Origin: Thermohalobaculum sp.
GTDB lineage: Bacteria > Pseudomonadota > Alphaproteobacteria > Rhodobacterales > Rhodobacteraceae
Assembly: GCA_965263335.1 (NCBI GenBank)
Contig: CBDHHE010000009.1
Location: 28,645 to 92,644, forward strand
DNA: 64,000 nucleotides
Reading direction: 5' to 3'
The notes below the pieces were generated by a model. It was given only the letters and a program-made list of their open reading frames with translations. It made no database searches and was not told the origin of the DNA. The translations under genes were made by a program, and so were the position numbers. Numbering within the stretch: position 1 is the first letter of the stretch; the number at the start of each line of letters is the position of its first letter. Positions 1 through 64,000 of the stretch are shown here, in pieces.

Positions 1-2
1 AG

Positions 3-662
3 TTCGCCTTCTTTGGTTCGTCCTCCTATGCGGCTGCATACACCGCGACCGACGGAAACGTTGACCCGCTTCTGAGCCGCTTGCAGAATGACGGATCGAC
101 CGGCTACTACTCGATCCTCGTGACACGCTGCGACAGCGGTCTGAACGATCTGGCCTCGCTCGAAGGCAAGATCCTGGCATTCGCTGACCCCGACTCCACA
201 TCCGGCTATGCGGTGCCTTACTACAACATCGCCAAAGAAGTTGACCCCAAGACATTCTTCTCGTCCATCCCGTTCTCGGGCAGCCACGAGTCCGGTGTGT
301 CCGGTGTCGTAAATGGCACCTTTGACGCCGCTGCAACCTATATGACCAACGAAACCAACGGCATCATCCCGCGTATGGTCACCAAGGGCATGATCGAAGA
401 GGGCGTCGCCTGCCCGATCTGGAAATCCCCGGAAATCACGTCCGGTCCGTTCACGGCGCGCGGCAACCTGCCGCAAAGCCTCAAGGACGATATGAAGCAA
501 GCCATCTTCGACATCGTCACGAAGGACCCCGAAGCCTTCAAAGAGATGACCGGCGGCGAAGACAGCACCCAGAAAGGCTGGATCGAGGTTGATCACAGCC
601 GTTACCAGTGGATCGTCGACATGCGTGACTGGCTGAAAAAAGAGCGCCGCAAGTCCGGCTAA
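3..662 (+). CDS. phnD: Phosphonate/phosphate ABC substrate-binding protein, 5' truncated by window edge
   Basis: Frame is open from base 3 (FAFFGSSSYAAAY...). Contains the AFADPDSTSGYAVP and FSGSHE motifs of PhnD. Two phnE genes follow. Confidence 0.9.
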   Translation, partial: FAFFGSSSYAAAYTATDGNVDPLLSRLQNDGSTGYYSILVTRCDSGLNDLASLEGKILAFADPDSTSGYAVPYYNIAKEVDPKTFFSSIPFSGSHESGVSGVVNGTFDAAATYMTNETNGIIPRMVTKGMIEEGVACPIWKSPEITSGPFTARGNLPQSLKDDMKQAIFDIVTKDPEAFKEMTGGEDSTQKGWIEVDHSRYQWIVDMRDWLKKERRKSG

Positions 663-668
663 GAGGTT

Positions 669-750
669 TCGCCGCGCCTGCGCGCGGCGACCGGCCGGGG
701 GAGGCTGCGCCTCCCCCGGCGTCCTCCAAGATATATCTGCCGAAAGGAAG
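669..750. repeat. REP-like double-hairpin intergenic element
   Basis: TCGCCGCGC-ctgc-GCGCGGCGA (669-690) and GCCGGGGGAGGC-tgc-GCCTCCCCCGGC (694-720) between phnD and phnE. Confidence 0.65.
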
Positions 751-755
751 ACGGC

Positions 756-1694
756 ATGGTGGCGATCGCCTCCCATGACACGGGCCCCGCACCGGGATCT
801 GTGCAAGAATTCGAGGTCGCGTTTGCAGCGCTGCGCCGTCGCACCCGCCTGACATGGGCCGTGGGCACGGTCGCCTTTCTGATCCTTTTTATCATCTGTT
901 CCTGGCTGGGGGATTTCTTCAAAGTCACGCAGGTCACGATGCCGGACGGATCGCGCGAATGGCGCTGGATCATTCCTGCGGGCCTGCCGCGGCTGGGCGA
1001 GTACGTTTCCAAGACGATCCCCGATCTGAGCTGGTCGACCCTGGGCGAGGACCTGTCCGAGTGGTTCTGGCGCTGGCGGGTCTGGCTGAGACTGTGGTTT
1101 GAGACCGTCCTGATCGCCTTTATGGCCACGACGCTGGGTGTGATTGGCGGCTTTCTTCTGTCCTTCCCGGCCTCGCGCAACCTGGCCCCGAACCCGTGGG
1201 TGCTGTGGATCAGCCGCCGCTATCTTGAGATTGCCCGCACCGTTCCCGATCTGGTCTGGGCGTTGATCTTTGTGTTCTGTTTCTCTGTCGGCCCCATGGC
1301 CGGGGTGCTGGCCATCGGGCTTCATGCCTGCGGCGCCCTTGGCAAGCTTTACTCTGAGGTCAACGAGAACATCGACATGCGCCCCCTTGAGGGCGTCAAG
1401 GCCGCAGGTGGCACGTGGTTCGATCAGATCCGCTATGGCGCCGTCCCGCAGGTGCTGCCCAATATCATCAGCTACACGCTGCTGCGGTTTGAGATTAACG
1501 TCCGGTCGTCCTCCATCATCGGCTATGTCGGCGCGGGCGGGTTGGGGCAGGAGTTCCGCGAAGCGATGTCGCTGCAGGAATATACCGACATCTCGGCCCT
1601 ATTCGTCATCATCTTTGTCACCGTGATCGTGATTGACTATGGCTCGGAAAAGCTGCGCCATCGCGTGATCGGATTGGAGCAGGCCTCATCATGA
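756..1694 (+). CDS. phnE: Phosphonate ABC permease
   Basis: ARTVPDLVWALIF, GKLYSEVNENID and FEINVRSSSIIGYVGAGGLG motifs. Confidence 0.92.
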   Translation: MVAIASHDTGPAPGSVQEFEVAFAALRRRTRLTWAVGTVAFLILFIICSWLGDFFKVTQVTMPDGSREWRWIIPAGLPRLGEYVSKTIPDLSWSTLGEDLSEWFWRWRVWLRLWFETVLIAFMATTLGVIGGFLLSFPASRNLAPNPWVLWISRRYLEIARTVPDLVWALIFVFCFSVGPMAGVLAIGLHACGALGKLYSEVNENIDMRPLEGVKAAGGTWFDQIRYGAVPQVLPNIISYTLLRFEINVRSSSIIGYVGAGGLGQEFREAMSLQEYTDISALFVIIFVTVIVIDYGSEKLRHRVIGLEQASS

Positions 1695-2542
1695 CACCTG
1701 ATCGTATTGCCGCTGCCCGCGCCCGTGTGCCTTTGGCCTTTCGCGACCCGCCGATGGTGCGGGCCCGCAAAATCGGTCTTTGGGTGTTTTTCGTCGGTCT
1801 CTTTATCTGGTGCCTTTACGATTTCAACTTCTCGCCTGAACGGATCTGGAACGGGCTGGGTCGGTTTGGCCGGGTCCTGTCGTTCATGTTCCCGCCCCAC
1901 ATCTGGACCACATGGGAGGCCTGGGCCGAGATCCTTGAGGGGCTGGGTGAGACCTTGTCGATGGCCTTTATGGGCACTGTTCTGGGGGCGGTCATTGCCT
2001 TTCCGCTGTCATTCCTTGGGGCCAAGAACATCAACCGGATTTTCTGGCTGCGGCAGGGGTCGCGCCGGTTCTACGACGTGATCCGGGCGTTCGAGACCCT
2101 GATCCTCGCGTTGATCTTCATCCGCGCCTTTGGTCTTGGGCCGCTGGCCGGGATCATGGCGATTGCGGTGAGCGAGATCGGGACATTCTCCAAGCTGTTC
2201 TCTGAGGCGCTTGAAAACACGTCGCGCAAGCCGGTCGAAGGCGTCATGGCCTCGGGCGGGTCGCGCCTGCAGACGATCCGCTATGCGATCATGCCGCAGG
2301 TCTTGCCGGTGCATCTGTCGGTTCTGCTGTACAACTTCGAATCGAATGTCCGTTCGGGCACGATCCTGGGGATCGTGGGCGCGGGCGGCATCGGTTTCCT
2401 TCTGTCGGACCGGATCAGCGCCTATCGGTGGGACGAGGCGTGGTCGATCATTTTCCTGATCATCGCAATGGTCTATCTGATCGACTGGCTGTCAGCCCTT
2501 GTCCGCACCCGTCTGATCGGCGAAAACGTAGCGGCGAAGTGA
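1691..2542 (+). CDS. phnE: Phosphonate ABC permease (second subunit)
   Basis: KLFSEALENTS and FESNVRSGTILGIVGAGGIG motifs. ATGA overlap with the preceding phnE. Confidence 0.92.
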   Translation: MTPDRIAAARARVPLAFRDPPMVRARKIGLWVFFVGLFIWCLYDFNFSPERIWNGLGRFGRVLSFMFPPHIWTTWEAWAEILEGLGETLSMAFMGTVLGAVIAFPLSFLGAKNINRIFWLRQGSRRFYDVIRAFETLILALIFIRAFGLGPLAGIMAIAVSEIGTFSKLFSEALENTSRKPVEGVMASGGSRLQTIRYAIMPQVLPVHLSVLLYNFESNVRSGTILGIVGAGGIGFLLSDRISAYRWDEAWSIIFLIIAMVYLIDWLSALVRTRLIGENVAAK

Positions 2543-2560
2543 CGGACGGTACGTGATCAG

Positions 2561-3187
2561 ATGAGCGGTGCGGGAACGAAGCAGGCCCTGTCAGAGGCGC
2601 CCACGATCCATGACGGTGCGCGGGTCATCGATTGCACCCTGGGCGTCTGGACCGAGGTCGGCAGCGGCACCATGATGCGCGACGTGACGATGGGTGACTA
2701 TTCCTACATCACCGAGCATGGCCACGTGGTCTGGACCACGATTGGCAAGTTCTGTTCCATCGCCAACGGCGCGCGCATCAATCCGGGCAATCACCCGACG
2801 TGGCGCGCGACGCAGCACCATTCGGTCTACCGCGCCGCGGCCTATGGGCTGGGCGAGGATGACCACGACTTTTTCCAGTGGCGCAAGGACCACTGGGTGA
2901 CCATCGGCCACGATGTCTGGATCGGCCATGGGGTGACCGTGACGGCGGGTGTCACCGTGGGCACGGGCGCGGTCATCGGCGCCGGTGCGGTGGTGACGCG
3001 CGATGTCGAACCCTACACCGTTGTGGGCGGCGTTCCCGCGAAGTTCATCAAGCGCCGGTTCACCGAAGCGCAGGCCGAAGCGCTGCAAGAGATCGCCGTC
3101 TGGGACTGGCCCCGCGACGCCTACAAGGCCGCGCTGCCCGATATTCGCGCGCTGGAGATCGATGCCTTTATCGAAAAGTACCGGTGA
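2561..3187 (+). CDS. Hexapeptide-repeat acetyltransferase of the type found in phosphonate-utilisation clusters (CAT/Vat-like)
   Basis: [27 protein letters not shown] and [14 protein letters not shown] motifs. Directly downstream of phnDEE. Confidence 0.88.
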
Positions 3188-3680
3188 GCTCCGGATCCGT
3201 CCTTTTCAGAAGGCGGATCTGGGCGTGATGGTGCATTGGCTGGAGGTTCCGCGCAACAAGGCGTGGTTCAACGATCCGGACTATATGGAAGATCTCGAAG
3301 ACCACATGTCGGATCCGCGCATCCGCCAGTGGATCGTCATGCGGCACGACAGGCCGGTCGCCTACCTTCAGGACTATGCCATTGATGGCTGGGACGATCA
3401 TCCGCTTGGCTTCCTGCCGCAGGGTGCGCGCGGGATGGATACGCTGATCGGTGCGGCGGACGATATGAACAGAGGTCTGGGCACCGCATATCTGTCGCAA
3501 CACCGCGATCGTCTGTTTGACGCAGGCGTGCCAGCGCTTGGCATCGACCCGCATCCCGACAATGCCGCCGCGATCCGGTGTTATGAAAAGGTGGGCTTTC
3601 GCCGCCTGCGCGAGGCCCACACGCCTTGGGGCCATGTCGTGTTGATGGACTGCTGGCCCACGCGCGCGGGCGGGGTCTGA
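3162..3680 (+). CDS. GNAT N-acetyltransferase (AAC(6')-like)
   Basis: RGMDTLIG...[23 protein letters not shown] motifs. ATG at 3162 is preceded by GGAG; the longer 3003 ORF overlaps the acetyltransferase. Confidence 0.82.
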
Positions 3681-3683
3681 GGG

Positions 3684-4223
3684 ATGGAGACGCCGCGTTC
3701 CTCCCCGCCACTGGGCCGCCAAAAGACATTCGATACGTCGTTCTTCATTCTGCTCGGCATCGCATGTGCCGCTGCCGTTGCTGTGGCGTGGCTGAAAGGC
3801 CCCATGCGCGTCGTCGAAATTGCGCTAACCTACCTGGGGTTTCTGGCGATCCTCAGCCCCAAGATCCTCTGTGGGTTCTTTATCGCCGCGTCCGTCCCGA
3901 TCCTGATCCCGCGCGACGTGCTGACCCGCTGGATCGGACAGGAGAGCGGGCTGCGCGGCCTTGCCGTGGCGAGCCTTGCCGGTGCCCTTGTGCCCGGCGG
4001 GCCGATGATGATCTTCCCGCTCGCTGCCGGGTTCCGTGTGGCGGGTGCGAGCGTGCCGACGCTGATTTCCTTTGTCACCGCCTGGAGCCTCTACAGCCTG
4101 AACCGCACCATCATCTGGGAGATGTCGTTTCTGCATGTGGACTTTGTCCTGTTGCGGGTCCTGATCTGCCTGCCCCTGCCCTTTGTGGCGGGCTGGGTGG
4201 CGTCCAGGGTCTTGCCCGCATGA
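3684..4223 (+). CDS. Predicted permease, half 1 (DUF318/ArsP-like)
   Basis: Multiple TM helices with GALVPGGPMMIFPL and FVTAWSL motifs. Confidence 0.72.
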   Translation: METPRSSPPLGRQKTFDTSFFILLGIACAAAVAVAWLKGPMRVVEIALTYLGFLAILSPKILCGFFIAASVPILIPRDVLTRWIGQESGLRGLAVASLAGALVPGGPMMIFPLAAGFRVAGASVPTLISFVTAWSLYSLNRTIIWEMSFLHVDFVLLRVLICLPLPFVAGWVASRVLPA

Positions 4224-4702
4224 ACATTGTGATCGGGACATTGGTGCTGATGGCGCTGGCGGGTTGGGTCTACCGGAAGCTTGAAACGGACGCGCGCAGA
4301 CAAGAGGCCTTTGCAGGTGTCCGGCGCATGATCAGCAACAATCTGCCTCGCATGCTGGTTGCGCTGGTCTCTGCCGGTCTGTTTGCCGAGCTTTTGCCGG
4401 ACGAACTGGTGCGCGCCTATCTGGGTGATACTGCAGGCTTTCGCGGTGTCTTGCTGGGTGCGGCATTGGGCGTCGTGACGCCGGGCGGGGCCTTCGTGAG
4501 CTTTGCCTTGGCTGCGGGCGCGATGAGCGCGGGCGCCACCGCACCGGCCATGGTGGCCTATCTGACTGCGTGGTCGCTTTTTTCGCTGACAAAGATGATC
4601 GCGGAAGAGCTGGCCCTTCTCGGGCCGCGCTTTCTGCTGACGCGGGTGGCGTTCACCTTCCCGATCCCTCTGTTTGCGGGATCGGTGGCGCTGCTTTTCT
4701 AG
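4220..4702 (+). CDS. Predicted permease, half 2 (DUF318/ArsP-like)
   Basis: Starts MNIVIGTLV at an ATGA overlap. Has GVVTPGGAFVSF and YLTAWSL motifs paralogous to the upstream gene. Confidence 0.72.
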   Translation: MNIVIGTLVLMALAGWVYRKLETDARRQEAFAGVRRMISNNLPRMLVALVSAGLFAELLPDELVRAYLGDTAGFRGVLLGAALGVVTPGGAFVSFALAAGAMSAGATAPAMVAYLTAWSLFSLTKMIAEELALLGPRFLLTRVAFTFPIPLFAGSVALLF

Positions 4703-5559
4703 CCAAACTCGACCCAGAGCGGCCAGTGGTCCGAGCCTTGCGCGCTGTCGTCGATCCGCACGGCTTTGACATGGGGGGCCAGCGGGGCCGAGACAAAGCA
4801 GTGATCGATCCGCGTCTTGGCATTGGGGTGGGTTGATCCGGCGGCCTCATCATGTCCGGCCACGGTCCAGGCGTCCAGAAGCCCGGTGCGCGATGTCAGC
4901 CGCCCATAGCCCGGGGCCATGCCACCGATCATCTGGTCATATTCGGCCGAGCCCGGGGCAAAGTTCATATCCCCCATCAGCACCAGATCCTGCGGCATGG
5001 GCGGCTCAACTTCCTCGATCCAGCCCGAGGACGGATCAGGATGCCCACCACACCATGCGCCGCCCTCGGCGGGGGCGGTCGCCAGGATCTCGCGCATGCG
5101 TGCGATCTGCGGCAGGCGGGTCGCGGGGGCGAGGTGGCTGAGGTGGACGGAATAGAAGCGCAAGGGGCCCAGCGGCGTGCCGATCACCGCCTCAAGCATC
5201 CCCTGCTGGATCGAATGGTGCCGCAGATCGCCCCATTTGGGCAGCGGGAAGTTCCGGGTCGACAGGATTGGCCAGCGGCTAAGGATCATGGTCCCGAACT
5301 GTTTGCGGCGCGACATCACGCGGTCACCGTCGCGGTAGCTGGCGTCGATATCCAGATTGGCGCCAAAGACCCAGTGGTGCTGCGGCAGGTGTTCGGCCAG
5401 CACGGCGGGGCTGTCGACCATGCCGCTGCGGGCCCAGAACCGGTCAACCTCTTGCAGGGCGATCACGTCAGCTGTGGCGATTTCCTCGGCGATCCGCTTC
5501 AGGTCATACCGCCCGTCTGCGCCCAGACCGTATTGGATGTTGTAGGATACGCATTTCAT
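4699..5559 (-). CDS. Endonuclease/exonuclease/phosphatase (EEP) family protein
   Basis: SYNIQYG, DVIALQEVD, GDMN and GSDHWP motifs. Start placed at MKCVSYN (5559). Confidence 0.88.
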   Translation of the reverse strand: MKCVSYNIQYGLGADGRYDLKRIAEEIATADVIALQEVDRFWARSGMVDSPAVLAEHLPQHHWVFGANLDIDASYRDGDRVMSRRKQFGTMILSRWPILSTRNFPLPKWGDLRHHSIQQGMLEAVIGTPLGPLRFYSVHLSHLAPATRLPQIARMREILATAPAEGGAWCGGHPDPSSGWIEEVEPPMPQDLVLMGDMNFAPGSAEYDQMIGGMAPGYGRLTSRTGLLDAWTVAGHDEAAGSTHPNAKTRIDHCFVSAPLAPHVKAVRIDDSAQGSDHWPLWVEFG

Positions 5560-6269
5560 GGCGCTTCTCCGAGGACGCGCAGGGCCACGTCCAGATGATC
5601 GTGGTTGATGTAATCGAGCCCGGCCTGGATGTATTGCCGGAAGATCTCGGGCGCGGCGCTTTCGGTGTAGCCCATGATCTCGAGCCCGGCGGCCCGTGCG
5701 GCGGCGATGACGCCGGGGGTGCATTCATGCGCCTCGATCTCGATCAGATCAGCCCCGAAGTGGTCCCGTGCGACCGAGATGTTGCGGGCCAGTGACAGGG
5801 TGATCATCTGGCGCAGATCGGGGGCCGCCTGCCGCATGGCCGCGCGCATCTCGGGCTTGAAGGCGAAGCTAAAGCTGTGATCGGTCATACCGGTTTCGCG
5901 CAGGATGGCGGCGGCGCGGTCGGCGTTGCACCATTTGATCTCGACATAGGCGCCGGCCTCGCGGGTGCGCAGGTGATCAAGATAGGCGTCGAGCCGCGGC
6001 ACCCGCTGCCCTTCGAATTCCGGGGCGAACCAGCGTCCGGCGTCGAGCGCGTCGATCTCGGCGCTGGTCATCAGCTCAAGCAGGCCGGTGCCATCGGTGG
6101 TCCGGTCCACTGTCCGGTCGTGCATCACGTAGAGAACACCGTCGACGCTTTCGCGCACGTCCAGTTCGATCACCTGCGCGCCGCGATCAAGTGCGGCATC
6201 GGCTGCGGCAAAGGTGTTTTCCGGCGCGATCAGGGACGCGCCCCGGTGGCAGACGAGCCGGGGGGTCAT
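5556..6269 (-). CDS. Glycerophosphodiester phosphodiesterase (GDPD)
   Basis: HRGASLIAPENT, IELDVRES, HDRTVDRTT and YVEIK motifs. Start MTPRLV at 6269. Confidence 0.9.
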   Translation of the reverse strand: MTPRLVCHRGASLIAPENTFAAADAALDRGAQVIELDVRESVDGVLYVMHDRTVDRTTDGTGLLELMTSAEIDALDAGRWFAPEFEGQRVPRLDAYLDHLRTREAGAYVEIKWCNADRAAAILRETGMTDHSFSFAFKPEMRAAMRQAAPDLRQMITLSLARNISVARDHFGADLIEIEAHECTPGVIAAARAAGLEIMGYTESAAPEIFRQYIQAGLDYINHDHLDVALRVLGEAP

Positions 6270-7295
6270 TCTGGGCTTTGGGCCGCGATCCGGACCGTGA
6301 TCAGTTCGTGGTCCGAGAGATATGCGCCGCGTTCCGACACCGCCGCCCATGTCGCAGGCGCGCGCGATGACACACCCCGCGCAAAGAGCCAATCGAGCCG
6401 CACCAGCGGGTAGCGCACCGGCTTGCCGGGGGCTGCGCGGGTGGTCGGATCGCCCGTGTTGGCCGTCTGCCACGCGAACCCGGCTTGGCTGAACGCAGCG
6501 AAACAGGGTTCAAATCTGGCAGGGTCGTGCAGGACGTCAAAGCCGGTCTGTCCTTTCAGCGCGCCGGTGTTCAGATCCCCGCCGATCACCATCGGCCCGT
6601 CTCCGAATGCGCCAGAGAGCGCAGCCAGCATCGTGCCCGTCTGTGCCAGCCGGCCAGCGGCATCGGATTCGCTTTCGTAATGGACCGAGACCACCGTCAG
6701 AGGCCCGCCCGGGCGCGCGATCTGTGCGGCAATCGCCATTCGCCCGCCAACGCGCCGCTGCCCGTCCTTCTTGGGTGCGCCCGTGTACCATAGCCCGCCA
6801 TCGTCCAGGGGGATGACCGTGGGCGCCATCAGGGGATACCGGGACAGGATCGCGTTGCCGTGCAGGCCGCCGTCGTTGGCCACGTCGGCAAAAAGCCCCG
6901 TTTCATACGGGTCACCTGTGCCCAGTTCGACGAACTCGACGCCGTAGGCATAGCCAAAACCCAGCTCTGCCGCCAGATCACGTGTTGTATGCCGTTGGGC
7001 CGAGCGGGCCATGCCCAGATCCATCTCGGTCGCCAGCACGATGTCGGCACCCGACCGGCGGAGCAGCTCGGCGCTCTCTTCGACCCGTTTGCACCGTTCG
7101 ATGTTCCATGCGGCGATGGTCAGCGTCTCGGGCACCGGCAAGGTATGGGGCGGCTGCGCCAGTTCGATGGTCTGCAGACACGACCAGTTGCGCAGGTAGG
7201 CGCTGTGGGTGGCCTGGGTCGCGGGGACTTCGGCAGCCTGCTGCCGCGCATCAAGGCCCGGTGTTTCGATCGCCGCCACGGGCGTTGTCAGGGCG

Positions 7296-7303
<8 letters not shown>
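6266..7303 (-). CDS. EEP family phosphatase/phosphodiesterase
   Basis: AWNIERC, GNAILSRYP, GGDLNT, LDWLF and SDH motifs. Start MRDALTT at 7303. Confidence 0.87.
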
Positions 7304-8323
<1,020 letters not shown>

Positions 8324-8324
<1 letters not shown>

Positions 8325-9382
8325 CAGCCCTTGATGCCTCCGAGTGTCATTTGCGTGAGATACCGTTGGCAGGCGAGGTAGAGCGCGAGCGACGGCAGGA
8401 TGTAGATGACCGAGACCGCCGCGACGAGCCCGTAGTCCACACCCATCACGTCTTCGGCCACGTAGTAGAGGTAGGTGGACATGACCCAGTACGACGTGCC
8501 CGTGCGGAGCGCGGTGACAAAGACGTATTCCTCCCACCCCTGAATGAACCCCAGCACAGCGATGGCGATCAACCCGGCCCGCACCTGTGGCAGCACCACG
8601 TACCAGAAGGCTTCGCGCCGCGATGCGCCGTCGGTCATGGCGGACATTTCGATGTCCCATGGCACGGCGTCAAAGAAGCCTTTCATGATGAAGATGAAGA
8701 ACGGCAGCTGCAGCGCCGTCAGCACGAGGATCGGCCCCGTCAGCGTGTTCAGGAGCCCGATCCAGAAGATCACCAGAAAGATCGGGATGGCGAGCATCCA
8801 GGGGTGAAAGACCTCGATCAACAAGAGCCCCTGCAGGAACGCCGAACGTCCGGGGAAGGCGAACCGGCTGATGTAGTAGCCTGCCAGCGTCGCAACGGTG
8901 ACCTTGAGCGCGGTCGAACTGGCCGCGACCCAGAGCGAATTGCCAAAAGCCTCCCACACCCATGGGAATTGTCCGCCTGCCGTGGCGGCGCCGCGGATCT
9001 CTTCGATGAGGTTGGGCGTGATCAGAAAGCGGTAGTTGTTGAGGTGCAGTTCGGTTCCCACGGCCAGCCAAAGCCCCAGACCCGCCGCACCAAGGCAGCC
9101 AAGCGCGGACCAGAGCCGGTGCCGGGGCAGCGCAAGATGTAGCGCCACGTAGCCCAGCGTCGCAGGCACAAGCACGGCGCAGGCCCGCCAGAGCACGTCG
9201 CTTTCCACCCCGCCCGTGCGCGCCGAGAGCGAAATGACCAGCACCCAGAAGAACGGCAGGATCACGGGGATCGAGACCAGCGTGAGAAACCCGACGAGCA
9301 GCACGGTTTTGATCCGTTGTCCACGGCGTGACTGCCGTGCCAGCGCGTCCCAATCCGGGGCGGGTGTCTGGCTTGCGGTCAT
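8324..9382 (-). CDS. Carbohydrate ABC permease (MalG-like)
   Basis: EAA-type loop EMSAMTDGASRREAFWYVVLP with multiple TM segments. Confidence 0.9.
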
Positions 9383-10320
9383 TGCACTTCGATCCGGGGA
9401 CGGGCCAGCAGCCGTTTCATATTCGTCAGCCGCCAGAGGATGAGCGCTACGGCCATCCCGATCACGATCAGGATCAGCGTGATGGCCGCGCCGTAAGCGT
9501 ATTGGCCCGAGCCGATCTGGGGGGCCAGCGTCTTGGTATAGGCCAGCATCGACATGGTCATGGTCTGCCGCGCGGGTCCCATGATCAGGAAGATGTATTC
9601 GAAGCTCACCAACAGGGCGAGGGTCTGGAACACAGTGATGTAGCTGAGCGGCCAGCGCAGGGCGGGCAGGACGATATGGCGCACGATCGACAGGCTACCC
9701 GCCCCGTCGGCGCGGGCGGCGTAGAAGAGGTGCTGGGGGATCGAGCGGATCGCGCTCGTCAGGATCAGCATCCCGAGGCTTGCCCCCACAAAGCCGTTGG
9801 CCAGTACGATCAGCGTCACCGGCGCGTCGAGCTTCATGTTGATCGGGTCCAGCCCCACCACGCTGATGATCTGGTTCAGAAGCCCCCGTTCGGTCGGGTC
9901 CACCGTCCAGAGCCACAAAAGCCCATAGACCACCGACGGCGCCATGCGCGGCAGAAGCCAGACCGCCCGATAGAGCCCGCCCAGCCAGTCCGGCAGCGCC
10001 GTGGTGGTCAGGGCCAGGATCAGAGCGAAGGTGACGTTGAAGATCGCCAGCGTGAAGAACATGTAGATCGCCGAGAGCGACAGGGCGCGATAGAACGACC
10101 CGCGTAGCTCATAGCCCCACCAGCTGTCCTCGGACGGTTTGGCCAGCTTGCGGAACTGCTCGCCCGAGTACTCCTCGACCTTCAGCGTCTGGCTCATGTC
10201 GGTGAAGGCCACGACCAGATCGACAAAGATCGGCACCAAGAGCAGACAGACCATAAACACACAGGCCGGCCCGAGAAAGAGCAAGGCATTGCCCGCTTGT
10301 CGCCGCGCCGAACCCGTCAC
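9379..10320 (-). CDS. Carbohydrate ABC permease (MalF-like)
   Basis: AIRSIPQHLFYAARADGA loop. Probable GTG start at 10320 in a GTGA overlap with the upstream gene. Confidence 0.88.
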   Translation of the reverse strand: MTGSARRQAGNALLFLGPACVFMVCLLLVPIFVDLVVAFTDMSQTLKVEEYSGEQFRKLAKPSEDSWWGYELRGSFYRALSLSAIYMFFTLAIFNVTFALILALTTTALPDWLGGLYRAVWLLPRMAPSVVYGLLWLWTVDPTERGLLNQIISVVGLDPINMKLDAPVTLIVLANGFVGASLGMLILTSAIRSIPQHLFYAARADGAGSLSIVRHIVLPALRWPLSYITVFQTLALLVSFEYIFLIMGPARQTMTMSMLAYTKTLAPQIGSGQYAYGAAITLILIVIGMAVALILWRLTNMKRLLARPRIEVQ

Positions 10321-10928
10321 CTGAACCACCGAAAAAACGGGGTCTTGACGCGCTGCACCGGGGTTTCGATCCATCCCCCCGACTCCATCAGGTTGAACCC
10401 TGTGAAATCAGCGGCCACGGCAAACGCAATCTCGCTGCCGATCTCATGATGGTGTGCGTGAAAGTCCAAAGCCGGTAGGTAAACCGTCCGGGTCGCGTCA
10501 GTCCAGGCGGCCCGCGCCACTGGGGCGTCATCCGGCGCCATGGCATCCAGCGCGGCCTCTTCAGCGGGTAACAGGCCGCCCTTGTCCGACACGATGCCCT
10601 GTTCCGCCATGCCTATGCGCTGACGGATGATCTGACCTTCGCGATACAGGGTGAACCCGTAGAAATTCACAGTCTCCAAAACTCCAAAGGCCAGCCAGGT
10701 GCCAGATGGGGCGGGCGGCGTCTCCAACCAGCTGTCCTGCCGGTCGATATCTGTAAGCCATGCATGGCCGCCAAACTCTGCCGCATGTGCCGCGCTGCGC
10801 GAAATCACATGCTCAACGGTCTTGTCCGTCGCCTTCAGTCGCGCGCCACGGCCATAGACGGACTGCGCCGCCGCCTCCAAACCGCCAGCAGGCAGCTTGG
10901 TTACAGCGGCGGAAAGGGTCCAACCCAT
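10317..10928 (-). CDS. Hypothetical protein embedded in the ABC operon
   Basis: 203-aa ORF with GAGG RBS. Its stop overlaps the permease start. No motif recognised with confidence. Confidence 0.7.
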   Translation of the reverse strand: MGWTLSAAVTKLPAGGLEAAAQSVYGRGARLKATDKTVEHVISRSAAHAAEFGGHAWLTDIDRQDSWLETPPAPSGTWLAFGVLETVNFYGFTLYREGQIIRQRIGMAEQGIVSDKGGLLPAEEAALDAMAPDDAPVARAAWTDATRTVYLPALDFHAHHHEIGSEIAFAVAADFTGFNLMESGGWIETPVQRVKTPFFRWFR

Positions 10929-10996
10929 GGAAACCTCGTGTCTTCGTAAATGCAGACGGCCCCGACATGCGCCAGGGCCGTCACGCCTGAGGTCTA

Positions 10997-12341
10997 TCAG
11001 TCGAGGATGATCACGTCATCGCCAAGCTCGACCTCGAGCTCTTCGATGACCATCTCAGCCGCTTCTTCGGGGCTCATCTCGCCGGTTTCAACCGCCTGAA
11101 CACCCGGTGTAGGTGATCGCGTTGTACTGACCGATCTTGGCGTGGTTCGGCATGAACTCGGCATATTCCAGCATCGGGGTCCCGGCGATGAGCGCCCAGC
11201 CTTTTTCCTGAAACTCCGGCATTGCCGTCTGGCCGTACATGATCGGCGTGTGGTTCGTCGTCACCGCATGTGCCGTGTTGGGCACGTGCTGCGAGGCCAT
11301 GGCCACGAGCATGGCAGCAAGCTCCTTGTTCTCGGTCTCGCCCACGATGTAGACGATCGGGTGGCTCAGGTTCTTGGGCTGACCGCCCTTTTCGCCTGCA
11401 GGCGCGTGGATCCATGTGATCTTGTTGAAGTAGTCATCCGCGTTTTTCAGACCGAACGCTTCCATCTGTGCGCCCACGTTCCAGATGCCGTGGAACTTCG
11501 ACAGCGCGTCGCCACCCCGGAAGGCCGCATGCGTGCTGTCCCAGCTGTAAGTTGTCATATCCGCAGGAAGCGAGCCATTGTCGACGCAGTACTTCAGCCA
11601 GCCGTAGTACTTTTCCAGACCCGACTTGGTGATCTGCAGCTTGGCTTCGTCTTCGTTGTAGATGTCGATGCCGAAGCTCGCCATGGCCATCTGGAAGTCG
11701 GGGCCGACGTTGGGCCGGTGCACCCAGCCGATCTTGGCCGCGCCGGATGTCACCGCTTCGGCCGCGAGATCGCAGAAGTCGAACATGGTGAATTCGCCGC
11801 TCTCCACAAGTCCGGGCAGGCTTGAGATATAGGCTTCGTCCTTGCCCATGGCGCGCAGGATGTCGTTGTTCAAAAAGAACATCCGGATCTCGGAATCCTG
11901 CGGGATGCCGTAGCGTTCACCCTTGTACATCACCGAGGTCCAGAGCGCCGGGATCATGTCGGAATACATCGTGTCGTTGGCGGCGATATGCGCTTCGAGA
12001 TTGGCGGCAAGACCCGCTTCGACAAACGATCCGATCCATTCATGGGCCACGACGGCAATGTCGGGCGTGTCGCCAACCGAGTGGGCCTTGAGCAGATCAA
12101 GCGCGTCAGCGTCAAAGCCTTTCGCATTCGTTTCGATCAGGTTGACGTCGACCCGGGTCTCGGAGCCTGCCGCTTCGAACATCCGGTTCAGCTGCTCGGC
12201 AGCAGCAACGATGTTGCCTGCGCGCAATGGTCCTGAGCGGTCAGCGCGCGACCAGAGATCAATGGTGACGGTTTCGGCAAGCGCCGGAACGGCGGCGCAG
12301 ATTGCGACAAGGCTTGCCGCAAGGGTGTTACGGAGTGTCAT
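10997..12341 (-). CDS. Extracellular solute-binding protein (sugar/glycerophosphodiester type) with an apparent +1 frameshift near the 3' end
   Basis: Signal peptide MTLRNTLAASLVAICAAVPALA and YGIPQDSEIR motif. ORF stops early at 11088 (TGCSGG*); removing one base at 11103-11105 gives TGVQAVETGEMSPEEAAEMVIEELEVELGDDVIILD* ending at 10997. Confidence 0.87.
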
Positions 12342-12390
12342 AGGTTTCCCCCACGTGACAGTTTGGCAGGGGCCAAAGGATCAAGGTTTC

Positions 12391-12408
12391 GTAACAACCG
12401 CATGTCAT
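12391..12408 (-). promoter_or_regulatory. Pho-box-like site upstream of the solute-binding protein gene
   Basis: Minus strand ATGACAT-GCGG-TTGTTAC, with 11-bp periodicity resembling the (C/T)TGTCA(C/T)-N4 PhoB repeat. Confidence 0.45.
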
Positions 12409-12436
12409 CCGGACGTATTTCTGTCCGGGCGGTAGT

Positions 12437-13252
12437 TTAGTGCGCGAGGCCAAGTCCCTGCAGATAGCCGAAACCCTTGGGGATGTCGGCCTTGTTGCGC
12501 AGCTCAAGCACCAGATGCGGCGCGCTTGGGCAATCGCCAAGCGCGCGGAAGACGGCGGGCCATTCGATCTCGCCCTCACCCGGTGCCCAATGCCGGTCAG
12601 CATGCCCATCCAGGTCCTGGATATGCACATGCGCCAGTTGCGCACCTGCATCCCGGACAAAGTAATCGACGGGCGGGGCTCCGGACATGCGCCGGGCCAG
12701 ATGGGCGTGGCCTGTGTCAATCGAGAGCGCAATGGCATCGGATCCAAAGCTGTCGACCATGTGCCGCCGGGTCGCGGGATCGACGTCCTGGATGTTTTCG
12801 ATCACCAGCGTGATCCCTCTTTCCGCAGCAGCGCGGACCACCGGCGTCATCACCTCGTGGATCCGTTCCAGCTTCTCTTGCGCATATCCTTCGGTACAGA
12901 GCAGATTGTTCTGGAACCAACGCGTATAAGGCGAATGCATCACCATCTGCCGGGCACCGATCCGGTCAGCGGCATCGAGCGCCGCAAGAAACCGGTTGGT
13001 GATCAGCGGGCGCAGTTCGGCATCCTTGTTGTCGATGTCGAGCCCTTCAAACGGACCATGGATCCCGCGCCGTCCGCTATGGCCGTCAAGCGCGGCTTGC
13101 GCCGCCGCGACCCGGTCATCCAGTTCGGTCGTCAGCGCGGCATGGGTCATGAAATCCTGAAGTTCGATGTCGCGCTCTGCGCTAAACAACCAGTCGCGAT
13201 GCGCGGCGATGTCGTCACTCTTCAGACAGGCGCCGATCTTCAGCGGTGTCAT
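12437..13252 (-). CDS. Sugar phosphate isomerase/epimerase family TIM-barrel protein (AP endonuclease 2 type)
   Basis: HGPF, LVIENI, SIDTGHAH, HIQDLDG..DRHW.PGEG metal-binding motifs. Confidence 0.85.
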   Translation of the reverse strand: MTPLKIGACLKSDDIAAHRDWLFSAERDIELQDFMTHAALTTELDDRVAAAQAALDGHSGRRGIHGPFEGLDIDNKDAELRPLITNRFLAALDAADRIGARQMVMHSPYTRWFQNNLLCTEGYAQEKLERIHEVMTPVVRAAAERGITLVIENIQDVDPATRRHMVDSFGSDAIALSIDTGHAHLARRMSGAPPVDYFVRDAGAQLAHVHIQDLDGHADRHWAPGEGEIEWPAVFRALGDCPSAPHLVLELRNKADIPKGFGYLQGLGLAH

Positions 13253-14441
13253 GGGGCAGTCTCCTTGGGTCAGGAATGAGGAAATAGGTGAGAATGGCCA
13301 TCAGGAGCACGGCCGTCATCGTGGCAAAGGACCACCAGCCGCCGAAGGTCTGTGTGGTCCAGGCAAACACAAAGGGGCCGGAGGCGTTCATGGACATGGA
13401 CGCCGCCGAGATCCAACCCAGGCGCGTGCCGAAGCCTTTGTGCCCGAATAGCGCCAGAGGGAGGGTCCCACGGGCGATGGTCTTGATCCCATCGCCCATG
13501 CCGTAGAGTGCGGCGGCCAGCAGCACACCGGGCAGCGTGAAGCCCACGATCAGGAGCGTGAGAAACCCCGACATCATCAGCGCCATCGCCATGATGTAGG
13601 TGACAAGCGGATACATGTTGCGGCTGACCAGCATCTCGAAGAACCGCCCGACCGTCTTGAACGGACCGATGACAGCCCCCGCCAGCGCGGCCATTGCAGC
13701 GGTATGACCAAGGTCCTGCACATTGGTGACCCAAAGGGTCATGACCGCGCCCATCAAGTATCCCGAAAAGAGAAACGAGATCACCATCCAGAGCATGCCC
13801 CGTTTGCGGGCCTCACCTGTCAGCTCGGGCCAGTCCTGCGCGGCCTTTGTCTTGGGGTTGTCCGGATCCCGTTCCGGGCCATTCAAGACCAACAGATGCA
13901 GCGGCAGGCAGATGACAAGGTAGGCGGCACCAAGGATGATCCATGTGCTCTCCCATCCCACCCGATTGAAGAGCGCCAACGTAAGTGGCCAGAAGATCGT
14001 TGAGGCAACGCCGCCAAAAAGCGTGATGACCGAGATCGAGCGTTGCGGCGGCACGCGCAGATCAAGCCGAGCAACAGCCGCGAAGGCGACGTTGTAGAGC
14101 ACAAACATGCCCGCGCCCTCGGCCAGCAGGATGAAAAGCAAAAGCCCGCCCCGCCCCTCAACAAGGCTCATCCCCATGAGCGCCAGCCCGGCAACAAGCG
14201 AACCGCCGGTCATCACCCAGCGTCCGCCGAAACGGTCCACCAGTTTTCCCGCAACCGGCGCGGTTGCACCGCCCAAGAAAAGCCCGATGGACAGGATGCC
14301 AAAGACTTCGGACAGGGTCAGGCCAAGGTCCTTGGCCATTTCAGGCAGAAGGATCGCATAGGCATACATGAGCGTGCCATAGCCCATGATCTGTGAGATC
14401 CCGAGGCCAATGGCCGGGAGGTAGTCGCGGTCGAGCCTCAA
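13215..14441 (-). CDS. MFS transporter (efflux type, ArsK-like N-terminus)
   Basis: About 12 TM segments. LGISQIMGYGTLMY, GKLVDRFGGRWVM and TLFGGVASTIFWP motifs. TTG start in a TTGA overlap with phnM. Confidence 0.85.
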   Translation of the reverse strand: MRLDRDYLPAIGLGISQIMGYGTLMYAYAILLPEMAKDLGLTLSEVFGILSIGLFLGGATAPVAGKLVDRFGGRWVMTGGSLVAGLALMGMSLVEGRGGLLLFILLAEGAGMFVLYNVAFAAVARLDLRVPPQRSISVITLFGGVASTIFWPLTLALFNRVGWESTWIILGAAYLVICLPLHLLVLNGPERDPDNPKTKAAQDWPELTGEARKRGMLWMVISFLFSGYLMGAVMTLWVTNVQDLGHTAAMAALAGAVIGPFKTVGRFFEMLVSRNMYPLVTYIMAMALMMSGFLTLLIVGFTLPGVLLAAALYGMGDGIKTIARGTLPLALFGHKGFGTRLGWISAASMSMNASGPFVFAWTTQTFGGWWSFATMTAVLLMAILTYFLIPDPRRLPHDTAEDRRLSEE

Positions 14442-15655
14442 CACCCGGCGGGGTGTCCGCGATAGGCAGTGCGACCTGCGACCCATGTGCCGCGCACCGC
14501 CGGCGTCTGCCCTTCGGGCCAGTCGACCAGCACCAGATCTGCGCGCTTGCCGACCGCGATGCTGCCCCGGTCATGGAGCTTCATGGCCCGCGCTGGTCCT
14601 TCCGAGACAAGCGACCAGAGCCGCAACCGGTCCGCACGCTTCTCGCGATCCAGCCGGTCGACTGCGGCGAGCATGGCCGGATAGTAGTAGTCAGAGGCCA
14701 GCACGTCACAAAGCCCCTCTTCGACCATGTCGCCTGCCCCCAGCGATCCGATGTGGCTGCCGCCGCGCACCGCATTGGGCGAGCCGAAAATCAGCGTGTC
14801 GCCTGCATCCCGCGCGGCTTGGGTTGGGCCCATGGTCATGGGAAATTCCGCCACGTCCGCGCCCAGATCCCGGTAGAACGCCCGGGTGTCGGCCTGCGTG
14901 TCGTCGTGGCTCAGCATCGGGATCCCCTTGTCGCGCGCCTTTTTCGCGACCTTTGCAATAGTTTGCGGCACGTCTGGTCGCCGCGTCCAGACGTCGCGTG
15001 CGAGCGTCCGGTAGTGATCATACTCCAGACCAGAGCGTTCGGCATGTTTGCGAAAGCGCTGTTCGAAAAGCGCATCGTCGTCAGGATCCATCACAGCGAA
15101 GTCCGGATCGTGTTCGAAAAGCCGGTCCTGCATGCGCACGTCCGGACCCCGCATGGCCATCGACAGGTGATCGTTGAAGGCCAAGGCCGGGGTCAGCTCC
15201 CAATCCATCGCCCAGTCGAGCGTGTCGAGCGCCTCATGCGCAAAGGTCTCCCAACGGAGCTGCACGCGGTTTTCCACGGTCAGGCGCGGGGCAAGATCGC
15301 GCAGAGCGGCGATCAGCTCGCGCCCGCGTTCGACGCTGCGCAGCCCCGGTTCGAACCCCAGCGTGATCGAATGGTAGGTGGTCGCGATCCCGTTTGCCGC
15401 CAATTGCCGATCAGTTTCGAGCACCGCCGTTTCAACCGGGAAAAACACGCCCGGACGCGGCATCAACTGCCGTTCAAACGCGTCGCCATGCACGTCGATC
15501 AGCGCCGGAGCCAAGATCAGACCCCGCGCATCGATAACCTCGCCCTGCAAGGGCCCGCCGATCTCGCTGATCTGACCATCCGAGACGGTGACCGACGTCT
15601 CGGCCATCTCGCCCGGCAGGTAGACCGTGGCGCCTTCAAAAGTCAGGGTGGTCAT
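14438..15655 (-). CDS. phnM: Alpha-D-ribose 1-methylphosphonate 5-triphosphate diphosphatase-like amidohydrolase
   Basis: IDVHGDAFERQLMPRPGV, SHDDT, AEFP, GSPNAVRGGSH and LASDYY motifs. Start MTTLTF at 15655. Confidence 0.9.
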   Translation of the reverse strand: MTTLTFEGATVYLPGEMAETSVTVSDGQISEIGGPLQGEVIDARGLILAPALIDVHGDAFERQLMPRPGVFFPVETAVLETDRQLAANGIATTYHSITLGFEPGLRSVERGRELIAALRDLAPRLTVENRVQLRWETFAHEALDTLDWAMDWELTPALAFNDHLSMAMRGPDVRMQDRLFEHDPDFAVMDPDDDALFEQRFRKHAERSGLEYDHYRTLARDVWTRRPDVPQTIAKVAKKARDKGIPMLSHDDTQADTRAFYRDLGADVAEFPMTMGPTQAARDAGDTLIFGSPNAVRGGSHIGSLGAGDMVEEGLCDVLASDYYYPAMLAAVDRLDREKRADRLRLWSLVSEGPARAMKLHDRGSIAVGKRADLVLVDWPEGQTPAVRGTWVAGRTAYRGHPAGC

Positions 15656-15657
15656 TC

Positions 15658-16302
15658 TTAGAGCCGCTCCAACGTCAGGTGCCAATGGTAGGACCCGGGC
15701 TTTTCGTGTTCGCGATCTTCAAGACGCAGTACCTCGAAACCCGAGAAGATGGCCAGCAGTTCGGCGGCATTGCAGAAGTAGTGCGGATGGATCTTGTCAG
15801 TTCCGGGCGCGTCGAACACCCAGGCATTGCGGCCGATCTCGGACCCCTTGGCCTTGGCTTGTTCAAACGGAAGGCGCCGCTTGGACAGCATCGTGCCCAT
15901 AAAGGTGCCGCCGGGTTTCAGGATCCGGCGGATCTCGGCAATGGTGCGCAGCAGGATGTCTTCGTTGCCGTGATAGATCACGTTCCAGCTGAGCACGTGG
16001 TCAAAGCTGTGATCGTCGAACGGCAATTCGTGCATGCGCGCCTCAACCGTCTGCACGCCGCCCACCTTGTCGATTTCGGCCAGCCCCTCGGCTGCGGCAT
16101 CAAGTGCGGTGACCGCATGCCCTTGCCCGGCCAGCCACAGCGCGTGACGGCCAACCCCTGCCCCAAGGTCGAGGATCCGCGAGCCCGGGCCAAACGCGGT
16201 GGCCCAGTTGATGACGTCAGGCTCGGGCGTCAGCCATTTGCTGCCCTTTTCGATATTGGCCCACTCGGTGTTCCAGTGTTGATCTGCTGTGTCGGACTTC
16301 AA
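15658..16302 (-). CDS. Class I SAM-dependent methyltransferase
   Basis: ILDLGAGVGRH motif I, FDHVLSWNVIYH and RRILKPGG motifs. TTG start overlaps the phnE stop. Confidence 0.88.
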   Translation of the reverse strand: MKSDTADQHWNTEWANIEKGSKWLTPEPDVINWATAFGPGSRILDLGAGVGRHALWLAGQGHAVTALDAAAEGLAEIDKVGGVQTVEARMHELPFDDHSFDHVLSWNVIYHGNEDILLRTIAEIRRILKPGGTFMGTMLSKRRLPFEQAKAKGSEIGRNAWVFDAPGTDKIHPHYFCNAAELLAIFSGFEVLRLEDREHEKPGSYHWHLTLERL

Positions 16303-17102
16303 CGTTGCTCTCCGATGATTTTGGTTCTGGCCCAGCCGCTGAGCTGTTCGATCCCGATCACAACGATGGCGATCATGAGGATCACCGTCATCGCGGTCGG
16401 ATAGTCAAAGAGGTCAAAGCCCACCTTCAGTTCGATACCGATCCCGCCTGCACCCACAAGTCCCAAAATGGTCGAGGACCGCACCGCCTTTTCCAGCGCG
16501 TAAAGCGAGGTGGAGATAAAGGCGGGCATGGATGCGGGGATCGTGGCACAAGCCACGACGTCGATCTTGCGGGCCCCCGTGGCGGTGAGTGATTCCGCTG
16601 GGCCTTTGTCGGCGGCCTCCATGTCGTCGGCGAAAAACCGGCCACAAAAGCCGATCGTATCGACCACAATGGCCAGCATCCCGGCAAAGGGCCCCAGCCC
16701 GACGGCCACCACGAAGACCAGGGCCCAGGCAATGTCGGGCACGGCGCGGATAAAGCCGAGGACCGTGCGCACAAGTTGGTTGACCCAGTGCCCCGCAATG
16801 AGCCCGCGCGCGGCCAAGAGCGCAAAGGGAAGCGACAGGATGACCCCCAGCACCGCCCCGGCCAGCGCGATTTGCAAGGTTTCGATCATCTTCCAGCCAA
16901 GTCGGGCCAGTACGTTCGGTTCGAGATTGGGCGGGAAAGCCCGGTTCAGAAAATCCGCGAACCGGGGTGGCGCGGTGACCACCTTTTCGATTGAGAAGCC
17001 AGCGCCAGCGAAACACCAGAGGATGATCACGATGCTGGCCGCATAGCCCAGGAACGCAACAGCCGAGGGCCGTTCGACGCGTGCAGGTGCGAGATCAGTC
17101 AT
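16299..17102 (-). CDS. phnE: PhnE-type ABC permease
   Basis: IRAVPDIAWAL and LEKAVRSSTILGLVGAGGIG motifs. Confidence 0.9.
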   Translation of the reverse strand: MTDLAPARVERPSAVAFLGYAASIVIILWCFAGAGFSIEKVVTAPPRFADFLNRAFPPNLEPNVLARLGWKMIETLQIALAGAVLGVILSLPFALLAARGLIAGHWVNQLVRTVLGFIRAVPDIAWALVFVVAVGLGPFAGMLAIVVDTIGFCGRFFADDMEAADKGPAESLTATGARKIDVVACATIPASMPAFISTSLYALEKAVRSSTILGLVGAGGIGIELKVGFDLFDYPTAMTVILMIAIVVIGIEQLSGWARTKIIGEQR

Positions 17103-17913
17103 AAAGCCCCCTGAGGTCCGAGGCCGTCAGCGCGTTGGCGTCAGTGTTCAGTTTCAGCCGTCCGTCGGCAAGCCCAAGCACCCGGTCACCGTAGCGCAGG
17201 GCGTGGTCGATATTGTGCGAGGTAAAGACAACGGTGACCCCGTCTTCGCGGGCAAGTTTGAAAAAGAGATCCATCACATCTTCACCGGCTGCGGGGTCGA
17301 GCGAGGCGCAGGGCTCGTCGGCAATCAGAATCTCGGGCTGGCTGACAATCGCGCGCGCGATGGCCACCCGCTGGGACTGACCGCCCGATAACCGGTCCGC
17401 CCGTCGCAGGGCGAAGTCTGCGAGCCCGACCTTTTCCAGCGCCTGAATAGCGGCGGTTCGCGACGTGGCGGGGGCCAGACTATGGCTCCAGTGCCGCACG
17501 CCGGGGCGTTGTCCCAAAAGTCCGTGGATGACATTCGACAGAACCGACAAGCGGGGCACCAAGTTGTGCTTCTGTGAGACCAACCCGACGCGTGAACGAA
17601 GCGCGCGCAGGGCACTGGGTTTGGCTTGGCTTGTGTCCTCGCCCAGCAACACAACGCGCCCGGCGCTCACGGGGATCAGTCCCATCACGCAACGCAGCAA
17701 GGTGGATTTGCCGGTGCCATTCGCGCCGACAAGCGCCACCGCCTCGCCCCGGGTGATCTGAAAGCTGACATCCGAAAAAATGGGCGTGGTGCCGAAGGTC
17801 TTGGCCACGGCATCCGCAGCGACATCGACAGGCGCAGCCGGAGCGTCAACCGCTCCGGCCTGAGCCTGATGCGCAGGTGGCGCATCAGGCGTATTGACCA
17901 AAAGATCAGTCAC
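17095..17913 (-). CDS. phnC: PhnC-type ABC ATP-binding protein
   Basis: GANGTGKST, LSGGQSQRVAIARA and ADEPCASLDP motifs. Probable GTG start at 17913. Confidence 0.88.
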   Translation of the reverse strand: MTDLLVNTPDAPPAHQAQAGAVDAPAAPVDVAADAVAKTFGTTPIFSDVSFQITRGEAVALVGANGTGKSTLLRCVMGLIPVSAGRVVLLGEDTSQAKPSALRALRSRVGLVSQKHNLVPRLSVLSNVIHGLLGQRPGVRHWSHSLAPATSRTAAIQALEKVGLADFALRRADRLSGGQSQRVAIARAIVSQPEILIADEPCASLDPAAGEDVMDLFFKLAREDGVTVVFTSHNIDHALRYGDRVLGLADGRLKLNTDANALTASDLRGLYD

Positions 17914-18775
17914 CGATGAACTTGTCGAACTGGGGGAAGCCCGCGTTCGTATACATGGACCGTACGTAGTCATATGCGCTGTCTTCGATCGCAACGAGAT
18001 CCATGCCGACGTATTTGTCGTTCTCTTCGTGAGCTGTGATGCCCGCGATGATGTCGGCCTTGTTTTCGAGGATCGAGGTCTTCACCAGTTCCGCAGCTTC
18101 GGCTGGGACATGTGCACCCACCATGATCATGTCATTTGGCAAATCGCCCGAGCGCCCGATCATTTTGAAGAAGCCGTAAGGCAGATCCGTTTCCTTGGCC
18201 CGCACGTTCAGCCAGCTGTTGGCGTTCGAGCCAATGGCATCCACGTCGCCCGCCTTGAGCGCTTCATGCGCAATGTTCCGGCTGGTATGGGTCTTTTCGA
18301 TATCGGCCACCGGATCGATGCCGTGATCGGCCAGAATCTGCATCGGGCACAGCATGTTCGAGGTCGAACCGATGTCACCAAACGCAACCTTCTTGCCTTT
18401 GAGGTCCTGCATCGTGTTGATGCCGCTGTCAGCGCGCACGATGATGGCACAGTGATAGTCCGGACGGCCGAGCCCGATCAGGGGTGTGGCGTTGGTCAGC
18501 TTGTTGATCACCACATATTCCGCAGGTCCGGAGACCACGAAATCAACCGTTTCACCGCGCAGTGCTTCAGCCGCGGCGGTGCGCGAGTTCACGGCGAAGA
18601 ACTCAAACGTCTCACCGGTTGCCTTTTCGAGCGCCTCTTTGAAAGGCCCCCATTCGAGTTGCAGACGCTCCATGCCTTCGACATCTGTGACAGCGATCTT
18701 CCATGTCTCGGCGGCGACGGCAAACGCGGACATTGCCGCGAGGCCAAGGCCCATCAACATTGACTTGAATTTCAT
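17906..18775 (-). CDS. phnD: PhnD-family substrate-binding protein (substrate uncertain)
   Basis: Signal peptide, IIVRADSGI..LKGKKVAFGDIGSTS motif and LPND motif. Confidence 0.87.
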   Translation of the reverse strand: MKFKSMLMGLGLAAMSAFAVAAETWKIAVTDVEGMERLQLEWGPFKEALEKATGETFEFFAVNSRTAAAEALRGETVDFVVSGPAEYVVINKLTNATPLIGLGRPDYHCAIIVRADSGINTMQDLKGKKVAFGDIGSTSNMLCPMQILADHGIDPVADIEKTHTSRNIAHEALKAGDVDAIGSNANSWLNVRAKETDLPYGFFKMIGRSGDLPNDMIMVGAHVPAEAAELVKTSILENKADIIAGITAHEENDKYVGMDLVAIEDSAYDYVRSMYTNAGFPQFDKFIGD

Positions 18776-18818
18776 GATACCCTCCGTTGGAAATTCATTC
18801 GGATGAATGCCCCGAGTT

Positions 18819-18858
18819 GTTTCAGGGTGATAACGGTCTCATGAAATTTTAGTGACGA
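18819..18858 (-). promoter_or_regulatory. Pho-box-like array upstream of the second phnDCE operon
   Basis: Minus strand TCGTCAC-TAAA-ATTTCAT-GAGA-CCGTTAT-CACC-CTGAAAC: four degenerate heptamers at exact 11-bp spacing. Confidence 0.55.
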
Positions 18859-18894
18859 CTGCGCCAATCCATGCGTCAGAGGCGCGATCTCGCG

Positions 18895-19497
18895 TCAGTC
18901 GTCCCGGATCAGGGCGCCCGGGAGGCTTTCGAAGACGGCGCGGACTGTGTCCAGTTCGACCTCGGCTGTTTTTGCGATCTGGTTCGCATTGTCCACCGAA
19001 ATCGTGCAGGCGGGCTTCTGGCGGCCCTTGGCAATCAGCTTGTATTTGAGCTGGCCGGGCCAGTCCTGTCCTTCGACATGCGGCAGGATCTGATGCGGAT
19101 CGACGACCGCAACGCAGGGCCAGGGCGGCAGGGTGATTTGGGCGGGCCGAATGTGGAGAAACCGGCAATCATCCAGATCAGCCTTGCTGAAATCGCAGTT
19201 GATCGTCAGGTTCTCGTGCGGTTTGTGCCAGTCACCCCAGGTGATCCCCGTGAAACGGCCTTCGAACCGGACGTTTTCGAAACTGGCGCGGCTGAATTCC
19301 TTCTTGGTGAGCTTCTTTTTCTGAATCCATGCACCGCCCACCATGTGCAGCCCGGCAACGACGATGTCCCGAGACTGCGCGCTGACGGTCACCTCGCAAT
19401 CCTCGAGCACCAGATCGGGGCCGAGGTTGTTGAAGTCATCGCCACTCAGGGTGATCGCTTCGCCCACCCGTTTGGTCGCATTGGCTGTGAAGGCCAT
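18895..19497 (-). CDS. Putative immunity protein with pentapeptide-like beta-helix segments
   Basis: 200 aa. ATG is coupled to the upstream stop (TGATG at 19495-19499). Segments LGPDLVLEDC, FSRASFENVRFEGRF, CDFSKADLDDCRF and LPPWPC. Confidence 0.6.
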   Translation of the reverse strand: MAFTANATKRVGEAITLSGDDFNNLGPDLVLEDCEVTVSAQSRDIVVAGLHMVGGAWIQKKKLTKKEFSRASFENVRFEGRFTGITWGDWHKPHENLTINCDFSKADLDDCRFLHIRPAQITLPPWPCVAVVDPHQILPHVEGQDWPGQLKYKLIAKGRQKPACTISVDNANQIAKTAEVELDTVRAVFESLPGALIRDD

Positions 19498-28584: not shown

Positions 28585-29607
28585 TGTGTTATCCTTCGTT
28601 TCGAGGGTTGGTGATGTGCCCGGCTCGGGTTGCAGTCCGGCTCTGAGACAGGTGCGAGATCAGGCTCCGGCGCGGGTTCTGGTTGTGTGTTTGGATCATG
28701 CTGGGGCGGCGGGGCAGCGGAGGTTTCAACAGGCCGCGATCAATCTGGGTCCAGCTTTCCCTCTTGGCGTCGGTTTGGGTCTCGGTCCGACTGCTTGGTG
28801 CCTTGGCGATGAGACTTTCGCTGTTGTCTGTGATCTTTGGCTTCATCCGTGCGTCCGTCCCTGTGAGGATGCGTTGCAGCGGAGGCTAGGAGAGATCAGC
28901 CGCTGCACGAAGCCGGGGAAGGAACAGGCCGGGTTTTCAGCAAGAACTCTCCGCAGGCCGCGCGCACGAGCCCTACAGTCCCGCATAGGGCATTGAAAAA
29001 TATGCGGCTTTTTGATGCGCTGGCTTCCGCCGGGCGATTTCCGCCGATGATCGATGTGGGCCCCGCGCGGGCAGAGGCTCGCCGAGAACCAGACCATCTG
29101 CGCGAGACTTTGCTGCGCAGTGGCGCGGCACCGCGTGAAGGACCGACTCAGTCAGGTCGCCTCATGACCGCTGGATACCCGCTGCGAGATGGTTCGAACT
29201 TTGGTGACCCAAGATCCTTCGCCGTACAGATGGGAGCGCGAGATGTACACGGCGCCGCGCTTCAAAGCCTCTGTTTTGGGGCCCCGGAGCGGCGTCGTGT
29301 ACACAACCTCTTCTGAAACGTACACCACCACGCGGCCGCCGGTTTGACAGTCACGACAACATTTCGGTCCGGGCCATCCGAGCGGTTTTGACCAAGGATG
29401 CAACGTGACTTTAAGGGTAAGACAACAAGCACACATCTCTTGTCCGGGACTTTGCCGCCGTTCACCAAATGACGGCAAATGGCAGCTGATAGCCAGTCGC
29501 CTAGAAAACAACACATTCGATTTCCAATTTATGTCTTAATTTTGGGCCATTTGCCTAACTGGCGTGCACAATCACCCCCTGCGCGCAAGAAATAGAAAGG
29601 ATTCTTA

Positions 29608-30243
29608 ATGTTACGAGTCGCCACTGCTATGGCCGCAATCGTTGCGAGCACAGCGTTTGCGCAAGCGCAAGAAGTCAACATCACGCCCGAAGACTACAGC
29701 TTCTCTGTGTCCGTGAATGGCGACGCGATTGTATATGAGCGTAACCAAGACCAAACCGCAGTTATCGAGGGAGACTTTGCCAAGACTTCGCGGCAATGCC
29801 CACCGTTCTGCGTGCATGCGATGTCCGCCGCCGAGGGCGTGGAAACGGTTGGCGAACTTGAATTGATCAAGTTCATGGAAACGCATGTTTCTGAGGGTAC
29901 AGGGCTTCTCGTCGATAGTCGCATCCCCGAATGGTATCAAAAGGGCACCATACCCGGCGCGATCAACATTCCGTTTTCCGTCATGTCGCCAGATAACCAG
30001 TATCGCGATCAGATCCTGGAAGCCTTGGGGGCCAAAGTTGAAGATGGCGCGTCGGACTTCAGCGAAGCGAAAGACCTCCTGCTGTTCTGCAACGGTCCTT
30101 GGTGCGATCAATCTCCGCGTGCCATCGCTGACCTACTCGATGCAGGTTATCCGGCAGAGAAGATCCGCTACTACCGTGGCGGAATGCAGCTGTGGCTCTT
30201 GCTTGGCTTCAATACGGTTACTGATACCGCAGACAAGTCTTAA
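29608..30243 (+). CDS. Exported rhodanese-like protein
   Basis: Signal peptide, CPPFC, GTIPGAINIPF, FCNGPWCDQSPRAI and YYRGGMQLW motifs. Confidence 0.88.
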   Translation: MLRVATAMAAIVASTAFAQAQEVNITPEDYSFSVSVNGDAIVYERNQDQTAVIEGDFAKTSRQCPPFCVHAMSAAEGVETVGELELIKFMETHVSEGTGLLVDSRIPEWYQKGTIPGAINIPFSVMSPDNQYRDQILEALGAKVEDGASDFSEAKDLLLFCNGPWCDQSPRAIADLLDAGYPAEKIRYYRGGMQLWLLLGFNTVTDTADKS

Positions 30244-30258
30244 GGCTGGGGGACAGGC

Positions 30259-30816
30259 ATGAAGACCATTCTATGCACCGCCGCATTGGTCGCTCTGACC
30301 GCAAATGCCAGCGTCGCTCAGGAGACCGATCAAAGCCAAATGCTCGCGCTGACGCAAAGTGTTCTGCAAGGGATCAATGGAACCTCGGAGCCAGCGCCAC
30401 AGGAACAGCAGACCGATCTTTCATCTCTCATCGCGCAGGCGATGGAAGAGGGCCAGTCTGATGCGTATCTCGAAGCATTAATCGGCGAGGCAGTCGAGCG
30501 AGGCTCTATCGAAGTGCCTGAGGCCATGGTTTCAACGGAAGGTGAAGTTGACACTGAGACGCTGCTTGCTTCTTTGGTCAGTCAATCGCTTCAGGGCACC
30601 GATGCAGATCAGGCTCTCGTCTCAGAAGCGACTAACATCTCCGGAGAACAACCGGAACCGCGCCGCCATACGGTCGTAAGCGGCGATAGCCTCGCGGGCA
30701 TTGCAAGGCGATATTATGGCGACGCCACAAAATTTGACACGATCTATGAGGCAAATCGCGATACAATCGAGCGTCCCAGCCTGATCAGGGTCGGTCAGGT
30801 GATCCTCATACCCTGA
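30259..30816 (+). CDS. Exported LysM-domain protein
   Basis: Signal peptide and C-terminal HTVVSGDSLAGIARRYYG...IYEAN..LIRVGQVILIP. Confidence 0.88.
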   Translation: MKTILCTAALVALTANASVAQETDQSQMLALTQSVLQGINGTSEPAPQEQQTDLSSLIAQAMEEGQSDAYLEALIGEAVERGSIEVPEAMVSTEGEVDTETLLASLVSQSLQGTDADQALVSEATNISGEQPEPRRHTVVSGDSLAGIARRYYGDATKFDTIYEANRDTIERPSLIRVGQVILIP

Positions 30817-30833
30817 TCGAAGCCAAACAACGA

Positions 30834-30856
30834 AAGAGGGGCCATTGGCCCCCCTT
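30834..30856 (+). terminator. Hairpin after the LysM gene
   Basis: GGGGCC-att-GGCCCC stem with extension. Confidence 0.5.
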
Positions 30857-31113
30857 CTGCACATGAACGCGCGACAAGATGACCTGATCGTTACGTTCTG
30901 CGAAACAAGTCTTCCGTGAACTTTGCAGCATCGGTAACTCTGGCCTCTTTGCGGACCGTCTCTGCCGCGGCGTATTGTCCAGTGTTCGACTTCATCGAGG
31001 CGGTCAACGCGGATCGTTGCATTTCCGAACCACTTGGGGGACGGCGATCGGCAAGCGCGTTTGCGGCGTTGGTATCCGATCAAGTAGCCGATCCACTGCA
31101 GTAGCGCGGTCCG

Positions 31114-31914
31114 TTACTTGATCCCGGCGCGCATGAAGCTTTGCACGAATTGCCTTTGGAACAGCAGGAATGCGATCAGGAGCGGGCCGGATGTCATGAG
31201 CGTGGCCGCGTTGATCACGCTCCATTCCACGCCAGAGTCGATGGACGCAAAGATGGACAGGCCGACGGTGACGGGGCGGGTCTCGACCGAATTGGTGACG
31301 ATGAGCGGCCAGAGGAAGTTGTTCCAATGGTGGCTGACCGAGACGAGCCCGTAAGCCAGATAGGTGGGGATCGCGAGCGGGACGTAGACCTTCAGGAGGA
31401 TGCCCAAGGTGGACATGCCCTCGATCTGGGCGGCCTCCTCCAACTCCTTTGGTACTGACATGAACGTTTGCCGCAGCAGGAAGATCCCGAAGCCCGAGGC
31501 GACATAGGGGATCGCGATGGCGGCGATCGTGTCGATCAGGTTCAGGTTCCGGATCAGCTTGTAGTTTTCGACGATCAGGATGTCGGGCATGACCAGAAGC
31601 TGCACGAGGACCAGCGCAAAGAGGATGTCCCGCCCGGGGAAGCGGTAGCGCGCGAAGGCGTAGGCCGCGAGGGTGCAGAGCACGAATTGCCCGATGAGGA
31701 TCGCGGTCACGAGGATGAACGTGTTCAGGAAGTAGCGGGCAAAGGGCGCGGCCTCCCACGCTTTGCCGAAGTTCTCGAGCGTGAGCGGTGCGAAAAGGTC
31801 GAAGTTGGCCTCGTATGCCGCCGGATGGAATGCCGTCCAGACCGCATAGGCCAGCGGCAAGACCCACAGAAGGGCCAGCGTCCATGCGCCGAAGAGGTTC
31901 AGCGCGCGGGTCAT
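31114..31914 (-). CDS. Carbohydrate ABC permease (UgpE-like)
   Basis: FLLRQTFMSVPKELEEAAQIEG and WNNFLWPL motifs. Confidence 0.92.
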   Translation of the reverse strand: MTRALNLFGAWTLALLWVLPLAYAVWTAFHPAAYEANFDLFAPLTLENFGKAWEAAPFARYFLNTFILVTAILIGQFVLCTLAAYAFARYRFPGRDILFALVLVQLLVMPDILIVENYKLIRNLNLIDTIAAIAIPYVASGFGIFLLRQTFMSVPKELEEAAQIEGMSTLGILLKVYVPLAIPTYLAYGLVSVSHHWNNFLWPLIVTNSVETRPVTVGLSIFASIDSGVEWSVINAATLMTSGPLLIAFLLFQRQFVQSFMRAGIK

Positions 31915-32786
31915 TTGTAGTGCACCCTGCGGTCAAAGACGAAGAACTGCCCGATGGCGAGGATGCCGAGGATCGCCAGCAGGATGACCGTGAGCGTGGC
32001 GGCATAGGCCGTGTCCCAGAAGCGGAAGGCGACCTCGTAGATGTAAAAGAGCAAGAGCGATGAGGCATTGTCCGGCCCGCCGCCGGTGAGGATGAAGATG
32101 TGGTCGACCATGCGGAAAGAGTTCACGACGGCGTTGATCGACACAAAGAGCGTGGTGGGCATCAGGAGCGGAAAGGTCACGCGTCGGAAGATGGTCCAGG
32201 GACCGGCGCCTTCGATCCGGGCGGCCTCGATCAGGCTGGGCGGGATGGTTTGCAGGGCGGCGAGGTAGAAGATCATGAAGAAGCCGGCCTCTTTCCAGAT
32301 CGTCACGATCATCACGCCGATGAGGGCGGTGTCGGGTTGGCCGAGGATGTTCGATTGTCCCATGCCAAAGAGGCCGGTGATCTGGTCTATGAGGCCGAAA
32401 CCGGGCGTGTAGAAGAACATCCAGATGTTGGCCACCGCGATCATGGGCAGAACTGTGGGGGTGAAATAGGCCATGCGCACAAACCCGCGCCCGGCGAGCC
32501 GTTCGTTCACCCACAGCGCCATGGCCAGGGCAATGGCGATGGATGTGGGGATGGTGCCGAGTGCGAACCAGAGGTTGTTGCCAAGGACTTTCCAGAAGAT
32601 CGGGTCGCTGATCAGCGTGTCGTAATTGTCAAACCCGGCCCAGCGGGCGGGCCTGCGCCCGCGCGGTGTGGTGTAGAGACTGTTCCAGAGCGTCGTGATG
32701 GCGGGCAAATGCGTGAATGCCACCAGGAACACGAAGGCTGGGGTCAGCAAGAGCCATGCGTGGATCCATTGTCGTGACTGCAGCAT
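31911..32786 (-). CDS. Carbohydrate ABC permease (UgpA-like)
   Basis: YLAALQTIPPSLIEAARIEGA motif. Start MLQSRQW at 32786. Confidence 0.9.
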   Translation of the reverse strand: MLQSRQWIHAWLLLTPAFVFLVAFTHLPAITTLWNSLYTTPRGRRPARWAGFDNYDTLISDPIFWKVLGNNLWFALGTIPTSIAIALAMALWVNERLAGRGFVRMAYFTPTVLPMIAVANIWMFFYTPGFGLIDQITGLFGMGQSNILGQPDTALIGVMIVTIWKEAGFFMIFYLAALQTIPPSLIEAARIEGAGPWTIFRRVTFPLLMPTTLFVSINAVVNSFRMVDHIFILTGGGPDNASSLLLFYIYEVAFRFWDTAYAATLTVILLAILGILAIGQFFVFDRRVHYK

Positions 32787-32813
32787 TTCGCGTTTCCGTC
32801 GGCTTGTGCGACC

Positions 32814-32882
32814 CCGTCCCGGACTTGATCCGGGACCTCTTGTGGCGCGTTGAGGCGGAGGCCCCGGATCAAGTCCGGGGCG
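32814..32882. repeat. REP/RPE-like palindromic element
   Basis: CCCGGACTTGATCCGGG ... CCCGGATCAAGTCCGGG: two inverted, self-complementary units between the SBP and permease genes. Confidence 0.75.
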
Positions 32883-32917
32883 CGGCGGGGCGTGAGGTTT
32901 CCGCCCCGCCAATTGAC

Positions 32918-34180
32918 TTAGCGATAGGCCTGCAGGACGGCGTCGGCTTTCTCCTGCGCCTCGGCCAATGCCTCGGCCGCAGCCTTCTCACCTGTGATCG
33001 CGGCGTGCAGGGCATCGTTGAAGATCCGCGTCACGCGCTGGTTCTCATAGGTCGACAGCTCGGCCACAGCGAATTCCAACTGATCGCGCGCCACGAGTGC
33101 TGGTGGGAAGTCGGCGGCATAGGCCTTCATCTCATCGCTTTCCCATGTGGCAGGCGACGGGGCGACATAGCCGGTGGCGATTGACCATTTGGCGGCCTGT
33201 GCGGGCTGCGAGATCCACTTGATGAAGTCAAATGCCGCTTTGGTTTCTTCGTCCGAACCGCCTTTGAACAGGTAGAAGTTGCCGCCACCTGTTGGCGCGC
33301 CGCGGCTCACCTTGGCGGGCAGCATCGCAACGCCGAAGTCAAACGGTGCGTTGTTGCGCACGTTTGTCAGGTTGCCGGTCGAGGTCCACATCATCGCGGT
33401 CTGACCTTCGAAAAAGGCTTTGGGCGTGGCGCCCCATTCGATGATGCCCGGCGCCATCACGCCGTCTTCGGACAGCGACACCAGATATTCCAGCGCCTCA
33501 ACAACCTTCGGATCGTCGAAGTTCGTCTTAGTCCCATTATCGGTCACGAGCGTCGCACCGTTCGACGTGGTCAGGCCTTGAAACAGCCAGTAGGGGAAAC
33601 CCGAGGACGGGATCCGCACGCCCCATTGGGTGACGTTGCCGCTGTCATCCTTCTTGGTGAGCTTGGCGGCGTAGTCCTTCATTTCGTCCCAGGTCTCGGG
33701 CGCTTTGTCCAGACCGGCTTCGGCGAAGGCTTCCTTGTTGTAATAAAGAACCGGGGTCGAGCGCTGGAACGGAATGCCGTAGGTTTTCCCGTCGATCATG
33801 GAGTTCTCCATGAATGACGGATAGAAGCTTTTGAGCCACGCTTTGTCTTCGTCTGTCGTGGCGAAATCGTCAAAGGCGTGGATCAGATCTTCGTCATAGA
33901 GTGTGTACATATCGACCGACAGGATCACCGATAGCTGCGGCGCATTCCCACCACGTGCAGCTGTCAACGCCTTCGCGACCGTGTCCTGATAGGATCCTGC
34001 ATAGATCGCATCGATGTTCACGCCTTCATTGGCGGCGAGATATTCAGCCGTCAGTTCTTCGATCGTGTTTGCGGCAGCACCGCCAACGGCAACGGGGAAG
34101 TAGAATTCCAGGTCAACGGCCAGGGCTGGCGAGGCTGCCAAGGCCAGTGCAGCAACCGCTGCCTTGAGTTGAGAGATCAT
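32918..34180 (-). CDS. ABC substrate-binding protein (UgpB-like)
   Basis: Signal peptide MISQLKAAVAALALAASPALA, YGIPFQRSTPVLYYNKEAF and PTGGGNFY motifs. Confidence 0.9.
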   Translation of the reverse strand: MISQLKAAVAALALAASPALAVDLEFYFPVAVGGAAANTIEELTAEYLAANEGVNIDAIYAGSYQDTVAKALTAARGGNAPQLSVILSVDMYTLYDEDLIHAFDDFATTDEDKAWLKSFYPSFMENSMIDGKTYGIPFQRSTPVLYYNKEAFAEAGLDKAPETWDEMKDYAAKLTKKDDSGNVTQWGVRIPSSGFPYWLFQGLTTSNGATLVTDNGTKTNFDDPKVVEALEYLVSLSEDGVMAPGIIEWGATPKAFFEGQTAMMWTSTGNLTNVRNNAPFDFGVAMLPAKVSRGAPTGGGNFYLFKGGSDEETKAAFDFIKWISQPAQAAKWSIATGYVAPSPATWESDEMKAYAADFPPALVARDQLEFAVAELSTYENQRVTRIFNDALHAAITGEKAAAEALAEAQEKADAVLQAYR

Positions 34181-34262
34181 GTGTCTTTCTCCGAAATGAA
34201 CGAAAGCCGGGCAGGCCCGGCGGGCAGCACCCCGAATATTGGGGGGCATGAGGGCGAAGGCA

Positions 34263-35330
34263 TCATGTGGCACCTTCGACAATGCGCGCGGCAAGCGCGG
34301 GATCATCGATCCGGACCGCGCCGTCGGCATCAAACAGGTGAACGTCTTCCGGCAGCATCGCGAGGGTCAGCCGTTCATCCATGGCGAACGCGCGATTGCC
34401 GGGCAGTTTGGCGAGGACCGTGTGATCGCCGGTGGTCAGTTCGACCAATGTGTCGGCGCCGAGAAACTCTGCCGATTTGACCCAGGCCACAATCGGGCCC
34501 TCTGACGCCAGCGTCAACGCCTCTGGCCGGATCCCGATCCGCAGGCATTCGGGCAATCCTTCGGGCCAGTTTGTCAGCGCCGTGACGGGCAAGAGGTTCA
34601 TGGGTGGCGAGCCGATGAATCGGGCTGCGAAGGGTGTTGCAGGCGCGCCGTAGAGGTCTTGGGGCGTGGCAACCTGCTCGATCCGGCCTGCATTCATCAG
34701 CACGACCTGATCGGCCATGGTGATAGCCTCGGTCTGGTCATGGGTGACGTAGACCATGGTGAGCCCGATTTGCCGCTGGAGCGCACGGATCTCGCGTCGC
34801 ATTTCGTCCCGCAGGCGCGCATCAAGGTTCGACAGGGGTTCGTCCATCAAACAGATGGGCCGCCGCGAGATCACCGCACGCCCTAACGCGACCCGCTGTT
34901 GTTGCCCGCCTGACAAGGCGGACGGCTTGCGGTTGAGGTAAGGCGACAGTTCGAGAAGGTCGGCGACTTCGGTCAGGCGCGCCTGACGTTCCGCTTTGCC
35001 AAGCCGTTCGACCCGCAATCCGAAGATGATGTTTTCGGCCACGCTCAGATGCGGAAAAAGCGCGTAGTTCTGAAACACCATCGACAGGTGGCGCTTGGCC
35101 GGTGGCAGGGCGGTGACATCCTTGTCGTCGATCAACACATGACCTGCGGTGACATGTTCCAACCCGGCGATGATCCGCAGCGTGGTGGACTTCCCGCAGC
35201 CGGAGGGACCCAGGATCGCGGTGAACTTGCCTGCGGGGATGTCCAGATCGATCCCGTCGAGCGAGACGGTGTCGCCCCAGACTTTGCGCACGCCGCGCAG
35301 CGCGATGGATTGCCCGACCAATGCGGTCAT
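34263..35330 (-). CDS. ABC ATP-binding protein (UgpC-like)
   Basis: GPSGCGKST, LSGGQQQRVALGRA and MDEPLSNLD motifs. Confidence 0.93.
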   Translation of the reverse strand: MTALVGQSIALRGVRKVWGDTVSLDGIDLDIPAGKFTAILGPSGCGKSTTLRIIAGLEHVTAGHVLIDDKDVTALPPAKRHLSMVFQNYALFPHLSVAENIIFGLRVERLGKAERQARLTEVADLLELSPYLNRKPSALSGGQQQRVALGRAVISRRPICLMDEPLSNLDARLRDEMRREIRALQRQIGLTMVYVTHDQTEAITMADQVVLMNAGRIEQVATPQDLYGAPATPFAARFIGSPPMNLLPVTALTNWPEGLPECLRIGIRPEALTLASEGPIVAWVKSAEFLGADTLVELTTGDHTVLAKLPGNRAFAMDERLTLAMLPEDVHLFDADGAVRIDDPALAARIVEGAT

Positions 35331-36136
35331 GACGTGACCGCGTCGCAGATGACGAGATTGACCTCTGCCGCCGCCAGCCGGGCGCAGATCGCGTCGGGCG
35401 GTCGTGTGTCGCAGATCACATGTTCGACGTCCGTGATGTTGCCGCTGCGTGCATGCGCCTTGCGCCCGAACTTTGTGACATCGAGCACGAGGATGCGGGT
35501 GGTCGCGTTGCGTGAGATCGCCTCGCGCGAGCGGACGTCTTCGTCCGACAGGTCAAGCAGACCGCCGTCCTCATCCACCGCCGCCACGCCAAAGAGCCCC
35601 ACGTCGAACTTGTAGCTGTCAAAGAACGCCACGGCCGAGGGGCCAACGATGTCGGCCTCTGACTCGCGCAGCGTTCCACCGGGGATCGTGACCGTCGCGC
35701 CGTCAAAGCGGTGCGCCGAAATGGCAAGGTGCAGGTTGTTGGAGTAGATGCGCAGGTTCTTCCGCTGCGCCAGGGCGGCCACGGCCATTTCGGGCGTTGT
35801 TCCGATGGAAACGGCCAGCGCGGTGTTGTCGTCGATCAACTCCGCAGCCTTTTGCCCGATTCTTTGCTTGGCCGAGAGGTTCAGGATGCGCCGCAATTCG
35901 TAGTGATCAGCGTTCACTGTCGCCAACTCGACCCCGCCATGCACGCGGCGCAAGAGCCCCCTTTCGCACATGTCGTTGATATCTTTGCGGATTGTCTGCG
36001 TGGAGACCGCGAACATCCGGGCGAGCTCGTCCACCTTCGCGCTGCCGTTGGCGCGGACCAGCTCGGCGACCTGCGCCTGCCGGTCGGTGCACCAGCTTGG
36101 GGTTTGAAACAGAGGAGACTGCGGCTCAGCTTTCAT
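35327..36136 (-). CDS. DeoR/GlpR family transcriptional regulator
   Basis: LARMFAVSTQTIRKDI HTH, RVHGG, and AKQRIG..IGTT motifs. Confidence 0.92.
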   Translation of the reverse strand: MKAEPQSPLFQTPSWCTDRQAQVAELVRANGSAKVDELARMFAVSTQTIRKDINDMCERGLLRRVHGGVELATVNADHYELRRILNLSAKQRIGQKAAELIDDNTALAVSIGTTPEMAVAALAQRKNLRIYSNNLHLAISAHRFDGATVTIPGGTLRESEADIVGPSAVAFFDSYKFDVGLFGVAAVDEDGGLLDLSDEDVRSREAISRNATTRILVLDVTKFGRKAHARSGNITDVEHVICDTRPPDAICARLAAAEVNLVICDAVTS

Positions 36137-36158
36137 ATGAAAGCGTTAGGGCGCACAT

Positions 36159-36187
36159 GTGAAGCTAATGTGACGCCCAAGTGAAGG
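36159..36187 (-). promoter_or_regulatory. Pho-box-like triple repeat upstream of the deoR-ugp operon
   Basis: Minus strand CCTTCAC-TTGG-GCGTCAC-ATTA-GCTTCAC, with TCAC at exact 11-bp spacing. Confidence 0.55.
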
Positions 36188-36193
36188 TTTGAC

Positions 36194-37384
36194 TTACGGC
36201 CGCGCTTGTTTGATCGCCGTTTCGACTAGCGATTGAATATCCTCGACCGTGGCAGCGCGGGGATTGGTGGCCGCGGCGCTATCTTGGATGGCCTTGCCCG
36301 CGATACGTGCCGCACAATCCGGCGGGACCCCGATGGCACTGAGGGATTTTGGGATGTCGATCTCGTCCAGCTTGCGTTCAACCTCGGCGATGAATGCTGG
36401 CGCGGACTTGTCCGCAAGCCCCATCACATCGGCCATCCGGGTCACTTTCTCCGGCATGCCCGGCAGGTTGTAGCGCAGCACCACTGGCAGGACGATCGCG
36501 TTCGTCAATCCGTGTTGGGTGTCATATTCCGCCCCGACCATGTGCGAGATGGCGTGCACAAGGCCGAGCCCCTTCAGAAACGCGATGCCAGCAAGACACG
36601 ACCCCACCAGCATGCCCCCCCGGGCCACCATGTTGTCGGGTTCTTGCACGGCGACGGGAAGCCATTTTGAGACGAGGCTCAGCCCCTCCAGCGCCAGCCC
36701 ATCACAGAGCGGATGAAAGCCCGGCACCAGATAGGCCTCGATCGCGTGGGTCATCGCGTCCGCGCCGGTCCAGGCCGTCAGGTGCGAGGGCAGGCTCAGC
36801 GTCAAGGCCGGGTCAAGCAGCGCAAGCGACGGCTTCAGGTCTGGGTGCCAGACACAGAACTTCATGCCCTTGGCGACGTGGGTCACCATCGCGGTGCTTT
36901 CCGTCTCGGCCCCGGTCCCGGCGGTGGTTGGAACCGTAATCAGATGTGGGAAGGGCTGGTGCGGCGGGATGGCTGGCACGGATTGTTCGAATTCAAAGGC
37001 CCAGAGATCGATGTCGTTCCGCGCTGTCAGACAAATGGATTTGCCGCCATCCATGGCGCTGCCCCCGCCGATGGCGATGACCGCGTCGTGGCGCCCGTCG
37101 CGGAAGGCCTGCCGCCCCGCGCCAATCTCATCGTCGCGCGGATTGGGGGAGATGTCATGGAAGAGATCAAACCCGAGCCCGGCCTTGGTCAGACTGTCTT
37201 TGAGTTGCGCGACAAAGGGCAAGTCAACGCTGGCGCGGTCGGTGACAATGAGAGGTCGCGAGATCTGCAGTGCCCGACACCGTGCGCCAATCTCGTCCAG
37301 CCGCCCCGGCCCATAGGCAATCGGGACGGGAAAGCTCCAATCCTGCGCATCAAGGATGTTGTGGTCTTGCGGCGCATGTGCCAT
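36194..37384 (-). CDS. Iron-containing alcohol dehydrogenase
   Basis: GGGSAMD, PTTAGTGAE, DAMTHAIE, GLVHAISH and HGLTNAI motifs. Start MAHAPQ at 37384. Confidence 0.92.
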   Translation of the reverse strand: MAHAPQDHNILDAQDWSFPVPIAYGPGRLDEIGARCRALQISRPLIVTDRASVDLPFVAQLKDSLTKAGLGFDLFHDISPNPRDDEIGAGRQAFRDGRHDAVIAIGGGSAMDGGKSICLTARNDIDLWAFEFEQSVPAIPPHQPFPHLITVPTTAGTGAETESTAMVTHVAKGMKFCVWHPDLKPSLALLDPALTLSLPSHLTAWTGADAMTHAIEAYLVPGFHPLCDGLALEGLSLVSKWLPVAVQEPDNMVARGGMLVGSCLAGIAFLKGLGLVHAISHMVGAEYDTQHGLTNAIVLPVVLRYNLPGMPEKVTRMADVMGLADKSAPAFIAEVERKLDEIDIPKSLSAIGVPPDCAARIAGKAIQDSAAATNPRAATVEDIQSLVETAIKQARP

Positions 37385-37427
37385 GTCGTTCGTCTTTCCC
37401 ATTACGCGGCAGGCTGGTTCAGGCCCG

Positions 37428-38315
37428 CTATGTTTTGACCACCTCAACGACGGCGGCACTTACGATCAGGACCGCCCCGATCCCCTCGCGGATCCCGAAG
37501 GGCTCACCCGCGAAGATGGCGGCTGTGATCAGCCCGACGACCACCTCGCTCATCAACAGCAGGCCCACCCTTGCGGGGGGCAGATAGGTGGCGGGCCAGA
37601 TGGTGAGAAACAGCATCGGGATGATGTAGATGACCGACAGGGCGGCAAAGGGTGTCATCGCCACCAACGTGCCGGTGTCCAGCGCGACATCGCTGTTGAG
37701 GTGCGCCGGCAACAGGCTTGCCACTGAAACCAGCAGCGCGCCCATCACAAAGGCCATGACCTGCCCCGGCGCGGAAATGCCGCTGGCCCTGTACAGCCCG
37801 AGTGTCCCGATGGCCCAGGTGATCCCAGAGATAAGCGCCAACCAGTCGCCAAAGTTCTGCGGCAGGGGAAGTTTTGAGCCGCCACCCAGCACGACCAAGA
37901 GCCCGCCGACACCCAGCATCAGGCTGAGCATGCGCCCCCATGTGAGCCGTTCGCCCAGAAACGCAAGGCCCAGCAACGTGCCCCAGATCGGCGTCAGGTA
38001 AAAAAGCAGGATGGAGCGCACCACGTCCGTGTACCCAAGGCTTGTGGTAAAGAGGCTGAACGCCGCGCCCGTGAACATGCCGCTGAAGACCAGTGTGCGC
38101 CAGTTCGCCACAAAGCTTTGACGGTCGGGCCAGAGGAGTGGCAGAAGCGCCAGAATGGTCGCCGCGTACATGACAATGCCGGGCCAGGGACCGGGCAGCC
38201 CCTGTTCAGAAAAGAACCGGACCGGGATCCAGTAGAGCCCCCACATGGCGCCGCCCATGACCAAAGCGATGCTCGCCGAGGATGGGGTCAGTTCCGGGAG
38301 CCTGAGATGCCGCAT
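37428..38315 (-). CDS. DMT/EamA family transporter
   Basis: About 10 TM segments, WGLYWIP, LFYLTPIW and FAGEPF motifs. Confidence 0.87.
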   Translation of the reverse strand: MRHLRLPELTPSSASIALVMGGAMWGLYWIPVRFFSEQGLPGPWPGIVMYAATILALLPLLWPDRQSFVANWRTLVFSGMFTGAAFSLFTTSLGYTDVVRSILLFYLTPIWGTLLGLAFLGERLTWGRMLSLMLGVGGLLVVLGGGSKLPLPQNFGDWLALISGITWAIGTLGLYRASGISAPGQVMAFVMGALLVSVASLLPAHLNSDVALDTGTLVAMTPFAALSVIYIIPMLFLTIWPATYLPPARVGLLLMSEVVVGLITAAIFAGEPFGIREGIGAVLIVSAAVVEVVKT

Positions 38316-38329
38316 TCAGTTCATGGCTT

Positions 38330-40381
38330 TCAGAGGCCCAAGGCGCGTTTGCGTTCTTCGGCAAAGCCCTGCACCAGCCGGTCGGCCACAAGCGCGAGGA
38401 TCGCCATCGCCGCGCCAGCGGTGATGCCCAGCCCGACATCAGCCTTGCCAAGCGCCAGATAGATCGACTGGCCCAGGCCCGTTGTCCCGATCAGCGCTGC
38501 GATCACCAGCATGGCGAAGGCATAGAGGATCGTCTGGTTCAGCCCGAGCAGGATGGTGGGCACGGCATAGGGCGCGCGCACCTCCACCATCGTCTGCCAG
38601 GGTGTCGCCCCGGATGTTGTCGCGGCGTCCAGCAGCTCTTGCGGTGTCGTCGAGAGCCCGTGTTGCGTGTAGCGGATCATCGGCACGATGGCGTAGGCGC
38701 AGATTGCCAGAAAGGCCGAGAACTCTCCGATCTGGAAGAACATCAGCACCGGGATCAGGAATACAAAGAGTGGGATGGTCTGGAGCATGTCGCAGATCGG
38801 TCGGACCATGCGCCACGCCATTGGGCTGACCGCGCACAAAAGCCCGATGGCCATGCCGATCACGGCGCAGAAGAACACGGATATCCCCACCAGATAGAGC
38901 GAAAGCAGCGCCCTGTCCCATAGCCCCGAGATCAGGATCGCGCCCAGCATCAGCAGCACGAAAATCACCATGCTGCGCCCGCCTGACATCCAGCCCAGGG
39001 TCGCCGCACCGGCCAGCACGAAGAGCCAGGGCAGTTCAGAGATCCCCGTTTCGGTGATGATGGTGAAGCAAAGCAGCAGCCCACCGGCCAACAGATGCCC
39101 CCGCCAGACCAGACCGGCGGCCACGGCGATGGTGATGCCAAAGAGCCAGAGGCTCATGCTGCCTGTCCACTGGAAGCCCCATGTGAAGGCAAGCACCGCG
39201 TTGTCGAGCCCGATCCGAAGCGGCAGGAACAGATAGAACATGATCGCGTTCTTGAACGCATCCAGCGCCGCGCCATGCGTGGCCGTGAAGGCACCAAGGC
39301 TGGTGTCGACCCATGCCGCAACGGGGGCAAACAGGTCGAAATCCTCCGCACCCGGCAGGCTCTGCCACATCGCCAGCGCAAGAAGCGCCGTGATCCCCAG
39401 AATGGCGTAGACCCCGCGCAGATCGAAGCGTTTGCGGGTCCGCGCCATTTGCGCGCTCATCCTGTCGATGACCATCGCGAAGACAACGATCACAAGCCCC
39501 GCAAGCAGGCTTTGCCCGAACTGCGCCTTGCGCATGGTCAGCAGGACTTCCCATCCGATATCGTTAAAGCCGCCGATCACCGCCGCAATGATCACCATCG
39601 ACAGCGCCGCCATGAGGCTTTGATTGACGCCCACCATGATCTGGGTCGTGGCCGATGGCAGTTCGACCAGAAAGAGCTGTTGCAGACGCGTGCCCCCGCT
39701 CATGACCGCGGCTTCCTTGATGTCATGATCGACCCGTTCGAGCCCGAGCAAGACATTCCGCGCCATCGGCGGTGCGGCATAGATGGCAGAGGCAATCAGG
39801 CCGACCACAGGTCCGAAGCCAAACAGCAGAAGCAGTGGTGTCAGATAAGCGAAGGTCGGCACGGTCTGCATGACGTCGAGCACCGTCAGCAGCGCGCTGC
39901 GGACCTTGGGGGATTCGTAAGCCATAATGCCAATGGCCCCACCGCCCAGAACCGCGAGCGGAACCGACACTGCAACAAGGGCCAGCGTGTTCATGCTTTC
40001 GACCCAGTAGCCCGATGCGAGCACCAGCGACAGACCGACAAGTCCCAGAAGCGCCATGCGCAGGCCGCCAATGTACCACCCGATGGCGGTCACAATGCCG
40101 ATGGTGATCGGCCACGGGGTCGAGACCAGCGCCATGTTCGCCCAATACATCGGGTATTCCATCAGGAAGGAGAACCCGCGTGCCACGGGTTTGATCGCCT
40201 CAAGCAGCCACGTCAGGCTGGTGCCGATCCAGTCGCTGACCGGGAGCTGAAGCGCGGCTGGCCATGTGAAGAGCCATGGCGACACCGGTTCGAGCACAAG
40301 GCAAACCAGGCCCACCAGCGCGGTCAGGCACGCCAGCGCCCCGGCAGGGTTGCGCAGAAGATATTGGCGGAGGGCGCTCAT
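38330..40381 (-). CDS. Glycine betaine/proline-type ABC permease with duplicated ProW domains
   Basis: Two copies of the ProW core: DVMQTVPTFAYL..GVNQ and DMLQTIPLFVFL..GLNQ. Confidence 0.9.
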   Translation of the reverse strand: MSALRQYLLRNPAGALACLTALVGLVCLVLEPVSPWLFTWPAALQLPVSDWIGTSLTWLLEAIKPVARGFSFLMEYPMYWANMALVSTPWPITIGIVTAIGWYIGGLRMALLGLVGLSLVLASGYWVESMNTLALVAVSVPLAVLGGGAIGIMAYESPKVRSALLTVLDVMQTVPTFAYLTPLLLLFGFGPVVGLIASAIYAAPPMARNVLLGLERVDHDIKEAAVMSGGTRLQQLFLVELPSATTQIMVGVNQSLMAALSMVIIAAVIGGFNDIGWEVLLTMRKAQFGQSLLAGLVIVVFAMVIDRMSAQMARTRKRFDLRGVYAILGITALLALAMWQSLPGAEDFDLFAPVAAWVDTSLGAFTATHGAALDAFKNAIMFYLFLPLRIGLDNAVLAFTWGFQWTGSMSLWLFGITIAVAAGLVWRGHLLAGGLLLCFTIITETGISELPWLFVLAGAATLGWMSGGRSMVIFVLLMLGAILISGLWDRALLSLYLVGISVFFCAVIGMAIGLLCAVSPMAWRMVRPICDMLQTIPLFVFLIPVLMFFQIGEFSAFLAICAYAIVPMIRYTQHGLSTTPQELLDAATTSGATPWQTMVEVRAPYAVPTILLGLNQTILYAFAMLVIAALIGTTGLGQSIYLALGKADVGLGITAGAAMAILALVADRLVQGFAEERKRALGL

Positions 40382-41442
40382 TTGGCTTCGACCTGCAACG
40401 AGGCCGCAGCCAGATCGCTTGGGTAGACGGCGCCCACCAGATTGCCCGCGGCGTCGCGCACCGGGACGGCGGCATAGAGATCCATGCAGGAGGCCAGCGC
40501 CGCTTCGAGCGTCATGTCGGTGCGCAGACCCGGGTCATCCGTCATCTCGGCAGGCACATCCGTTCCCGTTTTCATGACCGAGGCTACGCGCGCATGGCGA
40601 CCGGTTGCGACGTCCTTCGAAAATTCGGCGACATAGTCGTTGACCGGGTTCAGCACAATCTCGGCCGGTGTGCCGATCTGGACGATCTCGCCGTCCTTCA
40701 TGATGGCGATACGGTCTGCAAGCTTCAGGGCTTCGGTGATGTCATGAGTGATAAAAACGATGGATTTCTTCAGCGTCGCCTGAATGTTCAGAAACTCGTC
40801 CTGGAGTTGGCGGCGGATCAACGGATCGAGTGCTGAAAACGGCTCATCCAGAAACCAGATCTCGGGGTTCACGGCGAGCGACCGGGCAATGCCGACGCGC
40901 TGTTTCTGCCCGCCGGACAGCTCGCGCGGGAAGGCGTCTTCGCGCCCCTCCAGCCCCACAAGTTTCACGACGTCGAAGGCACGCGCCAGCCGCTCGGACC
41001 GGCTCTTGCCCTGCATTTTCAGCGGAAACGCCACGTTTTCGGCGACCGTCATATGCGGAAACAGGCCAAAGTGCTGAAACACCATGCCCAGCTTGTGGCG
41101 GCGCAATTCGATCATGCGCTTTTTCGACGCCTTGAGGATATCTTCGCCATTCAGGGCGATTTCCCCTGCCGTTGCTTCGAGCAGGCAGGAGATGGCGCGG
41201 ATCAGGGTGGACTTGCCCGAACCGGAGAGCCCCATGATCACGAACAACTCGCCTTCGGCCACATCGAACGTGGCGTCCTGCACCGCCGGTATCAAACCTT
41301 CGGCGCGCAGATGATCAGCGGCCCCCCGGGAGGAGCCGCCAGTTTGTTCCAATGCCTGCGACAAACGGTGTTGGGCATTGTCGCCAAACACCTGCCAGAC
41401 GCCCCTGCAGGAGATTGCAGGAGCCGGGGACCTGTCGTTCAT
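40378..41442 (-). CDS. Betaine-type ABC ATP-binding protein (ProV-like)
   Basis: IMGLSGSGKST, LSGGQKQRVG, DEPFSALDPLIRRQLQDE motifs and a CBS-like tail. Confidence 0.93.
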   Translation of the reverse strand: MNDRSPAPAISCRGVWQVFGDNAQHRLSQALEQTGGSSRGAADHLRAEGLIPAVQDATFDVAEGELFVIMGLSGSGKSTLIRAISCLLEATAGEIALNGEDILKASKKRMIELRRHKLGMVFQHFGLFPHMTVAENVAFPLKMQGKSRSERLARAFDVVKLVGLEGREDAFPRELSGGQKQRVGIARSLAVNPEIWFLDEPFSALDPLIRRQLQDEFLNIQATLKKSIVFITHDITEALKLADRIAIMKDGEIVQIGTPAEIVLNPVNDYVAEFSKDVATGRHARVASVMKTGTDVPAEMTDDPGLRTDMTLEAALASCMDLYAAVPVRDAAGNLVGAVYPSDLAAASLQVEAK

Positions 41443-41454
41443 GGCCGGAAACCC

Positions 41455-42405
41455 TTAGTTGGTTGCCGCGTCAACAACCGGTTTCCACTTGGCTTCATTG
41501 TCGGCCATCCATGCCGCGACAACCTCTTCGACCGCGCCGCCATCGACGTCAATGGCACCCATCATCGGCTGCTGGTCCGCAACATCGAGCGTGTAGTTCG
41601 ACAGGATCTCAAAAGCTGCTGGCCATTTCTCTTCCATACCAGCCCAGCCTGCCTTGAAGATGCGGGTGGCCGAGAAGTCGCAGTCATGCGTGGCATTCGG
41701 GTTCGCGCCCCATGCCGGATCGCTGAAGCACGCGTCGTTCCCGACAGGCAGATCCACGAATTTCACGTCATAGGCCGACATCGCCCAATGCGGTTGCCAG
41801 AAGACGATCAGAAGCGGGGATTTCTTTTCGGTCGATGCACGCAGTTCGGTGATCAGCGCCCCTTCCGACCCCGCAGGCACAGCCTTGAACGGCAGATCGA
41901 AGCCGGTCATGCGGTCCGCGCCGGGCGTTCCCCAGTCAGCGGGATAGTCGACGAGACGCCCGTTCGGAATGGTCTCAGCGGTGGCGAATGCCATGGCGCA
42001 GTCCTGCAACGCTTCCCACGCCGGAAGGCCCGGGCACAGCTCTGCCACATGCGCGGGGTAGGCAATGCCTTCCTTTGCATCAAGCTCAAGATCGCCAAGC
42101 TCGACAACGGTGCCCGCTTCGACCTTCTTGGCATAGTCTTCGGACACGTTGGACGACCAGATCTCCATCGCGCCGTGAATTTCGCCATCGGCCATGGCCT
42201 GGTACATGTTCATGTAGCCCGCCGTCACGTATTCCACCTGATAGCCTGCGGCTTCCAGCATGGCCCCCGCGACATGGGTGGACACATGTTGCCCGGTCCA
42301 TTCGTTGACAGCCAGCTTGATCGGCTCGTCAACGGCACCCAGATCGGCGGCCCATGTGGCGGTCGATGCAAGGCCAGCGGCCAAGGTTGTGGTCAGAAGT
42401 TTCAT
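41455..42405 (-). CDS. Betaine-family ABC substrate-binding protein
   Basis: Signal peptide from MKLLTTT, NEWTGQ, EIWSSN and FWQPHW motifs. Confidence 0.88.
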   Translation of the reverse strand: MKLLTTTLAAGLASTATWAADLGAVDEPIKLAVNEWTGQHVSTHVAGAMLEAAGYQVEYVTAGYMNMYQAMADGEIHGAMEIWSSNVSEDYAKKVEAGTVVELGDLELDAKEGIAYPAHVAELCPGLPAWEALQDCAMAFATAETIPNGRLVDYPADWGTPGADRMTGFDLPFKAVPAGSEGALITELRASTEKKSPLLIVFWQPHWAMSAYDVKFVDLPVGNDACFSDPAWGANPNATHDCDFSATRIFKAGWAGMEEKWPAAFEILSNYTLDVADQQPMMGAIDVDGGAVEEVVAAWMADNEAKWKPVVDAATN

Positions 42406-42557
42406 TTTTCGTCTCCCTGAGTTTCTGTTTTTCTGCATTGTAAAGTTCCGTTGTAAAAAATAAACGAACAAATTATACAAGCCCTATTCTCTATGCTGTC
42501 ACTGACGCTGCGCTAAGCAAAGCACGGCAGGACTAAAAGGGACTTTGGGGAGGGAAA

Positions 42558-43976
42558 ATGCAAACCAAAATGCTGATCAACGGCGCGCTTGTTGAAGGAA
42601 ACGGGGACGCGCTGCCGGTTTTGGACCCATCAACAGGCGAAACTGTCGCGCAGGTTCGCGAAGCCACCCCGGAGCAGATCGAGGCGGCTGCGGTCGCAGC
42701 CCATGACGCATTCGAGACCTACCGATTTTCCACACCGGCTGAGCGCGCCGGGCATCTGCTCGCTATTGCTGATGTTCTGGAAGCGAACATCGAAGAGTTG
42801 AGCGAGCTTGAGACCCTGGATGTTGGCAAGCCCTGGCCAATGGCCCGCGATGAAGAAATGCCGCTGACCATCGACACGTTCCGCTTCATGGCGGGTGCGG
42901 CGCGGACACAATCCGGCTCGGCAACGGGCGAATACGTGGCCGACCACACCTCGATGATCCGCAAAGACCCCATCGGCCCGGTGGCATCCATCGCGCCGTG
43001 GAACTATCCGCTGATGATGGCAGCCTGGAAGATCTCGGCCCCGCTTGCGGCGGGATGCACCATGGTCCTGAAACCGTCCGAGATCACGCCGCTTGCGACG
43101 TTGCGCCTTGCAGAACTGCTGGCGGATGTGCTGCCGAAGGGTGTTTTCAACGTGATCCACGGGCGCGGCGCGTCGGTGGGGGATGCGCTGATCAATGACC
43201 CACGGATGGAGGGCATTTCGATCACCGGCTCGCCGGCCACCGGCATGGCTGCGATGCGCGCGGCGTCAAACCAGATCCGGCATGTACACCTGGAACTGGG
43301 CGGCAAGGCCCCGGTCATCGCCTTTGACGACTGCGATGTGGATGCGCTGGCCGAGACCGTCAGGTACGGCAGCTTCTTCAACGCGGGCCAGGATTGCGCC
43401 CAGCCTTGCCGTCTGCTTGTGCAGGATGGTGTCTATGACAAGGTCGCGGCGGCGGTGTCGGAACAGGTCGGTCAGGTCAAGATCGGCGCGCCCAAGGCTG
43501 AGGGCACCGAAATGGGACCCATCGTCTCGGCAGTGCAGCGCGAACGTGTTGCGGGCTTTGTGGATCGTGCGCGAGGCGGCGCCGAAATCACCGTCGGCGG
43601 CGCGATCGGAGAAGGCAGTGGCTTTTTCTACCAACCCACGGTGATCGCAAATGTCGACAACAACGCCGAGATTGCCTGCAGCGAGGTGTTTGGCCCGGTG
43701 GTGACACTGTCGCGCTTCAAGGATGTCGACGACGCCTTGCGCATTGCCAATGCGAGCCCGTATGGCCTTGCCGCGTCGGTCTGGACCAAAGACCTGTCAA
43801 CCGCGATGCGTGCAACGGCGCAGCTGCGCTACGGCATGACCTGGGTCAATACCCATGGTGTTCCGACGGCCGAAATGCCTTGGGCCGCCATGAAAGGATC
43901 CGGCACCGGCTGCGACATGAGCGTTTACGCGCTGGATGCCTATACATCGGTGCGCCACGTCATGATCGCGCATTAG
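42558..43976 (+). CDS. patD: Gamma-aminobutyraldehyde dehydrogenase (YdcW/PatD-like ALDH)
   Basis: PWNYPLMMAAWK, LELGGKAP, NAGQDC, EVFGPV and SVRHVMIAH motifs. Confidence 0.85.
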   Translation: MQTKMLINGALVEGNGDALPVLDPSTGETVAQVREATPEQIEAAAVAAHDAFETYRFSTPAERAGHLLAIADVLEANIEELSELETLDVGKPWPMARDEEMPLTIDTFRFMAGAARTQSGSATGEYVADHTSMIRKDPIGPVASIAPWNYPLMMAAWKISAPLAAGCTMVLKPSEITPLATLRLAELLADVLPKGVFNVIHGRGASVGDALINDPRMEGISITGSPATGMAAMRAASNQIRHVHLELGGKAPVIAFDDCDVDALAETVRYGSFFNAGQDCAQPCRLLVQDGVYDKVAAAVSEQVGQVKIGAPKAEGTEMGPIVSAVQRERVAGFVDRARGGAEITVGGAIGEGSGFFYQPTVIANVDNNAEIACSEVFGPVVTLSRFKDVDDALRIANASPYGLAASVWTKDLSTAMRATAQLRYGMTWVNTHGVPTAEMPWAAMKGSGTGCDMSVYALDAYTSVRHVMIAH

Positions 43977-43989
43977 TGCGGAGCGGGAC

Positions 43990-44610
43990 GTGCCCAACCA
44001 TCACAAGGCGCAGGCGCTTGAGACGACGGTTGATCGGGATGTGGTCGAGGCCACGCGGCTGGATCCGCGGCTGGGGGAAGAGATCAGGTCGCTTCGCAAG
44101 GCGCGCGGACTGACATTGGATGCTCTGGCACGGGCCACGCATCTGTCGGCCGGATTTCTCAGCCAGATCGAACGGGGTCAGAACCGCCCGTCGGTCAATG
44201 CGCTCTTCGACATTAGCCGCACGCTGGGTGTTTCGGTCGGCTGGTTCTTTGCGACCGAGGCGCAGGCAGGCGTGCAGCAAGGCCCCGTGGTGCGTCAGCG
44301 CCAGCGGCGCGTCATCTCGTTCGAGGATGGCATACGCGACGAATTGCTGACCCCCGGTTTGACGGGCAAGCTGGAGCTGCTGTCCTGCATCTTTCCACCC
44401 GGAAGCGGCGTTGACATGGAATTCGCCCATTCCGGCGAAGAAGCCGGGGTTGTCATTCGAGGGGCGCTCGAACTTTGGGTCGACGGCGTGAAGCACCATC
44501 TCGCGGAAGGCGACAGCTTCAGCTTTGACAGCAGCCTGCCCCACAAGTTTCGCAATCCGTCTGCACGCGAGGCCGAAGTGATTTGGGCGATCACGCCCCC
44601 GAGTTTCTGA
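43990..44610 (+). CDS. XRE-family regulator with cupin domain (PuuR-like)
   Basis: LSQIERGQNRPS HTH and HSGEEAG..HKFRN cupin motifs. Confidence 0.88.
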   Translation: MPNHHKAQALETTVDRDVVEATRLDPRLGEEIRSLRKARGLTLDALARATHLSAGFLSQIERGQNRPSVNALFDISRTLGVSVGWFFATEAQAGVQQGPVVRQRQRRVISFEDGIRDELLTPGLTGKLELLSCIFPPGSGVDMEFAHSGEEAGVVIRGALELWVDGVKHHLAEGDSFSFDSSLPHKFRNPSAREAEVIWAITPPSF

Positions 44611-44730
44611 GGTTGGCGCAGGGGCGGAACGGTCCCGTGAGCCTTGGGTCCGGATCATCTCTGGCAAAATTGCCAGCTTGAAGTGGACGGGCTCTTTGGC
44701 ACACTCTGCCCTGAAAGCAGGAGCATTGTG

Positions 44731-45867
44731 ATGACCAACTGGAAAGATCTTGAATTCGACACGGACACGATCATCGACGGGCTCAAGCCGTGGGTGGAAT
44801 GCGAAAGCCCGACATGGGATGCGGCGGCCGTGGATCGCATGATGGATCTGGCGGCGGTCAAATGTGCAGAGCTTGGCGCGCGTGTGGAACGCATTCCCGG
44901 CACGATGGGCTTGGGCGGATCGGTCAGGGCAAGTTTTCCCCACCCGAAGCAAGGTACACCGGGCATCATGATCACAGGGCACTTTGACACGGTGCATCCG
45001 ATTGGCACGTTGGCCGCCAATCCGTTTCGCCGTGAAGACGGGAAGGTGTTCGGACCGGGCATTCAGGACATGAAAGGCGGGAACTTCATCACGCTGGAAG
45101 CCATTCGGGCGCTGCAGGACGCGGGCATTGAAACGCCCCTGCCCATCGTCGCGCTCTTCACACCAGATGAAGAAATCGGGACGCCATCCACGCGAACACT
45201 GATCGAAACGGAAGCCAAACGGTCGAAATATGTGCTTTGCCCCGAGCCGTCACAAGACGGTAACGGCGTCACCACGGGGCGCTACGCGATCGCACGGTTC
45301 AATCTGACGGCCGAAGGCACACCGAGCCATGCAGGCTCAAATCTCAAGGCCGGAGTATCCGCAGTGCGCGAGCTTGCCCGGCGGATCATCGAGATCGAAG
45401 AAATGACGACCGATGACTGCACATTCTCTTGCAACAATATCGCGTCCGGACAATGGGTGAATTGCGTCCCGTCTTTTGCCCGCGCAGAATGTCTTTCGAT
45501 GGCGAAAAAGCAGGCCGATCTCGATGCAGGCGTTGAAAGAATGCTCGCACTGACAGAAGAGCGCAATGGCGTGACCTTCACGGTCACGCGCGGCGTGACC
45601 CGCCCTGTCTGGGAACCTGAATTGCCGGGGACCATGGCGCTGTATCAAAGGGCCAAGGAGATCTCTGAAGCCGTGGGCCTGGACATGCCCCATGCCAGCC
45701 AGGGCGGCGGGTCCGATGCCAATTTCACGGGCGCACTTGGCATCCCGAGCCTCTGTTCAGTCGGCGTCTTGGGCAACGGGCTTCATACCCTGAACGAACA
45801 TATCGAAGTGGACATGATTGTCCCGCGAACCCGGATCATGGCTGGGCTTCTATCGACCCTCGAGTAG
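44731..45867 (+). CDS. M20 family metallopeptidase/deacylase
   Basis: GHFDTVHP, GPGIQDMKGG, DEEIGT, GGGSDANF and HTLNE motifs. Confidence 0.9.
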   Translation: MTNWKDLEFDTDTIIDGLKPWVECESPTWDAAAVDRMMDLAAVKCAELGARVERIPGTMGLGGSVRASFPHPKQGTPGIMITGHFDTVHPIGTLAANPFRREDGKVFGPGIQDMKGGNFITLEAIRALQDAGIETPLPIVALFTPDEEIGTPSTRTLIETEAKRSKYVLCPEPSQDGNGVTTGRYAIARFNLTAEGTPSHAGSNLKAGVSAVRELARRIIEIEEMTTDDCTFSCNNIASGQWVNCVPSFARAECLSMAKKQADLDAGVERMLALTEERNGVTFTVTRGVTRPVWEPELPGTMALYQRAKEISEAVGLDMPHASQGGGSDANFTGALGIPSLCSVGVLGNGLHTLNEHIEVDMIVPRTRIMAGLLSTLE

Positions 45868-46002
45868 CGCGGCAGCCAAAGGTCCGTCCGTTCCATCGGA
45901 GCTTCCGGCGACAGTGGCGCGAACAACACCGATCCCATCCATTGGTGGCTGCGCAAATTATTGATAGCATGCCCCGAAACCGCGCGGGTCGAAGGAAATG
46001 TC

Positions 46003-47235
46003 ATGAAGCTGTCGGACAAGGAAACAGCAATGCAGGCCGGCGAATTCGGCGCGGCGTGCAAATGGGCCATTGAACATCAGCTGCAGGTCGGCCGGATGTT
46101 TGATGCCGCAGACATGGTCGCGGTGAGCCAGGCGCATATGATGGCGGATCCGGAAAGCCTGGGCGACGCCGGCGTGGCCTTTGTGGAGGATATCGCAAAG
46201 GGCGGCGCAAAGGTGGCCATTCCGATGATCACCGACCCGCGCGGCGTCGATCTGACCTATTACGATCCGCTTGGTCAGACCGAGGAGATGGCCAATCTGG
46301 AACGCCGGTTCATTGCAGCCTGTACGCGGATGGGCATCATGATGACCGACACCTGCATCAACTATCAGACGATCATGCCTCCGGTTCGCGGTGATCACGT
46401 GGCTTATGGCGATACGGGCGTGGTCATCTATTCGAACTCCGTCTGCGGCGCGCGGTCGAACTTTGAAGGCGGCCCCTCGGCACTGGCCGCCGGGTTGACA
46501 GGGCGTACCCCACGCTATGGGCTGCACCTCGACGAAAACCGCCTTGCAACCAAGCGGTTTGTGGTCACGCACCAACCCGAAGATCTCATGGATTGGGGTG
46601 TTCTGGGCGCTACGATCGGGCGCAAATCCGGCAGCTATTGGGAAGTCCCGGTCATCGAGGGGATCGACAAGGCCCCGACCTCGGATCAGATCAAGCACAT
46701 GGGTGCGGCGATGGCGAGCTATGGCTCAACGCCGCTTTTTCACATCGTTGGCATTACGCCGGAATGTCCGACCCTCGCCGATGTGGCAGGCCAACAGTTG
46801 GAACCGGTGACCATATCAGCCCAGGACATTGCAGAGCTTTCCGCACCCTTCGGCGCCAAGGGTGAAAACGTCGATGTGGTGGTCTTTGCCGCACCGCAAC
46901 TCAGTCTGGTCGAGATGGGTCAGGTCGCGGCGCTTTGCGCAGGCCGGAGACGGGCGGACACAACCGACCTGATTGTCTGCACGCCCGCGCAGGTCTACGT
47001 CGATGCCAAGCGGATGGGATACGTCGGTGCCATCGAGGAGTTTGGCGGCAAAGTGCTGACCGGCACATGCTTTTATCAGCAATACGCGCGAGAGATTGGT
47101 GAGGCCAACGGGTGGAAACGGCTCCTGAGCAATTCGGCCAAGATCGTGAATATCCTTGGGGGCTACGGCTACCTCCCCGCGCTGGCCAGCATGGAAGATT
47201 GCGTGGCATCAGCCGAGAAAGGAACGATTGTCTAA
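46003..47235 (+). CDS. Aconitase X catalytic (large) subunit
   Basis: DTCINYQ, YSNSVCGARSNFEGGPSALAAGLTGRTP, FHIVGITPE and NSAK motifs. Confidence 0.9.
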   Translation: MKLSDKETAMQAGEFGAACKWAIEHQLQVGRMFDAADMVAVSQAHMMADPESLGDAGVAFVEDIAKGGAKVAIPMITDPRGVDLTYYDPLGQTEEMANLERRFIAACTRMGIMMTDTCINYQTIMPPVRGDHVAYGDTGVVIYSNSVCGARSNFEGGPSALAAGLTGRTPRYGLHLDENRLATKRFVVTHQPEDLMDWGVLGATIGRKSGSYWEVPVIEGIDKAPTSDQIKHMGAAMASYGSTPLFHIVGITPECPTLADVAGQQLEPVTISAQDIAELSAPFGAKGENVDVVVFAAPQLSLVEMGQVAALCAGRRRADTTDLIVCTPAQVYVDAKRMGYVGAIEEFGGKVLTGTCFYQQYAREIGEANGWKRLLSNSAKIVNILGGYGYLPALASMEDCVASAEKGTIV

Positions 47236-47648
47236 TGGCGCAGATCCTGAAATGCCACGTGGGTATCGGCCCGAACGTGCGCGGCAAAGCCCTTGTCGCC
47301 GATGACAATTTTTCGGCCCGCTACGATCTTGACCGGATCAAAGGGGTGTTCTCGCGTCCCCAGCACAAACTGGCGGGGCAAAGTTACCGTGACGTGATCC
47401 TTGTGCTGAACACCGCCAAGGGGGGTGTCGCAACCGCGTGGATGCTGCATGAAATGACATCGCGTGGCATTGCGCCCAAGGCGATCTTGTTCAATTCGGC
47501 CAACACGATCCTCGCGCAAGGTGCCGCACTGGCAGGGATGGCAATGTGCGACCGTTTCGCTGACGGTGATGTCACCCAGTTGATCGCGACAGGCGACGAT
47601 GTCGAGGTTGACCCACAATCGGGAACGCTCACCATACATAACCGCTGA
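47235..47648 (+). CDS. Aconitase X swivel (small) subunit
   Basis: TAATG coupling. GKALVADD, KGGVAT and PKAILFNSANTILAQGA motifs. Confidence 0.88.
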   Translation: MAQILKCHVGIGPNVRGKALVADDNFSARYDLDRIKGVFSRPQHKLAGQSYRDVILVLNTAKGGVATAWMLHEMTSRGIAPKAILFNSANTILAQGAALAGMAMCDRFADGDVTQLIATGDDVEVDPQSGTLTIHNR

Positions 47649-48026
47649 TCGACTGATCAAAGTCTCATGCGGTTGCATTTGTGTGACCGCAGCACCCTGA
47701 GCGGAATAGAGGCAATCCGGACCACCAAGCGCGGCCAAATCCATCACAAACAAACCGGTGTCAACGGCGAGATCAGTTCAACCGTCAACTGTTTGCAGCC
47801 GCATGATCCAACGCACCCACACCAGCGCCATGTCAACCTTTGCCAATTGATGCAACAGCCCCTGTTTGATCCCTGATCGGGGCGGCTTGGACAGCTCAAT
47901 ACTGCTTCTGTTGCAGGGATTTCACACCTGCGCGACCCATGTATTCAACGCGCTCCAAACTCAATAGGGTGAAGCAGACACGACCCTGAAAATTCTGAAC
48001 CGGATGAAATTCACCTGAAGGATGGG

Positions 48027-48521
48027 ATGCGCGCCATGCCCACTGACGATATCTCTTTGCGCCAACAGATCGCGGATCTGCACCCACGGGTCTGGCGTTA
48101 TTGCTACGTCCTAACCGGGCAGCGGGACACGGCTTGGGATCTGTCTCAATCCGCCTGCGCTCGCGCGCTTGAGCAACTGAGCAAGTTCGATGCAGGGACG
48201 CGGCTTGATCGATGGCTCATGACGCTCACGCATCGGGTGTGGCTGAACCAATGCCGGGCGGAAAACGTCCGCGGGGGCCGACAGCACGTGAGCCTGGATA
48301 GCATTGATGTCGAGGACGCGCAGATGACGGCCGAGATGCACGTTTTCACCGGCCAGGTTCTGCGTGTTGTCATGACGCTCCCCGAGACCCATCGCATTGC
48401 AGTGCTGTTGGTCTATGTTGAAGGCTATTCCTACAATGAGGCGGCGGATATGCTCGGCGTCGCTATCGGGACGATCATGAGTCGCCTGTCCACGGCACGG
48501 GCCCTATCGCCAGCCAGATGA
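48027..48521 (+). CDS. ECF sigma-70 factor (C-terminus probably frameshifted; likely true end 48559)
   Basis: AWDLSQ, DRWLMTL..WLN and YSYNEAADMLGVAIGTIMSRL motifs. Confidence 0.88.
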   Translation: MRAMPTDDISLRQQIADLHPRVWRYCYVLTGQRDTAWDLSQSACARALEQLSKFDAGTRLDRWLMTLTHRVWLNQCRAENVRGGRQHVSLDSIDVEDAQMTAEMHVFTGQVLRVVMTLPETHRIAVLLVYVEGYSYNEAADMLGVAIGTIMSRLSTARALSPAR

Positions 48522-48555
48522 GTGAGGATGACATGCCGGAGGCATCAAGGCGCAA

Positions 48556-49281
48556 ATGACCGGACCCTGGACTGACAACGACCTTACCGCGTTTCTGGAC
48601 GGTGCCCTGTCCCCGAGGGATGCACGTCGTCTGGAAGCGGATCTCGCCAATGATCCGCAGCTTGCCCGTCGTCTTGATGCGCTCACGATAGACACCGATG
48701 CGCTTCGCAAGGATTTTGACCTGTTGCTGCAGGCCGCGTCGCCGAACATTGCGCCGATGGTCAAGGCCGCCCCGCGCACACGGCTTCGGGCCTGGCACGG
48801 CATGGCGCTTGCGGCCTCGCTTGCGGCGGGGATCATCGTTGGATTGCAGTTTACCGCGCCCGATGAAGACTGGCAGGATCTTGCGGCAAACTATCACCTG
48901 CTCTACGGGGCAGAGACGCTGGCCCCGGTGGATGATGACCTTGAACGCATCACGGTCGAACTTGCCAGAGTGGCCCAGAGCCTTGCGCGTGAAATGCCCC
49001 TTGACGCGTTGCAGGCCCCCGCCGGCATCCGACTGAAACGCGCACAGATGCTGGCCTATGAGGGGCGCCCGCTTGCTCAGATCGCCTATGTGACGCCGGC
49101 AGGCGAACCGATCGCGCTTTGCATTATCGCGGACGAGGATGACGCGGTGCTGCGCAGCCTTTCCATGCGCGGCATGGCTGCGGCGACCTGGTCAGCGAAC
49201 GGCTACGGATTTCTTCTGATTGGAACGGATGATCGTGTGCTGATCGATCGCGCTGCCCAAGAGCTTTCCACCCTGCTCTGA
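48556..49281 (+). CDS. Anti-sigma factor (transmembrane)
   Basis: LTAFLDGALS N-terminus, TM LAASLAAGIIVG, and GRPLAQIAY..GEPIALC motif. Confidence 0.85.
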   Translation: MTGPWTDNDLTAFLDGALSPRDARRLEADLANDPQLARRLDALTIDTDALRKDFDLLLQAASPNIAPMVKAAPRTRLRAWHGMALAASLAAGIIVGLQFTAPDEDWQDLAANYHLLYGAETLAPVDDDLERITVELARVAQSLAREMPLDALQAPAGIRLKRAQMLAYEGRPLAQIAYVTPAGEPIALCIIADEDDAVLRSLSMRGMAAATWSANGYGFLLIGTDDRVLIDRAAQELSTLL

Positions 49282-49338
49282 CGTCGAATGCGCCGGTGAG
49301 TGATCACCGACGCATGTCGTTTTGATAGCGGTCATCGC

Positions 49339-50307
49339 TTAGATGAAGTCGAACGTGTCGCCATAGATCAGACCACTCTGACCAAAGGCAAGAAAGTCGA
49401 TCGCCTCGGGCGCATGTGCCGTTTCGCGGTCGACGCTTGTGTCTTCCTCGGCAAAGACGCTGAAGCCGTCTGCGTCAAGGCCAAGTGTCCGCGCCCGAGC
49501 GGGCTCGTTCCCATTCTGGCTGGTCAGGTCAGCGAAGATGATCGGGACCTCGTCAAGATCGATGCCCAGATCGATGCGGCTGGCGGTGTGATCGATGCCA
49601 AAGCCTGCGCTGCCTGCCTCAAAGACAAGACCGTCCACCAAGCCCTGCCCGCTTTCGATCGCCAGAACCCCGATCGTTTCGGCGCCATGGCTGCTCGAAA
49701 ACTGACCGAGCTGTTCTTCTTCAAGAGCCACTTCGACCGCCCCGGCACTGACCGACGCGATGCGGGTGTCGACAAAGTCCGTGTCATTGAAGGTCTGTGT
49801 GCCGGCCAGAACGGTCGGGCGGGATGAAAAGCCCTCAAGCTCGACAGTTTCGTGGCCCGATGCCGAGAGCAGGCTGGTATCGACCGTCTCTGCGGCGATC
49901 ACTGTGCCGTCCGAAAGCACATGCGTGCCTTCTTCGACCACAATGAACGAGACCGTTTCGGGGGCGTGGACCACATCATAGGTCTCGGGCTCTTGAAGGA
50001 AGAGATCGAAACCATCGCTCCGTACATCAGTGACGCGGCTGGTCACGGACTGTAGCCCGTTTGCTGTCGCCACATGTGTGAAGACCACCGGGTTTTCGAA
50101 GTCATGCTGGAAGGTCACCGTGCCGCCGGTGTGATCGACAACCACCGCGCCCACTTCGGCGATGACGTCGGGCGACAGCCCTAGACCGTCCGTACTAAGG
50201 ACATTGCGATCCAGCGCGCCGCTGAACAGCGCCTCCTCGAACTCCTCTTCGTTGGCGCCGTCTTCCGTAAGCGCCGTCTCCAGCGCGGCGCGGACTTCAG
50301 CCTCCAA
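49339..50307 (-). CDS. C-terminal part of a large secreted protein with three H-type-lectin-like repeats
   Basis: Three ~90-aa units, each ending H(A/G)(P/A)E(T/A)(V/I). Ends DTFDFI. No good RBS or ATG; joins the upstream ORF if one G is removed from the G6 run at 50336-50341. Confidence 0.72.
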   Translation of the reverse strand: MEAEVRAALETALTEDGANEEEFEEALFSGALDRNVLSTDGLGLSPDVIAEVGAVVVDHTGGTVTFQHDFENPVVFTHVATANGLQSVTSRVTDVRSDGFDLFLQEPETYDVVHAPETVSFIVVEEGTHVLSDGTVIAAETVDTSLLSASGHETVELEGFSSRPTVLAGTQTFNDTDFVDTRIASVSAGAVEVALEEEQLGQFSSSHGAETIGVLAIESGQGLVDGLVFEAGSAGFGIDHTASRIDLGIDLDEVPIIFADLTSQNGNEPARARTLGLDADGFSVFAEEDTSVDRETAHAPEAIDFLAFGQSGLIYGDTFDFI

Positions 50308-52726
50308 AACGACGCCTCCACTGATCTCGGAACCGCCCCCCGTTCGATGAAAAGCCGACGCCTAGGCCGGCTCCGGCGGCCACCGAAGTGTTGAAGAGAT
50401 CTGGGATTTCGTCGAGCCGGAACTCGGCCGTGGGGTCGGCGAGAAGTTCGGTCGTATTCGGCAAGAACGCAGTCGCGAAGGCGTACGACGCCTCGGCGCC
50501 GATGGTCACGCCGCTGAGGCCGAATTCTCCCAGATCGAGTTCGAGCGCCACGCCATTGAAGTTCTCAAGCCCAACCTCGCGCAGCACGTCGGCGGCGCCG
50601 TTCACGAAAGCGCTGCCGGAGAGCTCGACGCCGCTGAACGCCCGCAACTCGATGCCGTTGCCGAGCCCGGGCACTCGGGCGACTACGGCGCCTTCCGCGA
50701 CCGCGTCGACAATCACCTGGCGGTTGGCGAGATCAGAGTCCAATAGATCGAAAACGAGGCCAACACCCAGCTCGCCGCCGAACACCCCGCCGGTGACCAA
50801 AGCGCCCGCTTCGATGCGCAAACCGGCACTAAACTCGGCGCCCGCTTCCAGCGGCCCTGCTTCGACGTCGACGAGGCTTGTATCGACACCGCCGTCGTCG
50901 CCGTCGTCGCCGCTAACTTCGGACACCTCCGCCGTGCCTGCGTCATCCGGTGCGACTGCGGCAGAGATCCGCGGCGCTTGGGTCCCTTCAACGCCAGGCT
51001 GTGCGGCTCCTGCGGCGTTGCCTTCTGCCGCAGTCGCGCCCCCACCGCCCGAGGACGTGGAGAAGGCGAAAACGCTGGCATCGAACCCATCGTCGATCAA
51101 CGCGTCGAGGTTGGTTTCGAGGCGCGCGCGCTGGTTGGCGGAGAGTGCTGCGCCCAGGCTGTCTTCGAAAAGATCCACCAGCGCGTCCGTGTCCCCGAAG
51201 TCCAGCACCGCGTCGCGCACCGTCTCCAGCAGCGTTGCGCCATCCTCGGTGGCCAGGGCCGCGAGGTCGTCCAGAACCTGTGTCGTGCCGGCCAGCGCCT
51301 GCTCGGTCGCCGCCTGGCCAAGATCGGTCACGTACCCGACCGCGAAGCGCTCAAGCTGGGCTTGCAGGTAGTCTACGATGCCGAGGAAGCCGTCTCCGAT
51401 GAAGGCGGCGAGATCCGACAGGAAGCCCTGAGCCGCCGACAGGCCATCGAGGAACGCGCCCTCGGCACCGTTGGCGATGGATTGAAGGATCGCGCCGGTC
51501 GACGCTGCCACGCCGGCCAACGCCTCTGGCGTAAGCTGCTGCAAGACACCGGCCAACTGCGGCGTGATCAGCTCCCGAGGCAAGTCCAGGACGCGGGCGT
51601 AGCCATCGAGCGTCGCGGATGAGAGGTCGATATCGAGCGTACCGATGTCCTGAAACGCGTTGCCGATTGCCTCGAAATCCACGAAGCGCGCGATGTCCGA
51701 GACGATATCGCCAAAGACCGCACCCTCGCCCGAGATCGCCTCAAGAAAAGGCGTGTCCAGCGCACCTTCCCAACCATTCTCGGCAATGCCGTCGACGAAA
51801 GCATCAAGCTCCGCCCGATCATGGACGACGGCCACAGCTTCCTGGAGCGCGCCGCGGGCTGCGTCGAGCCCCTGACGTGCGACATCCAAGGCGGGGTTTT
51901 CGAGACGGTGGATCCGCTGAACATTTGCGATCTGATTTCCCAAAGCCGTGATCTGCGCATTGGCCGAGGCAAACGCGCCGACGCTGTCGACTGCAGCCTG
52001 AGGCGCGCTTTGGATGGCCTCTGCCGCATCCGAAACGGTTGAACTGATCGCTGCGAGAGCATCGGGTAACGAGACGAAATTTAGACGCGTTACGCCGGAG
52101 CTGCTACCGAAGGAGATCTCGGCGCGCAACGCCGCAACTGCGTCGCCAAGATCGGCGGCGAACGCGCCCGGGTCAGATGGATCGAAGGTGAACTGCCCAA
52201 CCTGGGCATCGATGGCCGACACCGCTTGCGATACCAGGTCTGCAATTGTCAGAACGTTGATCTGCCCAATGTTTCCAAGTTCCTGTCCGACCCTGGAGAG
52301 GGCACCGGAGATGATCCCATCCGGGTCGCCGATCCGCTGGATTGAGATGAGGGCCTGATACGACTGCGCGATCGGTTCAAAGGTCGCGGAAATCAGATCG
52401 AGGCTGTCCGTCGTGACGGCGTCGCGCCTGATCTGGTCAGCAACAGACCGGCTCGCGCGACCGAAATGCTCAACGGCATCGGCCACGCTTCGCGCAAGCG
52501 CGCTGTCGACCCGCCCGACGGTGCCGATGTGATCGGCGATAGAGGTGAAGCCGCGCCCGGCATCTTCGAGCGATCCGAGCACGCCCAGCGTATTGACGCC
52601 AAGCGCATTGGTCAGGTCCTGAATGTCGAGCGCGACTTCGATTACTACGTCGAGTTCGTTACGAACGGTGTCGAACGCCCGATTTACATCGTTTGAAAGT
52701 CCGGAAAAGAAATTGCCGAAAGACAT
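50297..52726 (-). CDS. N-terminal part of a large acidic Ala/Gly-rich secreted protein
   Basis: 809-aa ORF with GGAG RBS: helical N-terminus, Gly/Ala linker and beta-rich region. The abrupt basic tail RFRDQWRRRFGG* is frameshift-like. Confidence 0.75.
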   Translation of the reverse strand: MSFGNFFSGLSNDVNRAFDTVRNELDVVIEVALDIQDLTNALGVNTLGVLGSLEDAGRGFTSIADHIGTVGRVDSALARSVADAVEHFGRASRSVADQIRRDAVTTDSLDLISATFEPIAQSYQALISIQRIGDPDGIISGALSRVGQELGNIGQINVLTIADLVSQAVSAIDAQVGQFTFDPSDPGAFAADLGDAVAALRAEISFGSSSGVTRLNFVSLPDALAAISSTVSDAAEAIQSAPQAAVDSVGAFASANAQITALGNQIANVQRIHRLENPALDVARQGLDAARGALQEAVAVVHDRAELDAFVDGIAENGWEGALDTPFLEAISGEGAVFGDIVSDIARFVDFEAIGNAFQDIGTLDIDLSSATLDGYARVLDLPRELITPQLAGVLQQLTPEALAGVAASTGAILQSIANGAEGAFLDGLSAAQGFLSDLAAFIGDGFLGIVDYLQAQLERFAVGYVTDLGQAATEQALAGTTQVLDDLAALATEDGATLLETVRDAVLDFGDTDALVDLFEDSLGAALSANQRARLETNLDALIDDGFDASVFAFSTSSGGGGATAAEGNAAGAAQPGVEGTQAPRISAAVAPDDAGTAEVSEVSGDDGDDGGVDTSLVDVEAGPLEAGAEFSAGLRIEAGALVTGGVFGGELGVGLVFDLLDSDLANRQVIVDAVAEGAVVARVPGLGNGIELRAFSGVELSGSAFVNGAADVLREVGLENFNGVALELDLGEFGLSGVTIGAEASYAFATAFLPNTTELLADPTAEFRLDEIPDLFNTSVAAGAGLGVGFSSNGGRFRDQWRRRFGG

Positions 52727-53568
52727 AACATTTCTCCATTTGGATTAGTTTGGCATGCAAAGACCCGCCGTCGGCCAAGGGGCCGCCGCTTGTTCAGGTC
52801 AGGGTTAGAGGTTGGGCTTTTGCCGGTCGTCAGGGTGGCTTTGGCCGTTTCATGTGGGTCTCCTTGGTTGGGCGTCGCCCGAACCGTGGGGAGCGCTCAC
52901 ATAAAGGAAAACACGTTTGTCGGGAAATTATTCACCGGCTTGGGGCCAGATAAGATCACATTCGGTCACACGGCTGAGACGCCCTCGTGCGTTGGCCGGG
53001 CCTTTGACGCAGTTCATCCACGGACCGGTCGGGCATTTCCAAAGGAAATGTCCCGAAAGGTTTGCTCTCGACACGGCTCCGGCGGTGGTATCCGCTCCAA
53101 CGTCGCCAGATGGCGCGACCCAGATACTTTGATGCTCGCAGGCTTCGTTGCGTGCGATTGCGCCGGCGGTGGGTGGCTTCTACGGCTTGGCGTTTTTCCT
53201 TGGCGGGATGGCCACGTTCAGTGTTCGCTGGCGGCGGCACAGGGCGCTGGCGTCCGCTACCGGCCAGCCCAGGCCGACAAGCTTCAGAAGGCGTTGCACG
53301 AACCTCACCGTCTGCCTTAGCGGCCTACCAAAGATGCCCGGGGCGCCGCCCGTTCAGGGCAAACCGCCCTTCACTCTTCATCGCCCGACAGGTCCCGGAT
53401 CGCGGCATCGCTCAAGCTCGGTTGCTGGCCACACTTACTGGTCGGGGGCGGGCCTCAGGTCATTTCTGGATCAAACCACAGCGTGTGCGAGCCGCGTCGG
53501 CCCTGTGCTTCATTTCAAACCGACAAACCTTACGGCAAACGTCGCTTTCCCGCAGCTCGAGTGACAAT

Positions 53569-55302
53569 TTACTCTGCGGCCTGTGGCACCTCAGGGCAGC
53601 TGAGCTTTTTCCAAGCCTCAAACTGCGACAGAAACACCTCACCGTTCAAGTCTTGGATCAGATGCGACTTCTTCAGGCGATCCATGACGGGCCCTTTGAC
53701 CTCGGACAGATGCAGACCGACGCCCATGTCCGTCAGCCGTGCATTGATCGCCTCCAGACTTTCGAGTGCGGAGTAATCAACTTCGTTCACGGCTGAGAAC
53801 ATCAGCACCACATGTCGGATGGCACATCCTTCCGTGACGCGGGTTTGTATCAGGTCCTCAAGGAAGCGCGCGTTCACGAAATAGAGGCTTTCATCGACCC
53901 TGAGCGTGACCAGAGATGGCGAAGTCTCCACTTTGTGGCGGTGGATGTTGCGGAAGTGCTGGCTGCCGGGGACGAGCCCAACCTCGGCCACATGCGGGCG
54001 GGAGGTTTTGTAAAGATGTAGAACTACAGAAATCGCGACACCGGCAGCAACGCCCACCTCAACGCCAAGGCCCAGGGTTAGTAGAATTGTAGCCCCAACA
54101 GCGGTGAAGTCAGCGCGGGAATAGTTCCATGTCTTCTTCAGAATCGAGATATCGACGAGAGACAAGACCGCCACGATGATAGTCGCGGCCAGCGTTGCGT
54201 TTGGAAGGAAGTAGACGAGGGGCGTCAGGGCGACAGCCGCGATGGCAAGGCCGATGGCTGTGAAGATACCCGCAGCGGGTGTTTCCGCGCCTGCGTCGTA
54301 GTTCACGACCGACCTTGAGAAGCCACCTGTCACCGGGAAGCCGCCGGAGAAGGCTGCGCCGAGGTTGGCGGCTCCGAGGCCGATCAATTCCTGATCCGGG
54401 TCGATGCGCTGGCGTTTCTTGGCGGCCAAAGTCTGGGCGACCGAAACGCTTTCCACAAAGCCGATGATCGAAATCAGGATTGCAGGGACCAGTAGCGCGC
54501 CGACCAGATCGCTCGACAGGCTGGGCATGGTCAAAGGTGGCAGGCTTTGCGGGACATCGCCCACGATTTTCACACCCTTTTCGGCGAGATTGAGCCCCCA
54601 GACAGCGACGGTCGTTGCCACGACGGCAACGACGGGGCCGCCTTTCGCGAGGAAGTCTGTGAGCAATGGCCCTGTTCCGAGCCGTTTGAGAAGCGGTTTC
54701 AGGTTGCTGCGCACCCAGAACAGAAAGCCTGCGGCGCTGACCCCGATCAGAACCGTGATCCAGTTGATCTCGTCCAGATGCGCAAAGAGCGAGCCCAGCA
54801 TCTCTGGCAGGGTATGGCCATGGGCGCTGACACCCAAGATATGTTTCAGCTGGCTCGTCGCGATGAGTATGCCTGATGCTGTAATAAACCCGGCGATGAC
54901 GGGGTGGCTGAGGAAATTGGCCAGAAAACCGAGGCGCAACACGCCCAGCAGGACAAGAAAACCGCCAGACAGAAAGGCCAATGTCAGGGCTGCGACCGCA
55001 TAGCCCGCCGTGCCTGCCTCGGCCACCTGGCCGATGGCCGAAGCTGTCAGCAGTGAAACCACAGCCACCGGCCCCACGGCCAACGCGCGGGACGTCCCGA
55101 AGATCGCGTAAAGCACAATGGGCGCAATGGACGCATAAATCCCGGCCTCAGGCGGCAAGCCCGCCAGCAGTGCGTAGGCCAGCGACTGCGGGATAAGCAT
55201 GATCGTCACAATGACAGCCGCGATCAGGTCGTTCGACAACGCGGATTTGTCGTAGGTGCGACCCCAATCAAGGATTGGTACGTAGCGGCGGGGTGTTTGC
55301 AT
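53569..55302 (-). CDS. SulP family anion permease with STAS domain
   Basis: LIPQSLAYALLAGLPPEAGIY, GGFSRSVVN and LRVDESLYFVNA motifs. Confidence 0.93.
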   Translation of the reverse strand: MQTPRRYVPILDWGRTYDKSALSNDLIAAVIVTIMLIPQSLAYALLAGLPPEAGIYASIAPIVLYAIFGTSRALAVGPVAVVSLLTASAIGQVAEAGTAGYAVAALTLAFLSGGFLVLLGVLRLGFLANFLSHPVIAGFITASGILIATSQLKHILGVSAHGHTLPEMLGSLFAHLDEINWITVLIGVSAAGFLFWVRSNLKPLLKRLGTGPLLTDFLAKGGPVVAVVATTVAVWGLNLAEKGVKIVGDVPQSLPPLTMPSLSSDLVGALLVPAILISIIGFVESVSVAQTLAAKKRQRIDPDQELIGLGAANLGAAFSGGFPVTGGFSRSVVNYDAGAETPAAGIFTAIGLAIAAVALTPLVYFLPNATLAATIIVAVLSLVDISILKKTWNYSRADFTAVGATILLTLGLGVEVGVAAGVAISVVLHLYKTSRPHVAEVGLVPGSQHFRNIHRHKVETSPSLVTLRVDESLYFVNARFLEDLIQTRVTEGCAIRHVVLMFSAVNEVDYSALESLEAINARLTDMGVGLHLSEVKGPVMDRLKKSHLIQDLNGEVFLSQFEAWKKLSCPEVPQAAE

Positions 55303-55367
55303 CACGGTTGCTTTCGGAAAAAGGCGATAGATGAGCCCGGCCAAAGCCGGCAACCCATCCACCAGTT

Positions 55368-55402
55368 GCACCGCGGGCCGCAGGGAGGGTCACCCGCGGT
55401 GC
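55368..55402. terminator. Stem-loop between sqr and sulP
   Basis: GCACCGCGGG ... CCCGCGGTGC perfect 10-bp stem. Confidence 0.5.
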
Positions 55403-55413
55403 TTAGGAGCGGT

Positions 55414-57093
55414 CTATTCAGCTGCGACCTGAATTTTTTCAGGCTTGGCCATCCATTCTTTGCCCTTCAGCATGGCCTGCCAATAGATCGGGGGCAGCAT
55501 CTTTTCCTTCAGGAACCAGGCTGCGCGCGTGGGCTTGGTGCCGTCCACAAGGAAGGATGGGAAAGACGGTTTGAGAACGCCGCCATAGCCGAACTCGGCC
55601 AGCACGATCTTGCCGCGCTCGACCGTCAACGGGCAGGAGCCGTATCCATCATAGGCCGCAACGGGCGAGCGCCCGGCAATGTCAGCGGCGATGTTGTCTG
55701 CGACCACAGGGGCCTGCTTGCGCGCGGCTGCGGCGGTCTTGGCATTGGGTGCGTTCATCACGTCACCGAGGCTCCAGACATTGTCATAGCTTTTGTGGCG
55801 CAACGTGACCTGATCCACATCGACCCAACCTGCTGCATCTGCCAGAGGGGAGACACGGATGAAATCGGGGGCGGTCTGCGGCGGGCAGACGTGGATCATA
55901 TCGAAATCCACTGTGACCATGTCGGGGTCTGTGTCCGGTTTCGCGACTTTGAAAGTGGCTTTCTTGGCATCGCCATCCACAGACACAAGGTTGTGGAAGA
56001 AGTTACAGGTCGCGTCATACTTGGCGATGTAGCTTTCCAGCGCGGGCACATAGTCCTTGACGCCGAACAAGACGCCGCCGGCGTTCATGAACTGGATGTC
56101 GATGTCTTTGAGACGACCGTTGCGGAACCAAGCGTCACCGGACAGATACATCGCCTTCTGCGGTGCGCCCGCGCATTTTATGGGCATCGGCGGCTGGGTG
56201 AAGATCGCACGCCCCTCTTTCATCTCCTGCACCAGTTCCCATGTGTATGGCGCGAGGTCATAGCGATAGTTGGATGTAACGCCATTGCGGCCAAGAGTGT
56301 CTTCCAGCCCTTCAACGGCATCCCAGTCGAGCTTCAGGCCGGGGCAAACCACAAGGCGGTCGTATTTGACCACACGGCAGCCATCGAGGATGACGGCATT
56401 GTTTTCAGGCTCGAACGCGGCCACGGCGGATTTGATCCACTTGACGCCGCGCGGAATGAGCGAGCCCATTGTCTTGGCCGTCTGGCTGGCCTGGAAAATG
56501 CCGCCGCCCACCATGGTCCAGCCGGGCTGGTAGTAGTGGATGTCAGCCGGATCAATGATGGCAATCGACAGGTTCGACTTGCGTGACTGCAGGCTGGCCG
56601 CGACGGACACGCCGGCTGCGCCGCCGCCGACGATGACAACATCAAACTGGGCGTCCCCTGTGTCGGTCGGGGTCTTGCCGCCGTTGGCGATGCGCCGGGC
56701 AACGCCGGTCATGTCATAGCCAGCCGCCTTGGTTGCCGCGAGGATCTCGGGCATCGGGCGTTTCTTGCTTTCATGGAAAGACCAGAGCGTGGCAGAGCGC
56801 GTACCCGTGCGGCAATAAGCCAGCACCGGGCGCGGCAGGTCTTTAAGGGCGGCGCCAAAGCCTGCCACGTCTTCGTCGCGCACCATGCCAGAGGTCACCG
56901 GGACATAGGCCGCTTGCAGGCCAGCCGTCTTGGCGGCGGCTTCGATTTCTTCAAAGCTCGGCTGATCCGCGCCTTCGCCATCCGGGCGATTGCAGATGAT
57001 TGCGCGGAAGCCTGCGGACTTGATCGCGGCCATATCCTCGGCCGTGATTTGCGGGCTGACGCTGACTTTTTCAGTGATTTTCTTGAGTTCCAT
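55414..57093 (-). CDS. sqr: Sulfurtransferase (DUF442/TIGR01244-type) fused to sulfide:quinone oxidoreductase
   Basis: N-terminal ICNRPDGE and AYCRTGTRS. C-terminal GGGAAG, HYYQPGWT, IKCAGAPQK and GYGSCPL motifs. Confidence 0.9.
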   Translation of the reverse strand: MELKKITEKVSVSPQITAEDMAAIKSAGFRAIICNRPDGEGADQPSFEEIEAAAKTAGLQAAYVPVTSGMVRDEDVAGFGAALKDLPRPVLAYCRTGTRSATLWSFHESKKRPMPEILAATKAAGYDMTGVARRIANGGKTPTDTGDAQFDVVIVGGGAAGVSVAASLQSRKSNLSIAIIDPADIHYYQPGWTMVGGGIFQASQTAKTMGSLIPRGVKWIKSAVAAFEPENNAVILDGCRVVKYDRLVVCPGLKLDWDAVEGLEDTLGRNGVTSNYRYDLAPYTWELVQEMKEGRAIFTQPPMPIKCAGAPQKAMYLSGDAWFRNGRLKDIDIQFMNAGGVLFGVKDYVPALESYIAKYDATCNFFHNLVSVDGDAKKATFKVAKPDTDPDMVTVDFDMIHVCPPQTAPDFIRVSPLADAAGWVDVDQVTLRHKSYDNVWSLGDVMNAPNAKTAAAARKQAPVVADNIAADIAGRSPVAAYDGYGSCPLTVERGKIVLAEFGYGGVLKPSFPSFLVDGTKPTRAAWFLKEKMLPPIYWQAMLKGKEWMAKPEKIQVAAE

Positions 57094-57153
57094 TTGGGTC
57101 TCCTCCCCTGCGGGAATGATTTGGCGCCCTATCGTTGCGCGACATGAGGGCGG

Positions 57154-58035
57154 TTAAAGCCCGTTCACAGGCACTTTGAGCATCGGGTTGCCGTCCTTGT
57201 CGGTCGGCACTTCGCCCGCGCGCATGTTCACTTGCAGGGACGGAATGATCAGTTTGGGCATGGCAAGTTGGGCATCCCGTTCGGTGCGGAATTTGACGAA
57301 GTCTTCCTTGGTCTTCCCCGCACCGACGTGAATGTTCTGGGCCTTTTGCTCGGCCACTGTGGTTTCCCATGCAATCGTGCGCCCACCGGGGCCATAATCG
57401 TGGCACATGAACAGCCGTGTTTCATCCGGCAGCGCCAGCACTTTCTGGATGCTGTCGTAAAGCTCTTCGGCAGAGCCGCCGGGAAAGTCGCAGCGCGCCG
57501 AGCCACCATCGGGCATGAACAGCGTATCACCGACGAAGGCCGCATCCCCCACCACATGCACCATGCAGGCGGGGGTGTGTCCGGGCGTATACATGGCGAA
57601 AGCCTGCATTGTCCCGATCATGTAGGTGTCACCATCTTCGAACAGCGCGTCAAATTGCGAGCCGTCACGCTCGAATTCGGTGCCTTCGTTGAACACTTTG
57701 CCAAAGGTCTCTTGCACAACCGTGATCTTCGACCCGACGCCGATCTTACCGCCCAGCTTCCCTTGGATGTAAGGGGCGGCGCTCAGGTGATCCGCGTGAA
57801 CGTGGGTTTCGATGATCCACTCCAGCTTGAGGCCCTCGGTCTCGATCTGGTGGATCAACTCATCGGCGTGATCAAAGGTGATGCGGCCCGCAGCATAGTC
57901 GATGTCCATCACGGTATCGATCAGCGCGCAGCTTTGCGAAGCAGGGTCTTTGACAAGATAAGTGATCGTGTTGGTCGCTTCATCAAAGAAAGCCTGTACC
58001 TCGGGTTTGACAGTCATATCAACGGGATACGTCAT
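57154..58035 (-). CDS. Persulfide dioxygenase (ETHE1/Blh-like MBL fold)
   Basis: ETHVHADHLSAA, TPGHTPAC, GDTLF, ARCDFPGG, CHDY and SLQVNMRAG motifs. Confidence 0.9.
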   Translation of the reverse strand: MTYPVDMTVKPEVQAFFDEATNTITYLVKDPASQSCALIDTVMDIDYAAGRITFDHADELIHQIETEGLKLEWIIETHVHADHLSAAPYIQGKLGGKIGVGSKITVVQETFGKVFNEGTEFERDGSQFDALFEDGDTYMIGTMQAFAMYTPGHTPACMVHVVGDAAFVGDTLFMPDGGSARCDFPGGSAEELYDSIQKVLALPDETRLFMCHDYGPGGRTIAWETTVAEQKAQNIHVGAGKTKEDFVKFRTERDAQLAMPKLIIPSLQVNMRAGEVPTDKDGNPMLKVPVNGL

Positions 58036-58064
58036 CTTTTGGGTCTCCTCTTTGGGCGACGTGC

Positions 58065-64000: not shown

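Follow-up and report, generated by a model that had tools for sequence, protein, structure and literature searches.

The seven genes that occupy positions 12437-18775 on the minus strand of the 64,000-nucleotide stretch of Thermohalobaculum sp. DNA considered here (the window) form a real operon that is conserved in many marine Roseobacter-group bacteria and that is, with high probability, an accessory module dependent on C-P lyase. Our best overall explanation, held with moderate confidence, is that, in the marine Roseobacter group, the operon serves the C-P lyase (phn) regulon as an accessory branch, operating by the mechanism proposed below. No description of the operon was found in the literature. 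Its genes and flanking elements are as follows.

17906-18775, minus strand: phnD2, a periplasmic binding protein of the PhnT family (TC 3.A.1.9), 289 aa with a signal peptide (PF12974, E 6e-41).
17095-17913, minus strand: phnC2, an ABC ATPase of 272 aa (TIGR02315, 240.6 bits against a cut-off of 266.1).
16299-17102, minus strand: phnE2, a single ABC permease of 267 aa (TIGR01097, 264.8 bits, above the cut-off of 216.7).
15658-16302, minus strand: MT, a class I SAM-dependent methyltransferase of 214 aa (PF08241/PF13649).
14438-15655, minus strand: phnM2 (Mx), a PhnM-family amidohydrolase of 405 aa from the ATG at 15655 (NF011987, 368.7 bits; cut-off 253).
13215-14486, minus strand: MFS transporter (PF07690), an optional operon member.
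12437-13252, minus strand: xylose-isomerase-like (AP_endonuc_2) TIM barrel of 271 aa (PF01261, E 1.9e-28).
18841-18856, minus strand: Pho-box-like direct repeat GTCACTAAAATTTCAT (GTCAY-N6-TTCAY), read in the sequence.
18793-18808, no strand assigned: 16-bp palindrome ATTCATCCGAATGAAT, a candidate shared phn operator, between the Pho box and the ribosome-binding site.
12409-12428, minus strand: inverted repeat CCGGAC-N8-GTCCGG, read in the sequence directly 3' of the TIM stop codon.

The seven ORFs are translationally coupled and fill the interval. Together with the family assignments and the junctions, they bear out the first-pass annotation in its description of seven co-oriented genes, several of them linked by overlapping stop and start codons. 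The phnD/phnC (GTGACTGA) and phnC/phnE (ATGACTGA) junctions each read as 8-nt overlaps in the sequence, phnE and MT overlap by 4 nt (TTGA), and a 2-nt gap separates MT from Mx (TAA-GA-ATG). The TGA stop of Mx is overlapped by a GTG or TTG start of the MFS gene, likely GTG 14444 or TTG 14441, and the MFS and TIM genes overlap by 38 nt, with an AGGAG ribosome-binding site. The GTG start of phnC2 agrees with the 272-aa Salipiger gene call, the ORF being open up to 17994. The inverted repeat that follows the TIM gene is a possible operon end, but the case for it is weak because it has no T-run and was not called in the terminator scan.

The PF12974 binding protein, an ATPase for which TIGR02315 is the best model and the TIGR01097 permease constitute a PhnCDE-type importer set encoded together. 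None of the binding protein, PhnC and the PhnM-like protein reaches the equivalog cut-off of its canonical counterpart, and the methyltransferase, the MFS transporter and the TIM-barrel enzyme lie outside the canonical phn gene set, as had been recognized at first reading.

None of PhnG, H, I, J, K or L is encoded in the window or elsewhere on the 97.9-kb contig to which it belongs (C9). The sole PhnJ of the genome lies on another contig (C1:4187402-4188217), together with PhnG, H, I, PhnN, DUF1045, PhnM and two ABC ATPase genes in the PhnK/PhnL positions. The initial description of an operon "without C-P lyase core" is thus correct for contig C9 and incorrect for the genome, which has a complete phn core on C1. 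Nor are phnGHIJKL to be found to the left of the window, where the earlier annotation had proposed to look for them: that region holds a phnF-phnM-phnCDEE cluster in which phnF is followed directly by phnM, with no core genes between. Because the C-P lyase core of this genome is on a different contig from the operon, any cooperation between them would be in trans. The tail of the canonical cluster reaches into the left edge of the window and had been overlooked in the earlier annotation; the cluster also has a GNAT in addition to its TIGR03308 hexapeptide transferase. Its mapped genes are as follows.

C9:25543-26253: phnF, upstream on the contig of the phn genes at the left edge of the window.
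C9:26287-27459: phnM of the canonical cluster, likewise upstream of those genes.
3-3187, plus strand: tail of the canonical phn cluster at the left edge of the window.
3-662, plus strand: 3' part of phnD; the full-length protein (L010) reaches 271.5 bits on TIGR03431 (cut-off 261.1).
756-1694, plus strand: phnE (TIGR01097).
1691-2542, plus strand: phnE (TIGR01097); the two PhnE proteins of the cluster score 253 and 277 bits.
2561-3187, plus strand: TIGR03308 hexapeptide transferase (278.5 bits on TIGR03308).

The idea that this gene order should recur in other genomes is strongly borne out, both by species-level loci and by a survey of the family. Among species-level loci with room for the genes concerned, the importer genes (D-C-E) were found in 71 of 72 and Mx in 72 of 73, and the core D-C-E-MT-Mx was present in 20 of the 21 loci of the family survey. 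The TIM gene occurs in 44 of 61 orthologous operons and is absent from 17, and the MFS gene occurs in 26 of the 61 and is missing from 35. Where MT is absent, Mx is still found linked to D-C-E or phn clusters. One lineage (L143), the binding protein of which is 81% identical, retains D-C-E-Mx without MT, so methylation is not always needed.

A C-P lyase core gene or canonical phnM lies within 10 kb in 38 of 51 long loci, and phnJ itself in 22 of them; around one-quarter have no phn gene within this distance. In relatives, the operon often adjoins or is divergent from phnF-GHIJKLM (divergent in Yoonia), and in Sulfitobacter, Pelagimonas and Planktotalea it directly follows phnIJKLM. Across 301 genera, 151 of which have PhnJ, the protein is encoded in every one of the 25 MT-positive genomes (hypergeometric p = 1e-8) and in all 47 genomes positive for the Mx clade (p = 1e-16). 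Such co-occurrence does not prove biochemical dependence, and both could be traits of phosphorus-scavenging lineages.

The regulatory elements also speak for a tie to C-P lyase. An equivalent Pho-box-like repeat is located at the same relative site upstream of orthologous phnD2 in most of the 21 loci, and a search of the 6-Mb genome with a loosened form of the pattern gave only 117 sites, three of them on contig C9. From its sequence, the repeat is predicted to bind PhoB and to place the operon under Pho control, which this operon and the canonical C-P lyase operon probably have in common. A search for RNA runs returned none. The 16-bp palindrome, with up to two mismatches allowed, has only two genomic sites, one before phnD2 and the other at C9:27532, immediately before phnC of phnF-M-CDEE; in other genera, it is found before phnD2, phnC and phnF. 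It is not significant as an RNA hairpin (z = -0.42) and is unlike the PhnF box of Agrobacterium (PMC11494704). Given the co-occurrence with PhnJ, the adjacency to phn genes in relatives, this cis-element common to phnF/phnC and the core on C1, the independence from C-P lyase implied at first pass is not supported, and the findings largely match the contrary case that the same annotation had raised, in which the genes simply assist a canonical C-P lyase nearby.

The binding protein is not a PhnD equivalog (89.8 bits on TIGR03431, cut-off 261.1). Among proteins of solved structure, its best relatives are PtxB and HtxB, which are close to it in size and, like E. coli PhnD and GpxB, belong to the same fold family (PhnT, TC 3.A.1.9). 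It keeps the STS phosphorus-head motif (S137-T138-S139) and the hinge tyrosine (Y107). The capping Tyr203 of PtxB is replaced by D215, which is invariant within the phnD2 family and aligns with D205 of E. coli PhnD, the residue that contacts the amine of 2-AEP (PMC12718374, PMC5700983). The nearly invariant R65 aligns with both Y47 of E. coli PhnD and W52 of HtxB, and His155 of PtxB corresponds to Asn167. The aspartate at the cap position cannot be taken as specific for amine binding, since HtxB has one too (LPND). An aromatic cap, Tyr in PtxB and Trp52 in HtxB, provides the P-H...pi contact (PMC5700983); phnD2, with Asp215 and Arg65 in its place, is without this feature of phosphite and hypophosphite binders. 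Nor is phnD2 closely related to GpxB: the only 321-aa 'phosphonate-binding' chain, 9lf9, which is presumably GpxB, matches phnD2 weakly (E 6e-7), and the operon has one permease, compared with the two (GpxC/D) of the GpxB system (PMC12718374).

Mx scores 288.1 bits on the PhnM model TIGR02318 (cut-off 390.55) and is above only the cut-off of the subfamily model NF011987. PhnM converts ribose-1-phosphonate 5-triphosphate to PRPn and PPi. Mx belongs to the same amidohydrolase family as this α-D-ribose 1-methylphosphonate 5-triphosphate diphosphatase (TIGR02318), with 30-37% identity to canonical PhnMs, and in an alignment with three of these from Rhodobacteraceae it keeps every invariant residue: H66-x-D68, E71, D172-H173, S259-H260-D261-D262, E280, N304, R307 and D332-Y333, which are presumed to be metal-binding and catalytic. 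It differs in an insertion of ∼24 aa, in its phylogeny and in its constant coexistence with a canonical PhnM. In the maximum likelihood tree, Mx and stand-alone paralogues form one 100/100 clade, and E. coli PhnM and both canonical types of Rhodobacteraceae another; in the loci surveyed, Mx invariably accompanies a canonical PhnM and in no case substitutes for one. Structure searches with Mx gave no hint of its substrate.

The methyltransferase represents an operon-specific, uncharacterised family. It has 1277 relatives, of which the best 120 are 74-84% identical, those that are named coming from marine Rhodobacteraceae, and the family has invariant positions rich in His, Arg and Trp and a single cysteine (C177). 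An AlphaFold2 model (pLDDT 93.9) matched only generic small-molecule methyltransferases and TehB (TM 0.62-0.76), and structure searches likewise gave no hint of substrate. Identity with TehB was rejected (44.7 bits against 218 on NF008405, 31.8 against 219.5 on TIGR00477; Foldseek TM 0.62-0.64), as was identity with ArsM, the ArsM-type models giving 24-30 bits against cut-offs of 240-575. ArsM needs conserved cysteines to bind As(III), and MT, having a single Cys, is without the ArsM-type set.

For the MFS transporter, the nearest NCBIfam model is that of the arsenite efflux pump ArsK, followed by lactate, monocarboxylate and oxalate/formate MFS models; with 291.7 bits against a cut-off of 400 on NF033733, it is a relative of ArsK and not an equivalog. 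The TIM-barrel enzyme has weak matches to keto-sugar epimerases and to hydroxypyruvate and 2-oxo-tetronate isomerases, its best solved relative being TTHB071 (PDB 3ayt), and in another genus (L139) a paralogue with 49% identity is the gene immediately after phnM in a C-P lyase operon.

Taken as a whole, the operon most likely encodes an import and tailoring branch that is induced by phosphate starvation and feeds C-P lyase. In essence, phosphate starvation would lead to production of a second, divergent PhnDCE-type ABC importer, the binding protein of which, with its retained phosphonate-head motif and an open pocket containing Asp, would be better suited to an organophosphonate carrying a polar or cationic side chain than to phosphite or hypophosphite. 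The operon's dedicated SAM methyltransferase would tailor the compound or a ribosylated intermediate in the cytoplasm, in a manner analogous to the N-acetylation of aminoalkylphosphonates by PhnO. Mx would then perform a PhnM-type metal-dependent hydrolysis of the resulting non-standard ribosyl-triphosphate adduct, and the C-P bond would be cleaved by PhnGHIJKL encoded elsewhere, in this case on contig C1. The MFS and TIM proteins would be optional add-ons, probably handling a by-product. We infer the substrate class, the methylation target and the step at which Mx acts, and the assignment of the specific steps is tentative, being somewhat more apt to need revision than to stand.

A different division of labour, in which the operon salvages conjugated phosphonates, is rather unlikely. 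Here, the imported substrate would be a small ester or anhydride of a phosphonate, such as a fragment of the polysaccharides esterified with methyl- or hydroxyethyl-phosphonate in marine dissolved organic matter, and Mx would hydrolyse it directly to free phosphonate for the ordinary C-P lyase, with TIM and MFS handling the released sugar or acid and MT in a side role. This accounts equally well for the strict co-occurrence with PhnJ, and it fits the standing of Mx as a separate clade with an insertion, always extra to canonical PhnM, as well as the resemblance of TIM to sugar and keto-acid isomerases and epimerases. PhnD-family proteins can, moreover, bind esters such as glycerol phosphates, as exemplified by GpxB (PMC12718374). 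However, phnD2 is small (289 aa), is nearest to the small-pocket PtxB/HtxB group and is only weakly related to GpxB-like proteins; Mx retains the full residue set conserved across canonical PhnMs; the methyltransferase is left without an obvious role; and 17 of 61 operons lack TIM.

We consider it very unlikely that the operon is a self-contained, C-P-lyase-independent pathway for a non-standard or reduced phosphorus compound (phosphite, hypophosphite or an H-phosphinate), with MT and Mx supplying the chemistry and MFS exporting the product. The lack of phnGHIJKL on contig C9, the kinship of phnD2 with PtxB and HtxB, which bind phosphite and hypophosphite, the ∼25% of long loci with no nearby phn gene and the scores of the binding protein, ATPase and Mx below canonical cut-offs are all compatible with it. 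But PhnJ is present in all 25 MT and all 47 Mx genomes, the palindrome is common to phnF and phnC, the aromatic cap for P-H recognition (PMC5700983) has given way to Asp215 and Arg65, and neither a PtxD dehydrogenase nor an HtxA-type dioxygenase is found among the seven proteins or the mapped relatives. The co-occurrence and the palindrome likewise count against stand-alone uptake, modification and export of a non-standard phosphorus compound, as first proposed.

Very unlikely, too, is a safeguard against oxyanion mimics, in which As, Sb or Te oxyanions mistakenly admitted by the importer are methylated by a TehB-like MT and expelled by an ArsK-like MFS: the TehB and ArsK matches and the membership of the arsenic binder ArrX among PhnD-family proteins speak for it, but both scores are far below their cut-offs, the single-Cys MT lacks the ArsM-type set, 35 of 61 operons have no MFS, and neither Mx nor the tie to PhnJ is explained. 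The first-pass suggestion of arsenate as the compound handled has little support, given this same single Cys, the sub-threshold ArsK score and the lack of linked ars genes, with no arsR, arsC or arsH in any mapped locus.

Like the canonical phnCDEFGHIJKLMNOP of E. coli and the phnF-GHIJKL-M-CDEE of Rhodobacteraceae, the operon has a PhnCDE-type importer and a PhnM-family hydrolase, and it is found in the same genomes and often at the same locus as the canonical operon, with which it shares the palindrome at phnF/phnC. It differs in having no phnGHIJKL of its own, in having one permease instead of two and in the divergence of its binding protein, ATPase and PhnM-like protein, which are paralogues of the canonical ones; the SAM methyltransferase, MFS and TIM-barrel enzyme that it adds are not part of the described C-P lyase pathway. 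PhnO, a GNAT aminoalkylphosphonate N-acetyltransferase, provides substrate tailoring for C-P lyase. By analogy, PhnO and MT may share the concept of a small-molecule transferase, encoded alongside phn genes, that makes a phosphonate usable or tolerable, whereas fold and cofactor differ between the acetyltransferase and the class I SAM methyltransferase of this operon. The operon is a hitherto undescribed offshoot of the ordinary C-P lyase system, and neither an independent pathway nor a system for arsenic.

The seven open reading frames that fill window positions 12437-18775 lie together on the minus strand of contig C9, a 97.9-kb contig of the 5.99-Mb genome of which the window covers C9:28645-92644. 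The first-pass annotation's description of them as co-oriented, several with overlapping stop and start codons, is confirmed. By the names of its homologues, the genome belongs with marine Rhodobacteraceae. Family assignments were made with Pfam and NCBIfam models with curated cut-offs.

17906-18775, minus strand: phnD2, PhnD-family binding protein (PF12974, 6e-41; PhnD equivalog TIGR03431, 89.8 bits, cut-off 261.1)
17095-17913, minus strand: phnC2, PhnC (TIGR02315, 240.6 bits, cut-off 266.1)
16299-17102, minus strand: phnE2, PhnE (TIGR01097, 264.8 bits, cut-off 216.7)
15658-16302, minus strand: MT, class I SAM methyltransferase (Methyltransf_11/25; among named models, DVU_1556 and TehB score best, though far under cut-off)
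14438-15655, minus strand: Mx, or phnM2, PhnM-like amidohydrolase (subfamily NF011987, 368.7 bits, cut-off 253; TIGR02318, 288.1 bits, cut-off 390.55)
13215-14486, minus strand: MFS transporter (closest model ArsK, 291.7 bits, cut-off 400)
12437-13252, minus strand: TIM, xylose-isomerase-like TIM barrel (PF01261)

Translational coupling is evident at the junctions: in this order, the first three pairs overlap by 8, 8, and 4 nt, the fourth is 2 nt apart, the fifth has a start/stop overlap, and the last overlaps by 38 nt.

The check on conservation that the first-pass annotation asked for came out positive: the gene order is kept in other genomes. Scanning one genome per species for the gene pattern gave 354 species-level loci that match the operon, and gene content was mapped in the best 80 of them. 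Within these 80, the importer genes phnD-C-E lie upstream of MT in 71 of the 72 loci with room for them, and Mx lies downstream of MT in 72 of 73; TIM occurs in 44/61 loci and the MFS gene in 26/61, while 23 loci have the two together and 14 have neither. Relatives of MT number 1277 at E ≤ 1e-10; the best 120 of the 1277 are 74-84% identical, and the named organisms among those 120 are marine Rhodobacteraceae. The order is D-C-E-MT-Mx-TIM in Salipiger mucosus, adjoining phnL-M-C-D-E-E, and D-C-E-MT-Mx-MFS-TIM in a Yoonia, divergent from phnF-GHIJKL-M-C-D. Where Mx occurs without MT, it lies beside a D-C-E set or within a phn cluster in 5 of 10 loci examined. The second importer and Mx are thus the stable pair, to which MT is added very often and TIM and MFS optionally. 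In another genus (L139, G288:C61, about 8628-9400), the gene right after phnM in a phnF-GHIJKLM operon that has neither MT nor a second importer encodes a TIM paralogue (49% identical); this links the TIM family with C-P lyase itself and not with MT.

The operon keeps close company with C-P lyase. A core gene of this pathway or a canonical phnM lies within 10 kb in 38 of the 51 loci that span 18 kb or more among the best 80 of 354, and phnJ itself in 22 of these 51. Two C-P lyase types are found beside it, with PhnJ proteins 74-93% versus 47-48% identical to that of the Yoonia above; the genome under study has the 47-48% type, and among relatives the operon adjoins either. In a phyletic survey of one genome per genus across 301 genera of the family, PhnJ was present in 151/301 and MT in 25/301, and all 25 MT genomes were PhnJ-positive (hypergeometric p = 1.1e-8). 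The same held for Mx-clade proteins, present in 47/301 genera with PhnJ in 47/47 (hypergeometric p = 1.2e-16).

The absence of a C-P lyase core noted in the first-pass annotation stands for contig C9 but not for the genome. PhnJ is encoded in a single copy on contig C1 (C1:4187402-4188217), at a locus that also holds PhnG, PhnH, PhnI, PhnN, a DUF1045 phosphodiesterase-like gene, and its own PhnM, with two ABC ATPase genes occupying the PhnK/PhnL positions. Judged by gene content, the genome would therefore be able to cleave C-P bonds, but not from C9. In this cluster (C1:4185902-4194734), phnI and phnJ are separated by a HAD-family phosphatase gene, downstream of phnM there is a glyoxalase/FosA-like gene, and the DUF1045 gene is on the opposite strand. 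PhnP was not found in the genome; since the C1 cluster has the DUF1045/2H phosphodiesterase gene, neither TIM nor Mx is needed as a substitute, and both were rejected as the missing PhnP-type cyclic phosphodiesterase.

The suggestion that phnGHIJKL might lie to the left of the window did not hold; the cluster found there lacks these genes.

C9:25543-26253: phnF, just left of the window
C9:26287-27459: canonical-type phnM, starting 33 bp after phnF

Downstream follow phnC, PhnD, two phnE genes, a TIGR03308 hexapeptide transferase, and a GNAT protein, the PhnD being a true one (271.5 bits on TIGR03431). The resulting phnF-phnM-phnC-D-E-E cluster (C9:25543-31171; its 3' part is window positions 3-2542) has the layout of the usual Roseobacter phnF-GHIJKL-M-CDEE, minus GHIJKL. 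The same reduced layout is seen in another genus (G004, L142), and so it may be a recurrent module of regulator, PhnM, and importer, working together with a C-P lyase core located elsewhere, and not a one-off deletion. This cluster and the seven-gene operon are convergent, with a phosphodiester-scavenging operon of ∼7.6 kb between them.

The 119 bp upstream of phnD2 hold a Pho-box-like direct repeat, GTCACTAAAATTTCAT, whose position is kept across most orthologous loci; a loosened form of the pattern occurs 117 times in the whole genome. Pho control of the operon via this site is suggested. Among RNA runs searched for expression data, none contained this sequence. Elsewhere in the window (36159-36185, minus strand), bordering a catabolic island, three direct repeats on an 11-bp register, TTCAC-N6-GTCAC-N6-TTCAC, make up a Pho-box-like site stronger than the operon's. 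Between the site upstream of phnD2 and the ribosome-binding site is a 16-bp palindrome, ATTCATCCGAATGAAT, which at ≤2 mismatches has two sites in 6 Mb: here (18793-18808) and at C9:27532-27547, before the neighboring phnC. In several genera, the palindrome ATTCATYCGRATGAAT is found only ahead of the phn genes phnD2, phnC, and phnF (L013, L014, L040-L044, L048); ahead of phnC and phnF, it ends 4 nt from the ATG and includes a GGATGA Shine-Dalgarno-like motif. We infer that it is a candidate operator common to genes of the phn regulon. A role as hairpin or riboswitch in the mRNA was rejected, as the palindrome is absent from the minimum-energy fold and not significant as RNA structure (z = -0.42). 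It is also unlike the known PhnF box of Agrobacterium, TGTCTAT-N4-ATAGACA (PMC11494704).

The closest solved relatives of the binding protein are PtxB and HtxB, and residue roles in the pocket were taken from PMC5700983 and PMC12718374. S137-T138-S139 and the hinge Tyr107 are retained. Where PtxB has its capping Tyr203, the protein has an invariant Asp215, which in a profile alignment falls on D205 of E. coli PhnD, the amine contact for 2-aminoethylphosphonate (PMC5700983, PMC12718374); Arg65 replaces HtxB Trp52 and E. coli Tyr47, and PtxB His155 becomes Asn167. These substitutions speak against a phosphite/hypophosphite pocket and argue for one that would favor a larger, polar or cationic side chain. 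Phosphite or hypophosphite uptake was rejected because the aromatic cap is missing and the operon has no PtxD or HtxA; a GpxB-type glycerol-phosphate importer was rejected because the relation is weak and the operon has one permease. A paralogous region on C1 (C1:2192633-2201479) has a PhnE/PhnD-like/PhnC set on one strand and, on the other, a phnD-C-E set with 43-52% identity to that of the operon; after this set come an M20 peptidase, a protein resembling aminoglycoside nucleotidyltransferases, and a distant MFS protein (23% identical).

Mx is 30-34% identical to canonical PhnMs and shares the positions invariant in them (H66-x-D68, E71, D172-H173, SHDD 259-262, E280, N304, R307, and D332-Y333), with an insertion of ∼24 residues relative to them. 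In a maximum likelihood tree, one 100/100 clade unites E. coli PhnM with both canonical types of Rhodobacteraceae, and another, also 100/100, unites Mx with a stand-alone paralogue on C1. This paralogue (C1:3381912-3383204; L009 8910-10205), 55% identical to Mx, is flanked by dnaN-recF-gyrB and upp, close to the likely origin of replication, and has no phn neighbors. A further PhnM-like gene (C1:2028566-2029696) is split into two parts that both match, one of them with an in-frame TGA, and is probably a pseudogene. No solved relative of Mx was found by sequence. In MT, many His, Arg, and Trp residues are invariant, and there is a single Cys. Foldseek searches with the predicted models (pLDDT 90.2 for Mx and 93.9 for MT) returned generic families only and gave no substrate clue: allantoinase-/dihydroorotase-like amidohydrolases for Mx, and small-molecule class I methyltransferases and TehB for MT (TM 0.62-0.76). 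A TIM copy has a family-5 binding protein and, in addition, an EEP phosphatase as neighbors; neither it, the Mx paralogue by dnaN/upp, nor the phnDCE set with M20 peptidase offered a functional hint.

Taken together, the observations fit an accessory branch of the C-P lyase regulon, and the operon very probably depends on C-P lyase. The second importer would be induced by phosphate starvation, MT would tailor the imported compound in a PhnO-like role, Mx would be a PhnM-type hydrolase acting on the ribosyl-triphosphate adduct, and importer, MT, and Mx would feed PhnGHIJKL, here encoded in trans. The assignment of these steps to MT and Mx is tentative, and a close rival is that Mx frees a phosphonate from an imported ester or anhydride. 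That MT and the PhnM2 clade form an undescribed C-P lyase branch, in which the phosphonate or its ribosyl adduct is methylated by SAM and then processed by a dedicated PhnM-type hydrolase, is less likely than not. An independent pathway without C-P lyase, as the first-pass annotation proposed from the coreless operon, is much less likely beside the uniform presence of PhnJ in MT and Mx genomes. Its arsenate reading is likewise much less likely, and arsenic or tellurite detoxification was rejected: ArsK is the closest model to the MFS protein, but this score and that of TehB are far under cut-off, MT lacks the ArsM cysteines, and the MFS gene is optional.

C-P lyase is the main phosphonate-mining route of marine bacteria and is accepted as the source of the methane that arises aerobically from methylphosphonate, and accessory genes set which compounds enter its pathway. 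In the full-text literature searched, we found neither the operon nor the MT family nor the Mx clade described. The operon is an undescribed variation within the known C-P lyase system, widespread in an ecologically important group: it spans hundreds of Roseobacter-group species and brings an importer and a methyltransferase family of its own, along with a PhnM clade that stands apart. To identify its ligand and both enzyme reactions would widen the substrate range or the chemistry known for C-P lyase. It would also improve annotation, in which the genes are currently named as ordinary phnD and phnM, and refine the reading of “phn” genes in ocean metagenomes. If the methyltransferase-PhnM2 branch were real, it would open C-P lyase to marine phosphonates beyond the reach of the textbook pathway, with aminoalkyl-, otherwise functionalized, or conjugated phosphonates of dissolved organic matter as candidate classes, and would add a route in the ocean from organic phosphorus to hydrocarbon or methane.

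Follow-up and report, generated by a model that had tools for sequence, protein, structure and literature searches.

Gene content and arrangement

The window, a 64,000-nucleotide stretch of a Thermohalobaculum sp. contig, contains a row of ten genes flanked on the left by a DeoR regulator and a sugar ABC operon, and on the right by an ECF sigma factor. Pfam and NCBIfam profile searches were run on all ten genes and returned a match for every one (Table 1), confirming the gene set and coordinates proposed in an earlier note. Neither a proline racemase nor an imine reductase gene lies near the ten-gene region, again as that note had stated; the genome has one Pro_racemase gene and four Ldh_2 genes, each located on a contig other than this one.

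Table 1. Genes of the region, with the profile matches that identify them
Gene product	Position	Strand	Match or remark
Fe-ADH, iron-type (group III) alcohol dehydrogenase	36194..37402	-	PF00465 + PF25137; last gene in minus-strand row
EamA/DMT membrane transporter	37428..38315	-	PF00892
Fused double ProW-type permease	38330..40381	-	two BPD_transp_1 stretches
ProV-type ABC ATPase	40378..41442	-	TIGR01186, 343 bits (cut-off 327)
OpuAC-family periplasmic binding protein, TmoX-like	41455..42405 (open frame to 42480)	-	PF04069, 2.7e-51
Aldehyde dehydrogenase (ALDH), aminobutyraldehyde-DH subfamily	42558..43976	+	PRK13473, 646 bits (cut-off 615)
HTH_3 + cupin regulator	43990..44610	+	PF01381 + PF07883
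M20 family metallo-hydrolase	44731..45867	+	PRK07473, 620 bits (cut-off 386)
AcnX large subunit (AcnX-L), 410 aa	46003..47235	+	PF04412, 390 bits (cut-off 31.5), 1.5e-116
AcnX small (swivel) subunit (AcnX-S), 137 aa	47235..47648	+	PF01989, 78 bits (cut-off 27)

Candidate starts of Fe-ADH are a GTG at 37459 and an ATG at 37402 or 37384, the latter two being likelier. The true ATG of M20, at 44731, follows an AGGAG, and the ATG of AcnX-S overlaps the TAA of AcnX-L by one base (TAATG). Contigs of ∼95% identity from an independent macroalgae metagenome span the junctions between binding protein and ALDH, across ALDH, cupin regulator and M20, and between M20 and AcnX. Since contigs from an independent sample bridge these three junctions, the gene arrangement is real and not an assembly artefact; retention of the M20-AcnX junction in this relative further indicates that the arrangement is stable, at least at the species level.

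We describe the region as three gene sets. Set A (36194-44610) would be an ordinary quaternary-amine or amino-alcohol module, set B (44731-45867) encodes an M20 amidohydrolase, and set C (46003-47648) is a self-contained AcnX pair with translational coupling.

Clade and active site of the AcnX pair

The two-subunit aconitase X recognized in the earlier note was confirmed, and fell in a separate clade matching neither characterised AcnX type. AcnX-L is nearer to the large subunit of Thermococcus kodakarensis TkAcnX (7cnr, 5e-57), a type IIb mevalonate-5-phosphate dehydratase that likewise has two subunits (PDB 7cnr/7cns), than to AtAcnX (7cnp, 7e-36), and TkAcnX was also the best solved match of AcnX-S (7cnr, 7e-10). 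FastTree separated 20 'GDTG' rows from 74 rows holding every ES[SN] type with a support of 100. A sister clade from soil (74 loci, 55-61% identical) has the same active-site signature, which was invariant in 80 + 80 sequences. The pair is patchily distributed: within the same family, sampling of 150 further genera turned up no orthologue, and a clade profile search of other Pseudomonadota gave a match in 1 of 400 genomes. A second, IIa-like AcnX pair, of the hydroxyproline reaction type, is present on another contig of the window's genome (NF051439, 410 + 86 bits).

Roles of the Tk and At residues were taken from PMC8184944 and positions were mapped by alignment, AcnX-S being aligned to 7cnr_B and 2hi6. 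Only 3 of the 13 mapped active-site positions are kept: Cys118, Cys356 and Lys380, equivalent to Cys110, Cys342 and Lys361 of TkAcnX, and to Cys273, Cys508 and Lys530 of the cis-3-hydroxy-L-proline (C3LHyp) dehydratase AcnX, which shares the superfamily fold. The third cluster ligand is replaced, Tk Cys283 by Ala297 (invariant in 160 sequences) and At Cys510 by Tyr358, leaving two Fe-S cysteines in place of the three of mevalonate-5-phosphate dehydratase. Among the residues holding hydroxyl and carboxylate, Glu292, Ser293 and Tyr534 (Glu129, Ser130 and Tyr365 in TkAcnX) have become Asp137, Thr138 and Ile384, and Lys530 alone is retained, as Lys380. In AcnX-S the serine base (Ser70, the C3LHyp general base; Tk Ser62) is replaced by Gly64, Trp35/Leu27 by Arg29 and Thr72 by Ala66, and KGST reads KGGVA[TS] in 150 orthologues. 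The remaining C3LHyp ring and nitrogen contacts, Asp203 and Ile206, align with Met47 and with Pro50 (or Asp49); all C3LHyp-contact residues are replaced. The phosphate loop of TkAcnX is not preserved either: Gly48-Ser50, Asn53 and Asn79 correspond to Ala48, Asp49, Ser52 and Asp78. The substrate-tail loop is instead acidic (H-x-M-A-D49-x-E51-S), which would suit a cationic group and makes a link to amines conceivable.

Unlike TkAcnX, the AcnX of the window is bacterial, lacks any mevalonate-pathway context and belongs to a separate clade. It resembles type IIa AcnX, bacterial two-subunit enzymes with only two cluster cysteines and C3LHyp dehydratase activity (PMC8184944), in subunit organization and cysteine number. 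Types IIc-IIf are uncharacterised bacterial forms, described by Watanabe et al. 2021 (PMC8184944) as devoid of landmark residues for either known activity; by this description they share the loss seen here. Judging from homology, the AcnX pair would be an iron-sulfur hydro-lyase with its cluster on two cysteines and a non-cysteine ligand. It would remove or add water on a beta-hydroxy carboxylate. Lys380 would shuttle the proton, the role of its counterpart in known AcnX enzymes, and the general base would be something other than the usual serine.

The probable quaternary-amine module

The earlier note had called the ABC system betaine-type, and the left-hand genes are indeed of a betaine/quaternary-amine type: the closest solved relative of the binding protein is TmoX with TMAO (4xz6, E = 1e-58; identity of the entry from PMC8918994), from the TMAO ABC importer TmoXWV of Ruegeria pomeroyi. 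The two proteins are paralogues, not orthologues. OpuAC domain, ProV ATPase and ProW-type permease in one operon constitute an importer of the betaine/choline/TMAO type, its predicted ligand class. The fused permease scored 361 bits against TIGR03416, just under the cut-off of 363, and has orthologues of 61-79% identity in nine other genera and in Shinella; those of the binding protein (65-84%) occur in nine genera. A 64% DMT orthologue follows the same permease in one genome (G062). Fe-ADH remained below every NCBIfam equivalog cut-off. Its orthologues (53-74%) lie downstream of paralogous OpuAC binding protein-ProV-fused permease systems, a pattern seen in four genera. Three of these (genomes G105, G030 and G074) have another ALDH directly behind.

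ALDH falls short of the equivalog TIGR03374 (570 bits, cut-off 909), and its gene context points to a quaternary-amine aldehyde rather than aminobutyraldehyde as the likely substrate. Its counterpart in G062, flanked by BKACE and SDR genes, is 88% identical, and the corresponding genes on Shinella and Ruegeria plasmids reach 70-74%. The cupin regulator is weakly PuuR-like (75 bits, cut-off 211). A recurrent carnitine-type cluster comprises a GlxA regulator, Rieske oxygenase, SDR, BKACE, ALDH, SDR and a 3-hydroxyacyl-CoA-DH-like gene (HADH). In the window's genome this cluster is split, with Rieske, SDR, BKACE and HADH genes at about 1.89 Mb on contig C1. In Pseudomonas aeruginosa the carnitine operon is caiX-cdhCAB-hocS, with a divergent cdhR (PMC5806209). 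Clusters of this and the Rhodobacteraceae-Shinella type hold 61-88% orthologues of the set A binding protein, ATPase, fused permease and ALDH, and the carnitine operon shares with set A an OpuAC-type quaternary-amine binding protein divergent from catabolic genes. Set A differs in that ALDH alone is left beside the transporter, the regulator is HTH-cupin rather than GlxA/CdhR, and Fe-ADH and DMT are added. Transporter and ALDH are a piece split off from the recurrent cluster, and set A would import a choline- or carnitine-like compound and then oxidise alcohol to aldehyde to acid.

Genomic context of AcnX and its possible roles

Comparison with 80 genomes carrying 74-90% identical AcnX pairs showed that they have only the two AcnX genes in common with the window (about 45,990-47,650). 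Homology to the closest relatives by tblastx extends from about 45976-45994 to about 47650. A full-length small subunit adjoins AcnX-L in 78 of these 80 loci, and M20, cupin, binding-protein, DMT and Fe-ADH genes of the window in none. With the crude ORF calling used in comparison loci, neighbours of AcnX belonged to >100 protein families, the two gene positions on either side gave 180 protein clusters, and the 76 nearest previously unannotated neighbours matched 82 Pfam families, each at most twice. In several independent lineages, AcnX of the window's group adjoins nitrogen-compound genes: an OpuAC ABC system, ALDH and an arginase-family gene in Puniceispirillaceae, and elsewhere two DMGDH-like genes, an HODM-like N-demethylase with OYE, or a glutamine-synthetase-like gene.

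Within its own subfamily AcnX is coupled to organic-acid importers rather than betaine genes. In the sister clade, a same-strand TctC gene lies ≤150 nt upstream in 32 of the 62 loci with upstream DNA. The ORF gaps as listed are 5-41 nt, and in the two loci checked (L140 and L153) TctC ends 4 bp inside AcnX-L. Other loci have an MFS or TRAP DctM gene in this position, and TctA occurs in 18 of the 80 marine loci. The coupled TctC proteins are similarly close to binders of terephthalate, glutamate, adipate and aspartate. The AcnX substrate would be an organic acid imported by TTT, TRAP or MFS carriers, most likely a hydroxy dicarboxylate or a beta-hydroxy amino (di)acid, with a product passing straight into central metabolism. 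Such direct entry would account for the lack of a conserved partner enzyme.

The earlier note had inferred a single new pathway handling a hydroxylated amine or betaine. This did not hold up, since AcnX joins these neighbours only in this lineage, M20 orthologues go with peptide-type transporters, transporter and ALDH go with a separate carnitine-type cluster, and AcnX is coupled in its subfamily to TctC, TRAP or MFS importers. Our best reading is that rearrangement placed the AcnX pair beside an ordinary quaternary-amine module. We consider it probable, with considerable room for doubt, that three gene sets with separate inheritance became neighbours in this lineage alone and do not make up one pathway, the AcnX pair being an orphan hydro-lyase that acts on an imported hydroxy (amino) acid.

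Alternatively, M20 and AcnX might form a two-step unit, in which M20 cleaves an N-acyl or peptide-like precursor to give a beta-hydroxy amino (di)acid, and dehydration by AcnX yields an enamine that is hydrolysed to ammonia and a 2-oxo acid. A gap of 135 nt, with no terminator detected, separates M20 from the AcnX genes downstream on the same strand, making read-through from M20 possible. Moreover, the known bacterial AcnX substrate is a beta-hydroxy alpha-amino acid, the coupled TctC is similar to BugD and BugE, which bind Asp and Glu, and AcnX neighbours in other lineages include genes for amide or peptide cleavage or for peptide transport, namely M29 (5 loci), gamma-glutamyltranspeptidase (3), an M16-like gene, an arginase-family gene and SBP_bac_5. 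However, these peptidase families differ between lineages, and the peptidase theme near AcnX may therefore be chance. M20 itself is preceded by a 16-bp palindrome of its own, fits a model (PRK07473) that carries no substrate assignment, and is carboxypeptidase-G2-like by its second-best match. Of 150 genera sampled, 13 have an M20 orthologue (59-82%), in most cases next to paired Dpp-type ATPases, and none adjoins AcnX in the genomes sampled. We regard this two-step unit as unlikely.

A single regulon appears decidedly unlikely. In this scheme an amino alcohol or hydroxylated quaternary amine would enter through the TmoX-like ABC system and be oxidised by Fe-ADH and ALDH, and AcnX would dehydrate the resulting beta-hydroxy acid with a cationic tail, for instance interconverting carnitine and crotonobetaine without CoA. 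The genes are all adjacent and a close relative has the same arrangement, a carnitine-type cluster is the source of transporter and ALDH, the phosphate-tail-binding residues of TkAcnX are acidic in the window (Asp49, Glu51 and Asp78), and OpuAC, DMGDH-like or HODM-like genes lie near the AcnX pair in other lineages. Yet the arrangement is repeated in 0 of 80 orthologous loci, and the strongest conserved partner of AcnX is a carboxylate binder, TctC. Comparison of the three intergenic regions revealed no shared operator-like sequence, the hydroxylase, carnitine dehydrogenase and BKACE that would be needed are on another contig, and soil relatives with no amine genes nearby have the same Asp/Glu loop.

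With its serine base and one cluster ligand gone, the pair might be no hydro-lyase at all but serve in binding or regulation, or catalyse a different chemistry; we hold this to be very improbable. The small number of retained active-site positions would fit this, but the replacement residues are invariant across clades only 55-60% identical, the subunits are still translationally coupled, and so close a link with solute importers is what catabolic enzymes typically show. C3LHyp dehydratase activity is barely credible: despite the type IIa precedent with its two cluster cysteines, this standard reading of AcnX is largely refuted by an NF051439 equivalog score of 210 + 29 bits (large + small) against a cut-off of 700, by the replaced C3LHyp residues and by the different clade (support 100), and the genome has a separate IIa-like pair while no hydroxyproline genes lie near this one.

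Finally, the 'GDTG' clade may catalyse a third kind of aconitase-X reaction, using another general base and a cluster held by two cysteines, and may have been recruited here to the quaternary-amine module, for instance as a CoA-independent carnitine/crotonobetaine or 4-amino-3-hydroxybutyrate hydro-lyase. We think this a long shot; if it were true, these eleven kilobases would work as one pathway.

Conservation of the neighbourhood

The earlier note had read ten genes of the window as one catabolic island, organized around a two-subunit aconitase X (AcnX) and encoding a new pathway for a hydroxylated amine or betaine. Pfam and NCBIfam scans confirmed all ten genes at the positions it had proposed. 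The five minus-strand genes form a closely packed row. On the outside, the set is flanked by a DeoR regulator with a sugar ABC operon and by an ECF sigma factor. The sole proline-racemase-family gene of the genome and its four Ldh_2-family genes are all located on contigs other than that of the window. Every plus-strand junction was bridged by ∼95% identical contigs from an unrelated macroalgae metagenome, and the arrangement is therefore real. A low-depth metagenome contig (run X4) joined window position 35785, in the DeoR gene region, to position 46005, at the start of the AcnX large subunit, with 11 other letters between them; this contig may be chimeric, or a related organism may have its genes arranged differently.

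Genes of the proposed island, in window positions (gene identities from Pfam/NCBIfam scans)
Gene	Position	Strand	Remarks
OpuAC-family binding protein	41455-42405	minus	
ProV-type ATPase		minus	
Fused double permease		minus	683 residues
EamA/DMT transporter		minus	
Iron-type alcohol dehydrogenase (Fe-ADH)		minus	
Aldehyde dehydrogenase (ALDH), aminobutyraldehyde-DH subfamily	42558-43976	plus	divergent from the minus-strand row
HTH-cupin regulator		plus	
M20 hydrolase	true start 44731	plus	start behind AGGAG
AcnX large subunit	46003-47235	plus	410 aa
AcnX small subunit	47235-47648	plus	137 aa; ATG overlaps the large-subunit TAA

We fetched 80 loci from species-representative genomes in which the AcnX large subunit is 74-90% identical to that of the window, spanning the Roseobacter group, SAR116/Puniceispirillaceae, Filomicrobium and other Hyphomicrobiales, Roseibium and Granulosicoccaceae. 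To rebuild the neighbourhoods from the raw loci, ORFs were called crudely, proteins were clustered by BLAST, and a restricted set of Pfam scans was run. A full-length small subunit adjoined the large one in 78 of these loci, and none of the 80 carried the M20, cupin, binding-protein, DMT or Fe-ADH genes of the window near AcnX. Translated homology with the six closest relatives extended from 10-27 nt 5′ of the AcnX start codon to the stop codon of the small subunit. The two positions on each side of the pair were occupied by 180 different protein clusters in the orthologous loci; lineage-specific arrangements aside, the 76 remaining nearest neighbours matched 82 Pfam families, each at most twice.

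No orthologue of the AcnX pair occurred in any of the 150 further genera sampled from the same family. Profile searching with the clade among 400 Pseudomonadota genomes returned one match, and ALDH was the sole gene matching plasmids by megablast. The distribution of the pair is patchy, and the "island" is a recent mosaic. The view of these genes as a single catabolic unit was thus not borne out by the orthologous loci.

The amine-type genes and the M20 hydrolase

Orthologues of the binding protein, ATPase and fused permease (65-84%) were found in nine genera. Both in G062, the closest genome, and on a plasmid of Shinella, the transporter genes diverge from a GlxA regulator-Rieske oxygenase-SDR-BKACE-ALDH-SDR-3-hydroxyacyl-CoA-DH-like cluster, the ALDH of which is orthologous to that of the window (88% and 70%, respectively). 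This cluster resembles the Pseudomonas carnitine operon, caiX-cdhCAB with the divergent GlxA-type CdhR (PMC5806209). The genome carrying the window possesses GlxA-Rieske-SDR-BKACE-SDR-HADH on its contig C1 (∼1889500-1895700; locus L239, 8537-14719), without ALDH and without transporter. We conclude that the cluster has been split, and that the window carries the detached transporter and ALDH piece. Upstream of the GlxA gene on C1, at a distance of ∼2.3 kb, lies a homologue (40%) of the HTH-cupin regulator found in the window.

Among solved structures, the binding protein is most closely related to TmoX (4xz6, E = 1e-58), which binds TMAO in Ruegeria pomeroyi. A 77% paralogue of this TmoX-like protein is encoded at C1:2629429-2630358, ∼12 kb from a second AcnX pair. 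In four genera, paralogous OpuAC-type transporters have an Fe-ADH orthologue (53-74%) downstream, and in three of these (genomes G105, G030 and G074) another ALDH comes directly after it; importer, alcohol dehydrogenase and aldehyde dehydrogenase thus constitute a recurrent theme. In view of the shared cluster history, the likeness to TmoX and this theme, the genes from the transporter to the cupin regulator (36194-44610) are most readily interpreted as an ordinary, though uncharacterised, system for uptake and oxidation of a choline- or carnitine-like compound. The earlier interpretation was thus partly supported: it held for amine-type uptake and oxidation by the left-hand genes, but the union of all of the genes in one island was not supported.

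Orthologues of the M20 hydrolase (59-82% identical) were present in 13 of the 150 sampled genera, where they mostly adjoin paired Dpp-type ABC ATPases; none in this sample adjoined AcnX or the window's ALDH. A perfect 16-bp palindrome, CTGGCAAAATTGCCAG, is located at window 44661-44676, ∼55 nt ahead of the start of M20. This sequence, which was not repeated in the other intergenic regions, may be an operator specific to M20. Two M20 paralogues with identical scores (64% to the window M20) were identified in the same genome, at C1:10987-17110 and C10:25853-31976, each with an Ldh_2-family gene ∼4 kb off. Contig C10 seems to duplicate the beginning of C1, whether as a repeat or through duplication in the assembly.

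Active site and relatives of the AcnX pair

Within the aconitase superfamily, no branch is less well understood than aconitase X, for which to our knowledge only two reactions have been established. The large subunit of the window is nearer to TkAcnX, the archaeal mevalonate-5-phosphate dehydratase (E = 5e-57), than to AtAcnX, a hydroxyproline dehydratase (7e-36). Residue roles were taken from the Tk and At structures (PMC8184944) and mapped by pairwise alignments, in which only Cys118, Cys356 and Lys380 of the mapped active-site residues were kept. The replacements at the other positions were invariant across the 80 marine orthologues: the window's AcnX group is very strongly conserved, and has lost the catalytic serine of the family. 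Cys148 was considered as third Fe-S ligand and dropped, since this position varies (C/M/Q/F/L/A) in a sister clade.

Active-site residues of characterised AcnX enzymes replaced in the window pair (S, small subunit)
Residue	Role	Window
Tk Cys283	third cluster ligand	Ala297
At Cys510	third cluster ligand	Tyr358
Glu-Ser	holds leaving hydroxyl and carboxylate	Asp137-Thr138
Tyr	water-mediated carboxylate contact	Ile384
At Asp203	ring-nitrogen binding	Met47
Tail-binding loop	phosphate binding in Tk	H-M-M-A-D49-P-E51-S
Tk Asn79	hydrogen bond to Glu; phosphate binding	Asp78
Ser (S)	general base	Gly64; KGGVAT for KGST
Trp35 / Leu27 (S)	packs against substrate	Arg29

FastTree analysis of 94 representatives of the whole family separated, with an SH-like support of 100, a 20-member clade with the signature [WYFM]GDTG, [SA]APQ, C[FW]Y and a D-x-E loop from all ES[SN]-type sequences. 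The second AcnX of the genome, which is IIa-like, fell on the ES[SN] side of this split, and the NCBIfam hydroxyproline-dehydratase model gave 210 + 29 bits for the window pair versus 410 + 86 for the second pair. The latter (C1:2642611-2643807; locus L113, 8960-10614, minus strand) adjoins an EutA-like Asp/Glu-racemase-family gene, a PLP aldolase-like gene and amino-acid binding proteins. Fused AcnX proteins also occurred among the family representatives (P0173, P0182, P0207 of 564 aa and P0256 of 589 aa), and in both orders: an N-terminal match to the large subunit with a ∼150-residue C-terminal extension, or with the swivel domain leading, as in type I.

Bacterial AcnX subclasses IIc-IIf are without landmark residues and uncharacterised (PMC8184944). 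The window pair belongs to a bacterial subclass devoid of the landmark residues of both known activities, and we found no later characterisation of its clade in the literature on DUF521/DUF126, COG1679/COG1786 or newer work on the aconitase superfamily. Judged from sequence, it belongs to neither the mevalonate-5-phosphate dehydratase nor the hydroxyproline dehydratase group, and represents an AcnX clade that is uncharacterised and in which the active site has been rewired.

Importer coupling and proposed function

A metagenome scan yielded 74 loci, mostly from soil, of the sister clade, in which AcnX is 55-61% identical and both subunits bear exactly the same signature. Of the 62 loci that include upstream DNA, 32 encode a TctC-family binding protein in the same orientation, at most 150 nt upstream of AcnX. 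ORF gaps as listed were 5-41 nt; where the junction was checked (L140 and L153), the TctC stop and the AcnX start share 4 bp. Other sister-clade loci had an MFS transporter or TRAP DctM gene in the TctC position, and TctA was found in 18 of the 80 marine loci. Organic-acid importers are therefore the sole association conserved across both clades. The coupled TctC showed about equal likeness to terephthalate, glutamate, adipate and aspartate binders.

Among the marine loci, the pair of Filomicrobium stands in a row with a GntR regulator, an enolase-superfamily enzyme, SdhAB-like proteins and a class-I-fumarase-like enzyme, and in Roseibium and a related alphaproteobacterial MAG (L007, L008) it lies 4-5 nt behind a PEP-mutase/isocitrate-lyase-family gene. 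A DUF3604 protein (L053, L133, L183 and others) and a GlpD-like FAD oxidoreductase with DAO and DAO_C domains (L038/39/46, L179 and others) recurred near the AcnX group in marine and soil clades; transporters apart, these were the only enzymes to do so.

The proposal that AcnX works with amine genes is weakly suggested by the stability of the M20 junction with AcnX in a close relative, and by the acidic tail loop of AcnX, although this loop is equally conserved in soil relatives with no amine genes nearby. In several lineages the pair adjoins nitrogen-compound genes (OpuAC ABC systems, DMGDH-like enzymes, an HODM-like N-demethylase, glutamine-synthetase-like and arginase-family genes), but none of these contexts is conserved, and the three plus-strand intergenic regions of the window revealed no common operator-like sequence.

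No partner enzyme of the AcnX pair was conserved across the marine and sister clades, which suggests that its product is already a central metabolite. We infer that the pair would be a hydro-lyase whose substrate is a beta-hydroxy carboxylate; the most plausible kinds are a hydroxy dicarboxylate and a beta-hydroxy amino diacid. Catalysis would use the retained Lys together with a two-cysteine Fe-S cluster in the manner of known AcnX, and a general base other than serine. Speculatively, from the alignment, Arg29 could hold a second carboxylate, and the Asp/Glu loop an ammonium group or a divalent metal.

Homologues of the pair are abundant in marine and soil metagenomes, with at least 8000 scored candidates in the homologue search. 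For genome annotation the lesson is negative: because the neighbourhood is a recent mosaic, reading function from this window alone would mislead. A practical handle on the AcnX substrate is provided by the translationally coupled TctC of the sister clade, since its ligand could identify that substrate.

Follow-up and report, generated by a model that had tools for sequence, protein, structure and literature searches.

The window analysed here, a stretch of 64 kb, contains on its minus strand two open reading frames (ORFs) of 809 and 322 aa that meet at a run of six G residues (50336-50341), which raises the question of whether they represent one gene and, if so, what kind of event parted them. 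The 809-aa ORF (50297..52726) specifies residues 1-797 of the protein described below followed by a 12-residue out-of-frame tail (RFRDQWRRRFGG). The 322-aa ORF (49339..50307), which carries a lectin module, starts with a TTG codon positioned 6 nt after a GGAGG sequence and shares 11 nt with the end of the upstream ORF. Together the two ORFs span 3388 nt (49339..52726), a length of 3n+1. As assembled, the minus strand reads ...TCATCGAACGGGGGGCGGTTCC... across the break; with one G removed it reads ...GFSSNGGGSEISGGVVLEAEVRAAL... and encodes a stop-free product of 1128 aa with the terminus DTFDFI. An initial annotation of the locus had described both the 3n+1 span and this terminus, and we could reproduce both from the sequence.

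A G tract of this size is not in itself unusual, as the window contains 14 runs of at least six G or C residues. It is the fusion of the two frames into a protein colinear with homologues encoded by single ORFs that exceeds chance. Full-length relatives of this kind (P0002, P0003, P0004 and P0008, from Roseivivax halodurans and metagenomes) range from 977 to 1138 aa, and a two-gene arrangement is absent among the homologues, both halves being located in one ORF. Moreover, a 5054-bp metagenome contig of ~94.5% identity covers the whole gene with net indels that restore a length of 3n, and the missing G is the only frame-breaking difference between this contig and the gene in the window. The homologues and the contig support the earlier proposal that a single gene had been split by a one-base insertion: the 809-aa and 322-aa ORFs are one gene for a protein of ~1128 aa. 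The shift in frame sits in a poorly conserved linker and cuts the lectin module at the C-terminus off from the first ~800 residues; just after it comes a variable, acidic helical segment (residues 798-852; 50170..50334, minus strand) that is deleted in P0003. A CGGN quadruplet code was also considered as a route to a letter-for-letter fused protein and was rejected because 21 in-frame CGG codons would shift the frame.

We next turn to the nature of the extra G, for which the evidence consists of unitigs assembled from individual sequencing runs. In run X1, from the organism's own sample, exactly two unitigs cross the tract at a ratio of ~1:1. One of these (depth 5.4) combines G6 with T at both 50344 and 50348, positions that lie 3 and 7 bases from the tract, and the other (depth 5.5) combines G5 with C and G at these positions; a G5 form with T/T was not seen in X1, even at a reporting threshold of 1%. 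G6 was also seen in run X2, which derives from the same sample, and in runs from five other metagenomes (X3, X4, X5, X6 and X8) there is one base fewer at the tract, corresponding to the in-frame form only. In five relatives the in-frame allele has an interrupted, non-slippery tract (GGAGG), and in more distant homologues the position of the break holds no G tract, the region being deleted in one of them. Since G6 is backed by k-mers of its own in two runs and is linked to two substitutions, and since relatives carry GGAGG, the break looks like a real, recent and segregating frameshift allele that arose by ordinary mutation and is not a programmed switch. The tie between tract length and the two substitutions indicates that the two forms belong to different lineages, as opposed to switching within a clone.

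These observations run counter to both explanations that the initial annotation had offered for the tract, namely an assembly error or a phase-variation switch. With regard to error, a homopolymer miscall in assembly or sequencing would mean that the organism's gene is intact. Several facts would fit a miscall: the genome, a MAG of 14 contigs with 4.8% contamination, is probably long-read based; three fixed differences between the window and run X1 within 4 kb indicate that the window's consensus is imperfect; and the same sample also contains the in-frame allele. However, random errors would put both tract lengths on both haplotypes, whereas G6 occurs strictly with T/T and G5 with C/G, and G6 is represented by its own unitig in one run and was seen again in a second; we consider a miscall improbable. 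Phase variation, in which slipped-strand mispairing at a contingency locus would toggle production of the protein, might be suspected from the coexistence of two tract lengths at ~1:1 in one sample and from the putative role of the product, as surface or secreted proteins that bind glycans are often phase-variable. Yet a tract of just 5-6 G is no longer than the 14 runs of such length in the window, the difference in length goes with the two substitutions, and a slippery tract has not been kept, the five relatives with GGAGG being unable to slip and the distant homologues lacking the tract or, in one case, the region. We therefore give this explanation very little credence. Programmed ribosomal frameshifting is likewise at odds with the finding that the frame is intact in every orthologue and near relative.

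The split form could instead function as two polypeptides, with the 322-aa lectin produced by coupled translation and secreted through the tail at its own C-terminus while the 809-aa product stays in the cell. A Shine-Dalgarno-like GGAGG-N6-TTG arrangement overlapping the upstream stop is legible in the sequence and might permit independent translation of the 322-aa ORF, the position of the break in a variable inter-domain linker means that both parts retain whole domains, and further disabling mutations are absent. But the GGAGG is accounted for by Ser-Gly-Gly codons of the intact frame, no homologue is arranged as two genes, and the allele looks so young that a lack of further decay says little. 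We regard a working two-part system as quite improbable, and treat the locus below as one gene of which the window carries a frameshifted allele.

The N-terminal ~800 residues of the intact protein make up an orphan family limited to a few Rhodobacterales, with just 6 representatives among 1.84 billion proteins, and are fused either to a lectin triple or, in P0008, to two Malectin domains (E=6e-62) that stand in its place. The region begins with an all-helical, acidic domain (residues 1-545; 51092..52726, minus strand), defined from alignments and from AF2 secondary structure of low confidence (pLDDT 43); its best-conserved block (approximately residues 310-460) includes FLEAISGEGAVFG, VDFEAIG and LITPQ.AGV.QQL. 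This is followed by a Gly/Ala/Asp-rich linker (residues 546-648; 50783..51091) that is predicted to be disordered and is mostly missing from homologues, and by a family-conserved Gly-rich region (residues 649-797; 50336..50782) in which AF2 predicts, again with low confidence, four long amphipathic strands arranged as two hairpins (residues 692-794). The order of helices, Gly/Ala linker and Gly-rich beta region agrees with what had been read from the sequence initially, within the low confidence of the prediction. Searching Pfam and NCBIfam with the fused protein gave no match, a profile of the N-terminal domain found only chance matches among PDB sequences, and a literature search on the family found nothing. 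Another lysine-free protein encoded in the window (19497-21668) has no homology to the gene product. With regard to a membrane-active protein, one of the options named in the initial annotation, Foldseek on an AF2 model of the first 797 aa, built from an alignment of 4 sequences (pLDDT 43), gave no fold match; the designed helical repeats that were retrieved, at rmsd 16-28 A, are meaningless. We also discarded a tape-measure identity, for which there were weak PHROGs matches to two homologues (E=1e-4 and 7e-3) that are probably compositional.

Structural modelling and homology identify the C-terminal ~275 residues as three tandem H-type lectin domains (repeat 1, 49921..50172; repeat 2, 49639..49920; repeat 3 together with the tail GLIYGDTFDFI, 49342..49638; all minus strand). 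The repeats are related to one another (blastp E=1.8e-12 for repeats 1 and 3, and E=1.2e-6 for repeats 1 and 2) and share the motif E...D.E..H..E. The window's own repeats gave no H_lectin match at E<=1 and thus fall below any Pfam threshold (the gathering cut-off of PF09458 is 24 bits), but homologous modules with 30-41% identity match PF09458 at 25.3-43.3 bits, so that membership follows by transitive homology. A profile of the module produced only chance matches among PDB sequences. Consistent with the assignment, the AF2 model of the module (pLDDT 82.2, pTM 0.78) has the H-type beta-sandwich fold. In Foldseek it aligned with the agglutinins of Helix pomatia and Helix aspersa at probability 0.98-0.99, with TMt 0.55-0.61 and rmsd 2.5-4.4; for the matched structures 2cgy, 2ce6, 2ccv, 4q56 and 3wmp the probability was 0.93-0.99 and TMt 0.50-0.61. 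The initial description of these repeats as H-type-lectin-like is thus upheld by structure prediction and fold comparison as well as by the sister modules. Foldseek also matched pyocin and phage gp53 fibre tips and, over ~275 columns, the three-lobed C-terminal domain of PCSK9; the latter match, together with the pTM, suggests that the three domains may pack as a single-chain pseudo-trimer.

In known H-type lectins, three identical chains of one domain each assemble into a trimer whose sugar sites lie between the chains. Each repeat here has the same six-stranded beta-sandwich as the Helix agglutinins, coral SLL-2 and the C-terminal domain of discoidin II, but three diverged domains occupy one chain. 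The tips of R-type pyocin fibres and phage gp53 (PF21882, Gp53-like_C) belong to the same fold class and likewise place a glycan-binding tip, predicted in our case, on a larger carrier; in contrast to these, no phage or tailocin genes are located nearby and the carrier is a soluble, acidic helical protein and not a trimeric fibre. Of 11 other proteins that contain the lectin triple, 8 carry it at their extreme C-terminus, and the same triple terminates giant cadherin/Big_9 proteins; in P0005 it is found in one protein with RTX repeats, N-terminal of them. We reason that the module would dock the protein on a glycan-bearing surface, for example that of algal or host cells, of other bacteria or of the matrix in a biofilm.

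As had been noted previously, the product has no N-terminal hydrophobic signal sequence; it contains 0 Lys and 0 Cys residues, has a pI of 4.05, and ends in GDTFDFI (49342-49362), a putative type I secretion signal. Similar tails, consisting of D followed by 3-4 hydrophobic residues (e.g. GDFVFI and SDSDFIF), terminate most of the 20 RTX-motif ORFs of the genome, which are themselves acidic and low in Lys (median 0.85% versus 2.06% genome-wide), most of them also having little or no Cys. The tail is conserved across homologues, and the malectin variant keeps STFDFF despite its changed lectin type. Because of this composition, the missing signal peptide and the tail, we propose that the protein may exit by type I secretion via an uncleaved C-terminal signal. 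Also in favour of this route are the terminal position of the lectin triple in most other proteins, its occurrence together with RTX repeats in P0005, and the presence of three bona fide HlyD-type type I secretion genes in the genome. On the other side, the product contains no GGxGxD motif or RTX repeats, and the HlyD-type genes are all on contig C1, with no type I secretion genes on contig C9, where the gene is located; the argument for this route is one of analogy. Neither RTX repeats nor adjacent transporter genes are obligatory for type I substrates. The closest parallels are type I adhesins and RTX proteins of Proteobacteria (LapA/MpIBP-type adhesins and the lectin-like Rap adhesins of Rhizobium exported by PrsDE), which are likewise acidic, lack Cys and a signal peptide, and carry ligand-binding domains near a C-terminus with an acidic-then-hydrophobic tail. 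Unlike these, the protein described here has neither RTX nonapeptides nor Ig-like extender repeats, a retention module is not recognisable at its N-terminus, and genes for an ABC transporter or a membrane-fusion protein are not adjacent.

The neighbourhood of the gene points to a possible mode of regulation. Convergent with it are genes for an ECF sigma factor (48027..48521, plus strand), whose orthologue adjoins the big gene in all six loci, and for a single-pass, anti-sigma-like protein of 241 aa (48556..49281, plus strand), which has a weak family match, is conserved with the Roseivivax neighbour and has a counterpart beside the sigma gene at most loci. The grouping of sigma factor, anti-sigma factor and one large protein, conserved across the six loci, resembles ECF modules that control an adjacent secreted protein, and the pair may control expression of the gene. 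This link would follow from synteny, as comparison of the regions upstream of the gene and of the sigma gene for a common bipartite promoter motif yielded only GC-rich noise. In contrast to established ECF modules, the anti-sigma sensor domain has no homology to the big protein, and orientation varies, the gene and sigma gene being convergent at 2 loci and co-directional at 4. A sigma-70-like promoter was not found for the gene. Upstream of it is a conserved 5' leader element of ~49 nt (52866..52914, minus strand; GTGTTTTCCTTTATGTGAGCGCTCC...GGTTCGGGCGACGCCCAACC) that is closely alignable at five of the six loci, whereas at the sixth (L019) the alignment is loose and was made by eye; neither the leader nor the whole locus had a match in Rfam. 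Between this element and the gene, a tiny ORF with a strong Shine-Dalgarno sequence ahead of it encodes MKRPKPP* (52830..52853, minus strand), with counterparts in three other loci (MTLRPL*, MPAKPP* and MTMQHA*). The upstream intergenic region has no repeat copies in the genome.

As for what the protein does, the constant N-terminal domain might be the working part (an anchor, adhesin or effector) delivered by an exchangeable lectin. An effector role is a guess, because the N-terminal model is poor and has only generic helical-repeat matches. One specific version of such a role is a released, lectin-targeted, membrane-damaging toxin whose helical and beta-hairpin parts would insert into a target membrane, as in haemolytic lectins. 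The joining of a constant N-terminal part to exchangeable glycan-binding parts and the predicted amphipathic strands at residues 692-794 would fit a toxin of this kind, as would the extreme avoidance of Lys, which recalls toxins that must escape degradation. Arguing against it, the product has no segment of transmembrane-grade hydrophobicity (best 19-residue hydropathy 1.51) and no conserved uncharged helix pair, the hairpins come from a model of too low confidence, and searches by sequence and by fold revealed no similarity to a pore-former. We consider a toxin unlikely.

Taken together, we assign a probability of roughly 0.68 to the complete explanation, in which one gene, present here as a recent frameshift allele, encodes an orphan region joined to a lectin triple, with putative type I export and ECF control. 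A more ambitious reading, in which the lysine-free ~800-residue region is a new extracellular effector or anchor with interchangeable lectin heads (an H-type triple or tandem malectins), RTX-less export by way of a short D-plus-hydrophobic tail and an ECF switch, is tentative and on balance doubtful; if true, it would describe a self-contained module of marine Rhodobacterales that senses and then secretes a glycan-targeted protein, perhaps directed at algal hosts or plastic-surface biofilms. The frameshift, though ordinary, offers a clean case in which a single environmental population harbours a natural knockout as well as the intact allele. The locus also indicates that H-type lectin domains can form a single-chain triple at the extreme C-terminus of Rhodobacteraceae proteins that are probably secreted, and it delineates a very rare orphan domain with exchangeable lectin heads, tied to a dedicated ECF sigma factor. 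Should both secretion and glycan targeting hold true, this would constitute a compact system by which roseobacters recognise sugar-coated algae, biofilms and plastics.

ORF calling on the window places an 809-aa ORF (50297..52726) and a 322-aa ORF (49339..50307) on the minus strand, overlapping by 11 nt and together spanning 3388 nt, or 3n+1. The minus-strand sequence around the tract is TCATCGAACGGGGGGCGGTTCC, with six G at 50336-50341, and removal of one G gives a stop-free product of 1128 aa with the junction ...GFSSNGGGSEISGGVVLEAEV..., confirming the initial annotation's observation of two ORFs split at a G6 tract and joined by a one-G deletion. Since there are 14 G/C runs of six or more in the 64-kb window, the tract in itself is unremarkable, and the key question is whether both frames are parts of one gene.

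Relatives of the fused protein support the reading of a single gene. Among 5.8 billion proteins, word-indexed searching identified three full-length relatives, a hypothetical protein of Roseivivax halodurans JCM 10272 (1084 aa) and two metagenome proteins (977 aa and 1003 aa), and an N-terminal profile run with HMMER against all 1.84 billion representatives brought in a fourth (1138 aa). All four are single ORFs, none divided into two genes, and they follow the fused protein colinearly through the junction (41–44% identity). The junction linker is deleted in one of them, indicating that the break sits in a variable inter-domain linker.

Assembled unitigs of public sequencing runs revealed which alleles occur at the tract. 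In X1, a run of the organism's own sample, the unitig graph splits precisely at the tract: one branch is the window form (G6 with T at both 50344 and 50348, depth 5.4), and the other is one G shorter and has C/G at these two positions (depth 5.5); a G5 form with T/T was absent from the X1 unitigs at a 1% reporting threshold. X2, from the same sample, has G6. In five further metagenomes, drawn from at least three studies (X3, X4, X5, X6 and X8; roughly 94–96% identity to the window), the tract is one base shorter in every case and reads GGAGG, giving the in-frame ...FSLDGGGSEISGG.... A 5054-bp X4 contig covers the whole gene, and its indels relative to the window (-1 at the tract, +9, two compensating +1/-1 pairs and +15) sum to a gene of 3411 nt (3 x 1137), so that the extra G is the sole frame-breaking difference from X4.

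The initial annotation had offered an assembly error or a phase-variation switch, and neither fits these alleles. A random homopolymer error would not link strictly to SNPs, as G6 does to those at 50344 and 50348. Under slippage-type phase variation no linked SNPs are needed and relatives should also have a slippery tract, but theirs reads GGAGG; a programmed frameshift was excluded as the extra base is found in no orthologue. We therefore replace both proposals and read the extra G as a recent, real frameshift allele segregating alongside an intact one. Relatives also have the in-frame allele's C/G at 50344/50348, which makes the window's allele the derived one; its three changes (the added G, an Asp-to-Asn substitution and a synonymous one) fall within 13 bases.

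The tract lies in a local hot spot of microdiversity within the inter-domain linker (50336-50390), where X1 has five variable sites within 55 bases (the 50336 indel, 50344, 50348, 50387 and 50390) and where 50387/50390 form three haplotypes; no variation occurs across the 2.5 kb on the gene's 3' side. X1 also differs from the window at full depth at 49323, 51119 and 51937, so the assembled consensus is not identical to X1's dominant sequence. At 52989-53100, summed X1 unitig depth reaches ~36 (6–10 nearby), with several different loose unitig ends at 53003, 53062 and 53099; as this stretch is single-copy in the source genome, it indicates a short conserved segment common to other organisms in the sample.

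The proposed three H-type-lectin-like repeats proved right. The window's own C-terminal module has no Pfam family match; of nine such modules, six reach the H_lectin (PF09458) gathering score (25–43 bits), and several also touch Gp53-like_C. An AF2 model of the module (331 residues; 16-sequence alignment; pLDDT 82.2, pTM 0.78) has an all-beta core from residue 56. Foldseek against the PDB matched single repeats to Helix pomatia and Helix aspersa agglutinins, coral SLL-2, R-pyocin fibre tips and phage gp53 (probability 0.85–0.99, TMt 0.4–0.6), and the whole module to the three-lobed PCSK9 C-terminal domain over ~275 columns. The repeats are detectably similar to one another and have an E..D.E..H..E motif in common. 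Whereas classical H-type lectins are homotrimers, the module comprises three domains in a single chain, which, judging from the model, probably mimics such a trimer.

The ~270-aa module occurs in 18 of 151 genomes of the same family, often at the end of giant ORFs (up to 8744 aa) and sometimes tandemly repeated. The source genome encodes two paralogues of it (C1:1722973-1723728 and C1:3497601-3498311), which terminate giant paralogous ORFs of 1695 and 1894 aa that have near-identical N-termini and the tails QELF and QDLI; the 1695-aa ORF contains DUF5060, collagen-binding-like and Big_9/cadherin domains by Pfam. At two loci from family genomes (L007 and L011) the triple precedes a ~194-aa domain starting CFT.GT... 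that resembles Hint/intein-type autoprocessing domains; most other proteins carry the triple at the C-terminus.

The N-terminal ~800 residues had no Pfam, NCBIfam or PDB-sequence match, no convincing PHROG match and no transmembrane-grade hydrophobic segment. AF2 predicted, at low confidence (pLDDT 43), helices at 12–545, disorder at 546–648 and four long strands at 692–794; fold matches of this model were meaningless. HMMER recovered only six family representatives from 1.84 billion clusters, and a pattern scan of 185,579 genomes found the family in two species. In the 1138-aa relative the N-terminal part is kept, two Malectin domains (E=6e-62) replace the lectin triple, and the protein still ends STFDFF, indicating a constant N-terminal part, an exchangeable lectin head and a short tail that is a separate conserved feature. 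Candidate roles for the N-terminal region are anchor or adhesin on the one hand and membrane-active effector on the other.

The fused protein has no Lys or Cys, one Met, one Trp and a pI of 4.05, and family members have 0–11 Lys per ~1000 residues. Scarcity of lysine is shared generally by the source genome's 20 RTX-motif ORFs (median 0.85% Lys vs 2.06% for the genome's long ORFs), which are also acidic and have almost no Cys. Most of these end in Asp and three or four hydrophobic residues (e.g. GDFVFI, SDSDFIF, DDIDIV), a pattern that the tail GDTFDFI matches. The lectin triple lies at the extreme C-terminus, with similar tails, in 8 of 11 other proteins, and also occurs N-terminal of the repeats in an RTX-repeat protein (P0005). 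Type I secretion is our best inference for the fused protein; three bona fide HlyD-type genes occur in the source genome, none on the window's contig. The genome's two longest lysine-free ORFs resembling real genes, this gene and a 723-aa ORF (19497-21668, minus strand), both lie on the window's 98-kb contig, and their products are not homologous (hhalign probability 0.1).

An orthologous ECF sigma factor gene adjoins the big gene's 3' end in all six loci. In the window and Roseivivax both the sigma and the anti-sigma gene run convergently to the big gene; at the malectin locus both share its direction. The other three loci, mutual close relatives, also have the sigma gene in the direction of the big gene, and gene calling gave no anti-sigma gene there. 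By the superfamily model the sigma factor belongs to the ECF type, and its 241-aa partner has only a weak anti-sigma match and a sensor domain unrelated to the big protein. Two homologue loci (L018 1-7577 and L019 7783-10029) adjoin integrase, resolvase and HNH genes and a tRNA gene 3' end, which suggests that gene and sigma module travel on integrative elements.

Upstream of the gene lie a conserved leader element and a tiny uORF (52830-52914, minus strand), with counterparts in the L014, L016 and L019 upstream regions. The ~49-nt element aligns closely in five loci and loosely, by eye, in the sixth (L019). In four loci (window, L014, L016 and L019) it is followed by a uORF of 6–7 codons, ~100 nt upstream of the real start and behind a strong Shine-Dalgarno sequence (MKRPKPP*, MTLRPL*, MPAKPP*, MTMQHA*); two peptides end in Pro-Pro-stop, a context known to cause stalling. 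L017 and L018 have lost ~120 nt between two ATGCC repeats, which joins the uORF's Shine-Dalgarno sequence and ATG directly to the main ORF. As the leader has no Rfam match, the gene no sigma-70-like promoter, and the leader and sigma upstream regions no shared motif, the proposed ECF sigma control of the gene rests on synteny.

We regard the protein as a new variant among Rhodobacteraceae proteins that carry a lectin tip and probably leave the cell by type I secretion; its distinguishing features are the orphan N-terminal region free of lysine, the swapping of its lectin head and its fixed ECF sigma partner.
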